Part shown: piece by piece, positions 1 to 64,000 of the stretch
Layout of the letters: each line of letters opens with the position of its first letter
Numbering within the stretch: the stretch's first letter is position 1
Assembly (NCBI GenBank): GCA_031426555.1
Contig: JANPLN010000024.1
Coordinates: 1 to 64,000 of the forward strand
Direction: 5' to 3'
Origin: Bdellovibrionales bacterium
GTDB lineage: Bacteria; Bdellovibrionota; Bdellovibrionia; Bdellovibrionales; JAGQZY01
Length of the DNA: 64,000 nt
Made by a program: the position numbers and the translations under genes
Notes under the pieces: model-generated
What the model was told of the DNA's origin: nothing
Seen by the model: only the letters and a program-made list of their open reading frames with translations
The model's database searches: none

Positions 1-2
1 CG

Positions 3-107
3 CTCGAATCGGGTTATGTGGTGAACGTGCCTTTGCATATTACCGAAGGCGATGTTCTCAAAATCGATTCTCGCACGGGCGAGTACATCGAACGCTCCAA
101 CAAATAG
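3..107 (+). CDS. efp: Elongation factor P, C-terminal fragment (5' truncated by window edge)
   Basis: Manual translation [34 protein letters not shown] matches the EF-P C-terminal signature (VPLFI-x-GD-x-I-x-DTRTGEY). Confidence 0.9.
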
Positions 108-148
108 TCCCTCCTTTGGTCTAGTCGCCAAATCGCATATATCGCCGG

Positions 149-170
149 AAAAGGTACTTGGTACCTATTT
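149..170. repeat. Short palindrome (AAAAGGTAC-TTG-GTACCTATTT), REP-like or terminator-like, downstream of efp
   Basis: AGGTAC/GTACCT stem with a 3-nt loop and A/T-rich flanks; single copy in the window. Confidence 0.35.
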
Positions 171-262
171 GCCTCGTCGAAAAGTTGTGTTTTGCAATCG
201 CTGCTCCCCTCTCAAAAGGCTCCAATAGATAATATTATATAGACAACCAGGATGGGCCCATT

Positions 263-1282
263 TTGAACGACAAACTTTCGCCGACCCCCAATTTGATGAT
301 CCTTCAGCTGCTCCATACCACGTCGGACCATGCTGACTTTTTGCGAATTTGCTGGGACCAACTCCTCCCCCAACAAAAGATGCAGATTTTTCACTTTTTA
401 TTTCTCGCCAAACAAGACAAAACTTTTATCAATGTGCTCAGACAAGAGCTCCTGTTAAGCGACCCAACGGTCCCCTGGACGCAACTGTTTGCCATTCTCA
501 AAAAATACCAAAAGCTCAATCCCAAAGTTTTTACATCCCTGGGAATTTCCGAAGCGGAGACCCTGGATTTTATGAGTTTTTGCATCGACACTCCGGAAAT
601 GATACAATTGTGGACTCAGAAAAAGAAAAAAGTCCTTCAGGAGTATGAAGAACGACGAAGCGGTCTCTTGAAAGACCTCGAGTTTGCAAAGAATCAAGGC
701 TTAAAAGAAAAGCGCATCGAAGCGTTGAATCAACTCAAAAAGCTATTTCCAAACGACAAATCCATTGAAGGTGTTTTTCAGTCAGAAAAGGAATTTCACG
801 CGCGCCACACGTACAATAAACTCTCCAGTCAGCGCTCCAAAAAAATGTATGTTAAAAAACAAACGGTGACTTTTTCCAAGGACGATGAAGTCGCAATGTT
901 TAAAACCATTAAAAAGTATCTTAAACAAAATGCAGATTACGTTTATGATTTTAGTGTGATGTTTATGGAAATGGATCTCCCACTGATGGGACTGAAAGTG
1001 ATCGATCTACTGAAGAAGAAATCGAACCGTTTGGTGTGGCATGAGCTGCAATTGTGCCTTGAAGGTCGGCAGTTTGCTCGAGCCCTCAGTTTGATTTCAC
1101 AAATTCAAAAAGTAAGAGTCGGAACCGAGCACTCGTTTTCGCTGCTTTATTATCAAGCCCTTGCACTGCATGGCCTAGGTCATCGTGCGGAGGCTATTAA
1201 AATTATTAAAAATATTCTAAAAATTCGTCCGCAGTACAAATCAGCCAACTCGCTTTTGTTGGAGTGGGAATCTGATTCATGA
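263..1282 (+). CDS. Hypothetical helical protein with C-terminal TPR-like repeats
   Basis: 339-aa ORF overlapping the next start (ATGA). C-terminal YYQALALHGLGHRAEAIKIIKNILKIRPQY is TPR-like. Start codon uncertain. Confidence 0.7.
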   Translation: MNDKLSPTPNLMILQLLHTTSDHADFLRICWDQLLPQQKMQIFHFLFLAKQDKTFINVLRQELLLSDPTVPWTQLFAILKKYQKLNPKVFTSLGISEAETLDFMSFCIDTPEMIQLWTQKKKKVLQEYEERRSGLLKDLEFAKNQGLKEKRIEALNQLKKLFPNDKSIEGVFQSEKEFHARHTYNKLSSQRSKKMYVKKQTVTFSKDDEVAMFKTIKKYLKQNADYVYDFSVMFMEMDLPLMGLKVIDLLKKKSNRLVWHELQLCLEGRQFARALSLISQIQKVRVGTEHSFSLLYYQALALHGLGHRAEAIKIIKNILKIRPQYKSANSLLLEWESDS

Positions 1283-4200
1283 GATTTTCACGGTCGCGGA
1301 TCTTTTTTTTAGTTTTCGTAGTAGTGCTGGCGATCGCGTGCACAATTCCGTGGCAAAATAAGGATTTAGACCAGTGGGTCAATAAAAAATTGACGTTCTA
1401 CTCTCACAAATTTCTACCCGTTGGCCTTACTGTTTCGCACGTAGAATTTAAAATTCTTCCGCCAACTTTGTCATTTTACTCCGCGGTGGTAACACCCCAT
1501 GAGCAAAAAATAAAAGCTCTCCTGGACCCTTTCGAAATTGGTCGCATCACCCTGCAACCCAGCATCGCTCACCTTCTGATTGGACGATTGCATCTGGCAA
1601 AAATTGAAATGGACAGCTCGCGCATCAAGGCCCATTACACAACCACCGAATCGTCCGAAGACATGAAAATCGAACTCGAAAAAATTCTTCATCAAATTCC
1701 CATCACACAGGTTCAATTGAGCAATATTCAAGCCAGTGTGAACGTAACCCATAAGGGTCAAGATTTTTCTACTGTCATATCTCCTCTCAGCGCGACAATT
1801 ACCAACGATCTCAATAATCTTCTCGTGAAACTACGTGCGGAAAAATTAAAGTTTCAAATCGATGGGGATAGCGTTCTTAAGAATACTTTTTTCGAAACGC
1901 ATTTCTTTCTGACTGAAAAAAACTTTGTACTTTCTGATTTTAAAATTAAAGAGCAGGATTCTTTTTTAGTTGCGTCTGGTTCAACCCAGCATATTCTTTC
2001 GAAAAAGAATATAAAATCAGGAAAACTAAACATTCGCGCCTACATGAAGGCCAGTCACGGAAAAGACCTCGCTCGTCTTTTTGCCTCGCACGCGGACCTC
2101 TCACAACTGCAACCGCTCGACGGCGCAGTGAAAACTGACTTGCGCTTTGATATTATGAGTATGGCTGACTTTAATCTTGAAACGCGAACGTATGTTTACA
2201 AGTTGGAGTATGATAAATTTAGGATTGGCGACGTCGATGTGAGCGGAACGTATCAACACGCGAAACAACAGTTCAATGTTGAAAAATTAAAGATTGAAAA
2301 CTCCGGTTTTGAAGGCGAATTGGGCGCTGCAAAGATTTCACTGAAAGATTTTTCGCTGACCGAGACCGAGGTTTTGATAAAGTCTTTTAGCCTGAATCCA
2401 TTTTTAAAATACGCCATTAACAAAGATATTCCCGCGCATGTGGAAGGCAACGGTAAAACTCTGTGCTCTGGAGCCTTTCAGCCTTTGCGCATTGATTGCC
2501 GAGGAGAGATTGAAGGCAAAAATATTCTTGTAAATCCCAAGCCTGAAAGACCTCTGCTAAGTTTGCCCGAAGCACTAAAGGCTGTCGGCAACTTTACAGT
2601 CACGGCCAAGGAGGTGACTTACAAAGCGTCGATCAATGCAGGGCACAGCACCGGCGAAAGCGATGGTGAGATTAATTATAAAACGGGATTCATGATCAAT
2701 TATTCCACTCCTCTGTTAGATTTTAACGTCGTCAAAAAACTCGCAGGTTTAGACGTTGGCGGAAAAGCAAAAATACAAGGATTCACAAAAGGCAACAGCC
2801 GGGCCGCTATTTTTGAACTGTCCCTCGACGGAAAAGAAATGATGCTTGAGAAGTATTTACTTGGCGATATTTCCCATCAATTAAAATACAAAGAGGGTGT
2901 GCTTTTAGTCCCTAAAATTCAGGGAGCTGCTTCCAGCTCGCGTTATTTAGGAAATTTACAAATCTTATTAGATAAAAATCGAATTAACGGAAAAATTCAG
3001 TTCCCGTTTGTGGACCTCTCCGTTATGCAAAGTTCCATCAAAGAAAACCTGTCGCTTCCAGTGGAAGTGACTGGTTCCGGAGCTGCCATCGTCACCATCG
3101 ACAGTCTCTTGGACCCAGAAAAGCTGTCTTTTAAAGCCAAAGCGCGCCTTTATAACTGCACTGTGGACCAACAACACATCGAAATGGCTGATCTCGATTT
3201 ATCGTCGGAGACCGGCAAAATTTCCATCGTCAACGCGGTTTTTGAAGAAAAAAACTCTCAGGCGCAACTCACTGGATTTATTCATCTTGATCGCAAAGAA
3301 TTTGAACTTGGCTTTCAGTCGCCGAAAGTTTACCTGGATGACATCGTTTACGCCACGAAGTACTCTACTCCGACCCGGGGACTTTTCTCGGTCAAAGGAA
3401 ACATCGGTGGCCCCTTCAGAGCACCCAATGTTGATGTGGATTTCATTTCGGACAACTTCCACCTTGCCGGCAAAAAGATAGCTCCCATTAAAGGCCGCGC
3501 CGAAATATTCAGTAGCAAAACCGTTGCTCAGATCACTGGACCAAACAATTTTAAATTTATTTTCCGCAATATCCATCATCTTCCAGACTACCAAATCGAA
3601 GGTATGACTGAGCAATTCGATATCGCACCCCTTGTGACAAGTCTCTTGGGCATTGAACACACCGACGATTTTAAAATCGACATCACCAGCAATTTTAACA
3701 TTAAAATTCCGCGCAACCACCCAGAGACCATGAGCGGCTACCTGCATGTGCCAGCTTTAATGGTGGATACAGAAAAAAGCAAACTCACTTCCTCAAAGGA
3801 AATTTCCCTGTTTTTCACGCAAGGTAAGATTAATTTTTCCCCATTTGAAATGGTGGGCACCGGCGGAGATATTAAGTTTAAATCCAATGCGACGAATGTT
3901 CCTTTGGATATTCTTATTTCGGGGGTGTTTAGTCTATCGTTTGCCCATCTCCTCACGCCATTTTTAGAAACCATCGAAGGTCAAACGACGATCAACGTAC
4001 GGCTGCAACGAAGTTCCCAGCGGCTTGAGTTTTTTGGTTCGGCCTTTATTGACAACGGCTACCTTAAAATTCCCGATGTTCAACACGCCGTTGAAAACCT
4101 CAAAGTGGACTTACTTTTTAACCAGGACCGCATCAATTTGAATTCTCTCAAGGCCAAGTTTGCTTCCGGTCAACTTTTAGGCGATGGCTCAATCCGTCTG

Positions 4201-5259
4201 ATTGGGGCAAAAAATATTCCCATCGATCTAAATCTGCATATCGACAACATGGATCTCAACATCCCCCCACAGGTGAACACCGTGGGAAGCGCCGACTTAA
4301 AATTGTCCGGACAGTGGCTGCCCTTTCAACTCACTGGCACTTACCATGTGATCGACGGCCTTATTACCAAAGAGTTCACCTCAGGAGAGGGCGAAACTAA
4401 AAATGCCCACGAAATTTTTCTCCCCCAAGCCCTGCGCAACGAAGATCAATCTCCTGTGGTGTTAAAGCTAGAAATCATTCCCTCGGTGCCTCTCAACATA
4501 AAAAATAGTCTCATCGACGGAAAAGTTCAGGGACAAATCAGTGTTTCTGGCACACCCAAGGCTCCGATTCTTGGTGGGCAAATTCAATTTACCAAATTTT
4601 CGCAGATTCTCTTTCGGGATATTGTTTTCCGTGTGCGCGACTCAAATATCGCGCTCAATAACACCAATCCCCCAAACCCGGTTTTGTATATCTTGGCAGA
4701 TGCTCGCTACAAAGGCTATGATATCGAAATGCTCGTTCAGGGGTCCGCTGATAAACCTAAATTCACTCTCACCAGCCAGCCGTCTCTTACGCAGCCCGAA
4801 ATTATATCGCTTCTAGCCTTGGGCTATACAACCAACGAAGCTTCGTTGAGCAACGCCAACGCCACAGGAGGGATCACCAACACGACCAGCAACATCAGTA
4901 GTGATTCACAAGGTATGCAAGTTGGAACAAATGTATTCGGGCAAAATCCACTAGGGAAAGAATTCAAGAATCGCTTTGGGGTGGACGTTCAATTTTCTTC
5001 GCGATTTGATACAAACTCCAGTGTCGCTGTACCTACCATCGGTTTTTCGAAGAAGATCTCCGAAAGAACCTCCTTTGTGGGCAGTGTGCAAACTGGCAAA
5101 GTGGATACAAAAGAGGGAAAACTTCGATATGAACTGGACAGAGGATTTGCCGCCACAATGAGCGTGCAGTCACTAGGGCAGCAGGATAATGTCATAAATG
5201 GCAATACAATCACTGATATTTTAGGTATCGATCTTGAGTTTAGAAAAGAATTTAAATGA
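1279..5259 (+). CDS. TamB/AsmA-like translocation and assembly module protein
   Basis: 1326 aa with an N-terminal TM anchor, beta-rich repeats, and a DUF490-like C-terminus (LTSQPSLTQPEIISLLALG ... IDLEFRKEFK). Coupled to an Omp85 gene. Confidence 0.85.
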   Translation: MRFSRSRIFFLVFVVVLAIACTIPWQNKDLDQWVNKKLTFYSHKFLPVGLTVSHVEFKILPPTLSFYSAVVTPHEQKIKALLDPFEIGRITLQPSIAHLLIGRLHLAKIEMDSSRIKAHYTTTESSEDMKIELEKILHQIPITQVQLSNIQASVNVTHKGQDFSTVISPLSATITNDLNNLLVKLRAEKLKFQIDGDSVLKNTFFETHFFLTEKNFVLSDFKIKEQDSFLVASGSTQHILSKKNIKSGKLNIRAYMKASHGKDLARLFASHADLSQLQPLDGAVKTDLRFDIMSMADFNLETRTYVYKLEYDKFRIGDVDVSGTYQHAKQQFNVEKLKIENSGFEGELGAAKISLKDFSLTETEVLIKSFSLNPFLKYAINKDIPAHVEGNGKTLCSGAFQPLRIDCRGEIEGKNILVNPKPERPLLSLPEALKAVGNFTVTAKEVTYKASINAGHSTGESDGEINYKTGFMINYSTPLLDFNVVKKLAGLDVGGKAKIQGFTKGNSRAAIFELSLDGKEMMLEKYLLGDISHQLKYKEGVLLVPKIQGAASSSRYLGNLQILLDKNRINGKIQFPFVDLSVMQSSIKENLSLPVEVTGSGAAIVTIDSLLDPEKLSFKAKARLYNCTVDQQHIEMADLDLSSETGKISIVNAVFEEKNSQAQLTGFIHLDRKEFELGFQSPKVYLDDIVYATKYSTPTRGLFSVKGNIGGPFRAPNVDVDFISDNFHLAGKKIAPIKGRAEIFSSKTVAQITGPNNFKFIFRNIHHLPDYQIEGMTEQFDIAPLVTSLLGIEHTDDFKIDITSNFNIKIPRNHPETMSGYLHVPALMVDTEKSKLTSSKEISLFFTQGKINFSPFEMVGTGGDIKFKSNATNVPLDILISGVFSLSFAHLLTPFLETIEGQTTINVRLQRSSQRLEFFGSAFIDNGYLKIPDVQHAVENLKVDLLFNQDRINLNSLKAKFASGQLLGDGSIRLIGAKNIPIDLNLHIDNMDLNIPPQVNTVGSADLKLSGQWLPFQLTGTYHVIDGLITKEFTSGEGETKNAHEIFLPQALRNEDQSPVVLKLEIIPSVPLNIKNSLIDGKVQGQISVSGTPKAPILGGQIQFTKFSQILFRDIVFRVRDSNIALNNTNPPNPVLYILADARYKGYDIEMLVQGSADKPKFTLTSQPSLTQPEIISLLALGYTTNEASLSNANATGGITNTTSNISSDSQGMQVGTNVFGQNPLGKEFKNRFGVDVQFSSRFDTNSSVAVPTIGFSKKISERTSFVGSVQTGKVDTKEGKLRYELDRGFAATMSVQSLGQQDNVINGNTITDILGIDLEFRKEFK

Positions 5260-8051
5260 GATATTTTTTATTCTGTTTCTTCATTCTAACAAACTCCTGG
5301 CTTTTGGCCGAGGACTCCCTGCGCTTTCGAGACGCAGACTTTGCCGAAATCAAAAAGATTTCGAAATTTAAAAAAAATAGTTTCAATCAAGAGCAGCTTA
5401 ATGAGCTGATCAAGGAAATTACCCTCAAAAAAGATTTCACTGTGGCAAAAGTTAATTTCGAGAAGGGTTTTTTGACGTTAGACTTAAAGGAAGTTGCCAG
5501 CCAGCAAAAGTTGGAAATTAACGGTAATCAGGCACTGACTTCCAGTGAAATTTTGAGCCTCCTCGAAATCAGTAATCAGCAAATGGTGGACAAGGAGCTG
5601 ATTGAGAGAAATCTCAATAAATTGAAAGAAAAATATGAATCCATCGGACTAAAAAAAGTTTCTATCCAGCTCAAAGAAAAGGTGGACGGAAAAAATTTGA
5701 TCTTTGCTCTGGACATTAACGAGGGAACCACGGCCATGCTCAAGGAGGTCAGCGTCCTCTCAAACAACCCTTATCTTAACAATTATGTCCGCTACAAGCT
5801 CAGGTCCTTCATTGATAAAAAGATTGATAAAACGATGATTAAAACCATCGAACAGATCGTCGCTGAGGTCCTCATTCAAAACAGGTATCTGGACGCCAAA
5901 GTGACAAAGATTTCTCCGATTTATAATTTAGATCGCACAGAATCCCGCCTGGTACTGACCATTGAGACCACAGCAACCTATGAGTTCTTGTTCTACGGAA
6001 ATAAATACTTTTCTGCTGGCAATCTTCTCTCTCATCTAGATCTAGAAAAAAACTTCCTTAATTATATCAAAAATCAAAAGCTCCTCGTAAAAAACATCGA
6101 GGATTACTATCACGCGGCGGGCTTTGCAAACACAGTGGTGACCAGCAAAGTGCACTTTTTTGAAAAAATGAACAAATATGTTCTACAATTTAATATCAAA
6201 GAGGGAACGCAAATACATATTAAAGACATTGAGATTTCAGGGAAAATATCGCGCAGTCCTAATCACTACCGCACGGCTTTCTACAATCTTCTTTCGGACT
6301 ACAAAAATGCACATTTTTTTATCCAGGAAAACCTGGTTAAAGCGTCGGATCGCCTTATCTTACAACTTAAGGACGAAGGCTACTTGCGCGCCGAAAAAAT
6401 TTCATTGGAATTTAAATTTTTTGGTAAAGATTCGGTTGTTGTGCAATTACAAATTAACGAAAACATTTTAACGCAAATTCGTAATATTACCTTTACTGGC
6501 TTAAAAAACTTTACAGCGTCCCAACTCTACGACGTCATCGAACTTAAGCCAAACACGCCTCTGAATTTGGTAAAGCTTTTTAATAGTTACTCACAACTGA
6601 AATCATTTTATCAAAAAAATGGATACCTTGAGTTTGAAAACTTAGCCACGCCAGAAAAACTGGTAAAATACATGGATAACTTTGAATTTGCCGATATCGC
6701 CTACGAGTTTAGAGAAGGCCCGCAGATTCGCATCAAAGATGTTCAGGTGCGCGGCAATACGTTTACCAAAGACAAAGTGGCCATTCGCGAATTGGATCTC
6801 ACTCAAGGTGATGTTCTCACCTCTGACCGGGTCAGTGACTCCGTGGTCTTTCTCGAGCGAACGCAGCTTTTTTCGCGGGCGCAAATTAATACGAGTGATC
6901 CAAACTCCGAAATATCAGAGCGCACGGTTTTTGTCGATGTGCAGGAAAAAAATCCCGGCCTCCTCGCTTCGGGTCTTGGACTTTCCAACGAGTGGGGTCT
7001 TACCGTTCGTTCTTATTTAGGTATTAGCTATCAAAACCTCGGCGGAACCGGTCGCGGTGTCAGTGCTCGTGCCGATGTAAAGTACTCCGTTGACCCCAAA
7101 GTGAGCTACCCACAAAATCGAATCGTGCTCGGCTACTACGAACCTTATTTGTTTTTCAATCGACTGCGGGCCCGAATTTCCGTTGAACGCGAACAACAGA
7201 TCTTTTTTCGCCTCGGCGGCGGCGATGCGGAAGTACAGGAGAGAAATGAAATCAATTTTCTGTTGGAAAAACAAATCAATCGTCGTCTTCGACTCATTTG
7301 GCACTTTTGGGATCTATCCTATCTTCGCTTTTTTGCAAAGGATTCCGGAATCGATACATCGAAAGTTAAGATAGCAAACATTGGCCCGGCCATTGAGTGG
7401 GATCGGCGCGACGATATTTTTGTTCCACGGGACGGTTCGTTTTCGGTGGCACAAATAGAGTACTCAAATCCAGTCCTTGGAAGCACGCAAGATGCGAATA
7501 ATTACATCGATTTTGTAAAGCTCACTGCGGGGCATATCAGCTACACTCCCCTTTCCCCAACAAAACGATGGGTCCTCGTAAACGAAGTGCGGGGGGGCTA
7601 TGTTGATAATTTAAGTCATCGGCCAGAGTCAGGTATTCCCGGCGCCCGTCTCTTTTTTCTTGGTGGTCGCGCGGCGCTACGTGGATATGATTTGCGCGAC
7701 AACGAACGGGTTCCAAGTCTCCGTGAAATCTGCGGCACAGTGTGCACTTCGATTTCTGACTTTAAAGTTCAAACGGCCTCGCATTATTACATCACGAAGA
7801 ACGAAATTCGTTTTCCAATGAGCGGCGATAATTTTGGCGGCCTGGTGTTTTACGACGGCGGCGCTGTATTTATTGACGGCGCTGATATTCAAGATCACTA
7901 CCGCGACACAGCCGGCTTTGGCCTTCGCTATGTAACACCAATTGGCGCCTTCACGGGCGAAATCGGCTTCAAACTCGATAAGAAAAAAGAATCCGCACGC
8001 TATCCCAACGAAAACGCCTTCACCATCCACTTCTCCATGGGAACGTTTTAA
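5256..8051 (+). CDS. Omp85-family outer-membrane protein (BamA/TamA-like) with multiple POTRA domains
   Basis: Signal peptide, repeated POTRA motifs (GNQAL, GNKYF, GLKNF, GNTFT), barrel motif FFLGG-x3-LRGY, GFGLRYVTPIG, terminal Phe. Confidence 0.9.
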   Translation: MRYFLFCFFILTNSWLLAEDSLRFRDADFAEIKKISKFKKNSFNQEQLNELIKEITLKKDFTVAKVNFEKGFLTLDLKEVASQQKLEINGNQALTSSEILSLLEISNQQMVDKELIERNLNKLKEKYESIGLKKVSIQLKEKVDGKNLIFALDINEGTTAMLKEVSVLSNNPYLNNYVRYKLRSFIDKKIDKTMIKTIEQIVAEVLIQNRYLDAKVTKISPIYNLDRTESRLVLTIETTATYEFLFYGNKYFSAGNLLSHLDLEKNFLNYIKNQKLLVKNIEDYYHAAGFANTVVTSKVHFFEKMNKYVLQFNIKEGTQIHIKDIEISGKISRSPNHYRTAFYNLLSDYKNAHFFIQENLVKASDRLILQLKDEGYLRAEKISLEFKFFGKDSVVVQLQINENILTQIRNITFTGLKNFTASQLYDVIELKPNTPLNLVKLFNSYSQLKSFYQKNGYLEFENLATPEKLVKYMDNFEFADIAYEFREGPQIRIKDVQVRGNTFTKDKVAIRELDLTQGDVLTSDRVSDSVVFLERTQLFSRAQINTSDPNSEISERTVFVDVQEKNPGLLASGLGLSNEWGLTVRSYLGISYQNLGGTGRGVSARADVKYSVDPKVSYPQNRIVLGYYEPYLFFNRLRARISVEREQQIFFRLGGGDAEVQERNEINFLLEKQINRRLRLIWHFWDLSYLRFFAKDSGIDTSKVKIANIGPAIEWDRRDDIFVPRDGSFSVAQIEYSNPVLGSTQDANNYIDFVKLTAGHISYTPLSPTKRWVLVNEVRGGYVDNLSHRPESGIPGARLFFLGGRAALRGYDLRDNERVPSLREICGTVCTSISDFKVQTASHYYITKNEIRFPMSGDNFGGLVFYDGGAVFIDGADIQDHYRDTAGFGLRYVTPIGAFTGEIGFKLDKKKESARYPNENAFTIHFSMGTF

Positions 8052-8060
8052 AAGTACGGA

Positions 8061-8242
8061 CACACTATTGGGATTCATTGAATTAAATTTGTGATTCCTA
8101 AATTCCAGAAGAGTTCATTTTAAGACACGTCCATCCCTGGACTCGCTCGCGAAATCAAACATCCTGTTTGCGAGAGGTCTTAAAATAAACTCTTCTGGAA
8201 TTTAGGAATCACAAATTTAATGCAATGAATCCCAATAGTGTG
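8061..8242. repeat. Fold-back element A: 66-bp inverted arms (2 mismatches) around a 50-nt structured core
   Basis: Arms 8061-8126 and 8177-8242 are reverse complements. The core contains GTCCA-TCCC-TGGAC and CAAACA-TCC-TGTTTG hairpins and TCGCTCG...CGAGAG. Confidence 0.95.
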
Positions 8243-8313
8243 ACGGCAAACTTTAAGAGCGCTCAAAAGGTCTCAGATACGAGGCGACGAGGTAAAATCG
8301 CACGGAGGTGGCT

Positions 8314-9177
8314 TTAAAACATCTCGGGGTTGAATTTGAGGCCCATGCGAGTGCAGATGATGCGGGTGATTTCGTTGGCGGTTTCTTCCAGGGCGCGCTC
8401 GGTGACGTTAAAGACCGGCCAGCGCTTGTTTTTCGAAAACAGCGCTTTGGCGTAATCGATTTCTTCGAAAATTTTATCGATGCGCGCGTACTCACTGCCG
8501 GGATCTTGTTTGATTCGCTCGAGGCGGTTTTTTCGAATTTTTTGCAAAGAATCTGGGTCGATGATCAGGCCAACAATCTTTCGCTGATCTACTTTAAAAA
8601 GCTCTTCCGGCATCGGTGACCCTGGAACTAGTGGAATGTTTGCAACTTTCCAGCCTTTGTGACTTAGAAATAAACTCAACGGAGTTTTACTGGTGCGGCT
8701 GATGCCCACCAAGATGATATCGGCTTTGTCTAAATCGGTCAGAAGCTTTCCATCGTCGTGCTTGACTGCAAATTCGATGGCCTCAACTCGCTTGAAGTAT
8801 TTCTCATCCACAGAATGCAGAATACCCGCTTCTTTTTTTGTATCTCCTACGTTGAGGTATACATCGAGCTCCTGTAATAAGGGACCAAGGAGATCCACCT
8901 GTGGCAAACCGTAGGCGGCGGCTTTGTCTTGCAAGTAATCGCGCAATTGTCGGCTAACCACAGTGTGAATGACGATGGCTTTTTTTTGCACAGCCTCCTC
9001 AATCGTTGCATCCACCTGGCGTTCATTGCGAATATTTTTACAGCGAACAATGTTGAGATCATGGGAGGTGTAGTGAACGAGAGCCGCTTTGGTCATTGTC
9101 ATGGCGGTTTCGCCCGTGCCATCGGAAATAATGTAGATAAATACCTTTGGCATGGCAGGCGTGGTGGCGTCGGTCAT
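8314..9177 (-). CDS. ppsR: PEP synthase/pyruvate phosphate dikinase regulatory protein (kinase/pyrophosphorylase, DUF299)
   Basis: Motifs ISDGTGETA, YFKRVEAIEFAVKHDDG, GISRTSKTPLS, VANIPLV. Confidence 0.92.
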   Translation of the reverse strand: MTDATTPAMPKVFIYIISDGTGETAMTMTKAALVHYTSHDLNIVRCKNIRNERQVDATIEEAVQKKAIVIHTVVSRQLRDYLQDKAAAYGLPQVDLLGPLLQELDVYLNVGDTKKEAGILHSVDEKYFKRVEAIEFAVKHDDGKLLTDLDKADIILVGISRTSKTPLSLFLSHKGWKVANIPLVPGSPMPEELFKVDQRKIVGLIIDPDSLQKIRKNRLERIKQDPGSEYARIDKIFEEIDYAKALFSKNKRWPVFNVTERALEETANEITRIICTRMGLKFNPEMF

Positions 9178-9515
9178 GGCTCATCTCGTACAAAAAAGAT
9201 GGGATGAGCCTCTAACTGATAGGCGGTGAGATCTCTCTGGTTGTTAAAGATGGCGGCCGTCTGCTTACCCAAAGATTTCCAAACTTCTAAAAATTTTTGC
9301 GGAGTGATGTTATCAAAGTCCACAATCAACAAATGCTCTGCCTGAAGATGGATTTTATCCACGTAAAGCGCGTAGCCCGAGGCGTTTTCTGTCAGCTTGT
9401 TTTTAGTGAGTTCGAACTGCGTTAACCAGTCAAAATAGGCAAACCAATTGTCGTTCTTGTTGGCATCCACCACCCAAATATTACTTTTTAAAATATCTGG
9501 CGAAAGATTAATCAT
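9174..9515 (-). CDS. Hypothetical protein
   Basis: 113-aa ORF overlapping both nusB and ppsR by a few bases, consistent with an operon. Confidence 0.6.
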   Translation of the reverse strand: MINLSPDILKSNIWVVDANKNDNWFAYFDWLTQFELTKNKLTENASGYALYVDKIHLQAEHLLIVDFDNITPQKFLEVWKSLGKQTAAIFNNQRDLTAYQLEAHPIFFVRDEP

Positions 9516-9930
9516 TACCCAGCTCTTTATTAAGAACCTGATCTAGAATCCCATTCACGAAACCTGGGGCTTCAAGGGAGCTGTATTTTTTTGCAATCTC
9601 GATGGCCTCGTTGATAACCGACTTCGGAGGGACCGCGTCGGTCACTTGCAAATAAATCATTTCGCAAACAGCAATGCGCAGAATATTGAGATCCACCAAC
9701 GACAAGCGTTTGATGTTCCAGTTGATGCTGTATTTCTGCAGCAACGTATCAATGGCCTCTTGATGGGTCATAACGGATTTCACGAGGATTTTGGAATAAT
9801 CAACGATCTCGTTGCCCAATGATAAATTCTGCTCGTACAAACGGATGAGTTCTTCGGGGCTGGAAAGGGGCATGAATTCACGTTGAAATAAAACTTGCAA
9901 CGCCAACTCTCGCGAACTTCTACGGGTCAC
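9508..9930 (-). CDS. nusB: Transcription antitermination factor NusB
   Basis: RRSSRELALQVLFQ, WNIKRLSLVDLNILR, INEAIEIAKKY, FVNGILD. Confidence 0.95.
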   Translation of the reverse strand: MTRRSSRELALQVLFQREFMPLSSPEELIRLYEQNLSLGNEIVDYSKILVKSVMTHQEAIDTLLQKYSINWNIKRLSLVDLNILRIAVCEMIYLQVTDAVPPKSVINEAIEIAKKYSSLEAPGFVNGILDQVLNKELGND

Positions 9931-10370
9931 ATGGTCTCCAAGTGAGATAAAAACTCGTCGACGTCGTTGAAGGTTTGGTGAACGCTCGCAAAACGAATCG
10001 AAGCCACTTTATCGAGGAGTTTTAACTCTTGAAGCACCATAATTCCGATCTGCTTAGATGTCACTTCATCCGTGCGCAACTGTTCGGCCCAGTAAACCAC
10101 TTTTTTAACAATTTCTTGCAACTGCTCCGAGGTGACTGGTCTTTTTAAACACGAAGCTTTCAGGCCCTTCAGGATTTTGCCTTGCGAGAAGGTTTCGCGC
10201 TGACCGTTCTTCTTTATTACGAAGGGCAATGAGACCATGATGCTTTCGAGGGTCGAAAATCGCCATTGGCACTTTTCGCACTCGCGACGTCGCCGTGTCC
10301 CCGATAGATCTTTTGTGGATCGGGTTTCGATGACTTTTGTATCTGAGGAGTTGCAGTTAGGACATTTCAT
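9927..10370 (-). CDS. nrdR: Transcriptional repressor NrdR
   Basis: Zinc ribbon MKCPNC...RRRRECEKC..RFSTLE, ATP-cone, IRFASV. Confidence 0.95.
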   Translation of the reverse strand: MKCPNCNSSDTKVIETRSTKDLSGTRRRRECEKCQWRFSTLESIMVSLPFVIKKNGQRETFSQGKILKGLKASCLKRPVTSEQLQEIVKKVVYWAEQLRTDEVTSKQIGIMVLQELKLLDKVASIRFASVHQTFNDVDEFLSHLETM

Positions 10371-10428
10371 ATTTATGCTTAATAGTGAAGAATTTGCATG
10401 GAAGTTTAGCTGCGGTCAAGACCTGGGA

Positions 10429-11055
10429 GTGTTTTTGCTTTTACTCAAAATATTATTTATTTTGACTCTCTCAGGAGCCGTGGTGGACGAAGAGAAATAC
10501 GGCCCCGACTCGCCTCCTCCCGAAACTGGCTGGAAATCGGCGCTTAAATTTTTCTCCAAAGATGCAAATCAAACAACCGCTTCGCGCTCCACCGCCTCGG
10601 ATTCTGACGCAATCTACGATCAGTATTTATCGCTTGACAACACTGTCATTCTTAACAGCGAAGCGTCCTCTTCTGTAGAGCCAAAAGGTCGCTTTGGATT
10701 GCATCTGGGCTATGTGTGGGACCACGCCAGCTGGATCTCTCAAGGCATGTATTTGCAGTACTCCGATATGAACCCCGATCGCCGGTACTCATTACTCACC
10801 GGCCTGATATTTCCCGGTATTGAGACCGCGTTTCCGTTGTTCCTGAAGGCCACAGCGGGGCTCGGCTACTTTGTTGGCGATTTTAGAAACGACACTCTCA
10901 CCGTGGACTATGCGGCCTCTGTGGGTCTCCGCGTATTTTCGCAAAATCGTTTTATTTTTCAGATGGAGTTTGGTTCCCAAAACTACCATCGTCTGTTAGA
11001 GAAGAGCTATGCAAATAGTTGGGTGCTTTCTTCGGGCCTAGCATTTATTTTTTAG
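10429..11055 (+). CDS. Hypothetical exported protein, probable small outer-membrane beta-barrel
   Basis: Likely GTG start after GGGA. Hydrophobic N-terminus, alternating beta-strand pattern, ends SGLAFIF. The ORF-track start at 10237 overlaps nrdR. Confidence 0.6.
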   Translation: MFLLLLKILFILTLSGAVVDEEKYGPDSPPPETGWKSALKFFSKDANQTTASRSTASDSDAIYDQYLSLDNTVILNSEASSSVEPKGRFGLHLGYVWDHASWISQGMYLQYSDMNPDRRYSLLTGLIFPGIETAFPLFLKATAGLGYFVGDFRNDTLTVDYAASVGLRVFSQNRFIFQMEFGSQNYHRLLEKSYANSWVLSSGLAFIF

Positions 11056-11064
11056 AGGCTTTTT

Positions 11065-12264
11065 TTGAAATATTTTAAACATCTGTTCGATAGCGCCGCG
11101 CTTGCCTTGGAAGATATCTTTTTTAAAGATCGTCTGGCCGATAAAGTCATTGAATTCGCTTTTAAGGACCATAAAAAATGGGGCAAACGCGATCGACATT
11201 TTTTTGCCGAGAACGTCTACGGCTGTGTGCGCTGGTGGAATCAGCTCATTTATTTGACGAACGCTGAGGATTTAAAACCCTCAGGACAATGTCATCGCGC
11301 TTTGGGTGCGCATTTGCTGCTCAACCAGCACCCTCTTCCCGAATGGTATGCTAACATGATCGACCCGGTGGAATTTCAACAGCGAAAAGAGGCGCTGACG
11401 GACCCTCATCTTGTGCATGCCATACCAAAGTGGCTAGAGGCCCTGGGCGAGACGGAGCTTGGGGAGCGATGGTCTCCCACCATGCAAGAGCTCAACAAAA
11501 CCGCCAAAGTGATTCTTCGTTGCAACACCGAAAAGATCTCCCGCGAAGAGTTACAAATTTCACTGAATCAGGAGGGCATTCAGACCCGCCGTCTCGATGA
11601 CACCCTTTTTCCGGAGGCCTTAGAACTTGTAGAGCGAGCGAATGTGTTTCGCACAAAATCTTTTGAGCAGGGCTTTTTCGAAGTTCAAGACGCCTCAAGC
11701 CAGCGCGTGGCCGAGATGCTAAACCCGCAACCCGGAGAGCGAATCATCGACGCCTGCGCCGGAGCTGGTGGAAAGAGTTTGCACTTGGCAGCGCGCATGA
11801 AAAACAAAGGCAAGATCATCTCCATGGATATTTTTGAGCGGAAGTTAGTGGAACTTAAAAAACGCGCGCGCCGTTCAGGCACGTCGCTCATCGAACCTCG
11901 CTGGATCGAAAACACGAAAACAATTAAGCGCTTGGAAAAGTCAGCAGACGCTTTGCTTTTAGACGTGCCATGCTCGGGGCTAGGTGTTCTCAAACGCAAT
12001 CCCGACAGCAAATGGAAACTATCGCCAGAAAAAATCGAAAATCTGCGAAACACCCAGCAGGAAATTCTGCAAAACTACACCCGCATGGTCAAACCCGGCG
12101 GCCGCTGCGTATACGCCACCTGCAGCGTGCTGCCGTCGGAAAACCAACAACAGGTCGAAGTTTTTCTCAAAAACACCCCCGGCTGGAAGCAAGTCCGCGA
12201 AGAAATCATTCTCCCGCAGACGCATGGTTACGATGGGTTTTACATTGCGTTGTTGCAGAATTGA
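11065..12264 (+). CDS. RsmB/NOP family RNA (cytosine-5) methyltransferase
   Basis: FEVQDASSQ, DACAGAGGKS, DVPCSGLG, YATCS, DGFY motifs. Confidence 0.92.
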   Translation: MKYFKHLFDSAALALEDIFFKDRLADKVIEFAFKDHKKWGKRDRHFFAENVYGCVRWWNQLIYLTNAEDLKPSGQCHRALGAHLLLNQHPLPEWYANMIDPVEFQQRKEALTDPHLVHAIPKWLEALGETELGERWSPTMQELNKTAKVILRCNTEKISREELQISLNQEGIQTRRLDDTLFPEALELVERANVFRTKSFEQGFFEVQDASSQRVAEMLNPQPGERIIDACAGAGGKSLHLAARMKNKGKIISMDIFERKLVELKKRARRSGTSLIEPRWIENTKTIKRLEKSADALLLDVPCSGLGVLKRNPDSKWKLSPEKIENLRNTQQEILQNYTRMVKPGGRCVYATCSVLPSENQQQVEVFLKNTPGWKQVREEIILPQTHGYDGFYIALLQN

Positions 12265-12394
12265 TAACGGAGCATTTTATTTCCAACAACTTACTTTAAT
12301 CTCGCTGACTTCACAAACACCACTGCGTATGCGTTACATTCAGCCACGCGCTGGCCTAGTAATGCCCATCTTAGCATCTACAAATGCAATAGGT

Positions 12395-13408
12395 TCAATC
12401 ACTCACTGGCCAAGTCCCACCGTTTTTATTTTCTACAAAGATACCTAATTTGTTTTCGTATTTCATCCTATTATGAGGGCCGCACAAAACTTGCAGATTC
12501 TGCGAATCATGCGTCCCTCCCAAGCTCCAACTGTGAATATGATCGATCTGTAAAAATCTTCGGCTCGTGCACTGATTGCCATGCCGATCTATGTGACAAC
12601 ATATAGCCTTGGGATGTAAAAAAGCTTTGCGAATGGCCGCAGGAATCGCAGGGCGTTTTACGCGGGTTTTGTGTGAACTCTGGTGTGCCTGTTCATTTTT
12701 TGTGGTTAACGAATCCGATGTTACTGCCGCTACGACAGTGGAAGAGTTCAAGCAAGGCTCCTTCGGTAACTTCTGTTTTAGAACTTTGCGCAAGCCAGTT
12801 CGACGAGCTATCTCTCTTTTTGCCAAATGAGTCAAAGTCTCAGCCCAATCTTTGGTAACCGCAGCGTGGGAAACCATATTCTGCGCCTGCTCAAGGATTT
12901 GCATCTGTTCCTTAGTAAAGGTGACAGTAAGAGTTACAGATTCATCGCGATGAAAGGTTTCTTTTTGGGCTGGAACCACAGGCAAATCCAACTCGACGAC
13001 AAGGGTCTGCTCGGTTCGCTTCTGGGTGGTGTTCTCGATTTGTAAAACAATGTCCCGTTTCTTGACGGTGCTCAAAATTTCGCATTTTGCCTTCTTGAAT
13101 TCCCGCGAAGCTCGCTGAATTTGATTCGCCTGGGACAAAGTGAGAGTGCCGTCTTCGAATTTAACCGCCGTCTCTGGCAGCTCCCGCAGAAGTCGAGCAG
13201 CATCGATCCGGCGCATGGCCGCTCCAGGACTGTACCCAAAATCTTTGACCAAGTAGTCAAACAAACTCGTGTGGCTAGGTAAATACAGCTTCCTTCGATC
13301 AATCTCGGCGATACATTCCAACACGTGCGCAGTGATCTTTCGTTCGCTGCGAACAAAGTTTTCAAAACAAGAGATAAGTTCGTGGCTAGGTAAACAGTTG
13401 ATATTCAT
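12395..13408 (-). CDS. HNH endonuclease with DUF222-like helical N-terminal domain
   Basis: C-terminal C..C...LQIDHIHSWSLGGTHDSQNLQVLCGPHN HNH motif. ATG at 13408 is preceded by GGAGG. Confidence 0.85.
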   Translation of the reverse strand: MNINCLPSHELISCFENFVRSERKITAHVLECIAEIDRRKLYLPSHTSLFDYLVKDFGYSPGAAMRRIDAARLLRELPETAVKFEDGTLTLSQANQIQRASREFKKAKCEILSTVKKRDIVLQIENTTQKRTEQTLVVELDLPVVPAQKETFHRDESVTLTVTFTKEQMQILEQAQNMVSHAAVTKDWAETLTHLAKREIARRTGLRKVLKQKLPKEPCLNSSTVVAAVTSDSLTTKNEQAHQSSHKTRVKRPAIPAAIRKAFLHPKAICCHIDRHGNQCTSRRFLQIDHIHSWSLGGTHDSQNLQVLCGPHNRMKYENKLGIFVENKNGGTWPVSD

Positions 13409-13815
13409 AGTTCCTCCAAAATAAATTCTAAACAAAACTTTAATTTCTAGATAAAATTAACATGGGTTTTAAAATTTGATTTTTAAGAAAAAGACGATTC
13501 GGACATTTTGAATTTTTTTGGTGTATAATGAATCCACACGCGCAAAGAAAGCGCTGAGAATTGATTTTACGCAAAGCCCATGTAGCTGTACACAGTATCA
13601 GCTAAGCCCCCTTATTGAAGAACTTCGCGCTCGAAAAACTCAGTCAAATTTTATTTAAAATATTTTACCGGATTGACGCTGAGCCAAGAATTTTTCTTGT
13701 TCATCAGAACGACTTTTATTCGCGAGCCCTCGAATAATCAGTTCACTGTCGTAACGGCAGTGGAATTTTCGCCACTTTATAGACAATCAGAGATGAGGTT
13801 TGTATTATATTTTCG

Positions 13816-14178
13816 ATGGCTCTAAAAACTAATGCCACCTTCGCGGCGTTTTTTGGATTATTGATTTTTCACGAAATCGTGAGTGGTGCCCCTCTGCGAG
13901 TCCGCATTTGTGAGTGGATGGTTCTTGTGGTTGCCTTTCTCATCCCTGCACTTCTAACGCACAATCGCCCTACGACTCAAAAAGTGTGGATTTTTATTTT
14001 ATTTTTCAGTTTAGGATTCATGGTGCAATTTGTTGGCGTTTCGCTTGTGGTTTTCAAATTTGAACTCCAATGGAATGCATTATTTATGGCCCCGGTGCTC
14101 TTTATCTGTTTCGGTCTACTGCAATGCTTGAACCAAGCTTTCCTGCTTTTCGTAAAAAGTCTGCCCGCTAAAAGTTAG
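13816..14178 (+). CDS. Hypothetical membrane protein (about 4 TM segments)
   Basis: 120-aa highly hydrophobic ORF. Confidence 0.55.
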   Translation: MALKTNATFAAFFGLLIFHEIVSGAPLRVRICEWMVLVVAFLIPALLTHNRPTTQKVWIFILFFSLGFMVQFVGVSLVVFKFELQWNALFMAPVLFICFGLLQCLNQAFLLFVKSLPAKS

Positions 14179-14312
14179 AACTTATCATTCGCCTTTGTGT
14201 AAGCAGAGCGTTTATAGGCACTATGCTACACCGCAAAACATCGGGCCTCCGATTATCTATTGCAATTCGATTCAGGCTCATCTACAGAACCCCACAACAC
14301 AACGGGGGTAAT

Positions 14313-14714
14313 ATGAAATCTTTAAATGTTTTAGTCTTTCTTCTTTTCGCACAAACCTCATTCGCCAAGGTCATTGAAGTTACCGTGCCTGATGAAGGAG
14401 TGTCTTACGATAAGGTCAGTGTTAATTTTGACGGCTCAGTCACCGTCATGAATCCAAAAGTTTATGCAGCTGGAGAATACCTTCCGTTTGTTAACGCGAC
14501 ATACGGCTACACTCATACAAGCAGTATTGCGTGCGCACTGTTTGGTTTTTCAGGCAAAGACACCAGTCTCACAGAGAGACCAGCCGGTGAGTTTGAAACC
14601 AGTGCAGCCCGATTGGGATACACTGCGGAAAATGGAATATTTTTGAGTGAGGTCATCTTTCCATTGAACGGCAATACCGTTGTGAATTCAATCACCTGTA
14701 AAAAGTTACAGTAG
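14313..14714 (+). CDS. Hypothetical secreted protein
   Basis: MKSLNVLVFLLFAQTSFA signal peptide after a GGGGG RBS-like sequence; two Cys. Confidence 0.7.
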   Translation: MKSLNVLVFLLFAQTSFAKVIEVTVPDEGVSYDKVSVNFDGSVTVMNPKVYAAGEYLPFVNATYGYTHTSSIACALFGFSGKDTSLTERPAGEFETSAARLGYTAENGIFLSEVIFPLNGNTVVNSITCKKLQ

Positions 14715-14751
14715 AACTCCCGCATAGGGGAACGTCCAGCTTGCCGGACCC

Positions 14752-15696
14752 CTACTTATTCTGCGACTGCACATACTGCGTGAGCGCTTTGTAAAAAACC
14801 TCGGTCATGCGCTTGGCGTTTTCGTCGAGCAAAGTTTCGCGGAAGTAGTAGTACACATTCATCTGATAGGAAAAATCCGAAACCGGCACCGCATTGAGGC
14901 GGCCCGTGCGCACGTGCTTGCGAATACTATGCGCTGGTAAAAATCCCCAGCCCAAACCCGACTCGAGAACACGCTTCAGCGTTCCCACATTCACCGTTTC
15001 AAAAACAGTTTGCAAGCTCACGCCCTCTTTTTCCAGAGCTTTGGCCAATACTTTTTCAAAGTTAGGAAATCGCTCCATAATTTTAACAAACGGTTTCAAA
15101 GCCAAATCTTGCACTTCGATGTCTTCTGGCAACTGCGCATCTTTCCCAGAACCGATGAGCCACATTTCATCTTGCAGTAAAAGTTTTTTCTGTGCGTTCT
15201 TAGGCTCTCGTCCGTACTCCACTTGAGCATCGGGCAAAATCATAATATCCAATTCACCTTTTTCATAACTTTGAATCAACTCTTGTCCGTTCGCATACGT
15301 CAGTTGCACGGCGAGTTTTGAATTGTGCTTTAGAAATAAACCGATGATGGGGCTGATCACATAAAGACCCAAAGAATTTAATGTCCCAATGCGAAATGTG
15401 CCTTCCACTTCGATGTTCATGGTTTGAATGGCCAATTGCGCCTGCTGGCTCAATGCTAAAATGCGTTTAGCGTAATCGTACAGAATCTGCCCTTGGGCCG
15501 TGGGCTTGGCCTGGCGCGAGCCTCTTTGCAGCAGCTCCACTTCGAGCTCGTCTTCTAAATTGCGGATCTGCTGACTGACAGCAGGTTGCGTTAAGTATAA
15601 TTTTTCAGCAGCTGCAGTCATGCTGCCTTCGGAAATGACTGTGCAAAAGGTGGTGAGGTGTTGAAAATTCACGTGTTCTCCCTTGTATAGAGCCAA
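14752..15696 (-). CDS. LysR-family transcriptional regulator
   Basis: HTH GSMTAAAEKLYLTQPAVSQQIRNLEDEL followed by a substrate-binding domain. Confidence 0.95.
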   Translation of the reverse strand: MALYKGEHVNFQHLTTFCTVISEGSMTAAAEKLYLTQPAVSQQIRNLEDELEVELLQRGSRQAKPTAQGQILYDYAKRILALSQQAQLAIQTMNIEVEGTFRIGTLNSLGLYVISPIIGLFLKHNSKLAVQLTYANGQELIQSYEKGELDIMILPDAQVEYGREPKNAQKKLLLQDEMWLIGSGKDAQLPEDIEVQDLALKPFVKIMERFPNFEKVLAKALEKEGVSLQTVFETVNVGTLKRVLESGLGWGFLPAHSIRKHVRTGRLNAVPVSDFSYQMNVYYYFRETLLDENAKRMTEVFYKALTQYVQSQNK

Positions 15697-15810
15697 CTGG
15701 CAGGTTCACATGCCAAGTATAAGTTTATCTTATAGCAAATGAAATATCTTTTTGATGGACTCCACAAAACAGCTCCGATAGGTTCAGCCAACTTCGAAGT
15801 GGAGTTGTGA

Positions 15811-17538
15811 TTGGGGGGCCAATTGACACGAATTCTGGGGTTTCTATTACTTTTTGTCATATTAGCGCGATGCAGCAGTGAGCATAACAGTTATGTTCGC
15901 AGAGCGCCCGCAACAACAGATGAGCTCGGATTCATCGTCACCGCGCAAAACAGCGAGCTGCAAAAAATCCAGCAAGACTTTCCGAAAGCTGAAATTCGCG
16001 CATTGAGTCCGCAACGAAATCTTTTCGAAATTAGCCACGTTGCAAAACAATCCTTAGAAAGCTATCTAGAAAATAAACAGATGAGCGCCAACGTTTTTAT
16101 GAAAGAGCACTCGGCATCATCGCGCTGGAATACCGACTCGTCATGGGTTGGTAAAGCCAGCGAAAGCAAAGAAGAGGTGATGGCCGCCATTTCAATTTGC
16201 AGAAACACGCAGCAAAATCCCTCCATTGGCGTCTCATCTTCTTTCAATCCGTTCACTCTCACCGTTGAACTCGGTGAGAAAGTGGAAATCAAAGCGGTTG
16301 GCCGAGCCAACGCTAAAGTCGGCGGCGACGTGAGACTGATATGGGATATGCTTCCTCCCAATCTCTCCGAACAAAAACTGAGCAGCAATTTTGCAACGGA
16401 ACAAAGTTTCATCCCCGACAGTTCGGGTATGTACCAAGTGGCTATCATTGCCCAGGGCAAGGATCTTTCCTGCAAACTTCAGATTGTGAATTTTTTGGTA
16501 ACAGCAAACCCCGAGGTGAATAGCCAGGCCTCATTTGGCGAAGCTCCCGACAAGAGTGTTTTTGATCACCTAGAAACCATTCAAGCTCCGCAAACATGGG
16601 CCTTGTCGCAAGGTGCGGGCGTGACAGTTGCTGTGCTCGATACAGGCATTAACTACAATCACCCAGGTCTAAGAGACAATCTGCGTTTTAAAGAGAGCGA
16701 TCTGAACGACGGCGAAGATAACGATAAAAACGGTTTCGCCGACGATCATTTAGGCTGGGATTTTATCAATGGCGATCGCTTTGCTTTTGACGACGGCGGG
16801 CATGGTTCCCACGTTGCGGGACTTGTGGCATCTCCCTTTTCGGGTGCCGCGCCACAAACCAAAGTTCTTCCAGTTAAAATTTTAGATGCTGGTGGACGCA
16901 CCGATCTTGGAACTTTTGTGGCTGGAATTTACTACGCCGTGGACAGTGGCGCTCAAGTGATCAACGCGTCCTTAGGCTTCGACACTCCAAAAGGTGCATC
17001 ACCTTTTGAGCTGGCAGTGATGACGCCGCCCGAGCTCAAAGCCGCTATCGAATACGCCGGAAGTAAAAACGTGCTTTTTGTTTCTGCTGCCGGCAATGGC
17101 GATGCAAAAACCGGAGTGGGATTTGATATTCAACAGCGACCGTCTTACCCCGCATCCATCAACGCCGCCAATCAGATCTCTGTGGCTGCCACCTCCCTCG
17201 GAGTCCTCACAAGTTATTCTAATTTTAATAGTGCCCTCGTGCACGTGGCTGCTCCTGGTGGCGATCAAAATCGCTTTGTAACTTCGATTGCCAAAGAAAA
17301 TCCTCTGGGAGTCGCGTTTGTTGCACAGGCGGGCACTTCCATGGCGGCACCTTTGGTTTCAGGAGTGGCGGCATTGATGATGAGTGTGCGATCTGATTTA
17401 ACTCCTCAGGATATCAAAGCCATCCTCATTGCGACCGGCGATGAACTTGCGTCGCTAAAAAACAAAACAGCCAATGGAAAAGGCATCAACGCGCTTCAAG
17501 CTACGCAGGCGGCCCTAGACTTTAAGCTAGCTCACTAG
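15811..17538 (+). CDS. Subtilisin-like S8 serine peptidase, probable lipoprotein
   Basis: Catalytic triad motifs VAVLDTG, GHGSHVAG, GTSMAAP; lipobox-like LARC. Confidence 0.92.
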   Translation: MGGQLTRILGFLLLFVILARCSSEHNSYVRRAPATTDELGFIVTAQNSELQKIQQDFPKAEIRALSPQRNLFEISHVAKQSLESYLENKQMSANVFMKEHSASSRWNTDSSWVGKASESKEEVMAAISICRNTQQNPSIGVSSSFNPFTLTVELGEKVEIKAVGRANAKVGGDVRLIWDMLPPNLSEQKLSSNFATEQSFIPDSSGMYQVAIIAQGKDLSCKLQIVNFLVTANPEVNSQASFGEAPDKSVFDHLETIQAPQTWALSQGAGVTVAVLDTGINYNHPGLRDNLRFKESDLNDGEDNDKNGFADDHLGWDFINGDRFAFDDGGHGSHVAGLVASPFSGAAPQTKVLPVKILDAGGRTDLGTFVAGIYYAVDSGAQVINASLGFDTPKGASPFELAVMTPPELKAAIEYAGSKNVLFVSAAGNGDAKTGVGFDIQQRPSYPASINAANQISVAATSLGVLTSYSNFNSALVHVAAPGGDQNRFVTSIAKENPLGVAFVAQAGTSMAAPLVSGVAALMMSVRSDLTPQDIKAILIATGDELASLKNKTANGKGINALQATQAALDFKLAH

Positions 17539-17595
17539 CTGCTTTAATTTCCACACTCAGGTCTCTAAGGTTAAGATAAATTACTTGGAGACCAT

Positions 17596-18306
17596 ATGAC
17601 CAAATACGCTTTTTTTGTTTTCGTTTCGGCCATTGCATTTTCGGCGCAGGCAAAACTATTTTCCAACTCCTACGTCAGCTTTCAGCTCCCCCCCAATTGG
17701 GAATGCAAAGTAGCCGGAACCGAGTGGGTGTGTCGCAGTTCGAATGCGGAGCAAGCGCGCCAGGCCATCATCGTACTCACGGCAAAAGAGGTTGGACCCA
17801 ATGATAACTTTGCTTACTACAATCAGTACTTAAAAACTCCAAAGACACCGAAGCATCGCGACGGTACAGTGGCTACACAATCCAAAGTGCAACATTTAAA
17901 TACGATTCAGATTGGCAATCACCCCTGGGTGGATGGCTTGCACCTAGGAAGTTTGCTGCCTAATTTTTACTCGCGCTACCTTGTGACAGTTAAAAATAAA
18001 ATCGCCGTGCTCATCACCTTTAGCGCGAAAAAAGAATTTTACACGCAATACAGTAAAAACTTCTTCGATGCCATCAACAGCCTGAAGGTCACTGCACAAG
18101 CAGGTGCCGGTGGAGACTCCCTTCGCAAAGCCGGTGATGAGTTTATTGGCGCCGTTCCTGATCACATGGACGACGGTTGGGCTAACGATGAAACTACCGC
18201 AAGCAGTGGCTCCTCATCAAGTGGCGGCAATGTTTGGATCTACGGCCTCGCTCTGCTTTTAGCTGCAGCAGGTGTTTTCTTCATGCTCAAGCGCCGTAAA
18301 AAGTAG
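17596..18306 (+). CDS. Exported protein with C-terminal Ser/Gly linker, TM helix and basic tail
   Basis: Signal peptide; C-terminus SSGSSSSGGNVWIYGLALLLAAAGVFFMLKRRKK; GGAG RBS. Confidence 0.8.
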   Translation: MTKYAFFVFVSAIAFSAQAKLFSNSYVSFQLPPNWECKVAGTEWVCRSSNAEQARQAIIVLTAKEVGPNDNFAYYNQYLKTPKTPKHRDGTVATQSKVQHLNTIQIGNHPWVDGLHLGSLLPNFYSRYLVTVKNKIAVLITFSAKKEFYTQYSKNFFDAINSLKVTAQAGAGGDSLRKAGDEFIGAVPDHMDDGWANDETTASSGSSSSGGNVWIYGLALLLAAAGVFFMLKRRKK

Positions 18307-18371
18307 CTACCTGTGTAGGCTTTTCCTACACGGGATCCTCACTTGACGGTAACAGCGTCTTTGTAGTTCTG

Positions 18372-19490
18372 TTGTTTTCAATGACACATTGGACTTTCTC
18401 TAAACAGCTGATAGCGCTGGCTTTTTTTATCTTTGTAACAGCCACAGCTGTCCCCACTTTGGCGGACGCATCTCGCTGTCAGTTGCTGTTTCGTACGGCC
18501 ACCAATCAGCGATCGTGGCCACAAATCGATAAATTAGTCTTTATGACTTACAATGTGTCGAACATCTACGGCCTCCGCGGAAAATTTCGGCGAATCTCGG
18601 CCACAGACTTTGTACCCATCTACGAAAAACCAGCAACGCCAAAACCCGACGAGCAGATTCAGGCGCTGCGGAAAACATTAAACGAAGTGAATCCCGACAT
18701 CGCCGTCTTAACTGAGGTGGAGAGTTTAGCTGCGCTCAGGACACTTTCTGCCGAAGTCGCCTCTCCTTATAGAAGTTTTCTTGTTGAAGGTAATGATTCG
18801 CGGGGAATTGACATCGGATTTATGATTAAGTCGGATCTGCCCATAAAAGGTGAAGTTATTTCGCACAAAGATCGCCAATGGAAGGACCCTGTGACACGCA
18901 GAAGGACTCCTCTGTTTTCGCGGGACTTACCGGTTTTACTTTTGCGCAAAGACAACGAGACAAAACCATTTCTTATGGTTTTTGGCATGCACGCCATTTC
19001 CATGCGCGGCCGTCCTGGAGATTTTCAATCCACTCGTTTGCGAACGGCGCAGTTTGATGGCGCTTTAAATATCATTTCTGAATTTCGCGAAAAATTTGGC
19101 GCTGATATTCCGGTTGTTCTAGCTGGAGATTTTAACACTAGCGTGATGTTTGCTCCCGAATTTCAGGCCATTCGAGAAACCTTAGCCAGCGCTTTTGATT
19201 TGGCGCAAAAGACCATACCCCGAGCGGCACGGGTCACTCATACCTTTCACGAAGATTATATCGACCCCGCCGACGGTTCCCCTCGAGAACGAACTTCCAT
19301 GGATCAGCTGGACGATATCCGATTGCTCGGTATTTCGAATGAGTCAGTTCTCTCGGCTTATGTCCACCGCTACAAAGATGCCAAAGGATTCACAATTTCC
19401 TTCGCCGTGAGTAGCGAGTTACGCCACCAGCAGAACTCTGATCATTTACCAGTTGTGGTGGAAATATCGCGAGAAGCTTTTGATAGATAG
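18372..19490 (+). CDS. Endonuclease/exonuclease/phosphatase (EEP) family protein, exported
   Basis: MTYNV, DIAVLTEVE, GNDSRGID, LAGDFN, QLDDI, SDHLPV motifs. Confidence 0.88.
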   Translation: MFSMTHWTFSKQLIALAFFIFVTATAVPTLADASRCQLLFRTATNQRSWPQIDKLVFMTYNVSNIYGLRGKFRRISATDFVPIYEKPATPKPDEQIQALRKTLNEVNPDIAVLTEVESLAALRTLSAEVASPYRSFLVEGNDSRGIDIGFMIKSDLPIKGEVISHKDRQWKDPVTRRRTPLFSRDLPVLLLRKDNETKPFLMVFGMHAISMRGRPGDFQSTRLRTAQFDGALNIISEFREKFGADIPVVLAGDFNTSVMFAPEFQAIRETLASAFDLAQKTIPRAARVTHTFHEDYIDPADGSPRERTSMDQLDDIRLLGISNESVLSAYVHRYKDAKGFTISFAVSSELRHQQNSDHLPVVVEISREAFDR

Positions 19491-19503
19491 TCAGCTTGGG
19501 TGC

Positions 19504-19971
19504 TTATTCAACAAAGAATTTTGTAAAATACACGCCGCGAATCATGCTGTTTTTTAAATGTTGATTGATGGCGGTGGCGATTTCGTCTTTCAAAGAAAGT
19601 TTGCCCTGAACCGTGGCAATATCTGCGTGTTCGTGCTTGGATAAAATCGTCACAACAGCATCCCTTACAACTGCCGAACTACTTTTGACTTCCAAAAAAC
19701 TGCTCTCATCATTGAGTTCAATATTTACTTCGACTAAAACTTTTTTATCTTCTTCTTCGTTCGAAAGATTCACCGTAAAAGGATCTAAGGTATAGATAAT
19801 AGGTTTGTCGTCAAAGATCTTGTTATGCACTAAATATTCTTCGGTGCTCATTTCAGGCTTTGCAGGTTTCTGAACAAGTGGTTCGTTCATCGTTATGTAA
19901 ATCATAACGGATCCGCCAATAGTGGCGAGTAAATTAAGACCTATGAGAGCGAATAACAGAAGCTTTTTCAT
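19504..19971 (-). CDS. fliL: Flagellar basal body-associated protein FliL
   Basis: N-terminal TM, LDPFTVNL, VRDAVVTILS, GKLSLKDEI, VYFTKFFVE. Confidence 0.88.
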   Translation of the reverse strand: MKKLLLFALIGLNLLATIGGSVMIYITMNEPLVQKPAKPEMSTEEYLVHNKIFDDKPIIYTLDPFTVNLSNEEEDKKVLVEVNIELNDESSFLEVKSSSAVVRDAVVTILSKHEHADIATVQGKLSLKDEIATAINQHLKNSMIRGVYFTKFFVE

Positions 19972-19980
19972 ACAAGACTT

Positions 19981-19988
19981 TTATCGGT
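19981..19988 (-). promoter_or_regulatory. Putative sigma-28 (FliA) -10 element ACCGATAA upstream of fliL
   Basis: 7/8 match to GCCGATAA, 9 nt upstream of a flagellar gene start; the -35 element is weak. Confidence 0.45.
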
Positions 19989-20143
19989 TTTATTGGTCTA
20001 GACTCAAGCCAAGCTCTGCAAAAGGATTAAATATAGCGATTACTGTCTCAAGCTGACACACGACCTGGACTTTTTGGCTAAAAAAATGACGAAAGAATTC
20101 CTTACTTGGGCTCTACAAACTCGTGCACAGATTGCGGCCCGTA

Positions 20144-20461
20144 TCAATTGCAGGAGTAGGCAGTTCCCGAAGCCGTGTGGACGGCATCGCTGGAATTGGT
20201 CGTACTGTTGTACTCACTGCGCGTTGTAACTGACTTTACCACAAGACGGTTCGCACCTTTTTTGCCGGCGGCGTTTCTTAATCTTGTTTCAGCAACCTCT
20301 GCATTGTAAGCGTCTTCCGAAACGATTCCTATAGACTCACAATTGGTTGAAACAGTCTCAACAATTTTTACCGCGTTACCCGCTTTGTCGAGTTTTGGGA
20401 CAAGGTGTGCACACGAAGACAACACAAGTGTGCTTGCTAAAAAAATAATTATTCTTTTCAT
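20144..20461 (-). CDS. Small lipoprotein, DUF4156-like
   Basis: Lipobox LSSC; C...LRNAAGKKGAN...GTAYSC pattern. Confidence 0.75.
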   Translation of the reverse strand: MKRIIIFLASTLVLSSCAHLVPKLDKAGNAVKIVETVSTNCESIGIVSEDAYNAEVAETRLRNAAGKKGANRLVVKSVTTRSEYNSTTNSSDAVHTASGTAYSCN

Positions 20462-20501
20462 AATTTCTCCACGTATCGCCTCAAGCTTTTTCCTTCGGCA
20501 G

Positions 20502-21248
20502 TTAATTCCAAAACTTTGGTTCTTTGGGTTCGTCGCGGTTCACCACAAGCTTTAGCTTGCTGCGCATGCTGCCGCCCTTTTTCCATTTGGTTTGTTGAAA
20601 CTTTGTGTACACAAACAAAAAAATTATTCCCGACACCAAACCGCCGATATGGGCGAGGTTGGCGATTGCACCAGTAAGGCCTTGAGTGAGCAAACTAATG
20701 ACCTCGATGGTTCCGATAATGGCCACAAAGTACTTTGCCTTGATGGGAAACGCGCCAAAAAAGTAAATGGTGCGCTCACCAAACAGCAAAGCGTACGCGA
20801 GCAGAATCCCAAACACCGCACCCGAGGCGCCGACCACTGGCTGTGTGTAAACGATGGGAGCCATGCCTTTAATAGTTCCCACAAGGGCCACACCAAACAG
20901 ATAAAAGAAGGCCGCCCCGATGCCGGTAAAGAAATAATAAATTAAAAAGAGACGCTGACCCCATTTTTGTTCCAGCTCCGTGCCAAAAAACCAAAGAGTC
21001 ATCATGTTAAAAAGCACGTGCATGGGATTCAGTGAGTGCAAAAACATATAGGTCACGGGCTGCCACACAAAGAAGTTTTCGATCATGGTTTGCGGGATCA
21101 AACCAAAGTACATGGTGATGTAAGGCTCGCTCAAAATGAGGTTTTCGAGAATCACTAACAGCACCACCCAAATCGCCAAATTGATGATGATCAACTTTTT
21201 AACGGCGGGTGTGGGACTGTTGATTTGAAACGACATTTGCTGGGACAT
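20502..21248 (-). CDS. Rhomboid-family intramembrane serine protease
   Basis: WQPVTYMFLH, HVLFNM, catalytic GASG and AHIGG. Confidence 0.93.
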   Translation of the reverse strand: MSQQMSFQINSPTPAVKKLIIINLAIWVVLLVILENLILSEPYITMYFGLIPQTMIENFFVWQPVTYMFLHSLNPMHVLFNMMTLWFFGTELEQKWGQRLFLIYYFFTGIGAAFFYLFGVALVGTIKGMAPIVYTQPVVGASGAVFGILLAYALLFGERTIYFFGAFPIKAKYFVAIIGTIEVISLLTQGLTGAIANLAHIGGLVSGIIFLFVYTKFQQTKWKKGGSMRSKLKLVVNRDEPKEPKFWN

Positions 21249-21249
21249 C

Positions 21250-21669
21250 TTACTCGTCTCCTGGTTCGCTGAGCTCAATCAAAACTCCGCCCGTGGAATT
21301 GGGATGCACAAACACCACGCGGCAGTTGTGGGCGCCCACTTTTGGAACTTCGTTGATCAACTGTACATTGTGCTTTTTAAGATGGGCCACAAGCTCGTCG
21401 AGTTTATTGACGCGCAAACAGATATGATGAATTCCCGGGCCGCGCTTGTCTAGAAACTTACGAATGGGGCTTTCGCCCTCTGTGGGCTCCAGCAACTCGA
21501 TGGTGGCGTCGTTCTCTAAAGGATAAAAACCGACTTTCACTTTTTCGCTTTTTACCTCTTCGCGGTCACTCTCGTGCATTTGCAAAGCGCGGTAAAAGGC
21601 GCCGCCAGCGTCTAAATTTTCAACGGCAATACCGATGTGGTCTAATTCGAAGCGAAAGGGGCCACTCAT
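21250..21669 (-). CDS. mce: Methylmalonyl-CoA epimerase (VOC family)
   Basis: LDHIGIAV, IELLEP, GPGIHHIC, FVHP..TGGVLIEL. Confidence 0.9.
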   Translation of the reverse strand: MSGPFRFELDHIGIAVENLDAGGAFYRALQMHESDREEVKSEKVKVGFYPLENDATIELLEPTEGESPIRKFLDKRGPGIHHICLRVNKLDELVAHLKKHNVQLINEVPKVGAHNCRVVFVHPNSTGGVLIELSEPGDE

Positions 21670-22205
21670 AGCATTTCCTTTTCTAACATCTTAAACTGTT
21701 TCGAAAGCTTTTTAAAACTCATCGCCAAGGTCTCGATAATGACCTTGGTTTGCGCGATGAGCGGAAAAAAATTAGTATCCCCCACCCACCGAGGGATAAT
21801 ATGATAGTGCAAATGTGAAGGGATTCCGGCACCTGCCGCAGACCCCAAATTCAATCCTACGTTTAAACCGGAACAGCCATAGGCATCTTTAAGAACAGCG
21901 ATGGTTTGTTTCAATAGCACATGCATCTCACTCCACTCATGGGGCGTGAGATCTTCGATGTTGGCAACGTGCCGGGCTGGCAACAGCAACAGATGTCCGT
22001 TGTTATAGGGATACTTGTTTAAGACCACCATGGCGTTTTTGCTTTTGTAAAGAAGGCCAACTTTAGCCCGCTCTTTTTGTTTAAGCGCCGAACAAAAAAC
22101 GCAGCCTTTGGGCTTTTTAATTTGTCGCACGTACTTTAAGCGCGCCGGGCGAATAAAGAGATCCCGTTCCTGAGGCCAAATGTCTTTGCTGGCTGATTTT
22201 CTCAT
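21666..22205 (-). CDS. HIT-family hydrolase
   Basis: CVFC, LNKYPYNNGHLL, AGAGIPSHLHYHIIPRW. Confidence 0.92.
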   Translation of the reverse strand: MRKSASKDIWPQERDLFIRPARLKYVRQIKKPKGCVFCSALKQKERAKVGLLYKSKNAMVVLNKYPYNNGHLLLLPARHVANIEDLTPHEWSEMHVLLKQTIAVLKDAYGCSGLNVGLNLGSAAGAGIPSHLHYHIIPRWVGDTNFFPLIAQTKVIIETLAMSFKKLSKQFKMLEKEML

Positions 22206-22260
22206 TATTTAAGGATACTTGAGGACTTGGGGGCAGTTCAAAATAAATCGGCTTAAAATA

Positions 22261-22292
22261 AAAAAAGCCAGTGATCTCTCACTGGCTTTTTT
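22261..22292. terminator. Intrinsic terminator downstream of rpsA (bidirectional-type hairpin)
   Basis: AAAAAAGCCAGTGA-TCTC-TCACTGGCTTTTTT. Confidence 0.85.
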
Positions 22293-22334
22293 AATGCATC
22301 GCATCCCTGTCGGGCTGCCTTAAATGATGGATGA

Positions 22335-24167
22335 TTACTCTTGGTTGTTGCGGAGTTCTTTGAGTTTATCGCCAAAAACATCGCCCAAACTTGATTTAGA
22401 GCTTGTAGATTTAGCAGCGTACTCGCCGACATTGCCGTTCTCTTCGCGAAGTTTCGCAAGACGAACGCTCAGGCCCACTTTACGGGCTTCCTGATCGATA
22501 CTGATCACTTCAGCGCGAACTTGATCGCCAACGCTAACAACCTCACTTGGGCTGCCGATACGCTGCGAAGAAAGCTCACTGATGTGGATCAGACCTTCTG
22601 CGTCTGGGCTCAATTCAACAAAGGCTCCAAAGTCTGCAAGGCGAACAACTTTTACTTCGTGAGTAGAACCCACGAGGAATCGTCGCTCAACATCTTGCCA
22701 AGGATCGCCCTCAAGCTGTTTTACACCAAGACTGAAGCGTTCGTTCTCAACATCAACGCCAAGAACAACGGCGCGGACTTTTTGTCCTTTAGTGAACATT
22801 TCTGAAGGATGATTTACGCGCTTCGCCCAAGAGAAGTCAGAAACGTGCACAAGGCCGTCGATTCCGTCTTCAACACCAACGAACACACCGAAGTCGGTGA
22901 TTGATTTAACTTCACCTTCGATGATGGTTCCAGGCTGATAAGTTTCTTTGAGTTCAAGCCACGGATTGGTTTCGAGTTGTTTAAGACCAAGGCTGATGCG
23001 GCGGTTTTCTTGATCGATATCAAGAACCATGGCGCGCACTTCGTCACCCACATTGAGAGCTTGTGATGGGTGTTTGACCTTCTTCGTCCAGCTCATTTCG
23101 CTAACGTGGATGAGACCTTCAACGCCTTCGCCGATTTCAACAAATGCACCGTAGTCTACGAGGCTCGTAACTTTTCCAGTAACTTGGCTGCCTTTAGAGT
23201 ATTTTTCGGCAGTATCAAGCCATGGATCTTTTTGTAATTGTTTAAGACCAAGACTGACGCGTTCTTTTTCTTGATCGTATTTAAGAACCATCACTTCGAT
23301 CTCATCACCCACATTGAGAACTTCTGATGGATGCTTGATGCGTCCCCAGCTCATATCCGTGATGTGTAAGAGTCCGTCCATACCACCCAAATCAAGGAAG
23401 GCGCCGTACTCAGTGATGTTTTTCACCATACCGCGGATCACAGATCCTTCTTTCATCGCATCCATGGTTTGTGTTTTCATGGACTCGCGTTCTTCTTCGA
23501 GAAGGGCGCGGCGAGAAAGTACGATGTTGCCACGTTTCTTGTTAAACTTGATAACTTTGAATTTATATTTTTTGCCGATGTAAACATCCATATTGCGCAC
23601 TGGACGTAGATCAATTTGGCTACCAGGTAAGAAGGCTTTGACACCGATGTCCACACTGAGACCGCCTTTAACTTTTGCGATAACAGTACCTTCGATGAGC
23701 TCTTGGTTTTCAGCGGCGCGAGTGATGTCGTTCCACGCTTTGTACATGTCGGCTTTGTCTTTAGAGAGCACGATCATGCCGTTTTCGTTTTCGATTTTAT
23801 CGATAAACACTTCCACTTCATCGCCGGGCTGAACCGACAATTTGCCTTCGACAAAACGGAATTCATTGATGGGAATAAGACCTTCAGATTTATAGTTGAT
23901 ATCTACAAGAACGTAATCTGTTTGAACTTCCACGATTTTGCCTTTAACGATATCGCCAACTTTATAATCGCGATCCTGTAAAGACTGTTCAAACATTGCA
24001 CTGAACTCAGTCATTGCTTCTTTTTGCTTCGCTTGAACATCTTCATGAAAAAGATCTTCAATCTGATTTTGCTTCATCTGCTTTTTGGTCATGTTTTTTG
24101 TAGCTTGCATGAGTATGTTTATTCTCCCTTGCGAAAACTTTTGTGCATCTTGGTTTGTTTGTTGCAT
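22335..24167 (-). CDS. rpsA: 30S ribosomal protein S1
   Basis: Six S1 repeats (YGAFLDLGGMDGLLHITDMSW etc.). Start may be 24167 or 24110. Confidence 0.97.
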   Translation of the reverse strand: MQQTNQDAQKFSQGRINILMQATKNMTKKQMKQNQIEDLFHEDVQAKQKEAMTEFSAMFEQSLQDRDYKVGDIVKGKIVEVQTDYVLVDINYKSEGLIPINEFRFVEGKLSVQPGDEVEVFIDKIENENGMIVLSKDKADMYKAWNDITRAAENQELIEGTVIAKVKGGLSVDIGVKAFLPGSQIDLRPVRNMDVYIGKKYKFKVIKFNKKRGNIVLSRRALLEEERESMKTQTMDAMKEGSVIRGMVKNITEYGAFLDLGGMDGLLHITDMSWGRIKHPSEVLNVGDEIEVMVLKYDQEKERVSLGLKQLQKDPWLDTAEKYSKGSQVTGKVTSLVDYGAFVEIGEGVEGLIHVSEMSWTKKVKHPSQALNVGDEVRAMVLDIDQENRRISLGLKQLETNPWLELKETYQPGTIIEGEVKSITDFGVFVGVEDGIDGLVHVSDFSWAKRVNHPSEMFTKGQKVRAVVLGVDVENERFSLGVKQLEGDPWQDVERRFLVGSTHEVKVVRLADFGAFVELSPDAEGLIHISELSSQRIGSPSEVVSVGDQVRAEVISIDQEARKVGLSVRLAKLREENGNVGEYAAKSTSSKSSLGDVFGDKLKELRNNQE

Positions 24168-24380
24168 TCGAGTCCTCTTCGCCCCTTAAAGAATGGCATA
24201 GGCGGGGCTTAATTGCTCCGGTGTCCACGGTGTTTAAGAGATTGGTCATTTATAAAGAATTAATGCCGAAAGTCAAAGGCTTAGGCCGTATTTTAAGCAC
24301 TTTTTACCCCTATGAACTTTACCCTGTCACACTGAATAATTTTCTGAACCGAAGTTCTTTAGAGAACTTTTGCTGGCGGC

Positions 24381-24394
24381 GGCATAGGACATGC
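24381..24394 (+). promoter_or_regulatory. Putative sigma-54 promoter (-24 GG / -12 GC)
   Basis: GG-CATAGGACAT-GC with exact 10-nt spacing upstream of the AAGGAG RBS and ATG at 24418. Confidence 0.4.
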
Positions 24395-24417
24395 TCACAA
24401 ACCTAAAGGAGTTACTT

Positions 24418-24792
24418 ATGAAATCACTATTTTTATCACTGATACTGATGGCCGCCCCGTCCGCTTTTGCCAACGAAGCCTGGGACTTTTGCAATGCCTA
24501 CGAAGCCAATTTGGCCATTGAAGATGGTCAACTGGTCACCACCGACGGCAGCCAGTGGGATATGGAGCTTGGTGCCCTTTTGTGGTCCACACGACTGAGC
24601 AAAACCGTCAGTTACTGCACTTTAGAACAGCGCGGTGAAGAGGTTATTTCAACCAACGACACTACGACTAGCGAAATGTACGAAGTTTACATCGAAGGGC
24701 AAATGTATGAGGTGGAATTTGAGTGCTCTCGCGGGTATTCCGAAGTGCCAAGCAACGACTATTGCACTGGCGAACAAACGATGAACCATTAA
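24418..24792 (+). CDS. Hypothetical secreted acidic protein (4 Cys)
   Basis: AAGGAG RBS; signal peptide MKSLFLSLILMAAPSAFA. Confidence 0.75.
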   Translation: MKSLFLSLILMAAPSAFANEAWDFCNAYEANLAIEDGQLVTTDGSQWDMELGALLWSTRLSKTVSYCTLEQRGEEVISTNDTTTSEMYEVYIEGQMYEVEFECSRGYSEVPSNDYCTGEQTMNH

Positions 24793-25115
24793 TTTTTTGA
24801 GGGTGACCCTCGGTCACCCTTTTTTGTACTCTTTAAGAAATAATGCTCGAACACAAAAGTTCCAAAAGGTAAAACGGCCGCGACAAAGGCATAGACACGA
24901 ACCTTCACGGACCAGTTGAGCTCTTCGGCAATAATATTTGCCAATAGCACATACGCCACAAACAGAATTCCGTGGGGCATTCCAAGCATTTTTACAACCG
25001 CGGGATTCCCCGCCATGTATTTAACCGGCATACCCACAAACATCAGAAGCAGGAACGATCCGCCCTCCAGCCAGCCTAAAACGCGAAAGACTTGAACTAA
25101 TGTAGCATTGCTCAT
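24789..25115 (-). CDS. DUF3817-like membrane protein
   Basis: FRVLGWLEGGSFLLL..GMPVKY, HGILF..Y, VLPFGTF. Confidence 0.85.
   Translation of the reverse strand: MSNATLVQVFRVLGWLEGGSFLLLMFVGMPVKYMAGNPAVVKMLGMPHGILFVAYVLLANIIAEELNWSVKVRVYAFVAAVLPFGTFVFEHYFLKSTKKGDRGSPSKN
24800..24825 (+). terminator. Intrinsic terminator overlapping the 3' end of the convergent gene
   Basis: AGGGTGACC-CTC-GGTCACCCT followed by a T-tract. Confidence 0.7.
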
Positions 25116-25118
25116 GGG

Positions 25119-26552
25119 CTAAATTCCGATGGCTTTACGAAGATCGTTGTAGGACATCCGAAAGGCCTCATTGGACCAGCTATCCACCACGCCGCGCGAG
25201 TCGCCAACGCCCGCCGCACATTTTAAAACGACCTCGGTTTGCGAGGACCGGAGCGGTGGCGATTTAAAATTACAATATTTGTTGGCCCAGGAGTCTTTCA
25301 CTTCGTGGCGAGTGTTTTTTTCGAGGTCTGAGGATTGCTCTTTCAACCAATGAATCTCCGTGGGAATTTTTTGTGGCCGCACGTTGAGGCCTATTCGCGG
25401 ATTGGACACTTCGTGATAGGAATCGGAAATGTGCATTTTTTCGTTGATGGGGATGGAATATTTAACTCCGTCCAAGGTGAATGCAAACTGGCTGTTGAGG
25501 GCGTAGTCCACATTAAAGTCCGTTTTTGGATACGTGAGGGTTCGCGCCTCTTTGCGATATTTTGTGACTGTTTCTTCGCGGAACTTGGTGACGTCGCGAT
25601 AGGTGGTCACTGGTATATATTCCTCTTTATGAGTCACGGGATCTATAACAGTCTTGTAGGATGTTTCGGGTTCTTTCTCGATGTACGAAACGGTTTCTTG
25701 CACTTGGTACGGAACCTCTTCGTCGTAGCTATGAATGCCCACTGATTTTTCTTCGGTATAGTTGGAAAGGAAGCGACCCGAAATCGTCACGACAAGAGTC
25801 CTCCCGTCTGCCTGGTACAGGGGCGATGACTTGAGCCCTTGCAAAAGTGATTCTGAAAAAACGCTTAAAACTTCGGGAGGCATATCTAAAATTTGGCCTT
25901 TCAATACGATGTTTCCAAAGCCACCCGATAAAGAGACGGATGGGCTGTTTTTAATTTCCTGACCCCAAAATACACAATAATGATTCCAAAAATCTTTAGA
26001 AAAATAGCCGGTCATGACAGGACGGATTTCTAAACAATGCTTAGCTCCCTCCGCATCCACGTCCGCCACCAGGCGCTGAAATGGTTGGTTCCATTGACTG
26101 TGAACCAAAAGCTCATGGTTCTCATTGAGAAGAAGTTTGAGCTTTAAATATTTTTTATCTTTTTTAAGCAATTGCGTCTGCTCTTGAAGCCATTCATACA
26201 AATATTCAACCTCTTCGGTTTGTGCCGAAAAGGCCGCTCCAGAAGGCGAAATATTCCACTCCTTCTCGTCGCGAACCACACGTCGCAACTTACTATGTGA
26301 CTCTTCGAGGCTATTTGATAAACGAAGTTGTCGGGCTTCGATGAGATTTCGTTCGATAAGCTTTTGCCGAGTTTTACGAAGGTGCTCCTCCGCGATGGGA
26401 TCCGCAGGGTCCTGGCGGAGAATGCTTTGGTTGACCGCTTCGGCGGCCGCATAATCGCCCGCTTGATAGTGCTCTTCGGCCTGCTCGTGGAGCGAAGTGC
26501 AAGCCACCAAAAGGGGCAGTGCAATAAAGCTCAGAAAACCAAGTGTACGCAT
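25119..26552 (-). CDS. Hypothetical lipoprotein with N-terminal TPR-like region
   Basis: Likely start MRTLGFL...LLVAC (lipobox); TPR-like AEEHYQAGDYAAA. Confidence 0.7.
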   Translation of the reverse strand: MRTLGFLSFIALPLLVACTSLHEQAEEHYQAGDYAAAEAVNQSILRQDPADPIAEEHLRKTRQKLIERNLIEARQLRLSNSLEESHSKLRRVVRDEKEWNISPSGAAFSAQTEEVEYLYEWLQEQTQLLKKDKKYLKLKLLLNENHELLVHSQWNQPFQRLVADVDAEGAKHCLEIRPVMTGYFSKDFWNHYCVFWGQEIKNSPSVSLSGGFGNIVLKGQILDMPPEVLSVFSESLLQGLKSSPLYQADGRTLVVTISGRFLSNYTEEKSVGIHSYDEEVPYQVQETVSYIEKEPETSYKTVIDPVTHKEEYIPVTTYRDVTKFREETVTKYRKEARTLTYPKTDFNVDYALNSQFAFTLDGVKYSIPINEKMHISDSYHEVSNPRIGLNVRPQKIPTEIHWLKEQSSDLEKNTRHEVKDSWANKYCNFKSPPLRSSQTEVVLKCAAGVGDSRGVVDSWSNEAFRMSYNDLRKAIGI

Positions 26553-26729
26553 AGGCGCCCCCTTTTCAGTACTTATACCCAGGTTTAACTCAGAGGCAAA
26601 AGATTTTCCATTGGACTTTGCACTGAATGACTCTCCGGAATGCGTGGATGGTTGTATTTTATTTCCGTAACGATACAAGCATAGCGTCAATCTCTTTACG
26701 CGAGTCCGGTCCCGTGCCATGGTGCCCGC

Positions 26730-27236
26730 ATGCCAAATATTGAGATCAAAGCAGTTTATACAGATTTAAAAAAAGCTCGCGAAGTTTGTCGTCGTTTGAA
26801 TGCGAAATTTATTGGCGTGGACCGCCAAGTGGACACTTACTTCACCGTGCCGAAAGGGCGCTTGAAACTGAGAGAATCCTCCCTGAGCGGGGCGTTTCTC
26901 ATTCCCTACATCCGACCCGATCAAGAGGGACCTAAGAAAAGTGATTACGGACTTATAAAAGTCGAAAATGCAGAACAAATTAAATCCCTGCTCTTGCAAA
27001 TATTTGAAAGCAATCTTGTCGTTAAAAAAAGCCGCGAGATCTACTTGCTCGATAATGTTCGAGTTCATCTCGACGATGTGGAAGGCTTAGGCCATTTTTT
27101 TGAGTTAGAGGCTGTTTACGAGGAGGACTCGCAACGCGAAAACGAGGAACTCAAGGTGCGTAATTTATTAGTAGAATTTGCGATTTCTGAGCCCGCCCTG
27201 CAAAAAACATCTTACGAGCAATTGGCCAAACAATAG
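26730..27236 (+). CDS. CYTH domain protein (class IV adenylate cyclase-like)
   Basis: NIEIKA, QVDTYF, GRLKLRE, VHLDDVEGLGHFFELE. Confidence 0.9.
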   Translation: MPNIEIKAVYTDLKKAREVCRRLNAKFIGVDRQVDTYFTVPKGRLKLRESSLSGAFLIPYIRPDQEGPKKSDYGLIKVENAEQIKSLLLQIFESNLVVKKSREIYLLDNVRVHLDDVEGLGHFFELEAVYEEDSQRENEELKVRNLLVEFAISEPALQKTSYEQLAKQ

Positions 27237-27259
27237 CTCGCCAATCTCCTATGTTTGTT

Positions 27260-27568
27260 TTAAACGTCCTCAAGACCCAATATTTTTTTGCATACATCCA
27301 TCTGCCCGTGGATGTCGCGAATGGCTTTTTTAAGCTTCTTTAGATCGTGGGAATCCACATCGGCTTCGAGAGCTTTTAAAACCATGGGATGTTTTTTTAG
27401 CCACGCGCCCTGCCGACTGGCGTAGGTTTCGGGAATTCCTGCCCGCAGGGCGGACTGCTTCACATTTCCGTCTTCGAGAAATTCCACAATAAACTGCAAG
27501 GTTTCTAGCGTGAGCATATGCCTGTGGGCTTTGAGACGAGAGGAAAACCCCATCTGACGAATTCGCAT
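27260..27568 (-). CDS. Small protein resembling the phage terminase small-subunit HTH domain
   Basis: LTLETLQFIVEFLEDGNVKQSALRAGIPETYASRQGAWLKKHPMV resembles the TerS pattern LT.KQ..FV.EYL.D.NATQAAIRAGYS...A...G..LL..P.V. Confidence 0.55.
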   Translation of the reverse strand: MRIRQMGFSSRLKAHRHMLTLETLQFIVEFLEDGNVKQSALRAGIPETYASRQGAWLKKHPMVLKALEADVDSHDLKKLKKAIRDIHGQMDVCKKILGLEDV

Positions 27569-27638
27569 GCAAATCCCCTGTTTGAAGGTTGACAACGTTT
27601 CACCTCAAAAACTAACCTCTTTCGAAAGAGGAGTCTAA

Positions 27639-28586
27639 GTGATTATTAAGATTATTCTGATTCCCTTGATGCTGTTTTCGTACTCGCTGCGCTGCTTGCC
27701 CCTCCGCTGGCTTGGAAAATTAGGTCATGGGTTGGGCACTCTACTTCGCTCCGTGGGTTTTCGCACACGAATCGTGGAGAACAATCTTCAACTCTCCTTG
27801 GGCCAGGAAAAATCGGCAGAGGAACTCAAACGGCTGCAAAAACAAATTTACACGCACATCGGAACGTTGTTTTTAGAAATCGCACGCAACTTTACTCTCA
27901 CGCGCCAGGATTACATCGACGAGTTGCAAGTGAGCGATGAAGACATCGCAAAAATAGATAAAATAAAAGCGGAAGGCCGCGGAATGCTGGTCATTAGCGC
28001 GCACACAGGAAACTGGGAAATTTTTCCCGCGAGTATGGCGGCCCGAGGTTATTCGGTGGCCATCGTTGCAAAAAAAATGTCAAACCCCGTCTCGCAAAAT
28101 TTGATTGAACAACGGCGAGTCACCGCCGGCTTCAGTGTGATCTACACAGGAAATACACTGAACAAAATCGCGGAGTCCATGCGCGGAGGTTGTTTTGTTG
28201 GCTGTATGGTGGATCAACATCTTCCCGGTCCACGAGGTCTTCGCGTTAACTTTTTTGGCACACCCGCCGCTTCTATTCGCGGCCTTGCAAACCTCGCTCG
28301 CGAAAGCAAATGCCGAGTGGTGCCGATGTCGGTTTATCGGCAAGAAAATGGCGTGCATCGCTTGATCGTTATGGATGAACTTCAGTATATCGAGGCCAAG
28401 GAATTGCCCGAGGGTTCGCCCGAGCGCTTGCTGCGCGAGGAGTGGCTCAATTCGCAAAAATATCAGGAGTGTTTAGAATCCATGATTCGTCAAAATCTAC
28501 CGCAGTGGCTATGGATTCATCGTCGCTGGAAGGCGAACCGTTCGCCGCTCAATGTGGCGACGGCACATCTCGAACAAAATATTTAG
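27639..28586 (+). CDS. Lipid A late acyltransferase family protein (LpxL/HtrB-like)
   Basis: HTGNWE, DQ, VNFFG, PQWLWIHRRWK. Confidence 0.9.
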   Translation: MIIKIILIPLMLFSYSLRCLPLRWLGKLGHGLGTLLRSVGFRTRIVENNLQLSLGQEKSAEELKRLQKQIYTHIGTLFLEIARNFTLTRQDYIDELQVSDEDIAKIDKIKAEGRGMLVISAHTGNWEIFPASMAARGYSVAIVAKKMSNPVSQNLIEQRRVTAGFSVIYTGNTLNKIAESMRGGCFVGCMVDQHLPGPRGLRVNFFGTPAASIRGLANLARESKCRVVPMSVYRQENGVHRLIVMDELQYIEAKELPEGSPERLLREEWLNSQKYQECLESMIRQNLPQWLWIHRRWKANRSPLNVATAHLEQNI

Positions 28587-28607
28587 GGTGTCCGCATTTT
28601 ACCAGAA

Positions 28608-29276
28608 TTAAATTTTTAAGCGTTTTTTAACTTCGGCAGCGATAGTCTCAACTACCTGAGATCGCTGTAGAGCACTGGAGTCTATGACCAGCGCTCCCTC
28701 GGGAATTTGCATGGGCGCTGCTTTGCGATTGACGTCTTGCTCATCACGCTTTTTTTGCAAATCTTTTAAGGAATCTAAATTTGTGTTTTCCTGCTCCAAC
28801 GATCGTCGAAACGCGCGGCTCTCAGAACTCGCCGTCAGGAACACTTTTAACACGGCATTTGGAAATACCACCGTGCCGCAATCTCGCCCCTCAGCAACTA
28901 AAACAGGAGTGGCCTGCGCGCAGTCTCTTTGCAAAGGCAAAAGCGCCGCCCGCACTTCCGGGTACTGACTGATGCGACTGGCGTGCATGCCGGTCTCCTC
29001 TTTCGATACTTCGTCATTGATACGCGCATTTTTATAGAGCACCGTAGTCTCTTGCGGAGTCATCTTTACCGACCACACATTGGATTTTGCCAAACTCGCG
29101 AGGGCCTGAGGATTTCCAAGATCAACGCCCTCTTTGACGGCCACGGCAGCAAGGCCGCGATAAAAGGAACCCGTCGACACCCATTGCCAGCCAAATTTTT
29201 TGGCTAAATCACGACTAACGGAAGTTTTTCCTGAGGCCGCGGGCCCATCGATTGTTATCACCACAGACTCCTTCAT
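28608..29276 (-). CDS. cmk: Cytidylate kinase
   Basis: ITIDGPAASGKTS, VAEGRDCGTVVFPNA, KVFLTAS. Confidence 0.95.
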   Translation of the reverse strand: MKESVVITIDGPAASGKTSVSRDLAKKFGWQWVSTGSFYRGLAAVAVKEGVDLGNPQALASLAKSNVWSVKMTPQETTVLYKNARINDEVSKEETGMHASRISQYPEVRAALLPLQRDCAQATPVLVAEGRDCGTVVFPNAVLKVFLTASSESRAFRRSLEQENTNLDSLKDLQKKRDEQDVNRKAAPMQIPEGALVIDSSALQRSQVVETIAAEVKKRLKI

Positions 29277-30532
29277 TTTAAATGCTCCGCACGAAGAAGG
29301 CGAACTCCCTCGGCTTGCAAAAGAGTTTCAAGCTCTTTGGCATGTTCAAAACTTGTAGTCTCAAGCAAAAAATCAATTCTTGTTTCGCGAACAGAAAGTT
29401 CGGAAGAGACGCGATCGTGCATCACATCTAAGATGTTGGCGCGGTTTTTTGCAAAAATGGCTGTGAGTTTTGCAAGCTCTCCCGGAAGGTCACTGGCGAT
29501 GACCGAAATGCGCGTATGCCGCCCTTTGCGGCGCAGACCGGTTTCGATCACGGCAAACATGGTGTTCATGTCGATGTTGCCACCGCAAACCAAAACCACT
29601 GTTGCACCATTATCAGTGGCATCCTTATCGTTCTTACTGACACCGTCTTTACTTGCGACAATCTTTCCCGACATCATTGCCGCCACACCGGCAGCTCCCG
29701 AACCTTCCACCACCAGTTTGTCTTTTTCCATCAGATTCACAATGGCCTCAGCGATTTCGTTATCACTCACCGAGACGATGCGATCCACGTAAGGATTAAT
29801 ATATGTGGCAAACATTTCGGGACTCGGTTTTTTTACGGCAATGCCATCGGCGATGGTGGAGACTTTTACTTTTTGTTCAGGCTTGCGCTGCTCTTTTAAA
29901 TCCATCATACCGGTGGTCTGATCGGTGACCACGCCGATGATTTCGCACTTTGGATGTAATTTTTTAATGACGTAGGCAATTCCGCCGATCAGGCCGCCGC
30001 CGCCGATGGGAACAATCACCTGCTTTATGTTTTCCATCTCCTCAAGAATTTCCAACCCAATTGTCCCTTGCCCAGCAATGACTTTTTGATCCTGGTAAGG
30101 ATGAATAAAAACCTGACCTTCGCTTTGTGCCGTTTGCATGGCTTTTTCGTAGGCCTGGTCGTAGTACTCGCCGTGCAAGATCACTTCGGCGCCATATTTT
30201 TGCGTGGCCAAAACTTTGATCATCGGCGCGGTTTCGGGCATGACGATGGTGGCTTTAACTCCGTGGATTTTTGCACCAAGGGCCACGCCCTGAGCGTGGT
30301 TACCGGCCGAGGAGGCGATCACTCCCTTGAGTTTTTCTTGCGGAGTTAAAAAACGCAGGCGATTTAAAGCTCCGCGAATTTTAAAGCTGCCAGTGATTTG
30401 TAAGTTTTCGCACTTATAATAAACGTTCCCTGCCAGCGAACGAGCTTTTCGCAGGGGTGTTTTTTCGATGTGGTTCTTTAAGTACTCACGGGCCTCTTGA
30501 ACCATTTGTAAATCAATGCTGAGTGAACTCAC
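29273..30532 (-). CDS. ilvA: Threonine dehydratase with C-terminal ACT domain
   Basis: KCENLQITGSFKIRGA (PLP lysine), SAGNHAQG, PIGGGGL, GGNID. Confidence 0.92.
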   Translation of the reverse strand: MSSLSIDLQMVQEAREYLKNHIEKTPLRKARSLAGNVYYKCENLQITGSFKIRGALNRLRFLTPQEKLKGVIASSAGNHAQGVALGAKIHGVKATIVMPETAPMIKVLATQKYGAEVILHGEYYDQAYEKAMQTAQSEGQVFIHPYQDQKVIAGQGTIGLEILEEMENIKQVIVPIGGGGLIGGIAYVIKKLHPKCEIIGVVTDQTTGMMDLKEQRKPEQKVKVSTIADGIAVKKPSPEMFATYINPYVDRIVSVSDNEIAEAIVNLMEKDKLVVEGSGAAGVAAMMSGKIVASKDGVSKNDKDATDNGATVVLVCGGNIDMNTMFAVIETGLRRKGRHTRISVIASDLPGELAKLTAIFAKNRANILDVMHDRVSSELSVRETRIDFLLETTSFEHAKELETLLQAEGVRLLRAEHLK

Positions 30533-31275
30533 CTGAAGTATATCTCCAAAAGCGAAGCCACTTTGAGGCTCGCGCCGCCAATCAAAAATCCATTCACCTC
30601 CGGCACGGATTCGATGTCACGCGCATTTTGCGAATTGACGCTGCCGCCATAGAGCAAAGGGATGGATTTTCCAATATCGCCCATTTTTTCAACAAGCTGC
30701 TTTCGTAAAAATTGATGAGCCTCGGTGATTTCAGCAAAGGTGGGAACTTTACCAGTGCCGATGGCCCAAACCGGCTCGTAGGCCACTGAAAACGGCGTAT
30801 TTAAATCAATGCTTTCAAGAACAGCTTTCAACTGCCCAGCAACCACTTCGAGAGTTTGACCTTGAGTTCGTTGTTGGGCGGTTTCGCCGATGCACACCAT
30901 GGGCGTGAGACCAGCTTGCTGCAAAGCTTTGCTCTTGAGTGCCACATCTTCGTTTGTCTCGCCAAAAAGGGTTCGGCGTTCGCTGTGTCCCACCAAGCAG
31001 GTGGTGCAGCCGAAGTCTTTGAGCATAGCGGCCGAAACTTCGCCAGTGAATGCCCCCGAGGCCTGTGCGCTGCAATTTTGAGCTCCATATCGAATCGGCA
31101 AAGCACTCATTTCGTTTTTGAATGGAGGTAAACTTAAAAAGGAGGGATAGAACTGGATTTCTCGGTCAGCCATGGGTTTGAATTGCAGCTTGAAGTCTTT
31201 GATAAACTCCAAAGTTTCGGCGGTGGTTTTATTCATCTTCCAATTAGCCGCGACAATAAATTTTTTGACCCTCAC
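30529..31275 (-). CDS. tpiA: Triosephosphate isomerase
   Basis: NWKMN, GHSERR, AYEPVWAIGTG, LYGGSV, GGASL. Confidence 0.98.
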   Translation of the reverse strand: MRVKKFIVAANWKMNKTTAETLEFIKDFKLQFKPMADREIQFYPSFLSLPPFKNEMSALPIRYGAQNCSAQASGAFTGEVSAAMLKDFGCTTCLVGHSERRTLFGETNEDVALKSKALQQAGLTPMVCIGETAQQRTQGQTLEVVAGQLKAVLESIDLNTPFSVAYEPVWAIGTGKVPTFAEITEAHQFLRKQLVEKMGDIGKSIPLLYGGSVNSQNARDIESVPEVNGFLIGGASLKVASLLEIYFR

Positions 31276-32477
31276 TGTGCCACCGGCATCACTCGCACGT
31301 CGAGAATGGCGAGACCTGGAAGTGTTTTACCTTCCATATACTCAAGACTTGCACCACCACCGGTTGATATGTGGCTTACCTGCGACGCAAAGCCAGAATC
31401 CACTGCGGCCGCTGCCGAATCGCCGCCACCGATCACCGAATAGCCGTCGGACTGTGCCACAGCTTTAGCAATGGCAAAAGAGCCCTTGTTAAAGGGGGCG
31501 GTTTCATAAACACCCATGGGACCATTCCAAAAAATAGTTTTGGCCTTTTTAATCACATCGCTAAAAAGAATTGCCGATTCCGGGCCGATGTCTGCACCCA
31601 GCCAACCCATTTCGATGCTTTGAACAGTTTTAGCTTCTTCGGGTTTGTCGAGTGATCTGGTCACGACGTGGTCAATGGGAAGAAGAATTTTTTTATCGCG
31701 CGCTTCCATTCGACCGATCAGATGTCGAGCGTAGTCGACCTGTTTCTCCTCCACCAAAGAATTGCCGACCGGCTCACCCTGAGCCTTTAAAAAAGTATAG
31801 GCCATGGCTCCTCCGACGATGATGGTATCGGCTTTATCGATAAAGTGCTCGATCACAGGAATTTTATCACTCACTTTGCTACCGCCCAAAATCAAGACAA
31901 ACGGAGCTTCTGGTTTTTCGCGCACGTTGGAAAGACATTTGATTTCTTTTTCGATCAAAAAACCAGCCACTTTAATTTTCATTGCTCGCGGAAGGGCGTC
32001 GATACTCGCATGGGCTCGGTGGCAACTGCCAAAGGCGTCGTTGACATAAACATCGCAGTAGCGCGCCCACTTTTGTGCAAGGGTTGCCGAGTTGCTTTCC
32101 TCGCCTTTATTAAAACGAAGATTTTCGAGGAGAATAATTTTATTAAATTTCCCTTCGGCCAAAAGCCCACGCGGGGCATCGGAGTCGGGAGCTTCAACAA
32201 GAACCACTTCGCGCCCCAGCTTTTGCGCCAAATCTTGCGCGACGGGTTCGAGAGAGTACTTTGCCCGATCCTCGGGGCCGTCCGTCTTCGGACGCCCCAT
32301 GTGCGAAGCCATCACCACGCGGGCCCCTTGCTCCAGCAAAAATTGGATGGAGGGCAAAGCCTCGCGAATTCGCGTGTCGTCTAAAATTTTTCCGTTTTTT
32401 ATGGGCACATTTAAATCAAGGCGAAGAAAAACTTTTTTATCTTTAAGATCCGTTAAATCTTTCAGAAAATTTATCAT
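31272..32477 (-). CDS. pgk: Phosphoglycerate kinase
   Basis: RLDLNVP, SHMGRP, LLENLRF, NDAFG, GGSKVSDK, STGGGASLE. Confidence 0.98.
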   Translation of the reverse strand: MINFLKDLTDLKDKKVFLRLDLNVPIKNGKILDDTRIREALPSIQFLLEQGARVVMASHMGRPKTDGPEDRAKYSLEPVAQDLAQKLGREVVLVEAPDSDAPRGLLAEGKFNKIILLENLRFNKGEESNSATLAQKWARYCDVYVNDAFGSCHRAHASIDALPRAMKIKVAGFLIEKEIKCLSNVREKPEAPFVLILGGSKVSDKIPVIEHFIDKADTIIVGGAMAYTFLKAQGEPVGNSLVEEKQVDYARHLIGRMEARDKKILLPIDHVVTRSLDKPEEAKTVQSIEMGWLGADIGPESAILFSDVIKKAKTIFWNGPMGVYETAPFNKGSFAIAKAVAQSDGYSVIGGGDSAAAAVDSGFASQVSHISTGGGASLEYMEGKTLPGLAILDVRVMPVAQ

Positions 32478-33491
32478 CTACCCACCAATTTTCTGAACAG
32501 AGTTCATATATAACAGAAGATCCACCATGCGCATCGAAAAGCCAAATTCGTTGTCGTACCACGCAAGCACTTTCATAAAGGTTTTGTCGAGAGCCACTGT
32601 GCTTGGAAGATCCACGATGGAGCTGTGAGGGTTGCCGTTAAAGTCGATGCTCACAAGCTCTTTCGACTCGCAGGCTAAAATTCCCTTGAGTTCCCCCTGG
32701 GAGGCGGCAATCAAAGCCTGATTCACTTCTTCCACCGTGGCATTTTTGGATAAAATCACGTTGAGGTCCACCAAACTGACGTTGGGCGTGGGAACACGAA
32801 TGGAAATACCGTGAATTTTGCCTTTGAGCTCGGGTAAGACTTCGCCCACAGCTTTCGCCGCCCCTGTGGTTGTGGGAATCATCGATGTGGATGCGGTTCG
32901 CGCGCGACGCGGATCGGAGTGGTAGCTATCGAGGATGCGCTGATCGTTGGTAAAGGCGTGAACGGTTGTCATCAAGGCGCGTTCAATGCCGAAAGTTTCG
33001 TGAAGTACTTTTGCCACCGGAGTGAGGCAGTTGGTTGTGCACGAAGCATTGCTGACCACATGGTGTTTGCTTGGATCGTATTTTTTGTGATTGATTCCAT
33101 AAACAAAAGTGGCGTCCACTTTGGCGGGCGACGAGACGATCACTTTCTTAGCACCGGCGTCCAAGTGACCTTGATTTTCTTTTGAATCTTTAAAAGCGCC
33201 CGTGCATTCAAGCACCACATCGGCGCCCCATTTTTTCCATGGAATCTGCGAAGGCTCGCGCTCGCACGAAAATGGAATTTTTTTGCCATCCACAGTGATG
33301 GAGTTTTCGTCAGAGGTGACATTTTTTTGATAAATACCGTGGGAGCTATCGTATTTGAACAGATGCGCTTGCTCTTCGGGTGTGCCGGAAGAGTTGTTAA
33401 TGCCAACGATCTCTACCTGATCAAAAGCGGCACGAAAAAGAATACGACCAATGCGACCAAAACCATTTATTCCCACGCGGACCTTGGACAT
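32478..33491 (-). CDS. gap: Glyceraldehyde-3-phosphate dehydrogenase type I
   Basis: GINGFGRIGR, SNASCTTNC, WYDNE; GAAGGAG RBS before the ATG at 33491. Confidence 0.98.
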   Translation of the reverse strand: MSKVRVGINGFGRIGRILFRAAFDQVEIVGINNSSGTPEEQAHLFKYDSSHGIYQKNVTSDENSITVDGKKIPFSCEREPSQIPWKKWGADVVLECTGAFKDSKENQGHLDAGAKKVIVSSPAKVDATFVYGINHKKYDPSKHHVVSNASCTTNCLTPVAKVLHETFGIERALMTTVHAFTNDQRILDSYHSDPRRARTASTSMIPTTTGAAKAVGEVLPELKGKIHGISIRVPTPNVSLVDLNVILSKNATVEEVNQALIAASQGELKGILACESKELVSIDFNGNPHSSIVDLPSTVALDKTFMKVLAWYDNEFGFSMRMVDLLLYMNSVQKIGG

Positions 33492-33600
33492 ACGAATCTC
33501 CTTCAATTTTCAATTCAACAATGATGGCGTAGTTGTAAGCGACAGGCGCTGATCTGTCCATAAAAAACTGACGAAAACCTAACCAAACCGGCGAGTGGTG

Positions 33601-34428
33601 TTACAGTCCTGCTAGAGGCAACTTGGGAAACATTTTCTCGGCGTTTGCGAGCATTTGTTTGGAAAAATCCTGCAGGTTCATGTTTTTTAGCTGCGCTACA
33701 AATTGCGCCGTAAAAATCACATACTGTGGAGAGTTTTTCACTCCGCGAAATGGCGCGGGAGTCAAAAAGGGCGAGTCGGTCTCCACATGCAAACGATCCA
33801 CAGGAACAGTTTCGGCGATTTTTCTGAGGGCTTCGGCATTTTTAAACGTCACGATGCCACTCAACGAAATATTATATCCCAGTTTTAAGCACTCATCAGC
33901 AAGGTACTGGGTGCCAGTGAAACAATGAATCACGCCGCGAACGCGGCCTGCAAATTTTTGTAAAATCTCCACTGTGTCTTCATCCGCATCGCGGGTATGA
34001 ATTTCTACCGGTAGGTTTAATTTTTCTGCCAAAGCCAATTGGCGTTCAAACGCAACTTTCTGCTCCGCGGGTTCGGAATTCTTGTAAAAATAATCCAACC
34101 CCATTTCACCCAAAGCCACAACATGCGGTTGAGTTGCATTTTTTAAAATAAAGGCTTCGATGTCGTCAGTGTAAAGTTTGGCCTCGTGAGGATGAATCCC
34201 CAACGTACAGCAAACAATGGGGTAATGTTTTGTCGCGATATCTAAAACGACCTGTAAATCATTGGGCTCGGTGCCAATGGTGATCACGCGCTTCACACCT
34301 GCCGCTGCAGCTTTTTGCAAAGACACCTCAACAGTGTCCTCCAAAAAATTAAGATGAGCGTGAATATCCACCCAGGTGTATTGAGCCAGTTCGGGATTTT
34401 TTTGTAGCTCGGTTTCAATTTGCGGCAT
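33601..34428 (-). CDS. tatD: TatD-family deoxyribonuclease
   Basis: DIHAHL, GIHPH, GEMGLDY, IHTRDA, HCFTG, ETDSPFL. Confidence 0.95.
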   Translation of the reverse strand: MPQIETELQKNPELAQYTWVDIHAHLNFLEDTVEVSLQKAAAAGVKRVITIGTEPNDLQVVLDIATKHYPIVCCTLGIHPHEAKLYTDDIEAFILKNATQPHVVALGEMGLDYFYKNSEPAEQKVAFERQLALAEKLNLPVEIHTRDADEDTVEILQKFAGRVRGVIHCFTGTQYLADECLKLGYNISLSGIVTFKNAEALRKIAETVPVDRLHVETDSPFLTPAPFRGVKNSPQYVIFTAQFVAQLKNMNLQDFSKQMLANAEKMFPKLPLAGL

Positions 34429-35344
34429 TGGACTCCAAACGAATCGAAAACTGATCCAATAAAAGGTGTTTGTCCACGTTGGCTTGCCAGTCTTGGCGAA
34501 ACTGAAAAACCTCGTCCATCAACGACGTTATATTTTTACTTTCGGAAAATTTTTGCGCAAAGGTGCGGATGTCTTCGTTGTAGATCACTTGCTCGCTTCC
34601 TTCGCGCAAAACATAGGCGTCGCGCAGGTAAGTCATCCAAGAATGAATGACAAACTCAGCAGACTCCGGCTGTGCCAAACAACTTTGTAACTCTTCAAAT
34701 GCCGCTTTATTCTGCGAGCTGTGCAAAAAATTAATGGCGGCCTGGCGAACGGTCTGCCATTCTTCCTGCATCATTTTTTTGGCTAAACTGACACGCCCAA
34801 AGCTCCAATGAATTTGCCATGGCTCAATGCCGGGAACTATTTTTTGTAAGAGCTCCGCACTGAGTGGCGAAAAGCCCATCACTTGGCAGCGCGAACGAAT
34901 CGTCGGCAGAACCTGCGAAAGGTTCGACGTGATCAAAACAAAATGCACGCCGGCCGGAGGCTCTTCGAGGGTTTTTAAAACGGCGTTAGCCGCTTGTAGG
35001 GTCATGCGTTCCACATGATTGATCACCACAAAGCGATGGCGCACCCACGATGTGAGAGAGGTAAACTGAATCATATCGCGGATGGACTCAATCTTCACCT
35101 TGTCGTTTTGCAGCTCCACCTCGTGCAAAAAGAGTTCTTTCGAAGTGAGGATTTTCAAGCACGAGTCGCAGATTCCGCAGGCCGTGGATGACTGACAATT
35201 GAGCTCCTGAAGAAGCGCTTTCGCCAGTTGCTTTTTGCCGATGCCCTCAGGGCCCGAGAAGATCACGCTTTTAAAAAAAACCTTTTGCATGGTTTGCGAT
35301 AAAAGTTTTTCTTTTAAAACGTCATGGCCTAAAATGGCGTCCAT
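34415..35344 (-). CDS. holB: DNA polymerase III delta-prime subunit
   Basis: GPEGIGKK, C..CGICDSC, AANAVLKTLEEPP, LPTIRSRC; located in a tmk-holB-tatD cluster. Confidence 0.93.
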   Translation of the reverse strand: MDAILGHDVLKEKLLSQTMQKVFFKSVIFSGPEGIGKKQLAKALLQELNCQSSTACGICDSCLKILTSKELFLHEVELQNDKVKIESIRDMIQFTSLTSWVRHRFVVINHVERMTLQAANAVLKTLEEPPAGVHFVLITSNLSQVLPTIRSRCQVMGFSPLSAELLQKIVPGIEPWQIHWSFGRVSLAKKMMQEEWQTVRQAAINFLHSSQNKAAFEELQSCLAQPESAEFVIHSWMTYLRDAYVLREGSEQVIYNEDIRTFAQKFSESKNITSLMDEVFQFRQDWQANVDKHLLLDQFSIRLESNAAN

Positions 35345-35997
35345 CAATCGAGCCATTTTTTTCCTCGCAAGCATTTTAATACTTCGTCAAAAAGTTGATC
35401 GGGAGTTAAAAATCCATCGAGTACAAGCCAGCGATCTGGATCTTCATTGGCTTGCGCTAAATATCCCTGTCGCACTTTTTCGTGGAATGCTGAGTTTTCT
35501 TTTTCCATGCGATCCTGCTCTGTGCCGCTGGCGGCGGTGCGTTTTTGGATGCGCTTGGCACTCTCTTCCACCGGAATATCTATAAAGATGACGAGATTGG
35601 GCTCTAGGCCCTCGCTGGCATAGCGGTTCAGCCAGTTGATGTCTTCGCGCTGAAGTTCGCGGGCGTAACACTGAAAAGCGATGGTGCTCGAATAAAAACG
35701 ATCGCTCAACACCCAGGTTTTTTGTGCGAGGAAAGGGCGAATCTTTTCGCTCACCAACTGAGCGCGAGCGGCCTGATACAGCAAAACTTCGGTGCGCGAT
35801 GCTGGCGACCATACGGGATCTAAGACGAGGTTTCGCAGTTTTTCGCCCAAGCTGGTGCTGCCTGGATCGCGAACCAGCTCTACTTTTCGAGATTGTTTCT
35901 GTGACTCGGTTGGCTGTGTCTGTAAATAGGTCTGAACCTTCTGGATTAAAGTCGATTTACCTGCACCGTCGAGACCTTCGAAAACAATAAACTTCAT
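35344..35997 (-). CDS. tmk: Thymidylate kinase
   Basis: FIVFEGLDGAGKST, SDRFYSST.A.Q, DRME. Confidence 0.96.
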   Translation of the reverse strand: MKFIVFEGLDGAGKSTLIQKVQTYLQTQPTESQKQSRKVELVRDPGSTSLGEKLRNLVLDPVWSPASRTEVLLYQAARAQLVSEKIRPFLAQKTWVLSDRFYSSTIAFQCYARELQREDINWLNRYASEGLEPNLVIFIDIPVEESAKRIQKRTAASGTEQDRMEKENSAFHEKVRQGYLAQANEDPDRWLVLDGFLTPDQLFDEVLKCLRGKKWLD

Positions 35998-36073
35998 ACA
36001 AATCCAATGTTAATTAGTATCTGAATAACATAGAGGCCTTGATTATCAACGCCATTTTACCGATAGAATAGCA

Positions 36074-37006
36074 ATGGCATTAGATAGAATTCGTATTATT
36101 GTTGCAGATCCCAATTCCACTTCGAGCAAACGCCTTGCTGGTTACCTGCAAGACAGTGGCTTTGAGGTCTACACTCTTTCCGATGGCCTTACTTTGGGAC
36201 AAAAGATTTTAGAAATCCGCCCCAACTTTATAATCATTGATATGACAATGCCCGAGTTTCCCGCAATTAAGTGCCTGCAATTTTTGCAAGAAAATAAAAT
36301 GTTGGGCGACGGGTCTTTGAAAGTGATTGTTGTTTCGCAACATAACGCCAAGCAGAATGTTGACGCCTGCTTAAAAGCTGGGGCCAGTGACTATGTGGTT
36401 AAGCCGATAAATCCCATGGATATCTTAACTCGCATCGCACTTCATCTGCAGGCCCGCAGACACGTAGAAGATGAAGCTTTGATAAAATCCCTGGAGCTCA
36501 AACAGGCCAACTACTACCTCGAGCTCGCTGAGCTATTAGTAAAAACAATCGGCGTTCGTACCCGACCTCACCAAATCCACTTTCAGCTACTGCGCATGGT
36601 TTCCATGGCCATGGGAGCCGTCCGAGTTTCGTTAATCAAACTGGGCGAAAGCCCGACGGTGATTGCCTCCAGCGACAATGACAAGTTCACGCAATTCTCC
36701 CTGCAAATTCAAAAGTATCCCGAGATCGACTATGTGCAAAGAACAGAGCGACCTCTGTTTATAGAAAGCATCAAAGACGACGACATGATGGGTTTTATTA
36801 AAGACCAAATGAAGTCCATTTATTTTAATTCCATGGTTGTTCTTCCCATTTTTAGCGATGGAAATCTGCAGGGAATTCTTTCTGCACGAATGCCCGAGTC
36901 GACCCATCTTAACATGGCAGATATTAAACTTTGCCAGATTGCTGCACAGGTCATCGGGAGCTATTGGCAGCTTCAGCCTATCAAATCGGCCTCCAAAGCC
37001 GCGTAG
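36074..37006 (+). CDS. Response regulator (REC + GAF-like domain)
   Basis: REC (IIIDMTMP, GASDYVVKP) followed by a GAF-like region (SMVVLPIFSDGNLQGIL). Confidence 0.85.
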   Translation: MALDRIRIIVADPNSTSSKRLAGYLQDSGFEVYTLSDGLTLGQKILEIRPNFIIIDMTMPEFPAIKCLQFLQENKMLGDGSLKVIVVSQHNAKQNVDACLKAGASDYVVKPINPMDILTRIALHLQARRHVEDEALIKSLELKQANYYLELAELLVKTIGVRTRPHQIHFQLLRMVSMAMGAVRVSLIKLGESPTVIASSDNDKFTQFSLQIQKYPEIDYVQRTERPLFIESIKDDDMMGFIKDQMKSIYFNSMVVLPIFSDGNLQGILSARMPESTHLNMADIKLCQIAAQVIGSYWQLQPIKSASKAA

Positions 37007-37083
37007 CGTTGCGACGCAACCCCTTTTAGTATTTGCGCCCTAAGCCAAGGCCTTTTATATTCAATTTCTTTTGGAGGAACTTA

Positions 37084-37485
37084 ATGGCTACGACTCTTGC
37101 AGTTTTACACATCATCGTTTGTGTTTTTTTAATTCTTTTGATCATGATTCAGGATCCAAAAGGTGGTGGCTCTGGAATCTTTAGTGGTGGCGGTTCAAAC
37201 TCCATTCTCGGTAGTTCCGGCGGCGCCGATTTTTTAACCAAAGCCACGCGCTACATGGCCGTCGCATTTGGTGTTTTGTGTATTGCACTCACAATTTTCT
37301 CGCGTCCCACAAAAACTGGCGTCTTTTCGGATGTAACCACCATACCGGTAGAAGCCGCAGCACCGGTTGAAAAACCGATGGATGGCGCAGCCGCGGGAAC
37401 TACTGCGACACCTGCGACACAACCAGCTACGCCAGCGGCGCAAACCCCCCCGCCAGCGGCGCAACCTACAAGCACGAATAAATAG
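37084..37485 (+). CDS. secG: Preprotein translocase subunit SecG
   Basis: LILLIMIQDPKGGG.GIFSGG, FLTKAT; GGAGG RBS; Pro/Ala-rich tail. Confidence 0.92.
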   Translation: MATTLAVLHIIVCVFLILLIMIQDPKGGGSGIFSGGGSNSILGSSGGADFLTKATRYMAVAFGVLCIALTIFSRPTKTGVFSDVTTIPVEAAAPVEKPMDGAAAGTTATPATQPATPAAQTPPPAAQPTSTNK

Positions 37486-37493
37486 ACCCTCGA

Positions 37494-38327
37494 ATGCTGC
37501 TAAGAACACACTGGTTTTGGATCATAGGTGTCGGAGCTGCACTCGCTTGTTTGTTGGTCTTACCTCCAACATGGATCGAATCGTACTTCGGCCCCTCCAA
37601 CAGCTCAGAAAAAGTGCGCGTTGTGGTCGATTTTTACGGTAAGGTTGAAAAACGCTCGGCTCTGATGACAGGTCAAGATTCTGTTGCAAAAAACACCGAG
37701 ATTCAAAATGGCGATGTGGTGATGACCTTCGAAGACAGCAAGGTGCTACTTGGTTTTAACCCCACGTTCTGGCTCCTCCCCTACTCAAAAATGGAATTTG
37801 TAAAAGTGAATACCCAATGGAACGGTCGCTTGGTTTACGGCGAAGTCCGCAAAATCGAGTCCAAGGAAGACACTAAAAACCCGCCCATCGAGTTATTTTA
37901 TAATCAAGAGCGTATCGTCGACACTGAGTTTTCATCTTCGCGCGATGTGATCGTGGCCACTCTTGTCGGCCCCACGAGCGAGGGCTTTCAGGACATCGCG
38001 GGCCAAGAAGCAGCCCCGCAAAACAGTATCGAAAAACAAATTTTTCAAACGCTGCTGCTGCATAAAAAGTTTTTCCAAAGCTGCTTCATCAAATACTATA
38101 AAAATAAACCCGGCGAAAACATCCGCAGCGGAGAAACAGTTTTTGATCTCCTGATCGACGTCACCGGAACCATCGAGTCCGCCACCGTCACACGCTCCGA
38201 CATCAGCGACAAATACTACATGCAATGTTTGCAAATGGTTTTCGCCCGCATGCGGTTTAAAAACTTCCAAGCCACGGAGTCATTCCACGCCCTCTTCCCA
38301 CTGCAAGTGGAACTTCCAACCAACTAA
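37494..38327 (+). CDS. Membrane-anchored protein with FecR-like middle region and TonB-C/AgmX-PglI-like C-terminal domain
   Basis: N-terminal TM; IQNGDVVMTFEDSKV; C-terminal FQSCF...GETVFDLLIDVTGTI..A....SDI....MQCL...F..MRF. Confidence 0.65.
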   Translation: MLLRTHWFWIIGVGAALACLLVLPPTWIESYFGPSNSSEKVRVVVDFYGKVEKRSALMTGQDSVAKNTEIQNGDVVMTFEDSKVLLGFNPTFWLLPYSKMEFVKVNTQWNGRLVYGEVRKIESKEDTKNPPIELFYNQERIVDTEFSSSRDVIVATLVGPTSEGFQDIAGQEAAPQNSIEKQIFQTLLLHKKFFQSCFIKYYKNKPGENIRSGETVFDLLIDVTGTIESATVTRSDISDKYYMQCLQMVFARMRFKNFQATESFHALFPLQVELPTN

Positions 38328-38342
38328 CTTTTTTACTACGTT

Positions 38343-38470
38343 TTTTCTCTTGCGACTCCAAACTTCTCTTTTTAGGACGCGGACTCGTGTCCTCGCTCGT
38401 TTCGGCTTCGCCGATCGCGTCACGCTAACGAGAGGTCCGAAAAAGAGAAGTTTGGAGTCGCAAGAGAAAA
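38343..38470 (+). repeat. Fold-back element B: 36-bp inverted arms (1 mismatch) around a 56-nt structured core
   Basis: Arms 38343-38378 and 38435-38470; core GCGGACTCGTGTCCTCGCTCGTTTCGGCTTCGCCGATCGCGTCACGCTAACGAGAG. Confidence 0.95.
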
Positions 38471-38739
38471 TGAACCAAATCAACATGATTGCAAAAGTTC
38501 CCATGCCGTTAAGTGCCTCAAAATTTACCCACATACCTGGACGCAATGGGAGACTCCGTTTAGTGCCCAACAATTTTTCATGCATTTGGATTTAGTATAA
38601 AAGCTATTAAGTCCCCAAATGACAATCAGAGTATGAAACTTTTGAACATTCAGATTCGAGTGACGTTTTGTTTGCGAAAGTAAATCGTTCGTAACTTTTT
38701 CAAGAGGCGAATGATTATTTTGAAGTTTTAGGTAGGTTT

Positions 38740-38915
38740 TTTTCTTCGGTTTAAGTTTTTCTTATTTTTGCAATTTTTCAAAGTCTCTCTTTTTAGAACC
38801 TCTCGTTAGCGTGACGCGATCGGCGCAGCCGAAACGAGCGAGGGCACGAGCCCGCGGTCTAAAAAGAGAGACTTTGAAAAATTGCAAAAATAAGAAAAAC
38901 TTAAACCGAAGAAAA
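38740..38915 (-). repeat. Fold-back element C: perfect 58-bp inverted arms around an inverted copy of the element-B core
   Basis: Arms 38740-38797 and 38858-38915 are exact reverse complements. The reverse complement of 38798-38857 matches 38377-38436 at 56/60 positions. Confidence 0.95.
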
Positions 38916-38920
38916 CGATG

Positions 38921-40012
38921 TTATCTATAATCGTGGAAGTAATCGATTCTCTCGGGGACCCAGGGTTCGTGGACGCCCGAGATTTCAAACCCGCGGTCGC
39001 CAACATCAGTCATGATTCTGGAAGGAGCGATGGAGGGTTCGTAATCGGGGTGAATCAAACCAGAGTCTCGCAGGGCGGGAAACACGTCTTGAAATGTTTG
39101 TTCGCCAATCACTTGGCGACGGATCAAATCATCCAGAGATCTTTGCAGTTCATCCACGGTGAAACCGTAGTTTAGATAGAGATCTTTTCCTACACGTAAA
39201 ATATGATCCATGCTCAATCGGTTGTCTTGAAACAAATCCAATGCAATCTGAAACGAATTGTACGACGGTAGCATTCTCCTACCAAACTTCATGTAGTACT
39301 CGGGATCCGTATCCACCGCCAAGTTAATATAGATCTTTTCTACTGGATCCATCGCTTCGATTTGCTCTTGTTTGGCGAAAATGCGCTGAATCTGTTCTGA
39401 AGTGACCTGAAAAGTTTTGAGGACTTTTTCGCAATCTTCGTTTTGCAAGCGACGCGAACTAATATCGGAGTACAACGAATAGATCACGGCATCGGTTTCG
39501 CTGTCGTCGCCCCAAAGAACTTGTGAGATTTCTTTTTTTAACAACGTTCGTAAATACAGCAGAGCTGTCACTTTATAACCCACATGCTGGCGCAAGCGCC
39601 AAAAACGACCGGGCCATAAATTTCTGAGATTATCCTTAAAAAAGATGCCCAACGGCAAAATTTCGTCGGCTTGTAATTTTTCGCGGATCTTTTTTTCCAT
39701 CTGCGGCGGCGATGCAGTTATAAAAAAAATTGGAAACTGTTTTTGCTCACCATTTTTTTCATGCCAAAAATTTTTGAGGGAATTCACCAACGTTGACGTG
39801 CCGGGAACGTTGTTCCGGTGATAATTATCGGCAAAGGACGCGCGAAAAATATCCCGCAAGGATTGCCAATGGGTATCTAGGTAGGTTTTATCTAAATCCC
39901 ACACATACACTTCGTCAAAGGCGGCATAGTCAGAAATGGAAGTGTAACTAAAAAAAACAACGTCTCCGATGATTTGTACTTGTCGCTTTTTTTCGATTTT
40001 TTGCGAAGCCAT
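38921..40012 (-). CDS. HAD-like phosphatase domain protein (App1/lipin-like)
   Basis: VWDLDKTY (DxDxT), ITASP, K, WGDDSETD motifs. Confidence 0.7.
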   Translation of the reverse strand: MASQKIEKKRQVQIIGDVVFFSYTSISDYAAFDEVYVWDLDKTYLDTHWQSLRDIFRASFADNYHRNNVPGTSTLVNSLKNFWHEKNGEQKQFPIFFITASPPQMEKKIREKLQADEILPLGIFFKDNLRNLWPGRFWRLRQHVGYKVTALLYLRTLLKKEISQVLWGDDSETDAVIYSLYSDISSRRLQNEDCEKVLKTFQVTSEQIQRIFAKQEQIEAMDPVEKIYINLAVDTDPEYYMKFGRRMLPSYNSFQIALDLFQDNRLSMDHILRVGKDLYLNYGFTVDELQRSLDDLIRRQVIGEQTFQDVFPALRDSGLIHPDYEPSIAPSRIMTDVGDRGFEISGVHEPWVPERIDYFHDYR

Positions 40013-40050
40013 TCATTAAATCTAGCGGATGTTGAGTCTTCGGACAAGGG

Positions 40051-41538
40051 CTAAGCCGCGACTGAGATTTTTAAATAACTAACAATGGCGCGGGCCATTT
40101 CGCCCAGTGGGAGAACTTCTAATGCCGCGCCCAGTTCTTTAGCCACTTTCGGCATGCCGTAGACAACGCAACTCTCCTCGTCCTGGGCAAGGGTCAACAC
40201 TCCGGAATTTTTTAAATCCAGTAAACCCTGGGCCCCGTCACTCCCCATCCCGGTAAGTAACAGCGCCATGGCTTTACCTTCGGGCGCAATGCCTAAAAGG
40301 GAACGAAACAGAACGTCTACAGACGGCTTGTGGCGATTGACGGGCTCGCCGTCACTCACTTCGATGCTCAGCTGCCCAAGATGATTTTTTCGAACCTTCA
40401 TATGCTTCCCGCCAGGCGCGATGTAAACGCAGCCAGTCTGCACTCGCAGGCCGTCACGTGCTTCCAGCACATCAAAAGCGCACATGTCGTTCAGTCGGCT
40501 CGCAAACGCCTTCGAAAACTGTTCGGGAATATGTTGAACAACAAAGATGGGAGGGATTTGCGAAGGCAGCTCTGCGAGCAGAGAGGCAAGGGCTTCCGTG
40601 CCTCCCGTAGAAGCGCCAATCGCAATCAATCCGCGAGTGTCCAACCGAGCAGCTTCGAAGCGTCGATTTTTATTGGCCTTACTTGGCACGCGCACGCGGG
40701 AGCTCGCCGCCGCCCGCACCTTTTCGATAATTTCCTCGGCAAATTGATCAATGTTTTCCACCGTAGGTTTCTGAATGTGATCAACAGCGCCCGCCTGCAA
40801 TCCATCGATCACAAGGGGGCCGTCATTGATACTGAGCGATGTTACTAATAATGAAGGGATGGGATATTTTGGCAAAATCTTTTTAAGTAACTCTACCCCG
40901 TTGAGACCTTGCATGTGTATATCCACAGTTAAAATATCTGGCTTGTGCTTTAGAATGGCCTCTTCGGTTAAAAAAGGATCCAAAACTGTTCCAACCACGT
41001 CAATATCCGCGGCGGATTCGAAGATGTGTCCCAAAAGACGATGGATGGTCGGCGAATCGTCGATACACAAAACGCGAATTCTTGGAACGACTGAAACTGC
41101 TTCTGGTTGCAGGATTTTTTGGGTGGGATTGCGCTCCGCATTGTTTAAAGCGCGCTCCGCATTGGTTAAAGCGCGCTCCGCGCGAAGCCGCCCATCTTTC
41201 GAGTAAAAATAAATCTCGCTGCCTATGTTCAGACGGTTGATCAATTTAACATTTTTGATTTTAAGCTTGTGAAACATCTTTTCGAGTTCAAAACCATCAC
41301 TTTCATCCGCAACGATTTTAACGGCAAATTGCGAATGTTCAAATTTAATGGAAGGAAATTGTTCCAACAACAGCGTTGCAAAACTCGCAATGGATACCTT
41401 TTGCGCCGACCAGTAGCAAAAGCCGATTCGCTGAGCAAGGTCAAAGCCACAAATAAGAAACCCGACTCCCAACCGAACCTTAAATACGTCTTCATTGGAA
41501 GACATGTAAAACTGTCCACTTTTGATCAACTTAACCAT
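40051..41538 (-). CDS. cheB: Chemotaxis methylesterase CheB (REC + methylesterase) with extra N-terminal CheD-like domain
   Basis: GASTGG, VQHIP, HKPSVDVLF, LLTGMGSDGA, YGMP; REC domain with DDS and D.HM; about 150-aa N-terminal extension. Confidence 0.9.
   Translation of the reverse strand: MVKLIKSGQFYMSSNEDVFKVRLGVGFLICGFDLAQRIGFCYWSAQKVSIASFATLLLEQFPSIKFEHSQFAVKIVADESDGFELEKMFHKLKIKNVKLINRLNIGSEIYFYSKDGRLRAERALTNAERALNNAERNPTQKILQPEAVSVVPRIRVLCIDDSPTIHRLLGHIFESAADIDVVGTVLDPFLTEEAILKHKPDILTVDIHMQGLNGVELLKKILPKYPIPSLLVTSLSINDGPLVIDGLQAGAVDHIQKPTVENIDQFAEEIIEKVRAAASSRVRVPSKANKNRRFEAARLDTRGLIAIGASTGGTEALASLLAELPSQIPPIFVVQHIPEQFSKAFASRLNDMCAFDVLEARDGLRVQTGCVYIAPGGKHMKVRKNHLGQLSIEVSDGEPVNRHKPSVDVLFRSLLGIAPEGKAMALLLTGMGSDGAQGLLDLKNSGVLTLAQDEESCVVYGMPKVAKELGAALEVLPLGEMARAIVSYLKISVAA
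41131..41181. repeat. 21-bp in-frame tandem repeat (about 2.4 copies) within cheB
   Basis: GCGCTCCGCATTGKTTAAAGC repeated; encodes AERALTN-AERALNN-AER. Confidence 0.9.
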
Positions 41539-43403
41539 TAAGTAGCTACTTTCCTAATTTTATCCATGATCGATCTTGAGGAGTGATAAATCAAACTTGT
41601 ATAAGGCAAAACTTCGAAAGCCGCTTTTTGCAACATCAGATAGGAGCTTTTGTTGGCAATCTGCGCATTTTCTTCGTGAAAAAGAGTAATGTCTTTTGTG
41701 CGACAAAGTTTAGCTGCTATGTCAGGAGGTGTATCGCCAAGGATAAAGTAGTGACAATGGTTTTGTACCGACAACATTCTATTCACCATATCGCACTGCT
41801 CAAAAGATGCTAGGTAGATGTGGTTCGATTTCAAGACCACATGATCTTCCAAGCGATGCACATTAAGATCTTTCATTTTCTCAACAAGCAGCGGAACAAA
41901 GGACTGCGCTCCATGCAGTAATATGATAAACGGCGGGAACTTATCCCCCATTTGTGAAATCATCGTGCGAATCTTCTGCAACTCTCCGAGGCCAGACACA
42001 CTGACTCGCACCAACCCCGAATTTCCCACAGAGGAAAAATCAACTCTGAACTTTTTGACCAGATCGATAAGATCTTCTTTGGAATTCTGCGTATTAAAGG
42101 CATGGGCGCATCGCAACTTCGTACGGATTTCATCCGATTTTTCTTGCAGCGTTGAGAGAGAGGGCTTTTCGATAAAATCAGTTGCGCCAAGAATTAAACT
42201 CTCCACTCCGTATTCCACCTCTTCTCTAGACACGGAGCTCACCATGATCACCGGCGGGTGACTGTCAGAGTAAAATTGTCGCAAGTAATCCACACCTGTC
42301 ATGAGAGGCATATGGATATCTAAAGTGACCACATCCGGCTTGAGTTTTTGAATCACGTCACGGGCTTCCATCCCGTTGCTGGCAGTCGCCACCACATCAA
42401 AACCATATTCTGCAGTCAAAATTTTCTTAAGGAGAGTTAAAATGATGGGAGAATCGTCCACACAAACCACACGAATTGGAGCTGCCTTTTCAACAGGTGC
42501 GAAAGCCGGTTGCACCTGTGACGGTTTAAAACTAGCTTGCTTATTGAAAGTCTCTGCTTTCGGTTTGAGGTAAATAGAAGGGCCTGTTTGTTCGACGGCA
42601 ATATCCACACCATTGAGGGATTCAGAGAGACCCAAAAACAAATACCCGCCCGGATGCAATAGATTCAGCATGTTTTTTGAAACACTACTGATTTGAATCT
42701 GATTAAAATAAATAAAGACATTTCGGCAAAAAATGAAATGAAAGTTTTGCCCCATCAGCAGACTCATATCGAACAAATTCGACGTCATAAACTGACAATG
42801 ATTGCGTATATTTTCTTTAATGCGGACAAACTTTTCTATGTCGCCCGTTCCTTTTTGCCAATGCTTTCCCTGATACAGGCTTGGAATTTCTTTAATTTGC
42901 TCAAATCGATAAACGCCATTTTTAGCGATCTTAATACAATCAATATCAATATCCGTTCCCAAAATTTCGTAGCTAATATCCGGAGCTATGAGAGGTAAGT
43001 GATATTCCAAAAAAAGTGCCAACGAATAAACCTCTTGTCCCTGGCTGCAGGCTGCTGACCAAATACGAATTTTGTTCTGGTTTTGCGCTCGCAAATCGGC
43101 AATAATTTTGTTGAGACCTTCTTTTAATAGAAAATCGAAGTGAAAAAACTCTCTAAAAAAGAAGGTGTGATGTGTCGTAAGTAGAGAGACAAGAATTTTC
43201 GATTCTGTAGAGTAATTTTCTTTTAAATACCTGAGATAGGCAGCGGTTTCTTTAAAATTCAACTCAATCATTCTTTTAAAAAGACGAGACTGAATCATGC
43301 CCGATTGTTTGTCAAAAAACTGCACCCCCGTGAGTTGCAGCATAATGTCCGCAATTTCTTTTGCAAATTCTGAGTTGATCTGTTGCAACTTATTCGTCGA
43401 CAT
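41538..43403 (-). CDS. cheR: Chemotaxis methyltransferase CheR fused to REC and a degenerate CheB-like domain
   Basis: TTHHTFFFRE, IWSAACSQGQEVYS, GTDID, IFCRNVFIYF; then REC (DDS, LDIHMP, KP) and a divergent C-terminal domain. Confidence 0.9.
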   Translation of the reverse strand: MSTNKLQQINSEFAKEIADIMLQLTGVQFFDKQSGMIQSRLFKRMIELNFKETAAYLRYLKENYSTESKILVSLLTTHHTFFFREFFHFDFLLKEGLNKIIADLRAQNQNKIRIWSAACSQGQEVYSLALFLEYHLPLIAPDISYEILGTDIDIDCIKIAKNGVYRFEQIKEIPSLYQGKHWQKGTGDIEKFVRIKENIRNHCQFMTSNLFDMSLLMGQNFHFIFCRNVFIYFNQIQISSVSKNMLNLLHPGGYLFLGLSESLNGVDIAVEQTGPSIYLKPKAETFNKQASFKPSQVQPAFAPVEKAAPIRVVCVDDSPIILTLLKKILTAEYGFDVVATASNGMEARDVIQKLKPDVVTLDIHMPLMTGVDYLRQFYSDSHPPVIMVSSVSREEVEYGVESLILGATDFIEKPSLSTLQEKSDEIRTKLRCAHAFNTQNSKEDLIDLVKKFRVDFSSVGNSGLVRVSVSGLGELQKIRTMISQMGDKFPPFIILLHGAQSFVPLLVEKMKDLNVHRLEDHVVLKSNHIYLASFEQCDMVNRMLSVQNHCHYFILGDTPPDIAAKLCRTKDITLFHEENAQIANKSSYLMLQKAAFEVLPYTSLIYHSSRSIMDKIRKVAT

Positions 43404-44692
43404 TAGAAATCCTCGAATCTCGGGTCGTCTTGAGAAGGAATTTCTTCTCCACCCGAAGCCAGCGGCAATTTTGAAGTTTCGATTTTTTGTCGTTCTATTT
43501 TCTGACGACGACGAGGAATTTCGTAAACGGTGGCCGTCTTTTTAACCGTTGTAGTTTTTGCTGGAGACGCCTTCATATGAATGTGTCGTGCATGAACAAC
43601 ATCGTGGAGCTCGTCGATCAGCGACAGCGTCGAGGTGGTTTGTGCATCTAGCTGAATGGCACTACTGGCAGTTTGTTGGGACGTGATTGCGTTGGAGTGA
43701 GTCACTTGATCCAATTGATTAATGGCTCGCGTGATTTCGGCGATCCCCTGGGCCTGCTCTTGAGCTGCCGTTGAAATTTCATCCACCATTACGCTCAAAT
43801 TGGACACGTGATGAACAACTTCCTCTAAGACTTCGCCGCAGGTTTTTGCCACAGCTTCACCGATTTCAACTTTTCTTCGCCCCTGCAGGATGAATCCCCC
43901 CACTTTTTCCTTAGTTCCGTTGACGATATCCTGCACTTTGTGCACGCTCATATCGAGCATGGCAGAAATTTCTTTTGCTGCCTGACCGCTCATTTGAGCC
44001 AGATTTCCCACCTCTTCAGCAACAACCGCAAAACCTTTTCCATGTTCCCCAGCGCGCGCCGCCTCTACAGAGGCATTGAACGAGAGCAACTTGGTTTGGA
44101 AAACGATATCGTTTATAACTTTTGTTTTGCTACCTATCTCGGTAATGATTTTTACAATTTCGGAAAATTCCTGATGGCTTTCGTCGATGGATTTCATGAT
44201 TTCGCTCTGACTTCGATAAATATCAGCAATGGCTGCGGTCATTTCGTCCACCGAGTATTTACCTCGGGTGGCCACTTCGCAACTTTTCACAGCCACATCT
44301 TTGGATCGTGCCGAACCTTCGGCGCTTTTTTTAATCATGGCATTCATCTCTTCGATGGAGGCTGCTGTTTCTTGCAAAGCGGAAGCCTGTTCTGTCGTTG
44401 CCTGTGCCAGCCGGTTCGAAGCATCCGAAATATCTTTTACAGAGGTTTGCATTTGTTGCGATTCATCAAACATCTTGGTTATGATTTTTGCAACAAACTG
44501 TCCAATCCGATTGATGAACAGAAAACTGTAGATTCCAAATCCGACAAGTATTGAGAGAGCCGCAATCAGCAGATAAAGATTCAGGGCACCATTCACCTGG
44601 GTCATCATAAACCCGCAGAACACGAAGGAGACGAAATTTAATCCCACGGTGAGAATTAAAAGTTGTTTTCGGAGGGTCATTTTATTTTCCAT
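43403..44692 (-). CDS. Methyl-accepting chemotaxis protein (two adjacent TMs, no periplasmic sensor domain)
   Basis: [31 protein letters not shown]-terminal FEDF tail resembling a CheR-tethering pentapeptide. Confidence 0.93.
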   Translation of the reverse strand: MENKMTLRKQLLILTVGLNFVSFVFCGFMMTQVNGALNLYLLIAALSILVGFGIYSFLFINRIGQFVAKIITKMFDESQQMQTSVKDISDASNRLAQATTEQASALQETAASIEEMNAMIKKSAEGSARSKDVAVKSCEVATRGKYSVDEMTAAIADIYRSQSEIMKSIDESHQEFSEIVKIITEIGSKTKVINDIVFQTKLLSFNASVEAARAGEHGKGFAVVAEEVGNLAQMSGQAAKEISAMLDMSVHKVQDIVNGTKEKVGGFILQGRRKVEIGEAVAKTCGEVLEEVVHHVSNLSVMVDEISTAAQEQAQGIAEITRAINQLDQVTHSNAITSQQTASSAIQLDAQTTSTLSLIDELHDVVHARHIHMKASPAKTTTVKKTATVYEIPRRRQKIERQKIETSKLPLASGGEEIPSQDDPRFEDF

Positions 44693-44693
44693 C

Positions 44694-45161
44694 TCAACTC
44701 GCCTTTCCAGTAGTCATAGCCGCAATTTCTTTATCTTTTAAATCAAGAGCTTTCATGACATCGATCAAAAGAATCAAACGCTGTTCCAAATTGACGATTC
44801 CGTAAATGTATTCAGAAGCAGCCGTGCCTTGAATCTCCGGCTTCTCTTTAATATCACTTTGCTTTAAATTCAGCACGCTATCCACACTATCAACAACAAT
44901 TCCAATGGTGCAGGCTTTCAGATCGCAAATGATCACCGTGGTCTCCGGGTTGAAGTCGTTTTTTATATTTAATTTATCACGTAAATCGATAATCGAAATA
45001 ATTTGACCTCTTAAATTCATAATTCCCAAAAAGTGTTTGGGAGTGTTAGGAATCACTGTGATTTCTGGATAGGCAATCACTTCTTTTACCAGTAAGAGAG
45101 GAATTGCAAAGCATTCATTGTGCAACGAAAACCTTAAATAAGAACTCAATGAATCACTCAT
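44694..45161 (-). CDS. cheW: Chemotaxis coupling protein CheW
   Basis: FAIPLLLVKEVI, GIMNLRGQIISIIDLR, GIVVDSV. Confidence 0.95.
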   Translation of the reverse strand: MSDSLSSYLRFSLHNECFAIPLLLVKEVIAYPEITVIPNTPKHFLGIMNLRGQIISIIDLRDKLNIKNDFNPETTVIICDLKACTIGIVVDSVDSVLNLKQSDIKEKPEIQGTAASEYIYGIVNLEQRLILLIDVMKALDLKDKEIAAMTTGKAS

Positions 45162-46825
45162 GCAGCCTCCTGTTCGTTGCGCACGCTGGACTTTGAAACT
45201 GGTAAGAGATTAATAAGATCAAGGATGAGAGCCGCTTTACCATCTCCCAAAATGGCTCCACCCGAAAAGCCGCGCATATTTCGCATTTCTGCCCCTAAAC
45301 TTTTAATAACCACCTGTTGCTGTCCAACAATATCATCTACCGCAACCGCAAACGAAACACCCCCGTGCCGCACCAGAATCGCCATCGATTGTTCGATGGG
45401 TTTTGCATGTACACCGCGCGAGGACAGAAGTTGATTGATTCGATAAAGCGGAATTTCCTCACCTCGGAGTGAAAGCAAATATCCCAGCCCTGACGTCTTA
45501 TGAACAGTCTCGCGACTCAAGCGAATGGACTCGTGGATCTGAAAGAGGGGAACAATGTACTTGTCCGTCCCCATTTTCACGACCATACCTTCGATGATAG
45601 CGAGAGTGAGAGGCAGGGAAATATGCAACTGAGTTCCAACTCCGGGTTCACTTTCCACGGTAATGTCTCCACGCAAGATCATTTCGATGTTCGTTTTAAC
45701 GACATCCATTCCCACTCCTCGCCCAGAGATATCTGTGGCAACGGCTTTCGTCGAGAAGCCGGGCATGAAAATAAGGTTTTGTGCCTCTTTGTCTGTTAAC
45801 TGCGCGTCTGCAGGGAGAAGTCCTTTTTCAATGGCTTTCTGCCTTAAAAAGTCAGGATTCAAACCGCGCCCATCATCGCCGATTTGAATGATAATTTTGC
45901 CTGAGGACTGCAGTGCTTTTAAGAAAATTTTTCCTTGGCGTGGCTTCCCTAGCTTTTCCCGTTCTTCAGGAGATTCGATCCCATGATCGACGGCGTTTCG
46001 GATCAAATGCACTAAAGGGTCACCCAGCTTTTCGATGACGGTTTTATCGATCTCTGTATCGTCGCCTAGGGTTGTAAAACTAATTTCTTTTCCAAGTTCC
46101 TGTGAGGTATCGCGCACAATCCGATGCATTTTTTGAAATGTCTGGCGCAGTGGCAGCATTCGCAAGCTCATTGAAATGTCTTGAATGTCTTTGGTGATTT
46201 TATTGAGTTGCGAAACCGTTTTTTGCAGTAACGATGATTTTAACTCTGACTTATGTTGGTTTAAAACAGTTTGCAAAATGACCAGTTCGCCGACGTAGTT
46301 CATTAATTTTTCAAGGCGGGGCAAGGCGACTCTAACAGTCTCATCAATCACTTGTGGAATCACCTCGGCGGATGCCAGAGGTATTACCACATCTGCGATG
46401 TCCATCATGGATAATAAATGATCCGCATTGAATTCTTCGTACTTGTCAGTGCCCAATGCATGCATTTGTTGGATTAAGTCTTCTTTATCTAACTTGGCTT
46501 CAAAATCACGAGACAAAATGGCAACCCATTTGCGAACCCGATCATTACAGCTCAGCAATAGATTCACCGTCACAGTTTTGATTTTAACTTCACGCTTTTT
46601 AATTTTTATTAGAAACGTTTCCATCTCATGCATAAATTGACTCAGCTCAACAAATCCCACCGCACTCGCGCTGCCCTTGATGTTATGAGCCAACCTGAAT
46701 ATCTCTTCGATGGATGCTTCATCCATTTGTTTTTCCAAATTTAAAAAGTGCCTTTCGGATTCATCAAGAATCTGATCGGCCTCTTGTAAAAAACTGATTT
46801 TTAACTCTTTCTCAAAGGCATCCAT
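45158..46825 (-). CDS. cheA: Chemotaxis histidine kinase CheA (no evident P2 domain)
   Basis: Hpt FRLAHNIKGS, HLIRNAVDHGIE, DDGRGL, SGRGVGMDVV, P5 GAILGDG. Confidence 0.95.
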   Translation of the reverse strand: MDAFEKELKISFLQEADQILDESERHFLNLEKQMDEASIEEIFRLAHNIKGSASAVGFVELSQFMHEMETFLIKIKKREVKIKTVTVNLLLSCNDRVRKWVAILSRDFEAKLDKEDLIQQMHALGTDKYEEFNADHLLSMMDIADVVIPLASAEVIPQVIDETVRVALPRLEKLMNYVGELVILQTVLNQHKSELKSSLLQKTVSQLNKITKDIQDISMSLRMLPLRQTFQKMHRIVRDTSQELGKEISFTTLGDDTEIDKTVIEKLGDPLVHLIRNAVDHGIESPEEREKLGKPRQGKIFLKALQSSGKIIIQIGDDGRGLNPDFLRQKAIEKGLLPADAQLTDKEAQNLIFMPGFSTKAVATDISGRGVGMDVVKTNIEMILRGDITVESEPGVGTQLHISLPLTLAIIEGMVVKMGTDKYIVPLFQIHESIRLSRETVHKTSGLGYLLSLRGEEIPLYRINQLLSSRGVHAKPIEQSMAILVRHGGVSFAVAVDDIVGQQQVVIKSLGAEMRNMRGFSGGAILGDGKAALILDLINLLPVSKSSVRNEQEAA

Positions 46826-46826
46826 C

Positions 46827-48401
46827 TTAGGCGACCTCGCTATCGCCGATAAGCTTTCGCTCAAGATCAATAATGTTTAGCTTTAAGGTTTCTGAGATGA
46901 TCGAAAGCTGTTCCGCTGCTAATTTTGAATCTTGCGACGTCTTGCGTGTTTCCGATGAAGCCGAATTAATACTGTCCATGGAACGATTGATGCCCTTCAC
47001 GCCCGAAGCTTGTTCGGTGGATGCGAGGGAAATTTGGTTGGCCGATGAACGGATGCTCTCGACGTTTTTTACAATCCTATCTAGAATATCTCGACATTTT
47101 TCGGCTTGCACTTTTCCGTGGTTCACGCGTCTTGCGCAATCATCTACCAGGGAGTTTACTGAACTCTTCATTTCACCGGCAATCTTGCCCACGTGTTTCA
47201 AATTTGTATTCAGAGTGTCATCGATATCTTGCGCGGCCGCTCCACTGATAAGCGCTAGCTTTGCAATTTCGTTGGCCACCACAGAAAACCCTTTGCCCGC
47301 TTCGCCGGCTCTTGCTGCCTCGATAGATGCGTTAAAAGAAAGAAGTTTTGTTTGGATAACAATGTCATTGATGACCGAAGTTTTTTCCGAAATCAAGCGC
47401 ATGATATCGATAATTCCATCGATGTCGGCATTACTGCGTTCGACCTGTTTTAAGATCAGATCAATACTCTCTCTCACTTCAGTTACACTTTGATTCATAT
47501 CCAAAACGAGACTCTGCCCTTGTTGCACAATCATTTGGCTAGAGGAGAGGTTTTCCGAAGACAATGCAGCACTTTTAGCATTCTTTTGTGCCATGGTCGT
47601 AATCTCTGAAAGTACGCTGACGGTTTCTAAAATGGAATCCGCCTGCCGATTGGCATTGTCGTTCACCTGCAACGAGTAATCAAAAAGCTTTTCGGAAATG
47701 GCTTTGTTTTCTACGGAAAGATCCTTAAACTTTGCAACGAGAGTGGCTAAATTTTGGCGCACCCGTCGACCCAAAAAGGCAGAAACTCCAATGGCAATCA
47801 GAATGAAAACCGTGGTGAGACGCAAAATAAACAAATTGTCGCCTTGTAGTTTTTCCTGCAGAAAACGAGCGTTATCAACTCGCACATCGTTTGAAACCTT
47901 TGAGAGAAGCAAAAAGGCTTTCTCAATCGACGTGTCGAGCTTTTGTTTACTCGTCATCGCCCCATCAATGTCTTCGCTTAAAAAATTCGCATTCATTTCT
48001 TGGCCAGCCTTAACGACCGACTCGATGATTTCGTTTAAATTGACTAACTCATCTTTAGTTTTTTGCTTGATGTTTTTGTTCTGCGACAGCTCTCTCGTGA
48101 GTTGTGTGATTTCTTTTTGATTTTCCGAAACTTCCAAAAGATGCTTGAGGGAGTCTTCGGCTTTGGTTACCGAGATGACTTGATAAAGGGATTTTAATTC
48201 CACCACCGAGCGACTGAGTTTGTTAATCTCAGAGATAAAAAAAGCCTGATTTTCGTTATCGCGAAAAACCACACTTTGGCTTGTGGCGGAGAAAAAATAG
48301 ACGGTCGATGCTAAGGACACCAGCATGATAATATTAAACAAGCCAATAAAAACTGTTTGATGAAAGATGGATAGCTCGCGCATTTTGAAGTGGAAACTCA
48401 T
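46827..48401 (-). CDS. Methyl-accepting chemotaxis protein with helical periplasmic sensor domain
   Basis: Two TMs flanking a helical region of about 150 aa; [27 protein letters not shown]. Confidence 0.92.
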
Positions 48402-48435
48402 CTTTTCGAATCCTCCGTCACACATGGACTTTTTC

Positions 48436-48443
48436 TTATCGGT
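48436..48443 (-). promoter_or_regulatory. Putative sigma-28 -10 element ACCGATAA upstream of the chemosensory operon
   Basis: Same octamer as upstream of fliL. Confidence 0.45.
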
Positions 48444-48536
48444 TTTGATTGGATTCCTATGAACGATTTTTAGGATTTATTTCGTTTTTTCAGGCTGTTA
48501 CTTGACACCTCATTTAATTTACTCGACCATGATCTC

Positions 48537-48956
48537 ATGTCTTTTTGGGGTTTTATTTTATGTTTCTTTTTAGCGTCGGCAAATGATCTAACCAAAGACC
48601 TAATTAAAGCTATTATGACGGGCGACGACCCCATGATCGAAGCGACCCTGGCCAAAGGTGTGGACGTGAATGCCAAGACTGGAAAAGGCGTAACGCCACT
48701 GATGCTGGCCGCCCTGCAAGGGAATCACAATGTTGTGAAGTCGCTCCTTTCGAAAGGAGCCCTGGTTGACGAGCAAGATGCCTCGGGTTTAACGGCGCTG
48801 ATGGCTGCGGCCCGCCTTGGTCACCTGGATATTGTGAAAACTTTAGTGGCAAGCAAAGCCAATACAAAGCTTAAATCACAATCGGGAAAAACAGCTCTGG
48901 ATCTGTCACGGGATTCAGGCAAATCTGACGTCGAGGGATTTCTCAATGGTATATAA
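48537..48956 (+). CDS. Ankyrin-repeat protein, probably exported
   Basis: GVTPLMLAA, GLTALMAAA, GKTALDL repeats; hydrophobic N-terminus. Confidence 0.9.
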   Translation: MSFWGFILCFFLASANDLTKDLIKAIMTGDDPMIEATLAKGVDVNAKTGKGVTPLMLAALQGNHNVVKSLLSKGALVDEQDASGLTALMAAARLGHLDIVKTLVASKANTKLKSQSGKTALDLSRDSGKSDVEGFLNGI

Positions 48957-50997
48957 ATTTCTTTTCTTTTTGGGCATCTTGATTTTTACAGCGAGCTCCC
49001 AGGCGCAGAACTTGGATATCGACAATCTTTCCCTCGAGGACCTCCTCAATATCAAAACTTCGGTGGCCTCTAAAACCGAAAAAAGCACCCGAGAGTCACC
49101 GGGAATCGTCACGGTGATAACAAAAGAAGAGATCACAAAAATGGGGGCCCGGGACCTGATTGACGTACTGAGTATGGTTCCGGGGTTTAACTTTGCTCAC
49201 GACGTGCAAGGCGTGGTTGGCCTGGCAGTTCGTGGAAATTGGGCCCACGAAGGTAAATTTTCATTGATGGTCGACGGTCAAGAGATGAACGAACTTTTGT
49301 ACTCGTCCACGCAGTTCGGAAACCACTACCCGGTCGATCACATTAAACAAATCGAAATCATTCGCGGACCGGGGTCTGCCATTTATGGCGGCTTTGCCGA
49401 ACTTGCGGTTGTACACATCATCACCGATAAAGGGGTCGATATTAACGGCGCGAAAGCGGTGCTCACCTATGGCCAAATGCGCGAAGGTTTGGGACGGCGA
49501 AATTTAAGCGTGCAGGTTGGAAAAAAACTTGGCGATTGGGATGTGAGCGTTGCGGGACTTATTGGCCAAGGACGTAGAGGTGACGGTAACTACGTGGGTT
49601 ATGCCTCTAACACAACTCCCCCTCCGAATTACAGTCACGAAGTTTACGACTACAGCGATGGCGATGCAAATAATCTCGATCCCATGTGGTTTAATGTTGG
49701 AATTAACAACGGCGCCTTAGACTTTCGTTTTATTTACGACAATTATAAAATCACTTCCCGTGGAATTTATGGATTTTCGGGGGGACTCAGCAATGGCCTA
49801 GAGACAGGTTTTGAATCCATTTTTACGTCGTTAAAATATGATTTCAAGGTCACGGACTCACTTACTATCACTCCGTATGTAAGTTACCGCGACCAAACCC
49901 CATGGAAGTTAACCGACCCTCAAGCTATCAGTGTTGTCGACACCGACATTTTCGACATTCAGGTCAACAGAGCTCGCGTTGGCGTTAGCGGTCTTTATCA
50001 ATTTTCCGATACAAATCTCCTCCTGGGCGCAGAATACTATACGGATAATGTCCATGCAAATAACTGGGCCGATAGCGGAGGACCTATAGTTTTTTCCATA
50101 ACCGGGACCAATGATTTGCAATTTTACGGCATCGCTGCCTACTCTCAGCTGACACATAATTTTGGGATTTTCGAAACTACGCTCGGTGCTCGTTTCGAAG
50201 AGCTCAATGCACAAACCAATCGAAAAGTATCGAAAACGGTTCCGCGCTTTGCTATCACAAAAGCTTCCGAAAAATGGCACGTCAAAGGCTTAGCCAGTCA
50301 GGCCTACCGGGTACCTTCTGTATTCAACTTTGTCCAAGACTACAACGTCAATGGCGTTTCAGTTATCAAACCCGAAACTACAACCACCTATGAAGTCGAA
50401 GGTGGAATCGCTCTTTCTTCCAAAAGTTATCTGACGGCCAATCTTTTTTCCATTCGTATCGACGATCCCATCATTTACGAATACACCGGCACCGATGACT
50501 TCTATCGCAACTACCCGCGGGTGGAAACCCAGGGCTTCGAAGTGGAATATAAGAAAAAATCAAAGAACGGTTTTACCAATGCTAATTACTCCTTTTACCA
50601 ACATGGAACCAACCAGGTAAGCGCCTATGCTGTGCCTGGCCGAAAAGAATTACTGGGAATCCCGCAGCACAAACTCACCTACCTTTCGTCGTTTCGCGCC
50701 GGCTTTGGCAAGTGGATGGTGACTCCGTCGGTGGTTTACATGCGCTCGAAATCCACCTACGAGTACGACATCGCCACTGACACCGAGGTTCTTCGCCAGC
50801 TGCCGTCGGTGACCTTGATCAATATTTACTTTACGTACCCCAATCTATTTGTAAAAGGTTTAGAGTTCGGGTTTGGTGTGTTTAATCTTTGGGACGAAGA
50901 AAATCGTTTTGTTCAGCCGTACGATAGCGAACTTGGAAACACACCGGCGCCCAGCCGCGAGTTCCTCGCACGCCTCACCTACACCATGCCCTTTTAA
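48946..50997 (+). CDS. TonB-dependent outer-membrane receptor
   Basis: Plug motifs IDVLSMVPG and IEIIRGPGSAIYG; C-terminal GVFNLWD...REF...YTMPF. Confidence 0.93.
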   Translation: MVYKFLFFLGILIFTASSQAQNLDIDNLSLEDLLNIKTSVASKTEKSTRESPGIVTVITKEEITKMGARDLIDVLSMVPGFNFAHDVQGVVGLAVRGNWAHEGKFSLMVDGQEMNELLYSSTQFGNHYPVDHIKQIEIIRGPGSAIYGGFAELAVVHIITDKGVDINGAKAVLTYGQMREGLGRRNLSVQVGKKLGDWDVSVAGLIGQGRRGDGNYVGYASNTTPPPNYSHEVYDYSDGDANNLDPMWFNVGINNGALDFRFIYDNYKITSRGIYGFSGGLSNGLETGFESIFTSLKYDFKVTDSLTITPYVSYRDQTPWKLTDPQAISVVDTDIFDIQVNRARVGVSGLYQFSDTNLLLGAEYYTDNVHANNWADSGGPIVFSITGTNDLQFYGIAAYSQLTHNFGIFETTLGARFEELNAQTNRKVSKTVPRFAITKASEKWHVKGLASQAYRVPSVFNFVQDYNVNGVSVIKPETTTTYEVEGGIALSSKSYLTANLFSIRIDDPIIYEYTGTDDFYRNYPRVETQGFEVEYKKKSKNGFTNANYSFYQHGTNQVSAYAVPGRKELLGIPQHKLTYLSSFRAGFGKWMVTPSVVYMRSKSTYEYDIATDTEVLRQLPSVTLINIYFTYPNLFVKGLEFGFGVFNLWDEENRFVQPYDSELGNTPAPSREFLARLTYTMPF

Positions 50998-51015
50998 CGA
51001 CCGGTTTGACTCTAC

Positions 51016-51801
51016 GTGTTCCAAAAAGGGACTTGGTACCCGTTGGGGCCTTGTGTTAGTTTTCGCCCCATGCGTAACGACGTCCTCTACGTGTGGAATT
51101 CCATACCTTTAAACTCCGAAAATTCTTTGTCTCCAAAACGTCTGGAGCTGTGTAGTCTCGATATTGAGGATGCAATTTCCGTAGTTTATCCACAGCTCAG
51201 TTTTTGCGGAATTTATAAAGTCCTCGAGAAACTCCCAAAGAGTATCGGTGTTAGCTCCTCTCGCGTTTACGAAAACTATGGTTACGCTTTAGACTCCAAG
51301 CTGGCTCAGCTGTTAACGACTCTCCCCTCATTGCCTGCCGAATTTTTAGATTGGTGCGCCGAACACAGTTTGTCGCCTCGCGATCTTTTTCCACTTCTCA
51401 GTCTTACGAATTTGCAAAGTGTAGAGGAGGCTTTAAAAAGAATAAGCTCCTTGGCTTTGTCGCGAAATTTAGGAGCACAGATTCTCGAACTCGCCGTGGA
51501 GTGTCGCCTGCTCTCGTTGTCAGAATCTAGTGAATCCTGTGCGAGCACTGGCGATGAATGGTTGCAACAGCTGAAAGCCAAGCGCTACCCACAAACAGCA
51601 TTCAGCGATTCAGAAAAACAAAAAAAAATGCTCGAGCTCCCATGGCCCAAGGACTTTCAGTTGCGTTGGCAACGGCAGGGTGATCGCAGTGGGCTTGAAG
51701 TGAAATTTTTTGTGTCCCACGAAAAGGAATTGCCAAAATTCACGCAACTCTTGCAGCAGACAATTCAGAAGATCGAAGTGGACAGCAATGACACCCCTTG
51801 A
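51016..51801 (+). CDS. Hypothetical protein coupled to the radical SAM gene
   Basis: 261-aa ORF overlapping the next start; true start probably later (e.g. MRNDV). Confidence 0.6.
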   Translation: MFQKGTWYPLGPCVSFRPMRNDVLYVWNSIPLNSENSLSPKRLELCSLDIEDAISVVYPQLSFCGIYKVLEKLPKSIGVSSSRVYENYGYALDSKLAQLLTTLPSLPAEFLDWCAEHSLSPRDLFPLLSLTNLQSVEEALKRISSLALSRNLGAQILELAVECRLLSLSESSESCASTGDEWLQQLKAKRYPQTAFSDSEKQKKMLELPWPKDFQLRWQRQGDRSGLEVKFFVSHEKELPKFTQLLQQTIQKIEVDSNDTP

Positions 51802-52924
51802 TTCCATTTTAAAAAAGTTCACCACCGTGTCCATCGAAAAAGCGGCGCTGGCATCTCCGCTCGCACAACGGTGCTTCAAGGTGTTCCCTGCTGAAAAGAT
51901 TGAAGTCGTGGAAGGAAAGCCCACGACGTTTAGCAAAGGGCATATGAGCGCCGAGGACTACACTCTCAGCAAAAAAAGACTTTTCCTCACCGAACACCCT
52001 GGTCACTTTTTTAAACGCTGTCCCGGCGCCAAAAAAGGCCTCGCCTGCTGCAACTACTACGTTTTAAATTTAGGCCAGCAATGCGATATGGATTGCTCTT
52101 ATTGTTATTTGCAATCATTTCTCAACACTCCTTACACAGTGATTTACACCAACCTCGACAAAGCTCTCAGTGATCTCGCCGAGTTGTATGGCAGTCACTC
52201 CACGTCACGCGTTCGCGTTGGAACTGGCGAAGTCGTCGACAGCCTGAGTTTGGATCCACTCACCAACTACTCCCACGCGCTGGTTGATTTTTTTCGCGAT
52301 AAATTAACGTGGAATTTGGAATTTAAAACAAAGTCCTCTTATGTAGAAAACCTATTGGCAATTCCAGCCAGCCCCAACGTGATTGTCAGTTGGTCCATCA
52401 ATCCGCAGTACATAGTCGAAATCGAGGAGCATGGAACCGCCAGCCTTCAAGATCGCCTCAAAGCAGCCAAAAAATGCCTCGAGCACGGGTATCAAATCGC
52501 CTTCCATATCGACCCAGTCATTTGGCATACAAACTGGAAGCAAAACTATTTGGAACTGGCCGAAATAATTCACTCGCAATTTCGCCCGCAGGATCTGCCT
52601 TACATCTCCCTGGGCGCTCTGCGCTTTCAGTCAGAACAACGAGACATCATGCGCGAGCGTTTTGGAATGGAGAGCTGGGTGACACGGGCGGAAATGTTCA
52701 AGAGCACGTCCGGAAAAATGCGCTACGATCAGTCGCTCCGCGAGGAGATGTTTCAGACGATCATACAAAAGTTTAAAGAGTTGGATCCCAAATGGAAGAT
52801 CTTTTTGTGTATGGAGACGCCAGAAACATGGGTCAACGCCACGGGCCAGTTGCCCTTCAAACAAGAAAACATTCGCTCTCTCTTCAAACCGCTGCAGATC
52901 GAATCCACTATAAAGAACTTATAA
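51788..52924 (+). CDS. Spore photoproduct lyase-like radical SAM protein
   Basis: CDMDCSYCYLQ (CX3CX2C), GTGEVVDSL, LEFKTKS, WSINP, FHIDP, GKMRY, FLCME. Confidence 0.85.
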   Translation: MTPLDSILKKFTTVSIEKAALASPLAQRCFKVFPAEKIEVVEGKPTTFSKGHMSAEDYTLSKKRLFLTEHPGHFFKRCPGAKKGLACCNYYVLNLGQQCDMDCSYCYLQSFLNTPYTVIYTNLDKALSDLAELYGSHSTSRVRVGTGEVVDSLSLDPLTNYSHALVDFFRDKLTWNLEFKTKSSYVENLLAIPASPNVIVSWSINPQYIVEIEEHGTASLQDRLKAAKKCLEHGYQIAFHIDPVIWHTNWKQNYLELAEIIHSQFRPQDLPYISLGALRFQSEQRDIMRERFGMESWVTRAEMFKSTSGKMRYDQSLREEMFQTIIQKFKELDPKWKIFLCMETPETWVNATGQLPFKQENIRSLFKPLQIESTIKNL

Positions 52925-53055
52925 TAAGAAGATCTGAATAATTTACAAACCGTGCCACAGTGGGGCCACAGATTGTATTCTCAGCAGAACGCGCCCATAA
53001 CCTCGGCACAACCTGGTGCTTATGCACTTACAAATCTCTCAAAGGAGACACTCTT

Positions 53056-53808
53056 ATGAAATCAATCGCGATGATAATAGCCCTTACCATCTCAGCAACC
53101 ACTTGGGCTGACTTACAGACCAACGAAGACCTTCAGATGCAGCAGTATGCTCAAAACAGCAGCGAGTATAACTTGAAAATGTCCCAGATCTACAAAAGTT
53201 TGGCTTTCACGGCGGCGGAAGCTCGTGTGCAAAAAAATCTAATTTGTGAAGAAGGTACGTACACTTCTGACATCGTATCAGCGTCGGTAACAGCCATCGC
53301 GCACGCCGCTTACTCCTCTGCCACTGCGGATGCAGAGAATATGTCTGCCGAACTCTTGGCAAACCCCGATGTAGTCGCCGTTGCTGCTAAGAGCTTCTCG
53401 TTTCGCCAAGCCACCATCTACTCAAACCCTTACGCAGACGCGACAATAGACATCGTTAAGATTAAAAACGTCATCGTTGGAACAAAATTTTGGGGTCCAG
53501 GAATGGGTGCCTACGGCAGTCAGACTAGCATCGAATTTATTTCGACGTCAGAGGCAAAAATTGGAACGCTTGAACTTCTTGATCAAGAGCCTTGGAGCCA
53601 ATGGAACTATAAAACTGTGAAGTACAGCTTCGAAGAAACTTTCGCTGGGATAGTGCTTGTTGTTGACGGCGAACGCTTCACGGTTCAAAAAGACTGGGCG
53701 TGGTCGCAAGACGGAAGTTACATCATCGTTCCTGAGGGCGCACAGCCAGACGCCAACGGCTACCTGATTCCGACATACGCTGAATATCAAAGCGAGTGCG
53801 AAGCCTAA
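53056..53808 (+). CDS. Hypothetical secreted protein
   Basis: AAGGAG RBS; signal peptide MKSIAMIIALTISATTWA. Confidence 0.75.
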   Translation: MKSIAMIIALTISATTWADLQTNEDLQMQQYAQNSSEYNLKMSQIYKSLAFTAAEARVQKNLICEEGTYTSDIVSASVTAIAHAAYSSATADAENMSAELLANPDVVAVAAKSFSFRQATIYSNPYADATIDIVKIKNVIVGTKFWGPGMGAYGSQTSIEFISTSEAKIGTLELLDQEPWSQWNYKTVKYSFEETFAGIVLVVDGERFTVQKDWAWSQDGSYIIVPEGAQPDANGYLIPTYAEYQSECEA

Positions 53809-53833
53809 GCTTTTTTCGCAGACTTAAAATTTG

Positions 53834-53861
53834 AAACGGCTCTTCCAAGAGCCGTTTTTTT
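53834..53861 (+). terminator. Intrinsic terminator between convergent genes
   Basis: AAACGGCTCTT-CC-AAGAGCCGTTT followed by a T-tract. Confidence 0.85.
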
Positions 53862-53892
53862 ATTAGAGGAACAGATTTTTCATACGCCGTTT

Positions 53893-54480
53893 TTAAAAAT
53901 AAAAACCAAGCGTGATTCCGAAATTATCAAAACCGTAGTCAGATATATTTAGAATCGAAGCCGCATTTTTAGAATAATCTACAGACAGTCTTCCTCCCCA
54001 ACTTTGAGTGAGACTGGTCTCAAGCCCGATAGACAAGCGATAGCCATAAGACAATCCGGACGAACGATTTTCAAAACCTGTTGGCGGGCTTGCTATCTCT
54101 AAATACTTAAAGCCGCCCAAGCCTGCGAGCTCTAAAAAAGGACGCACAGCTACTTTTTGTGTAATCGGGTAGATACTCAATCCTATGATGGCGTCGGCCG
54201 AGTAACCAGTGATTCCATAACGAGTGCCGTCGATGTATCCGCGTCCATCAACTAGTGATAACGTGGCCCCGTAAATCAAGCGAAAATGATCTTTGTGAGG
54301 CGTACTGATCACCGTGAGACCATAACCCTGAACTCCAGATAAACTGTTTTCTCTTTCACCCGTAAAATTGAGATATGAACCAGCAATAAAGGTATTGCGT
54401 TTTTTTTCTCCACCCTGACTTTGTGGCGTCAACATGAAAATGAATGCAAGAATAAACACTAAGCTTGCTCGTTTTATCAT
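53893..54480 (-). CDS. Probable small outer-membrane beta-barrel protein
   Basis: Signal peptide, amphipathic strands, ends TLGFYF. Confidence 0.65.
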   Translation of the reverse strand: MIKRASLVFILAFIFMLTPQSQGGEKKRNTFIAGSYLNFTGERENSLSGVQGYGLTVISTPHKDHFRLIYGATLSLVDGRGYIDGTRYGITGYSADAIIGLSIYPITQKVAVRPFLELAGLGGFKYLEIASPPTGFENRSSGLSYGYRLSIGLETSLTQSWGGRLSVDYSKNAASILNISDYGFDNFGITLGFYF

Positions 54481-55391
54481 GGAATCACTAATACATACTC
54501 AGGCGTATTCGGCAGGCCACTAGCGAATTGTCCAACGTATGTTCCCGTCGAAGTGATCTCAACAAGATAATTTAAAGTGCGGTCAGCTATTAAAATGTTT
54601 CCGTTCGCTCTTTCTGCCAGGCTCCCTGGAGTTGAAAGTACCGATGTGTTACTGAACGTGTATAAAGCCGTCGCAAGATTCGCACTGTATATAACGACGG
54701 AATCTGTTGTGCCCGACCAAGCCACTGCCATCGAACCATTCGCAAGCTCTTTGCAACCAGCAGCATCTGTTGTGCCAGCAATACCTGAAGCACGAGTTGC
54801 CGTTTGAACTCCAGCATCACTGTATGTTCTGACCACATCAGCAGTTGTTGAGCAGTGGACAAATCCGCCAGCACTAAGTCCATAGATATCACTACCACCG
54901 GTTTGTAATGATAGTGGCCAGCCACCAGACGTTATGCGAACACCTGACGAGGTAAAACGTTCCACGTTATTGGTTTCAACAACTAAAATATCTCCACCAG
55001 AAAGTTGTGTAACTCCGCGTAACGTACCTGTAAGGTTGATGTCGACAATTAGATTTCGTGCCGAGCAATCTTCGGGATCAATCGCCATGACTCGATCAGA
55101 GCCGTCGATCGTAACGATAACCTCACCTGTCGCCTGCAGGTAGTCCATTCCAAAAATCGCCTCGCCAGCTACAGTGTTCAATTGAAAAACTATTCTTTTG
55201 AATTCGCCCGTTGAGGAATAAGCTAAAATGGTATCGCTTCCGCCATTAGAAATAAGCACGTCCGTCGATTCGAAACACGCTTCGGGCTCAACGACGACGA
55301 CATCCTCCTCATCGCTGCTCGATTCACAACCCAACAATATCAAACAGATGAGCGGGATTATGAATGGCAGCTGGAGCTTAAGGATCTTCAT
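54477..55391 (-). CDS. Lipoprotein with beta-propeller-like repeats
   Basis: Lipobox LLGC; repeated G.ILV..D/N..V..F/Y...G units. Confidence 0.65.
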   Translation of the reverse strand: MKILKLQLPFIIPLICLILLGCESSSDEEDVVVVEPEACFESTDVLISNGGSDTILAYSSTGEFKRIVFQLNTVAGEAIFGMDYLQATGEVIVTIDGSDRVMAIDPEDCSARNLIVDINLTGTLRGVTQLSGGDILVVETNNVERFTSSGVRITSGGWPLSLQTGGSDIYGLSAGGFVHCSTTADVVRTYSDAGVQTATRASGIAGTTDAAGCKELANGSMAVAWSGTTDSVVIYSANLATALYTFSNTSVLSTPGSLAERANGNILIADRTLNYLVEITSTGTYVGQFASGLPNTPEYVLVIP

Positions 55392-55512
55392 TGATTTCTT
55401 TTCGGCTTTTTTAAGAAAATGTTAAGCATTTTATCAATTTGATACAAACTTACAGATCACAGAGTGACTGTAAAATCACAGTAGTTAATGCGATTTAATC
55501 AGGACCTTTGTC

Positions 55513-56622
55513 CTAATTGATAACGCTCATCTTCCACAGTTGGCAAATCTGCTGCAGCTCACGCTGTGCATTTCGTAAATCGATTTGCAGCTGCTGAATT
55601 TTCTGCGGTGTCGTGAGACTTTTGCGAAGCTGATCGTACTCTCGTTTGAGTTCCCAAAACCGAGCATGAACTTCTTCGGCGCGTTTCTTAAAATTTTCGC
55701 GAACTTCTTCCATGTACGTCCACTGATTTTTTTGATGCTCGCGCAGTCGCTTTTCAGCCATTTGCATCTTCGCTTTAAAGATTTCGAAATCTGGCGTTAC
55801 CTTGAGGTTATAGGCCAATTTAAAAAACGATAAAAAGCGAATAAACCATTTGGTGGGATCGAAGTGATACCAGCGAATTCCGTTGCGATAATCGGCATGA
55901 AAAATGTGGTGAAAGTTATGGTAGCCTTCTCCATAAGTGAACACAGCCAGGATGCCGTTATCTTTTGCCGTATTTTGATCGGTGTATGGTTGGCGACCCC
56001 AAAAGTGGCAGGCCGAGTTAATAAAAAAAGTAAAGTGGTGAACGACCACCATGCGCAGCAACCCACCAAAAAGCAGTCCGCCCACCCAACTTCCAAAACA
56101 CCAACCCACCAGAGCGGGTGTTACAAAGCACGAAAGTACGGCGATGGGAATATAGTAGCGATCTTGAAACACAACCAAGGGATCTTTATCGAGATCGCGC
56201 ACATAGGGCTTCGCGAGATTCGACTCTCGCCAGTCTTCTTTCACACACATCCAAAAAAAGTGCGCATACCAAAAGCCTTTGTTGATGCAATACGGGTCTT
56301 TGTCTTCATCTACATAACGATGATGCAGGCGATGATCAATCACCCACTTCCGGGCCGAGTTTTGAAAAGCTCCCGCTCCGAAAAAAAGATAAAATAACCT
56401 TACTAACCAAGTCGCGTCGTAAGCGCGATGTGAATAAAGGCGATGGTAACCACCCGTGATAGACATTCCCATGGCGTAATAAAAAAATACAAAAATTGGG
56501 ATCATCCAGTAATTAAAAGTTTCTGTTTTGAAATAATAAATCGAGAGAGGGACAATGAATATTGGCGTGAGGGTGAGAAATAAGGCCGACGTCCAATCAA
56601 TTTTTTTGAGCAAGTCTTTCAT
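55513..56622 (-). CDS. Acyl-CoA delta-9 fatty acid desaturase with coiled-coil C-terminus
   Basis: His boxes GYHRLYSH, HRLHH, GEGYHNFHH; DPTKW; AAGGAG RBS. Confidence 0.93.
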   Translation of the reverse strand: MKDLLKKIDWTSALFLTLTPIFIVPLSIYYFKTETFNYWMIPIFVFFYYAMGMSITGGYHRLYSHRAYDATWLVRLFYLFFGAGAFQNSARKWVIDHRLHHRYVDEDKDPYCINKGFWYAHFFWMCVKEDWRESNLAKPYVRDLDKDPLVVFQDRYYIPIAVLSCFVTPALVGWCFGSWVGGLLFGGLLRMVVVHHFTFFINSACHFWGRQPYTDQNTAKDNGILAVFTYGEGYHNFHHIFHADYRNGIRWYHFDPTKWFIRFLSFFKLAYNLKVTPDFEIFKAKMQMAEKRLREHQKNQWTYMEEVRENFKKRAEEVHARFWELKREYDQLRKSLTTPQKIQQLQIDLRNAQRELQQICQLWKMSVIN

Positions 56623-56703
56623 ATATGAGTCTCCTTTTTGTAAGAGTCTCATTGAGTCGCCTGAGAGGCAAAAGAAAAGCGGCGAGGTCCTAATCGGAGG
56701 TGG

Positions 56704-58491
56704 TCAGGTTAAGATTTTGTAAGTTATAATCGCCATCGCGTACGCCAAAACAGTATAACCCACAAATAGCAGTACAGGAATTTTAAGAGAGTTGGTTTCG
56801 CGGCGAATTACCGACAGCGTCGAAACGCACTGCAAAGCAACCACATAGAAAATCAGGAGCGCTAAACCCGATGCTGCACTCAGTTGGTCCTGCTGTAGCC
56901 GCTGCGAAAGTCCTTGCACATCGCCATCTGCAGATTCAATCCCATAAAACGTCCCTAATGTACCCACAAAAACTTCGCGAGCAATAAACGAAGTTAACAC
57001 CGCCACTCCAAACTTCCAGTCCAGTCCTAGTGGTGTCATCACTGGTTCAAACCATCGGCCTAGCATGTACAACCAGGACCCCTCGAGATTGGCATTTCCT
57101 TGTGGAAAATACCCCAAGACCCAAACAATCACGGTGGTGAAAAATATCACTGGTCCTGCATTACTTAAAAAATCCCACGCGCTGCGAACAGAGCGCAAAA
57201 AAAGCGGTTTTAAAAACGGGCGGCGATACGACGGCAATTCAATAATAAACGGCACATCTTGTTCTTTTTTGCGGATCGTAAAATTTAAAATACTGCTCAC
57301 CACAAAAACTGTAATGTAGCCTAATAAAAATAATCCAAAAAACACCAAGCCACGCAAACTGATCCAACCCAAAAAATACTCATCGGGAATAAATGCAATG
57401 ACGAGAAGACTGTAAATAGGCAAGCGCGCAGAACAGGAAATTAACGGAACCGTTAATAAAGTGATCAATCTTTTCTTGGGGGACTCGATCATTCGTGCGG
57501 CGTAGATCGCAGGAATGGCGCAGGCGTGCCCCGATAAAAAAGGAATAAAACTTTTTCCCGACAGACCAAATAACTGAAGGGGGCGATGACAAATAATCGC
57601 AATTCGAGCCAGGTATCCGCTGTCCTCTAAAATTCCAAGAATAAAGGTGAGAATAAAAATTTGCGGGGCAAAGACGATAAAAGTTCCAAGACCGCCAAAA
57701 ATGGCACCGACTACAAAGTCTCGATAAATTCCCGCCGAAAAGAAGCCGCTCACAAAATCGCCCACACCTGCTACCAAACTCTCCGTCAAATCCATTAGCG
57801 GTGTGGACCACGTAAAAATGGACTGAAACAGCAGCGCCATGAGTAAAAGAAAAATCGCTCCGCCCCAATAGGAGGAAAGAAAAAACCGATCCAGTCGGTT
57901 AATTTTTTTAAAAAACAAATCAGTTTGCGGACCATACTTTTTCGAAAGCTCTTTGGCATTCAAATTGTCTGGCAGGTCTTGCGGTGGCACGTTACTATCG
58001 GAGGTCAGCAAGAGCTGCGAAAAGGCCTCAACGCCGTACCCGGTTTTTGCCGAGAGCGGCGTACACGGTACTCCTAACTCTTTTTGCAAACCCGCAAAAT
58101 CAATTTGCAACCGGTGGGCAATAATTTCGTCGTACAAGTTAAAGGCAAAAATAACTTTTTTTCCGTGCTCACGAGAAGCTTTAAGAACCTGGAGAGCATA
58201 GTGTAAACTGCGTAGCAGCTGAGTTGAATCCAAAACGCAAACCACCGCGGATAAAGACTCATCTTTTAAAAGCAGCTCAAATTCTCGCACCGCCACGACT
58301 TCGTCTTCGGTGATCGGCTTTAACGAGTAACTTCCGGGAAAATCAATCAATTCGAAATTTCGCCATTTGGCTTTTTTTAAAAGAACTGTCACACCAGGAA
58401 AGTTAGCCACACGCTGATCGAGCCCGGTCATACGGTTGAATAAGAGCGACTTTCCCGAATTTGGTTTGCCAACAAGTATAATTTTATTCAT
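56704..58491 (-). CDS. feoB: Ferrous iron transporter B
   Basis: GKPNSGKS, NFPGVTV, D.PG.YSL, LEDSGYLAR, CSARLPIY, AREVFV. Confidence 0.95.
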   Translation of the reverse strand: MNKIILVGKPNSGKSLLFNRMTGLDQRVANFPGVTVLLKKAKWRNFELIDFPGSYSLKPITEDEVVAVREFELLLKDESLSAVVCVLDSTQLLRSLHYALQVLKASREHGKKVIFAFNLYDEIIAHRLQIDFAGLQKELGVPCTPLSAKTGYGVEAFSQLLLTSDSNVPPQDLPDNLNAKELSKKYGPQTDLFFKKINRLDRFFLSSYWGGAIFLLLMALLFQSIFTWSTPLMDLTESLVAGVGDFVSGFFSAGIYRDFVVGAIFGGLGTFIVFAPQIFILTFILGILEDSGYLARIAIICHRPLQLFGLSGKSFIPFLSGHACAIPAIYAARMIESPKKRLITLLTVPLISCSARLPIYSLLVIAFIPDEYFLGWISLRGLVFFGLFLLGYITVFVVSSILNFTIRKKEQDVPFIIELPSYRRPFLKPLFLRSVRSAWDFLSNAGPVIFFTTVIVWVLGYFPQGNANLEGSWLYMLGRWFEPVMTPLGLDWKFGVAVLTSFIAREVFVGTLGTFYGIESADGDVQGLSQRLQQDQLSAASGLALLIFYVVALQCVSTLSVIRRETNSLKIPVLLFVGYTVLAYAMAIITYKILT

Positions 58492-58721
58492 TCCATCAAT
58501 TCCACAACAACCTGACAGGCAATGGAGCCCTCAAGAGCAAACATCGACGACTGCACTTGGTAAACGGCCGGTCCGCCAAAAGGAATTCGTTTTACACACA
58601 CAACAATTTCCTGCTTTGCAAAACCAAGATCCACGAGTCGCATTTTTTGAATGTCAGAGAGACTCGCCGAAAAGTCCAAAATTTTGGCTTTTTGTTGCGC
58701 CTTCAGTTGCCACATGTTCAT
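58488..58721 (-). CDS. feoA: Ferrous iron transport protein A
   Basis: RLVDLGF, PFGGP, FAL; immediately upstream of feoB. Confidence 0.88.
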   Translation of the reverse strand: MNMWQLKAQQKAKILDFSASLSDIQKMRLVDLGFAKQEIVVCVKRIPFGGPAVYQVQSSMFALEGSIACQVVVELME

Positions 58722-58783
58722 TGAGGCACAAATTACGCCTAAATGCAGGGCTGCGCAACTTGAGGGAGCTTAATGCTTTATAA

Positions 58784-59578
58784 TTAGGAGACTTTTTGGG
58801 TAAATGAAAGAGAGTTGAAATCACCTTCCGACGATGCGCGTTTAACTTCAGCCTTTTCGAGAATCCATTGATTGAGAGCTGCCACCTCAGTGGCACTCAT
58901 GGGGAAAAACTGGAAAAAGCATTGCTCCCCGCTTACATGATCCAACATGAGTTTGAGCGGAAGATCCTGGCGCAACATCACCACCATGGGTTTTTTTATC
59001 ACGTCGATGGGCTTGTTCTCCAAGGCCTTAACCCACAACCCCTGCTTTGAAATATGCATCAGTTGCGCCCAAAGGTTGAGATCTGAAAAGTGAATCACAA
59101 TTCGTTTTTTGGTGACCAAACCCTGGTAAGAATCTTGCTGTGGAGTTGCGGGTTCATCTTCGGTGTCGGCTTCGTCGCGTTTTTCTTTAAAAACGAGCTG
59201 ATCAGCGATAAAAAAGAAAACTGCAAGGTTGATTAAAAACACCATTCCCCAAGCCCAGTTTTCCTTGATGTCTTTCATGAGAGTTGTTGTTTGAATAATA
59301 ATGTGCAGACCGATCAAGCCAAGAACAAGACTCCAGGCTTTTCTTTTATTAAATATCATCACCGCGCCAATGGTAAAACTTCCTAGGCTTAATAAATTTT
59401 GCATATTTTGTGCAAAAGTTCCCAACATCAGCGATTTCCAAACGATCATTGTTGTGACCTGAGATTTTTGCGACTGTAAAAGAATATTAAAGCCAATGTT
59501 AATAAACGGCGCGAGTAAAAGACAAATGCCGAAAAAGCGAATGACTTTGGGGCGCTCTAAAAACTTTACCGCCTGCAT
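58784..59578 (-). CDS. Hypothetical membrane protein (4 TM) with possible PilZ-like C-terminal domain
   Basis: Hydrophobic N-terminal half; C-terminal AQLMHISKQGL resembles a PilZ D/NxSxxG strand. Confidence 0.55.
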   Translation of the reverse strand: MQAVKFLERPKVIRFFGICLLLAPFINIGFNILLQSQKSQVTTMIVWKSLMLGTFAQNMQNLLSLGSFTIGAVMIFNKRKAWSLVLGLIGLHIIIQTTTLMKDIKENWAWGMVFLINLAVFFFIADQLVFKEKRDEADTEDEPATPQQDSYQGLVTKKRIVIHFSDLNLWAQLMHISKQGLWVKALENKPIDVIKKPMVVMLRQDLPLKLMLDHVSGEQCFFQFFPMSATEVAALNQWILEKAEVKRASSEGDFNSLSFTQKVS

Positions 59579-59581
59579 TTA

Positions 59582-60547
59582 TCACCCCAGTTTTTTATCG
59601 TCTTCCACGTACTTCATTTCGATAATCTCGTCGTTGGCATTTAGAAAGGACGGCGGATGCACGGCATGCACTGCCACTGACGGTTCAGTTGGACGCACGT
59701 CGAGCGGCGAATCTGCTGGCAGTTGGTCCGGCGGCTGAGCGGCGGCGGCTGCAGAAATTGCTGGTTCGCCGACGGCAGCGGGTTCGGCTGCCAGAGCCTG
59801 CGCGGTCATAGGAACTGGAGCCGGCGATGCTTCTTGCTTTGGTGGATTTAACTTTGCGCGACGACGAGCTACCATGGCCTCACTTGTGGCGATGACTAAA
59901 CAAATCGCCAAAGGATCAAATACGCTGACAAAAACTAAAATTAAATAGGTCACAACTGTATCGATGTCTTTGTTCAAAGCACGAGCGATGTAAACCAGAG
60001 GTCCAATTTTCTTTTTGATCTCGTGCAACTGAAGATTGGCGGTCCCAATTTTTCGGTCCAACGCTTCGGATTCTTTCGTCAGCGCAGAAATGCGCGGCTC
60101 AGCCTCAGTTCGGGCCTTTATCTTCTTACTCACCCGACTATCAGGGATTTCATCAATCGCTTTATTTAGGCGTAGGATTTCTGCCTCGTTTAACTTTTGT
60201 TGGGAGCGCAAATTGGCGATTTTAATATTTACTTCTTCGATTTCGTGCGAGGAGCTTTGATAAGCATCCGATAAAAAGCCAAAAATTCCCATGCTGGTAA
60301 TTAAACTGAGAACAACCACAGCAAACACTAAGTAAGATTTAAATACTAGATTTAAATCACTCCAGCGTTGATGAAGATAGGCCGCCAGTACAAACTTTGA
60401 AAACTCCAAGGAACCCGCCATGGCCCAAACAGCAACCATGGCCCCCGAGAACAAAGCTCCCAGACCCACAACAGAAAAGGCCGCACCCAAAACCGAGACG
60501 CATGCCGCAGATAAGATAAGACCAACGATAACCCATATAGCAACCAT
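59582..60547 (-). CDS. Membrane protein with coiled-coil domain and Pro/Ala-rich tail
   Basis: 3 TMs, coiled coil, GPLVYIA, a fourth TM with VFDPLAI. Confidence 0.75.
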   Translation of the reverse strand: MVAIWVIVGLILSAACVSVLGAAFSVVGLGALFSGAMVAVWAMAGSLEFSKFVLAAYLHQRWSDLNLVFKSYLVFAVVVLSLITSMGIFGFLSDAYQSSSHEIEEVNIKIANLRSQQKLNEAEILRLNKAIDEIPDSRVSKKIKARTEAEPRISALTKESEALDRKIGTANLQLHEIKKKIGPLVYIARALNKDIDTVVTYLILVFVSVFDPLAICLVIATSEAMVARRRAKLNPPKQEASPAPVPMTAQALAAEPAAVGEPAISAAAAAQPPDQLPADSPLDVRPTEPSVAVHAVHPPSFLNANDEIIEMKYVEDDKKLG

Positions 60548-60612
60548 GATAAATACTTCGGTTTTTGCGCTAAAAAAAATGAGTCCTAAGCGTTAGACCA
60601 ACGTCGTGTTTT

Positions 60613-61464
60613 CTAAAGCTTAAGCTGTTGCGAAAATGAAATTCTAGGCATGGCCACCCAGCCTTCGGTGGCCGGAAAGTTTTTGGGCTGTTTTTCGCAA
60701 AGACTTTTAAAATGCAAAAATCCCGTGAAGGCCGACATCACGGCCTCAAAAACATACACGTCTTTTGTCATGTGTTTTACGTCTTGTGAGTAAATAAACA
60801 GCCACTCCGCATCCACAAATTTATCAAGAATGGTTTGGCGATGGTGTGCTCCCTCTACCGAGTTTTTATAAAATAACAGAGGTGTTTTTGAGATCTTTAA
60901 TTCGCGGCCAATTCTCCAAGTATTGATTCTTGGAACAACTTCTAAAAGTTGATAGCTTTTTAGACGCTTTTTTAAAAAAAAAGTGCGCGCCCAAAGCGGA
61001 GCGCGATTGCTCCCCAGCGCATGGTCCACAGGAAAACTTTGTTCAAGTTGCGTGGACAGATAAGGCTCCACACAGCGTTCCGTGTACGGCGTAAATATTT
61101 TATTAGGATTTTTTTCGTGATCCATGGCTTTATGAAACTGCCACATCCACTGAATTTCCTTTTCTTTGCAAGCTTCTGCTCCTGGGCAAACAAGCCGACA
61201 ACGAATACACTTTGGCATGGTGAGCGGCGCATCCATGCTGATCGATTGGACGTCCTCTTTATTATTTTTAATGAGATCTATCAAAACTGTATCTGCCGTG
61301 AGGCCATTCATTTCCCCCAAGTCGCGAAACAGATTGGATAAAAAAACTTTTTTTTCTGACGGAAAATAATCCACAATGGCAACGTGAGTTCGCGGCGTCT
61401 TACCGCCAGATAAAGAAATCCCCATAAATCTGTGCTTTTTAAAAACCTTGGAAGGTGTTGTCAT
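60613..61464 (-). CDS. DUF429-like (RNase H-fold) predicted nuclease
   Basis: FMGISLSGGK, ISMDAPLTMP, YTERCVE, LLEVVP. Confidence 0.65.
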   Translation of the reverse strand: MTTPSKVFKKHRFMGISLSGGKTPRTHVAIVDYFPSEKKVFLSNLFRDLGEMNGLTADTVLIDLIKNNKEDVQSISMDAPLTMPKCIRCRLVCPGAEACKEKEIQWMWQFHKAMDHEKNPNKIFTPYTERCVEPYLSTQLEQSFPVDHALGSNRAPLWARTFFLKKRLKSYQLLEVVPRINTWRIGRELKISKTPLLFYKNSVEGAHHRQTILDKFVDAEWLFIYSQDVKHMTKDVYVFEAVMSAFTGFLHFKSLCEKQPKNFPATEGWVAMPRISFSQQLKL

Positions 61465-62435
61465 AAAATTTGCACATCCAAAATGCGAAAACCGTTTTTT
61501 TCCACGACCTGTCGCAGCTGGTCTTGGGTTCCCGATTTCAACCAAAGCCCCACACAGCCGCCGCCGCCAGCACCGCAAATTTTAAATCCTTCTGCGCCGT
61601 TCCGGTCAGCTAAAGTTTTAAGTTTTAAAATTTCGGGCGATACAAAGCTATCGGCCAAAAGCAAACGAGCTTCGAACTCTTTGGTAAATAACTGCGGGAT
61701 TTGCTGCCAATTCCCAGCAAGACATGCCGCTCGCATATCGAAGGCTGTTTGCTGAAGACTTTCCAGCGCTTTGTTAGTTTCTAAGTCCCCATCAATATAT
61801 TTTTTTAACACCTGCCAGTTGTTAATTCCGGAGTGATGGGTTTTTCCGGTGTACACAATCATGAGTTTATCGGCCATCACCTGACGATGACTTTGCAGGG
61901 TTTGCAGTCGAATTCCCGAAAAATCAAAATCGATAATATTTAGTCCTTGAGATGCCGCCCCGTAATAGTCCTGAGTGCCGGTGGGTGTTTTTAAAATAAA
62001 GGCTTCGATATTGGAACAGGCACGCACCATCTGATGAATATCATCTTTATCTCCCAGCCATTGCGCAAAGGCTTTATAGACGGACACCGAAAGGCTCGAA
62101 CTGCCACCAAGACCACCGCCCATGGGACTTTCGGAGCGTGTGGTGATACGGAATCCCGAGGACGGCATCCACTTGCGAACGTGAGCTTGATAAAAAAGCA
62201 GATCTTTATCTGTGGACGCAAGTAAGGATGTTAGATCGTCAAACGACCACGTTTTTTTAAAATCGTCTGACACGATTTCAATTTTTGCCGAAGTCAGAGG
62301 TTTAATCTCGCATTCAGTATACAAACTGATCGAAACATTGACCGTGCAGGCCTTGCCGAGCAGGGCCCAAACGGGCCACAAGTCCAGAGTTCCGCCAGCT
62401 AAGTCAAAGCGCATGGGAGATTTTACTTTATACAT
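61461..62435 (-). CDS. GHMP-family sugar-phosphate kinase (HddA-like)
   Basis: PMRFDLAGGTLD, PMGGGLGGSS, GTQD, KICGAGGGG. Confidence 0.88.
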   Translation of the reverse strand: MYKVKSPMRFDLAGGTLDLWPVWALLGKACTVNVSISLYTECEIKPLTSAKIEIVSDDFKKTWSFDDLTSLLASTDKDLLFYQAHVRKWMPSSGFRITTRSESPMGGGLGGSSSLSVSVYKAFAQWLGDKDDIHQMVRACSNIEAFILKTPTGTQDYYGAASQGLNIIDFDFSGIRLQTLQSHRQVMADKLMIVYTGKTHHSGINNWQVLKKYIDGDLETNKALESLQQTAFDMRAACLAGNWQQIPQLFTKEFEARLLLADSFVSPEILKLKTLADRNGAEGFKICGAGGGGCVGLWLKSGTQDQLRQVVEKNGFRILDVQIL

Positions 62436-62443
62436 ATCAACTC

Positions 62444-63949
62444 CTAAAGCCAACGGCGGCGCAACCACCAAAAGTTTGCCATAAATAAAAAACATAAGGG
62501 CAGTGGTATTGCAAAAAGTCCCACATACAATTTAAAGTTGGTGTCAGTGACAAGAAAGTCTTTTTTTACTTTGGTAGAATCCATGGGTTTTACCACGTCT
62601 TCATCGCGCGTCAGGTAGCCAAAAACATGGAACATAAAAAGCGGGTTTTGCTGTTGATATAAAAACTGATTAGCAAAAATATCAGAATCCGCACTCACCA
62701 CCATGGCACCTTTTTTAGTATTCTCCACCGCCATCACCAGGCGGTAAGAACCTCTGCCAATTTCTGGGTCTTGCTTGGTAAATCCTTTGCGTAAAATTGA
62801 CTCCTGGGTACTGACGATGACTGGAGACAATTTAAAATCGTGGGGCATGATTTCGGTAAGCGATCCAGTTACATAAAACATCACGGGCGAATCCTGCCCC
62901 ATGGTTTTTGTGATTGCGTGCGGCGCATCCGGTGGAGCCCAACCCGAAACCACAAAGGATCCCACATTAGCAATCGCATTTTGCTCTTGATGAACCACAC
63001 CTGCACTCATTTTTAAACCGTACTTAGCAAGCATCTCGGTCTCGTCAGCGTTTTGCACAGGATCAAACGCCACTAACAGACGTCCCCCTCCCTCGAAGTA
63101 GTTCCACACTTTTTGTTTAAAGGTTTCACTGAGGTTTTTTTCGGGAGCCAAAATCACTAAGGCCGCAGCGTTATCCGGTAAAACTTCTTTGTCCAAATTA
63201 ATTTCCTGCAACTCGTAAAACAGTCGTTCCAGTTCTTTTTTTAAGTCCGATACACCGCGCGGATTGGTGTTATCAAAGGTCAGTTCTCCATGACCCACCG
63301 TAAAATAAACAGTCTTTCGCCCTTTTAATAGCCGAAGCAGCGCCTGGGTCACACTGTTCTCGTCGGCCTTGTAAAAACGTTCGGCGCGATCTTTGTAAGT
63401 AACGAACATGGCCTGCTCTTGGGCGTTAAGGCGGTATTTTTTAGCGAGCTCTGGGTGTTCCATAATGTTAATTTTGGTAAGCTTCATCTGCGGGTTTTCG
63501 TCGACATACTTTTGCAGAGCCAAGCGAATGGTTTCATCGGCTCCTCGGCTGTTTTCGTCGGGCATTTGAAAATACAAAAACTCGACGGGATCTTTAAAAG
63601 ATTTAGCCACATCGCGACTGCGCGGGCTCAGCGTATGTGTTTGATCGGCAGTAAAATCGATCTTCCCCGGCAAATACGAAACGCCGTAATTCAAAACAAA
63701 TAGACCAGCAAATAAAATTAAAAGAATAAGACCCACGCTCATCCCACGCCGGGCCGTTTTGGCTGAAAGCAAATGCCAAAAATACTTTCGATCCAAAATA
63801 AGTCCGAAAACTAAAAACACACTTCCTGCGATTAAAAAAAATAACCCGGGCTCATCCCATTCGGAAAATAACGATCTTGCAAAAAGGGCGACGACTAAAA
63901 AAAGAGCGCTCAAAACGAAAGAAATACGACTCAATATTTTTACTCCCAT
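62444..63949 (-). CDS. GldG-like ABC transporter auxiliary component
   Basis: DFTADQTHTLS, VYFTVGHGE, YFEGGGRLLV, DSDIFAN, C-terminal TM + WWLRRR. Confidence 0.85.
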   Translation of the reverse strand: MGVKILSRISFVLSALFLVVALFARSLFSEWDEPGLFFLIAGSVFLVFGLILDRKYFWHLLSAKTARRGMSVGLILLILFAGLFVLNYGVSYLPGKIDFTADQTHTLSPRSRDVAKSFKDPVEFLYFQMPDENSRGADETIRLALQKYVDENPQMKLTKINIMEHPELAKKYRLNAQEQAMFVTYKDRAERFYKADENSVTQALLRLLKGRKTVYFTVGHGELTFDNTNPRGVSDLKKELERLFYELQEINLDKEVLPDNAAALVILAPEKNLSETFKQKVWNYFEGGGRLLVAFDPVQNADETEMLAKYGLKMSAGVVHQEQNAIANVGSFVVSGWAPPDAPHAITKTMGQDSPVMFYVTGSLTEIMPHDFKLSPVIVSTQESILRKGFTKQDPEIGRGSYRLVMAVENTKKGAMVVSADSDIFANQFLYQQQNPLFMFHVFGYLTRDEDVVKPMDSTKVKKDFLVTDTNFKLYVGLFAIPLPLCFLFMANFWWLRRRWL

Positions 63950-63999
63950 CGAGCCGCCTCCATAAGCCGTTCGGTGGTCACCAAGAAAAATGCTGTCAA
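63940..63999 (-). CDS. C-terminal fragment of a probable GldF-like ABC permease (truncated by window edge)
   Basis: Manual translation LTAFFLVTTERLMEAARWE*, overlapping the GldG-like start. Confidence 0.55.
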   Translation of the reverse strand: MTAFFLVTTERLMEAARWE

Positions 64000-64000
64000 A

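What the first reader, a model, noticed from the sequence alone, without database searches (positions are those of the whole stretch)
38343..38915. Family of fold-back elements with a conserved structured core and copy-specific near-perfect inverted arms
Seen: elements B (38343-38470) and C (38740-38915, opposite orientation) share a 56-nt core with only 3 differences. Two of these form a compensatory pair in hairpin 1 (GGAC-TCGT-GTCC vs GGGC-TCGT-GCCC) and the third lies in a loop (TTC vs TGC). The core folds as a multi-branch junction: hairpin 1, TCG, then a CTCGTT/AACGAG stem enclosing TCGGC/GCCGA and GCGT/ACGC hairpins, then AG. The flanking arms (36 bp with 1 mismatch; 58 bp perfect) share only the core-proximal TCTCTTTTTAG and are otherwise different. 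Element A at 8061 has the same skeleton with a third arm sequence. Established: MITEs and REPs usually show the opposite pattern, with conserved termini. Inference: selection acts on structure. The arms may be generated or homogenised per copy (fold-back or template-switch copying of flanking DNA), or act as variable guide/duplex segments of a structured RNA or ssDNA element mobilised in trans. This is the best candidate in the window for an undescribed system.
Basis: partly seen in the sequence, partly recalled or inferred. Interest (0 to 1): 0.85.

Follow-up and report, generated by a model that had tools for sequence, protein, structure and literature searches.

The report
Capped hairpin repeats sharing transposase ends
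The hairpins are real copies of a repeat family in a Bdellovibrio-like bacterium that resembles the known but unexplained TwoAYGGAY motif; their long arms change between relatives yet stay mirror images, likely because one arm is copied onto the other, and some copies carry the exact end repeats of a transposase gene found in close relatives, which likely spreads them.

Summary
Observation confirmed. B, C and A belong to a family with 37 copies in this genome, plus 16 hairpins with two other caps. Read on the opposite strand, the cap resembles the TwoAYGGAY motif (Rfam RF01731: best copy 42.4 bits, cut-off 43; B and C do not hit). B and C are a four-way variant without GGA loops. The arms are not made fresh from flanks and are not guides: they share a skeleton. 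At 17 orthologous sites, 122 changes are mirrored on both arms against 39 on one arm. G·T mismatches favour one strand (27:6), and that strand is antisense to the gene whose stop codon the element abuts (27:1). All 7 doublets are divergent. Two sister genomes hold a RAYT-like transposase gene whose terminal repeats equal the outer arm ends of 13 of 47 copies here, including A but not B or C. Copies with these ends are often missing or re-capped at the same site in sister genomes. Best reading: TwoAYGGAY-like capped hairpins, partly mobilised by a RAYT and kept symmetric by arm-to-arm copying. The scan noted this kind of element before, here and in other genomes. New variant of a known kind.

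The parts
38343..38470 (-). Element B: arms 38343-38378 and 38435-38470, four-way cap 38379-38434; starts 15 bp after the stop codon of the + gene; the G·T-favoured (AYGGAY-sense) strand is -
   Evidence: orthologue in G003 with 7 mirrored and 3 single-arm changes in 36 columns
38740..38915 (+). Element C: arms 38740-38797 and 38858-38915, four-way cap 38800-38855; ends 5 bp from the stop codon of the - gene; cap deleted in G003, leaving a palindrome
38471..38739 (.). 269-bp spacer of the divergent doublet; no promoter- or terminator-like match; not similar to the other six doublet spacers
8053..8242 (-). Element A: arms 8061-8126 and 8177-8242, two-hairpin cap 8127-8176 with GGA in both loops; the gene-side end (8053-8072) matches the terminal repeat of the RAYT-like gene in G001 and G003
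   Evidence: p=0.005 against 200 shuffles
37494..38327 (+). Host gene abutted by B (weak AgmX/PglI C-terminal domain hit, below cut-off)
38921..40012 (-). Host gene abutted by C (363 aa, no NCBIfam hit, conserved in relatives)
5256..8051 (+). Omp85/BamA-like host gene whose stop codon is abutted by A

Best explanation
B, C and A are copies of a family of long DNA hairpins with a conserved branched cap that resembles the TwoAYGGAY motif; copies likely arrive beside stop codons as passengers of a RAYT-type (HUH) transposase, then stay in place while their arms drift and are kept mirror-identical, likely by copying one arm onto the other. Shown: the family, its fold, its one-strand G·T bias, its fixed polarity to the abutting gene, mirrored arm change at orthologous sites, empty and re-capped sites, and identity of young copies' ends with the terminal repeats of a RAYT-like gene in two sister genomes. 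Inferred: that this RAYT moves the long forms; that B and C are older copies whose ends eroded or which spread by another enzyme; that template switching or intra-element gene conversion mirrors the arms; that the cap is held by selection on the fold of one single strand. I lean to single-stranded DNA over RNA for that strand, about 55 to 45.
For: Family: 37 copies judged real, 34 with whole caps; 13 and 3 hairpins with two other caps; 14-31 matches in each of 5 sister genomes, 16 of 31 genomes hit; 5 of 121 across the phylum. Transposase link: a RAYT-like gene in G001 (L219; REP_Tyr_transpos 73.5 bits, cut-off 80) is flanked by 25-bp inverted repeats equal to the outer arm ends. Its 88%-identical homologue in G003 has the same 5' repeat at another site, which is empty in G000. 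The repeat is found on 8 of 24 two-hairpin copies, 3 of 12 and 2 of 3 copies with the other caps, and 0 of 8 four-way copies. Among G001 and G003 copies, 9 of 13 with the repeat are absent, cap-less or differently capped in G000, against 4 of 28 without it (hand count; Fisher p=0.0009; sites not independent; one unresolved site left out). The B/C site is empty in G004, G009, G010, G013 and G026, and holds another subtype in G005. Arm copying: 122 mirrored against 39 single-arm changes in 912 columns at 17 sites, where independent arms predict at most 13 against 239; 47% of mirrored changes are transversions against 39% in flanks (p=0.15), so there is no excess of the transitions expected from stepwise G·U compensation. 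There are 21 mirrored gap columns in 29 pairs, and in G005 eleven bases of the host gene end, stop codon included, appear inverted in the far arm. Cap constraint: caps differ at 79 of 1474 columns, arms at 13-16%, third-position-like sites at 26%. Strand: G·T against A·C mismatches 27:6 (p=0.0003), 13:4 and 3:0 for the three caps. DNA lean: 10 of 19 distinct C-G-closed triloops are G-N-A on that strand against 2 on the other (that such loops are very stable in DNA is recalled knowledge); no promoter enrichment upstream of 81 copies.
Against: B and C carry no detectable transposase end (p=0.35 and 0.86). G000 lacks the cognate RAYT with this query (best 37% identity). No copy scored in G002, G004 or G005 has the end repeat at p<=0.01 (0 of 37), and by eye the G010 hairpins do not end in the repeats of that genome's closest RAYT, so the link is limited to one clade and does not explain how older copies spread. 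No cap lies within about 1.5 kb of the RAYT-like genes in 33 loci searched, apart from a weak hit in L060. RAYT-like genes are common (24 of 31 genomes), so co-occurrence is uninformative. The G·T bias is absent in G004 (2:4) and G005 (3:2) on small counts. Persistent G·T pairs fit selection on a fold as well as copying. Arms evolve more slowly than third positions, so some constraint acts on them. No clean target duplication was established. No transposition or cleavage was observed.
Confidence: 0.55

Rival explanations
1. The elements are functional TwoAYGGAY-type RNAs (for example CsrA sponges) transcribed antisense to the abutting gene; the arms are kept paired by compensatory selection, and the RAYT ends are incidental insertions into a subset.
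For: One-strand G·U tolerance in arms and cap. csrA is present in G000 and 29 of 31 genomes. 13 of 34 copies have GGA in both loops (counted). CsrA binding is proposed for TwoAYGGAY (PMC4333381, passages). Caps evolve about five times more slowly than third positions.
Against: B, C and three more copies have no GGA loop (5 of 34). csrA was not found in G004 (99% complete, 29 copies; a draft assembly). No promoter enrichment. Mirrored transversions, mirrored indels and copied host bases are hard to reach by stepwise selection.
Confidence: 0.2
2. The cap, not the whole element, is the unit that moves: caps are exchanged between resident stems by ectopic gene conversion or a cap-directed nick, which also triggers arm homogenisation.
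For: The same insertion site carries different caps in sister genomes: third cap type against two-hairpin cap at C15:42850 and C30:73076; two-hairpin against four-way at site A and at the B/C site. Caps are near-identical within G005 while arms differ. Three cap types share one arm end.
Against: At the re-capped sites the inner arms differ too, as expected from replacement of the whole element. Orthologous caps are mostly unchanged.
Confidence: 0.15
3. One reading: the arms are generated per copy from flanking DNA, or serve as variable guide segments of a new trans-mobilised system.
For: Arm ends include inverted host sequence: 11 nt in G005 L037, 4 nt in G001 L096 and about 4 nt at C37:7003. 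Distal arms of B and A match nothing of note elsewhere in the genome.
Against: All arms share a skeleton, and the outer ends of young copies come from a transposon end. No match for C in phages or for B in plasmids; the best genomic match of the C arm is a 17-nt AT-rich word. No reverse transcriptase in G000. Arms are inherited at orthologous sites and drift.
Confidence: 0.05

Closest known systems
TwoAYGGAY motif (Rfam RF01731; Weinberg et al. 2010, PMC2864571; Gardner and Eldai, PMC4333381; preprint 10.64898/2026.09.22.753630)
   Same: Two capped hairpins on a long, poorly conserved basal stem with a U-rich 5' arm and an A-rich 3' arm. Seed rows show the same AAAC...GUUU first hairpin, ACGAY loop variants, YGA...GYGU flanks of the second hairpin and pairs of copies in opposite orientation. 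Multi-copy, with divergent doublets (published median 249 bp; B-C 269 bp; 7 of 7 here). REP arrays lie next to TwoAYGGAY in Pseudomonas.
   Different: No copy reaches the gathering score; B and C give no hit. The second hairpin sits directly at the junction. B and C have an extra triloop hairpin and no GGA loop. Stems are near perfect. Two unrelated-looking caps use the same stems. A transposase with matching ends is seen here and was not reported in the passages read.
REPINs and RAYT/TIRYT elements (Bertels and Rainey 2011, PMC3337134; Di Nocera et al. 2013, PMC3733652; PMC6006769)
   Same: Long hairpin whose inner sequence differs between copies but stays paired; central deletions leave palindromes; ends shared with the flanks of a HUH tyrosine transposase; ends abut or complete stop codons.
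   Different: A conserved branched cap sits in the centre. Most copies, B and C among them, lack recognisable ends. The cognate transposase was not found in this assembly.
Template-switch correction of inverted repeats (Lavi et al. 2018, PMC5941160, abstract read)
   Same: Imperfect inverted repeats are corrected towards perfect ones.
   Different: That work concerns short repeats that are conserved in sequence; here 36-79-bp arms around a 50-56-nt spacer change in sequence while staying mirrored.

Membership tests
TwoAYGGAY (RF01731) | Score at or above the Rfam gathering cut-off (43 bits) | tested here: not met
   Best 42.4 bits, and the reverse strand of the same copy scores 35.2, so much of it comes from the stem. 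B, C and A gave no RF01731 hit at E<=10.
TwoAYGGAY (RF01731) | Two hairpins on a common basal stem | tested here: met
   Covariation on 23 copies; B and C add a third hairpin.
TwoAYGGAY (RF01731) | AYGGAY-type loop on both hairpins | tested here: not met
   Not met for B and C (loops TGA and ACGA). GGA in both loops in 13 of 34 copies, A included. Seed rows also hold ACGAY variants.
TwoAYGGAY (RF01731) | Tandem G·A pairs below the second hairpin | tested here: inconclusive
   Here YGA...GY: one A·G pair plus G-C or G·T (15 and 7 of 23); full GA/GA in one distant copy (L196); GCGU and GUGU also occur in seed rows.
TwoAYGGAY (RF01731) | Long, poorly conserved basal stem; divergent doublets | tested here: met
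   Arms of 36-79 bp; 7 of 7 doublets divergent.
TwoAYGGAY (RF01731) | Expressed RNA; CsrA binding (proposed in print, not shown in what I read) | not testable with these tools
   No RNA holder listed.
REPIN / RAYT-TIRYT non-autonomous element | Inverted ends shared with the flanks of a RAYT-like gene | tested here: inconclusive
   Met for 13 of 47 scored copies in G000, A included; not met for B, C and all 8 four-way copies.
REPIN / RAYT-TIRYT non-autonomous element | Cognate transposase in the same genome | tested here: not met
   Found in G001 and G003 only, of 26 genomes searched; G000 best 37%; draft assembly of 72 contigs.
REPIN / RAYT-TIRYT non-autonomous element | Copy-variable inner sequence that still forms a hairpin; presence/absence among relatives | tested here: met
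REPIN / RAYT-TIRYT non-autonomous element | Binding and cleavage by the RAYT; observed transposition | not testable with these tools
   Needs biochemistry or population sequencing.
Classical MITE (DDE type) | Target-site duplication of fixed length | tested here: inconclusive
   Empty sites are drifted or hold other repeats; ends read TA then GGTACGG at stop codons, which does not separate a TA duplication from part of the end.

The most novel reading that the evidence does not exclude
TwoAYGGAY-like caps are strand-specific single-stranded DNA signals rather than RNAs. RAYT end repeats pick up different caps as interchangeable cargo and insert them with a fixed polarity at stop codons, and the cap then directs nicking and arm-to-arm repair. 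This would explain at once the copy-number swings, the divergent doublets and the variable yet perfect stems of the whole TwoAYGGAY family.
Probability: 0.2. Interest if true: 0.75.

Novelty: new variant of a known kind. Interest (0 to 1): 0.5.

Why it matters
TwoAYGGAY is a widespread motif with no proven function, and a 2026 preprint calls its mobile-element-like spread unresolved. These make the DNA-versus-RNA question and the mobility question testable in vitro.

Tried and rejected
Rfam gathering scan of the window: nothing; microRNA hits are generic long-stem matches. GIY-YIG: one gene in a 570-aa frame, not followed up. Reverse transcriptase: none found in G000. Nine short Y1-like genes show no obvious palindromic flanks by eye. 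Cap model over 33 RAYT and csrA loci: one weak hit. B/C motif in viral contigs: 0; in GTDB contigs: 25 loci, all titled Bdellovibrionales or Pseudobdellovibrionaceae. Transposase-end pattern in metagenome contigs: 0. Arms as guides: no phage or plasmid hit (each element was tried in one collection only). Helical phasing of A-tracts: no peak at 10-11 bp; the 16-17 peak reflects the shared skeleton. Sigma-54 and sigma-70 promoters upstream: at shuffle level. Intrinsic terminator: none; the T-run lies 5' of the stem. Hypermutation of arms: rejected, arms are slower than third positions. Sequencing runs: no RNA holder listed. The contigs laid come from the possible source run and from a relative; none spans both hairpins, and one relative contig skips 164 bases of the spacer, as G003 does. 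A first regex for polarity in relatives caught only 20 copies and was redone with a profile. A first structure string was shifted by one column (corrected). The paper search for Bdellovibrio, REP and RAYT together gave 0; 'TwoAYGGAY' gave 13 papers, 8 listed.

Full report
Observation. The three hairpins are as described. B (38343-38470) has 36-bp arms with one mismatch, C (38740-38915) has 58-bp perfect arms and A (8061-8242) has 66-bp arms. The 56-nt cores of B and C differ at three positions, two forming a compensated pair. B starts 15 bp after the stop codon of the upstream + gene and C ends 5 bp from the stop codon of the downstream - gene; A follows the stop codon of an Omp85-like gene. 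Titles of records holding the B/C motif name Bdellovibrionales.

The family. An iterated profile finds 39 hits in the 3.14-Mb genome; I kept 37 (E<0.03) and dropped 2 weak ones. Three of the 37 are cut by contig ends or half deleted, leaving 34 whole caps. Eight of these are the four-way type of B and C. Long hairpins with two other conserved caps number 13 and 3. A covariance model built from 23 of the 34 copies hits 16 of 31 genomes, G000 included, with 14-31 matches in each of the five sister genomes, and 5 of 121 genomes drawn across the phylum. Distant copies keep the same skeleton and copy-specific stems of about 26-60 bp.

Strand and polarity. Sister genomes give 40:16 in all, but G004 (2:4) and G005 (3:2) show no bias, and G001 and G003 share some mismatches with G000; distant genomes give 16:7. 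With a crude codon-based gene caller, a stop codon lies within 60 bp of the 3' end only in 27 of 50 copies, of the 5' end only in 1, of both in 12 and of neither in 10. In 48 copies from relatives the counts are 20, 6, 8 and 14 (p=0.009). The G·T strand is therefore antisense to the abutting gene. By established mutational biases, deamination of the coding strand would put G·T on the other strand, so this is not the expected mutational artefact (inference). All 7 doublets in G000 are divergent, which follows if each copy faces its nearest stop codon.

Relation to TwoAYGGAY. On the G·T strand the two-hairpin copies show loops such as AGGAT and ATGGAT. Rfam RF01731 scores them up to 42.4 bits against a cut-off of 43; the reverse strand of the best copy scores 35.2, and B, C and A give no hit. 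The seed rows in supplementary file 5 of PMC2864571 (parts 201 and 202 read) show the same first hairpin, ACGAY loop variants, YGA...GYGU flanks, U-rich 5' and A-rich 3' variable arms, and oppositely oriented pairs. PMC4333381 (passages) calls the outer stem poorly conserved and proposes CsrA binding. The preprint 10.64898/2026.09.22.753630 (abstract, passages and section 8 read) reports divergent doublets (68%, median 249 bp), an elongated basal stem in Bacillota, adjacent REP arrays and an unresolved mobile-like spread. Its supplements and Additional file 1 of PMC2864571 could not be read and may already describe polarity or transposase links. B and C work like members but fail the score and loop tests: 13 of 34 copies have GGA in both loops and 5, B and C among them, have none.

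How the arms evolve. Arms are inherited, not made anew. Aligned from the cap outward they share a skeleton over about 25 bases in G000 and, separately, in G002, G004 and G005. In 29 orthologous pairs, 212 columns changed on both arms in mirror fashion, 64 on one arm, 21 gap columns were mirrored and 9 mismatches were shared. Keeping one relative per site and dropping the misaligned C71 site and the G002 pairs leaves 17 sites: 122 mirrored against 39 single in 912 columns, where independent arms predict at most 13 against 239. Mirrored changes are 47% transversions against 39% in flanks (p=0.15). Arms diverge 13-16%, third-position-like sites 26% and caps 5%. B itself has 7 mirrored and 3 single changes against G003. 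In G005, eleven bases of the host gene end appear inverted in the far arm, and 4-base creeps are seen twice more. These patterns fit copying between arms (template switching as in PMC5941160, abstract read) better than stepwise compensation, though selection on the fold must account for the strand bias. The mechanism is inferred.

How copies move. The B/C site is empty in five relatives, holds a single copy of another subtype in G005, and in G003 has lost the cap of C. Site A is empty in G001, holds a four-way cap in G002 and another palindrome in G003. G000 has 12 Y1-transposase-like hits; two are flanked by GGTAC-type palindromes. A third RAYT-like gene, found in G001 and G003 but not in G000 or the other 23 genomes searched, is bounded by 25-bp inverted repeats identical to the outer arm ends of the long hairpins. 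It sits at different sites in the two genomes. The repeat is detected on 13 of 47 scored copies in G000, across all three cap types and including A, but on none of the eight four-way copies and none of 37 copies from G002, G004 and G005. Copies bearing it are absent, cap-less or differently capped in G000 in 9 of 13 cases, against 4 of 28 for the rest (hand count). Two sites carry the third cap type in G000 and the two-hairpin cap in G003 between the same ends. REPINs are known to have copy-unique yet paired spacers and to lose their centres (PMC3337134, passages); RAYT-like genes with terminal inverted repeats and ends that supply stop codons are known (PMC3733652 and PMC6006769, passages). 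So the young long forms look like non-autonomous RAYT elements carrying a structured cap. How B, C and the copies in farther relatives spread is not shown.

DNA or RNA. For single-stranded DNA: G-N-A triloops closed by C-G on the favoured strand (10 against 2 of 19; their stability in DNA is recalled), the HUH link, no promoter signal and the loss of GGA loops. For RNA: wobble tolerance, GGA loops in most distant copies and csrA in 29 of 31 genomes, though not found in G004, which has 29 copies. The data do not settle it.

Verdict. A real, well-supported repeat family; a new variant of a known kind that joins TwoAYGGAY-like caps to REPIN-like behaviour. Earlier notes of this scan reached similar readings on other parts of this genome and on other genomes. 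Interest 0.5.

Noticed in passing
G000 C25:58362-58841, C25:12360-12839, C20:29666-30148, C66:53889-54368, C72:27293-27766, C72:19924-20406, C7:11686-12165, C9:53222-53638, C69:33787-34074 (L001, L004-L010, L012): Nine dispersed paralogues of a ~160-aa Y1-transposase-like gene (two broken) share a conserved ~250-bp upstream region with recurring motifs but show no obvious palindromic flanks; possibly a distinct multi-copy HUH family with a structured leader.
   Followed up: no
G000 C1:9899, C2:85131, C2:105812, C8:18321, C16:14198, C30:26219, C45:44813, C54:30320, C54:63582, C57:58420, C59:1, C72:15718, C72:15988: Second cap type (33-41 nt, with a GC-GAA-GC or related hairpin) on the same kind of arms, with the same strand bias; its 3' half resembles a collapsed form of the B/C cap. 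No Rfam family fits the two copies scanned.
   Followed up: partly
G000 C15:42850-43085, C30:73076-73291, C42:7298-7510: Third cap type (88-91 nt, multi-branched); two of the three sit where G003 has the two-hairpin cap.
   Followed up: partly
window 8255-8313 and 63902-63929; also G000 C49:60135-60262 and L179: Fragment of another repeat family directly after element A; longer in G002 at the same site. The stretch after the Omp85-like gene holds different repeats in G000, G002, G003 and G004, and an inserted stretch in G005: an insertion hot spot.
   Followed up: partly
G000 C37:15380-15445 (L002), C30:24159, C64:75224, C19:1-100, C30:73353: A small GC-rich module bounded by GGTAC...GTACC flanks the broken RAYT at C37, stands alone at C30:24159, forms the 5' end of several long hairpins, and pieces of it are inserted inside caps in G001, G002 and G005.
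   Followed up: partly
L225, L228, L229, L240, L244 (RAYT loci of relatives): Several RAYT-like genes in related genomes end directly beside what look like tRNA genes (judged by eye, not scanned).
   Followed up: no
L255-L264 (G010); L103 (G001): In these four-way caps the extra hairpin carries an AGGA loop on the opposite strand, so GGA loops occur on both strands of one element.
   Followed up: no
L081 (G003), 5' flank of the element: A 9-bp tandem repeat of about ten units replaces the GC-rich module that G000 has at this place.
   Followed up: no
window 22693-23338: Three 124-nt repeats at 261-bp spacing inside the ORF 22335-24167, probably repeated protein domains.
   Followed up: no
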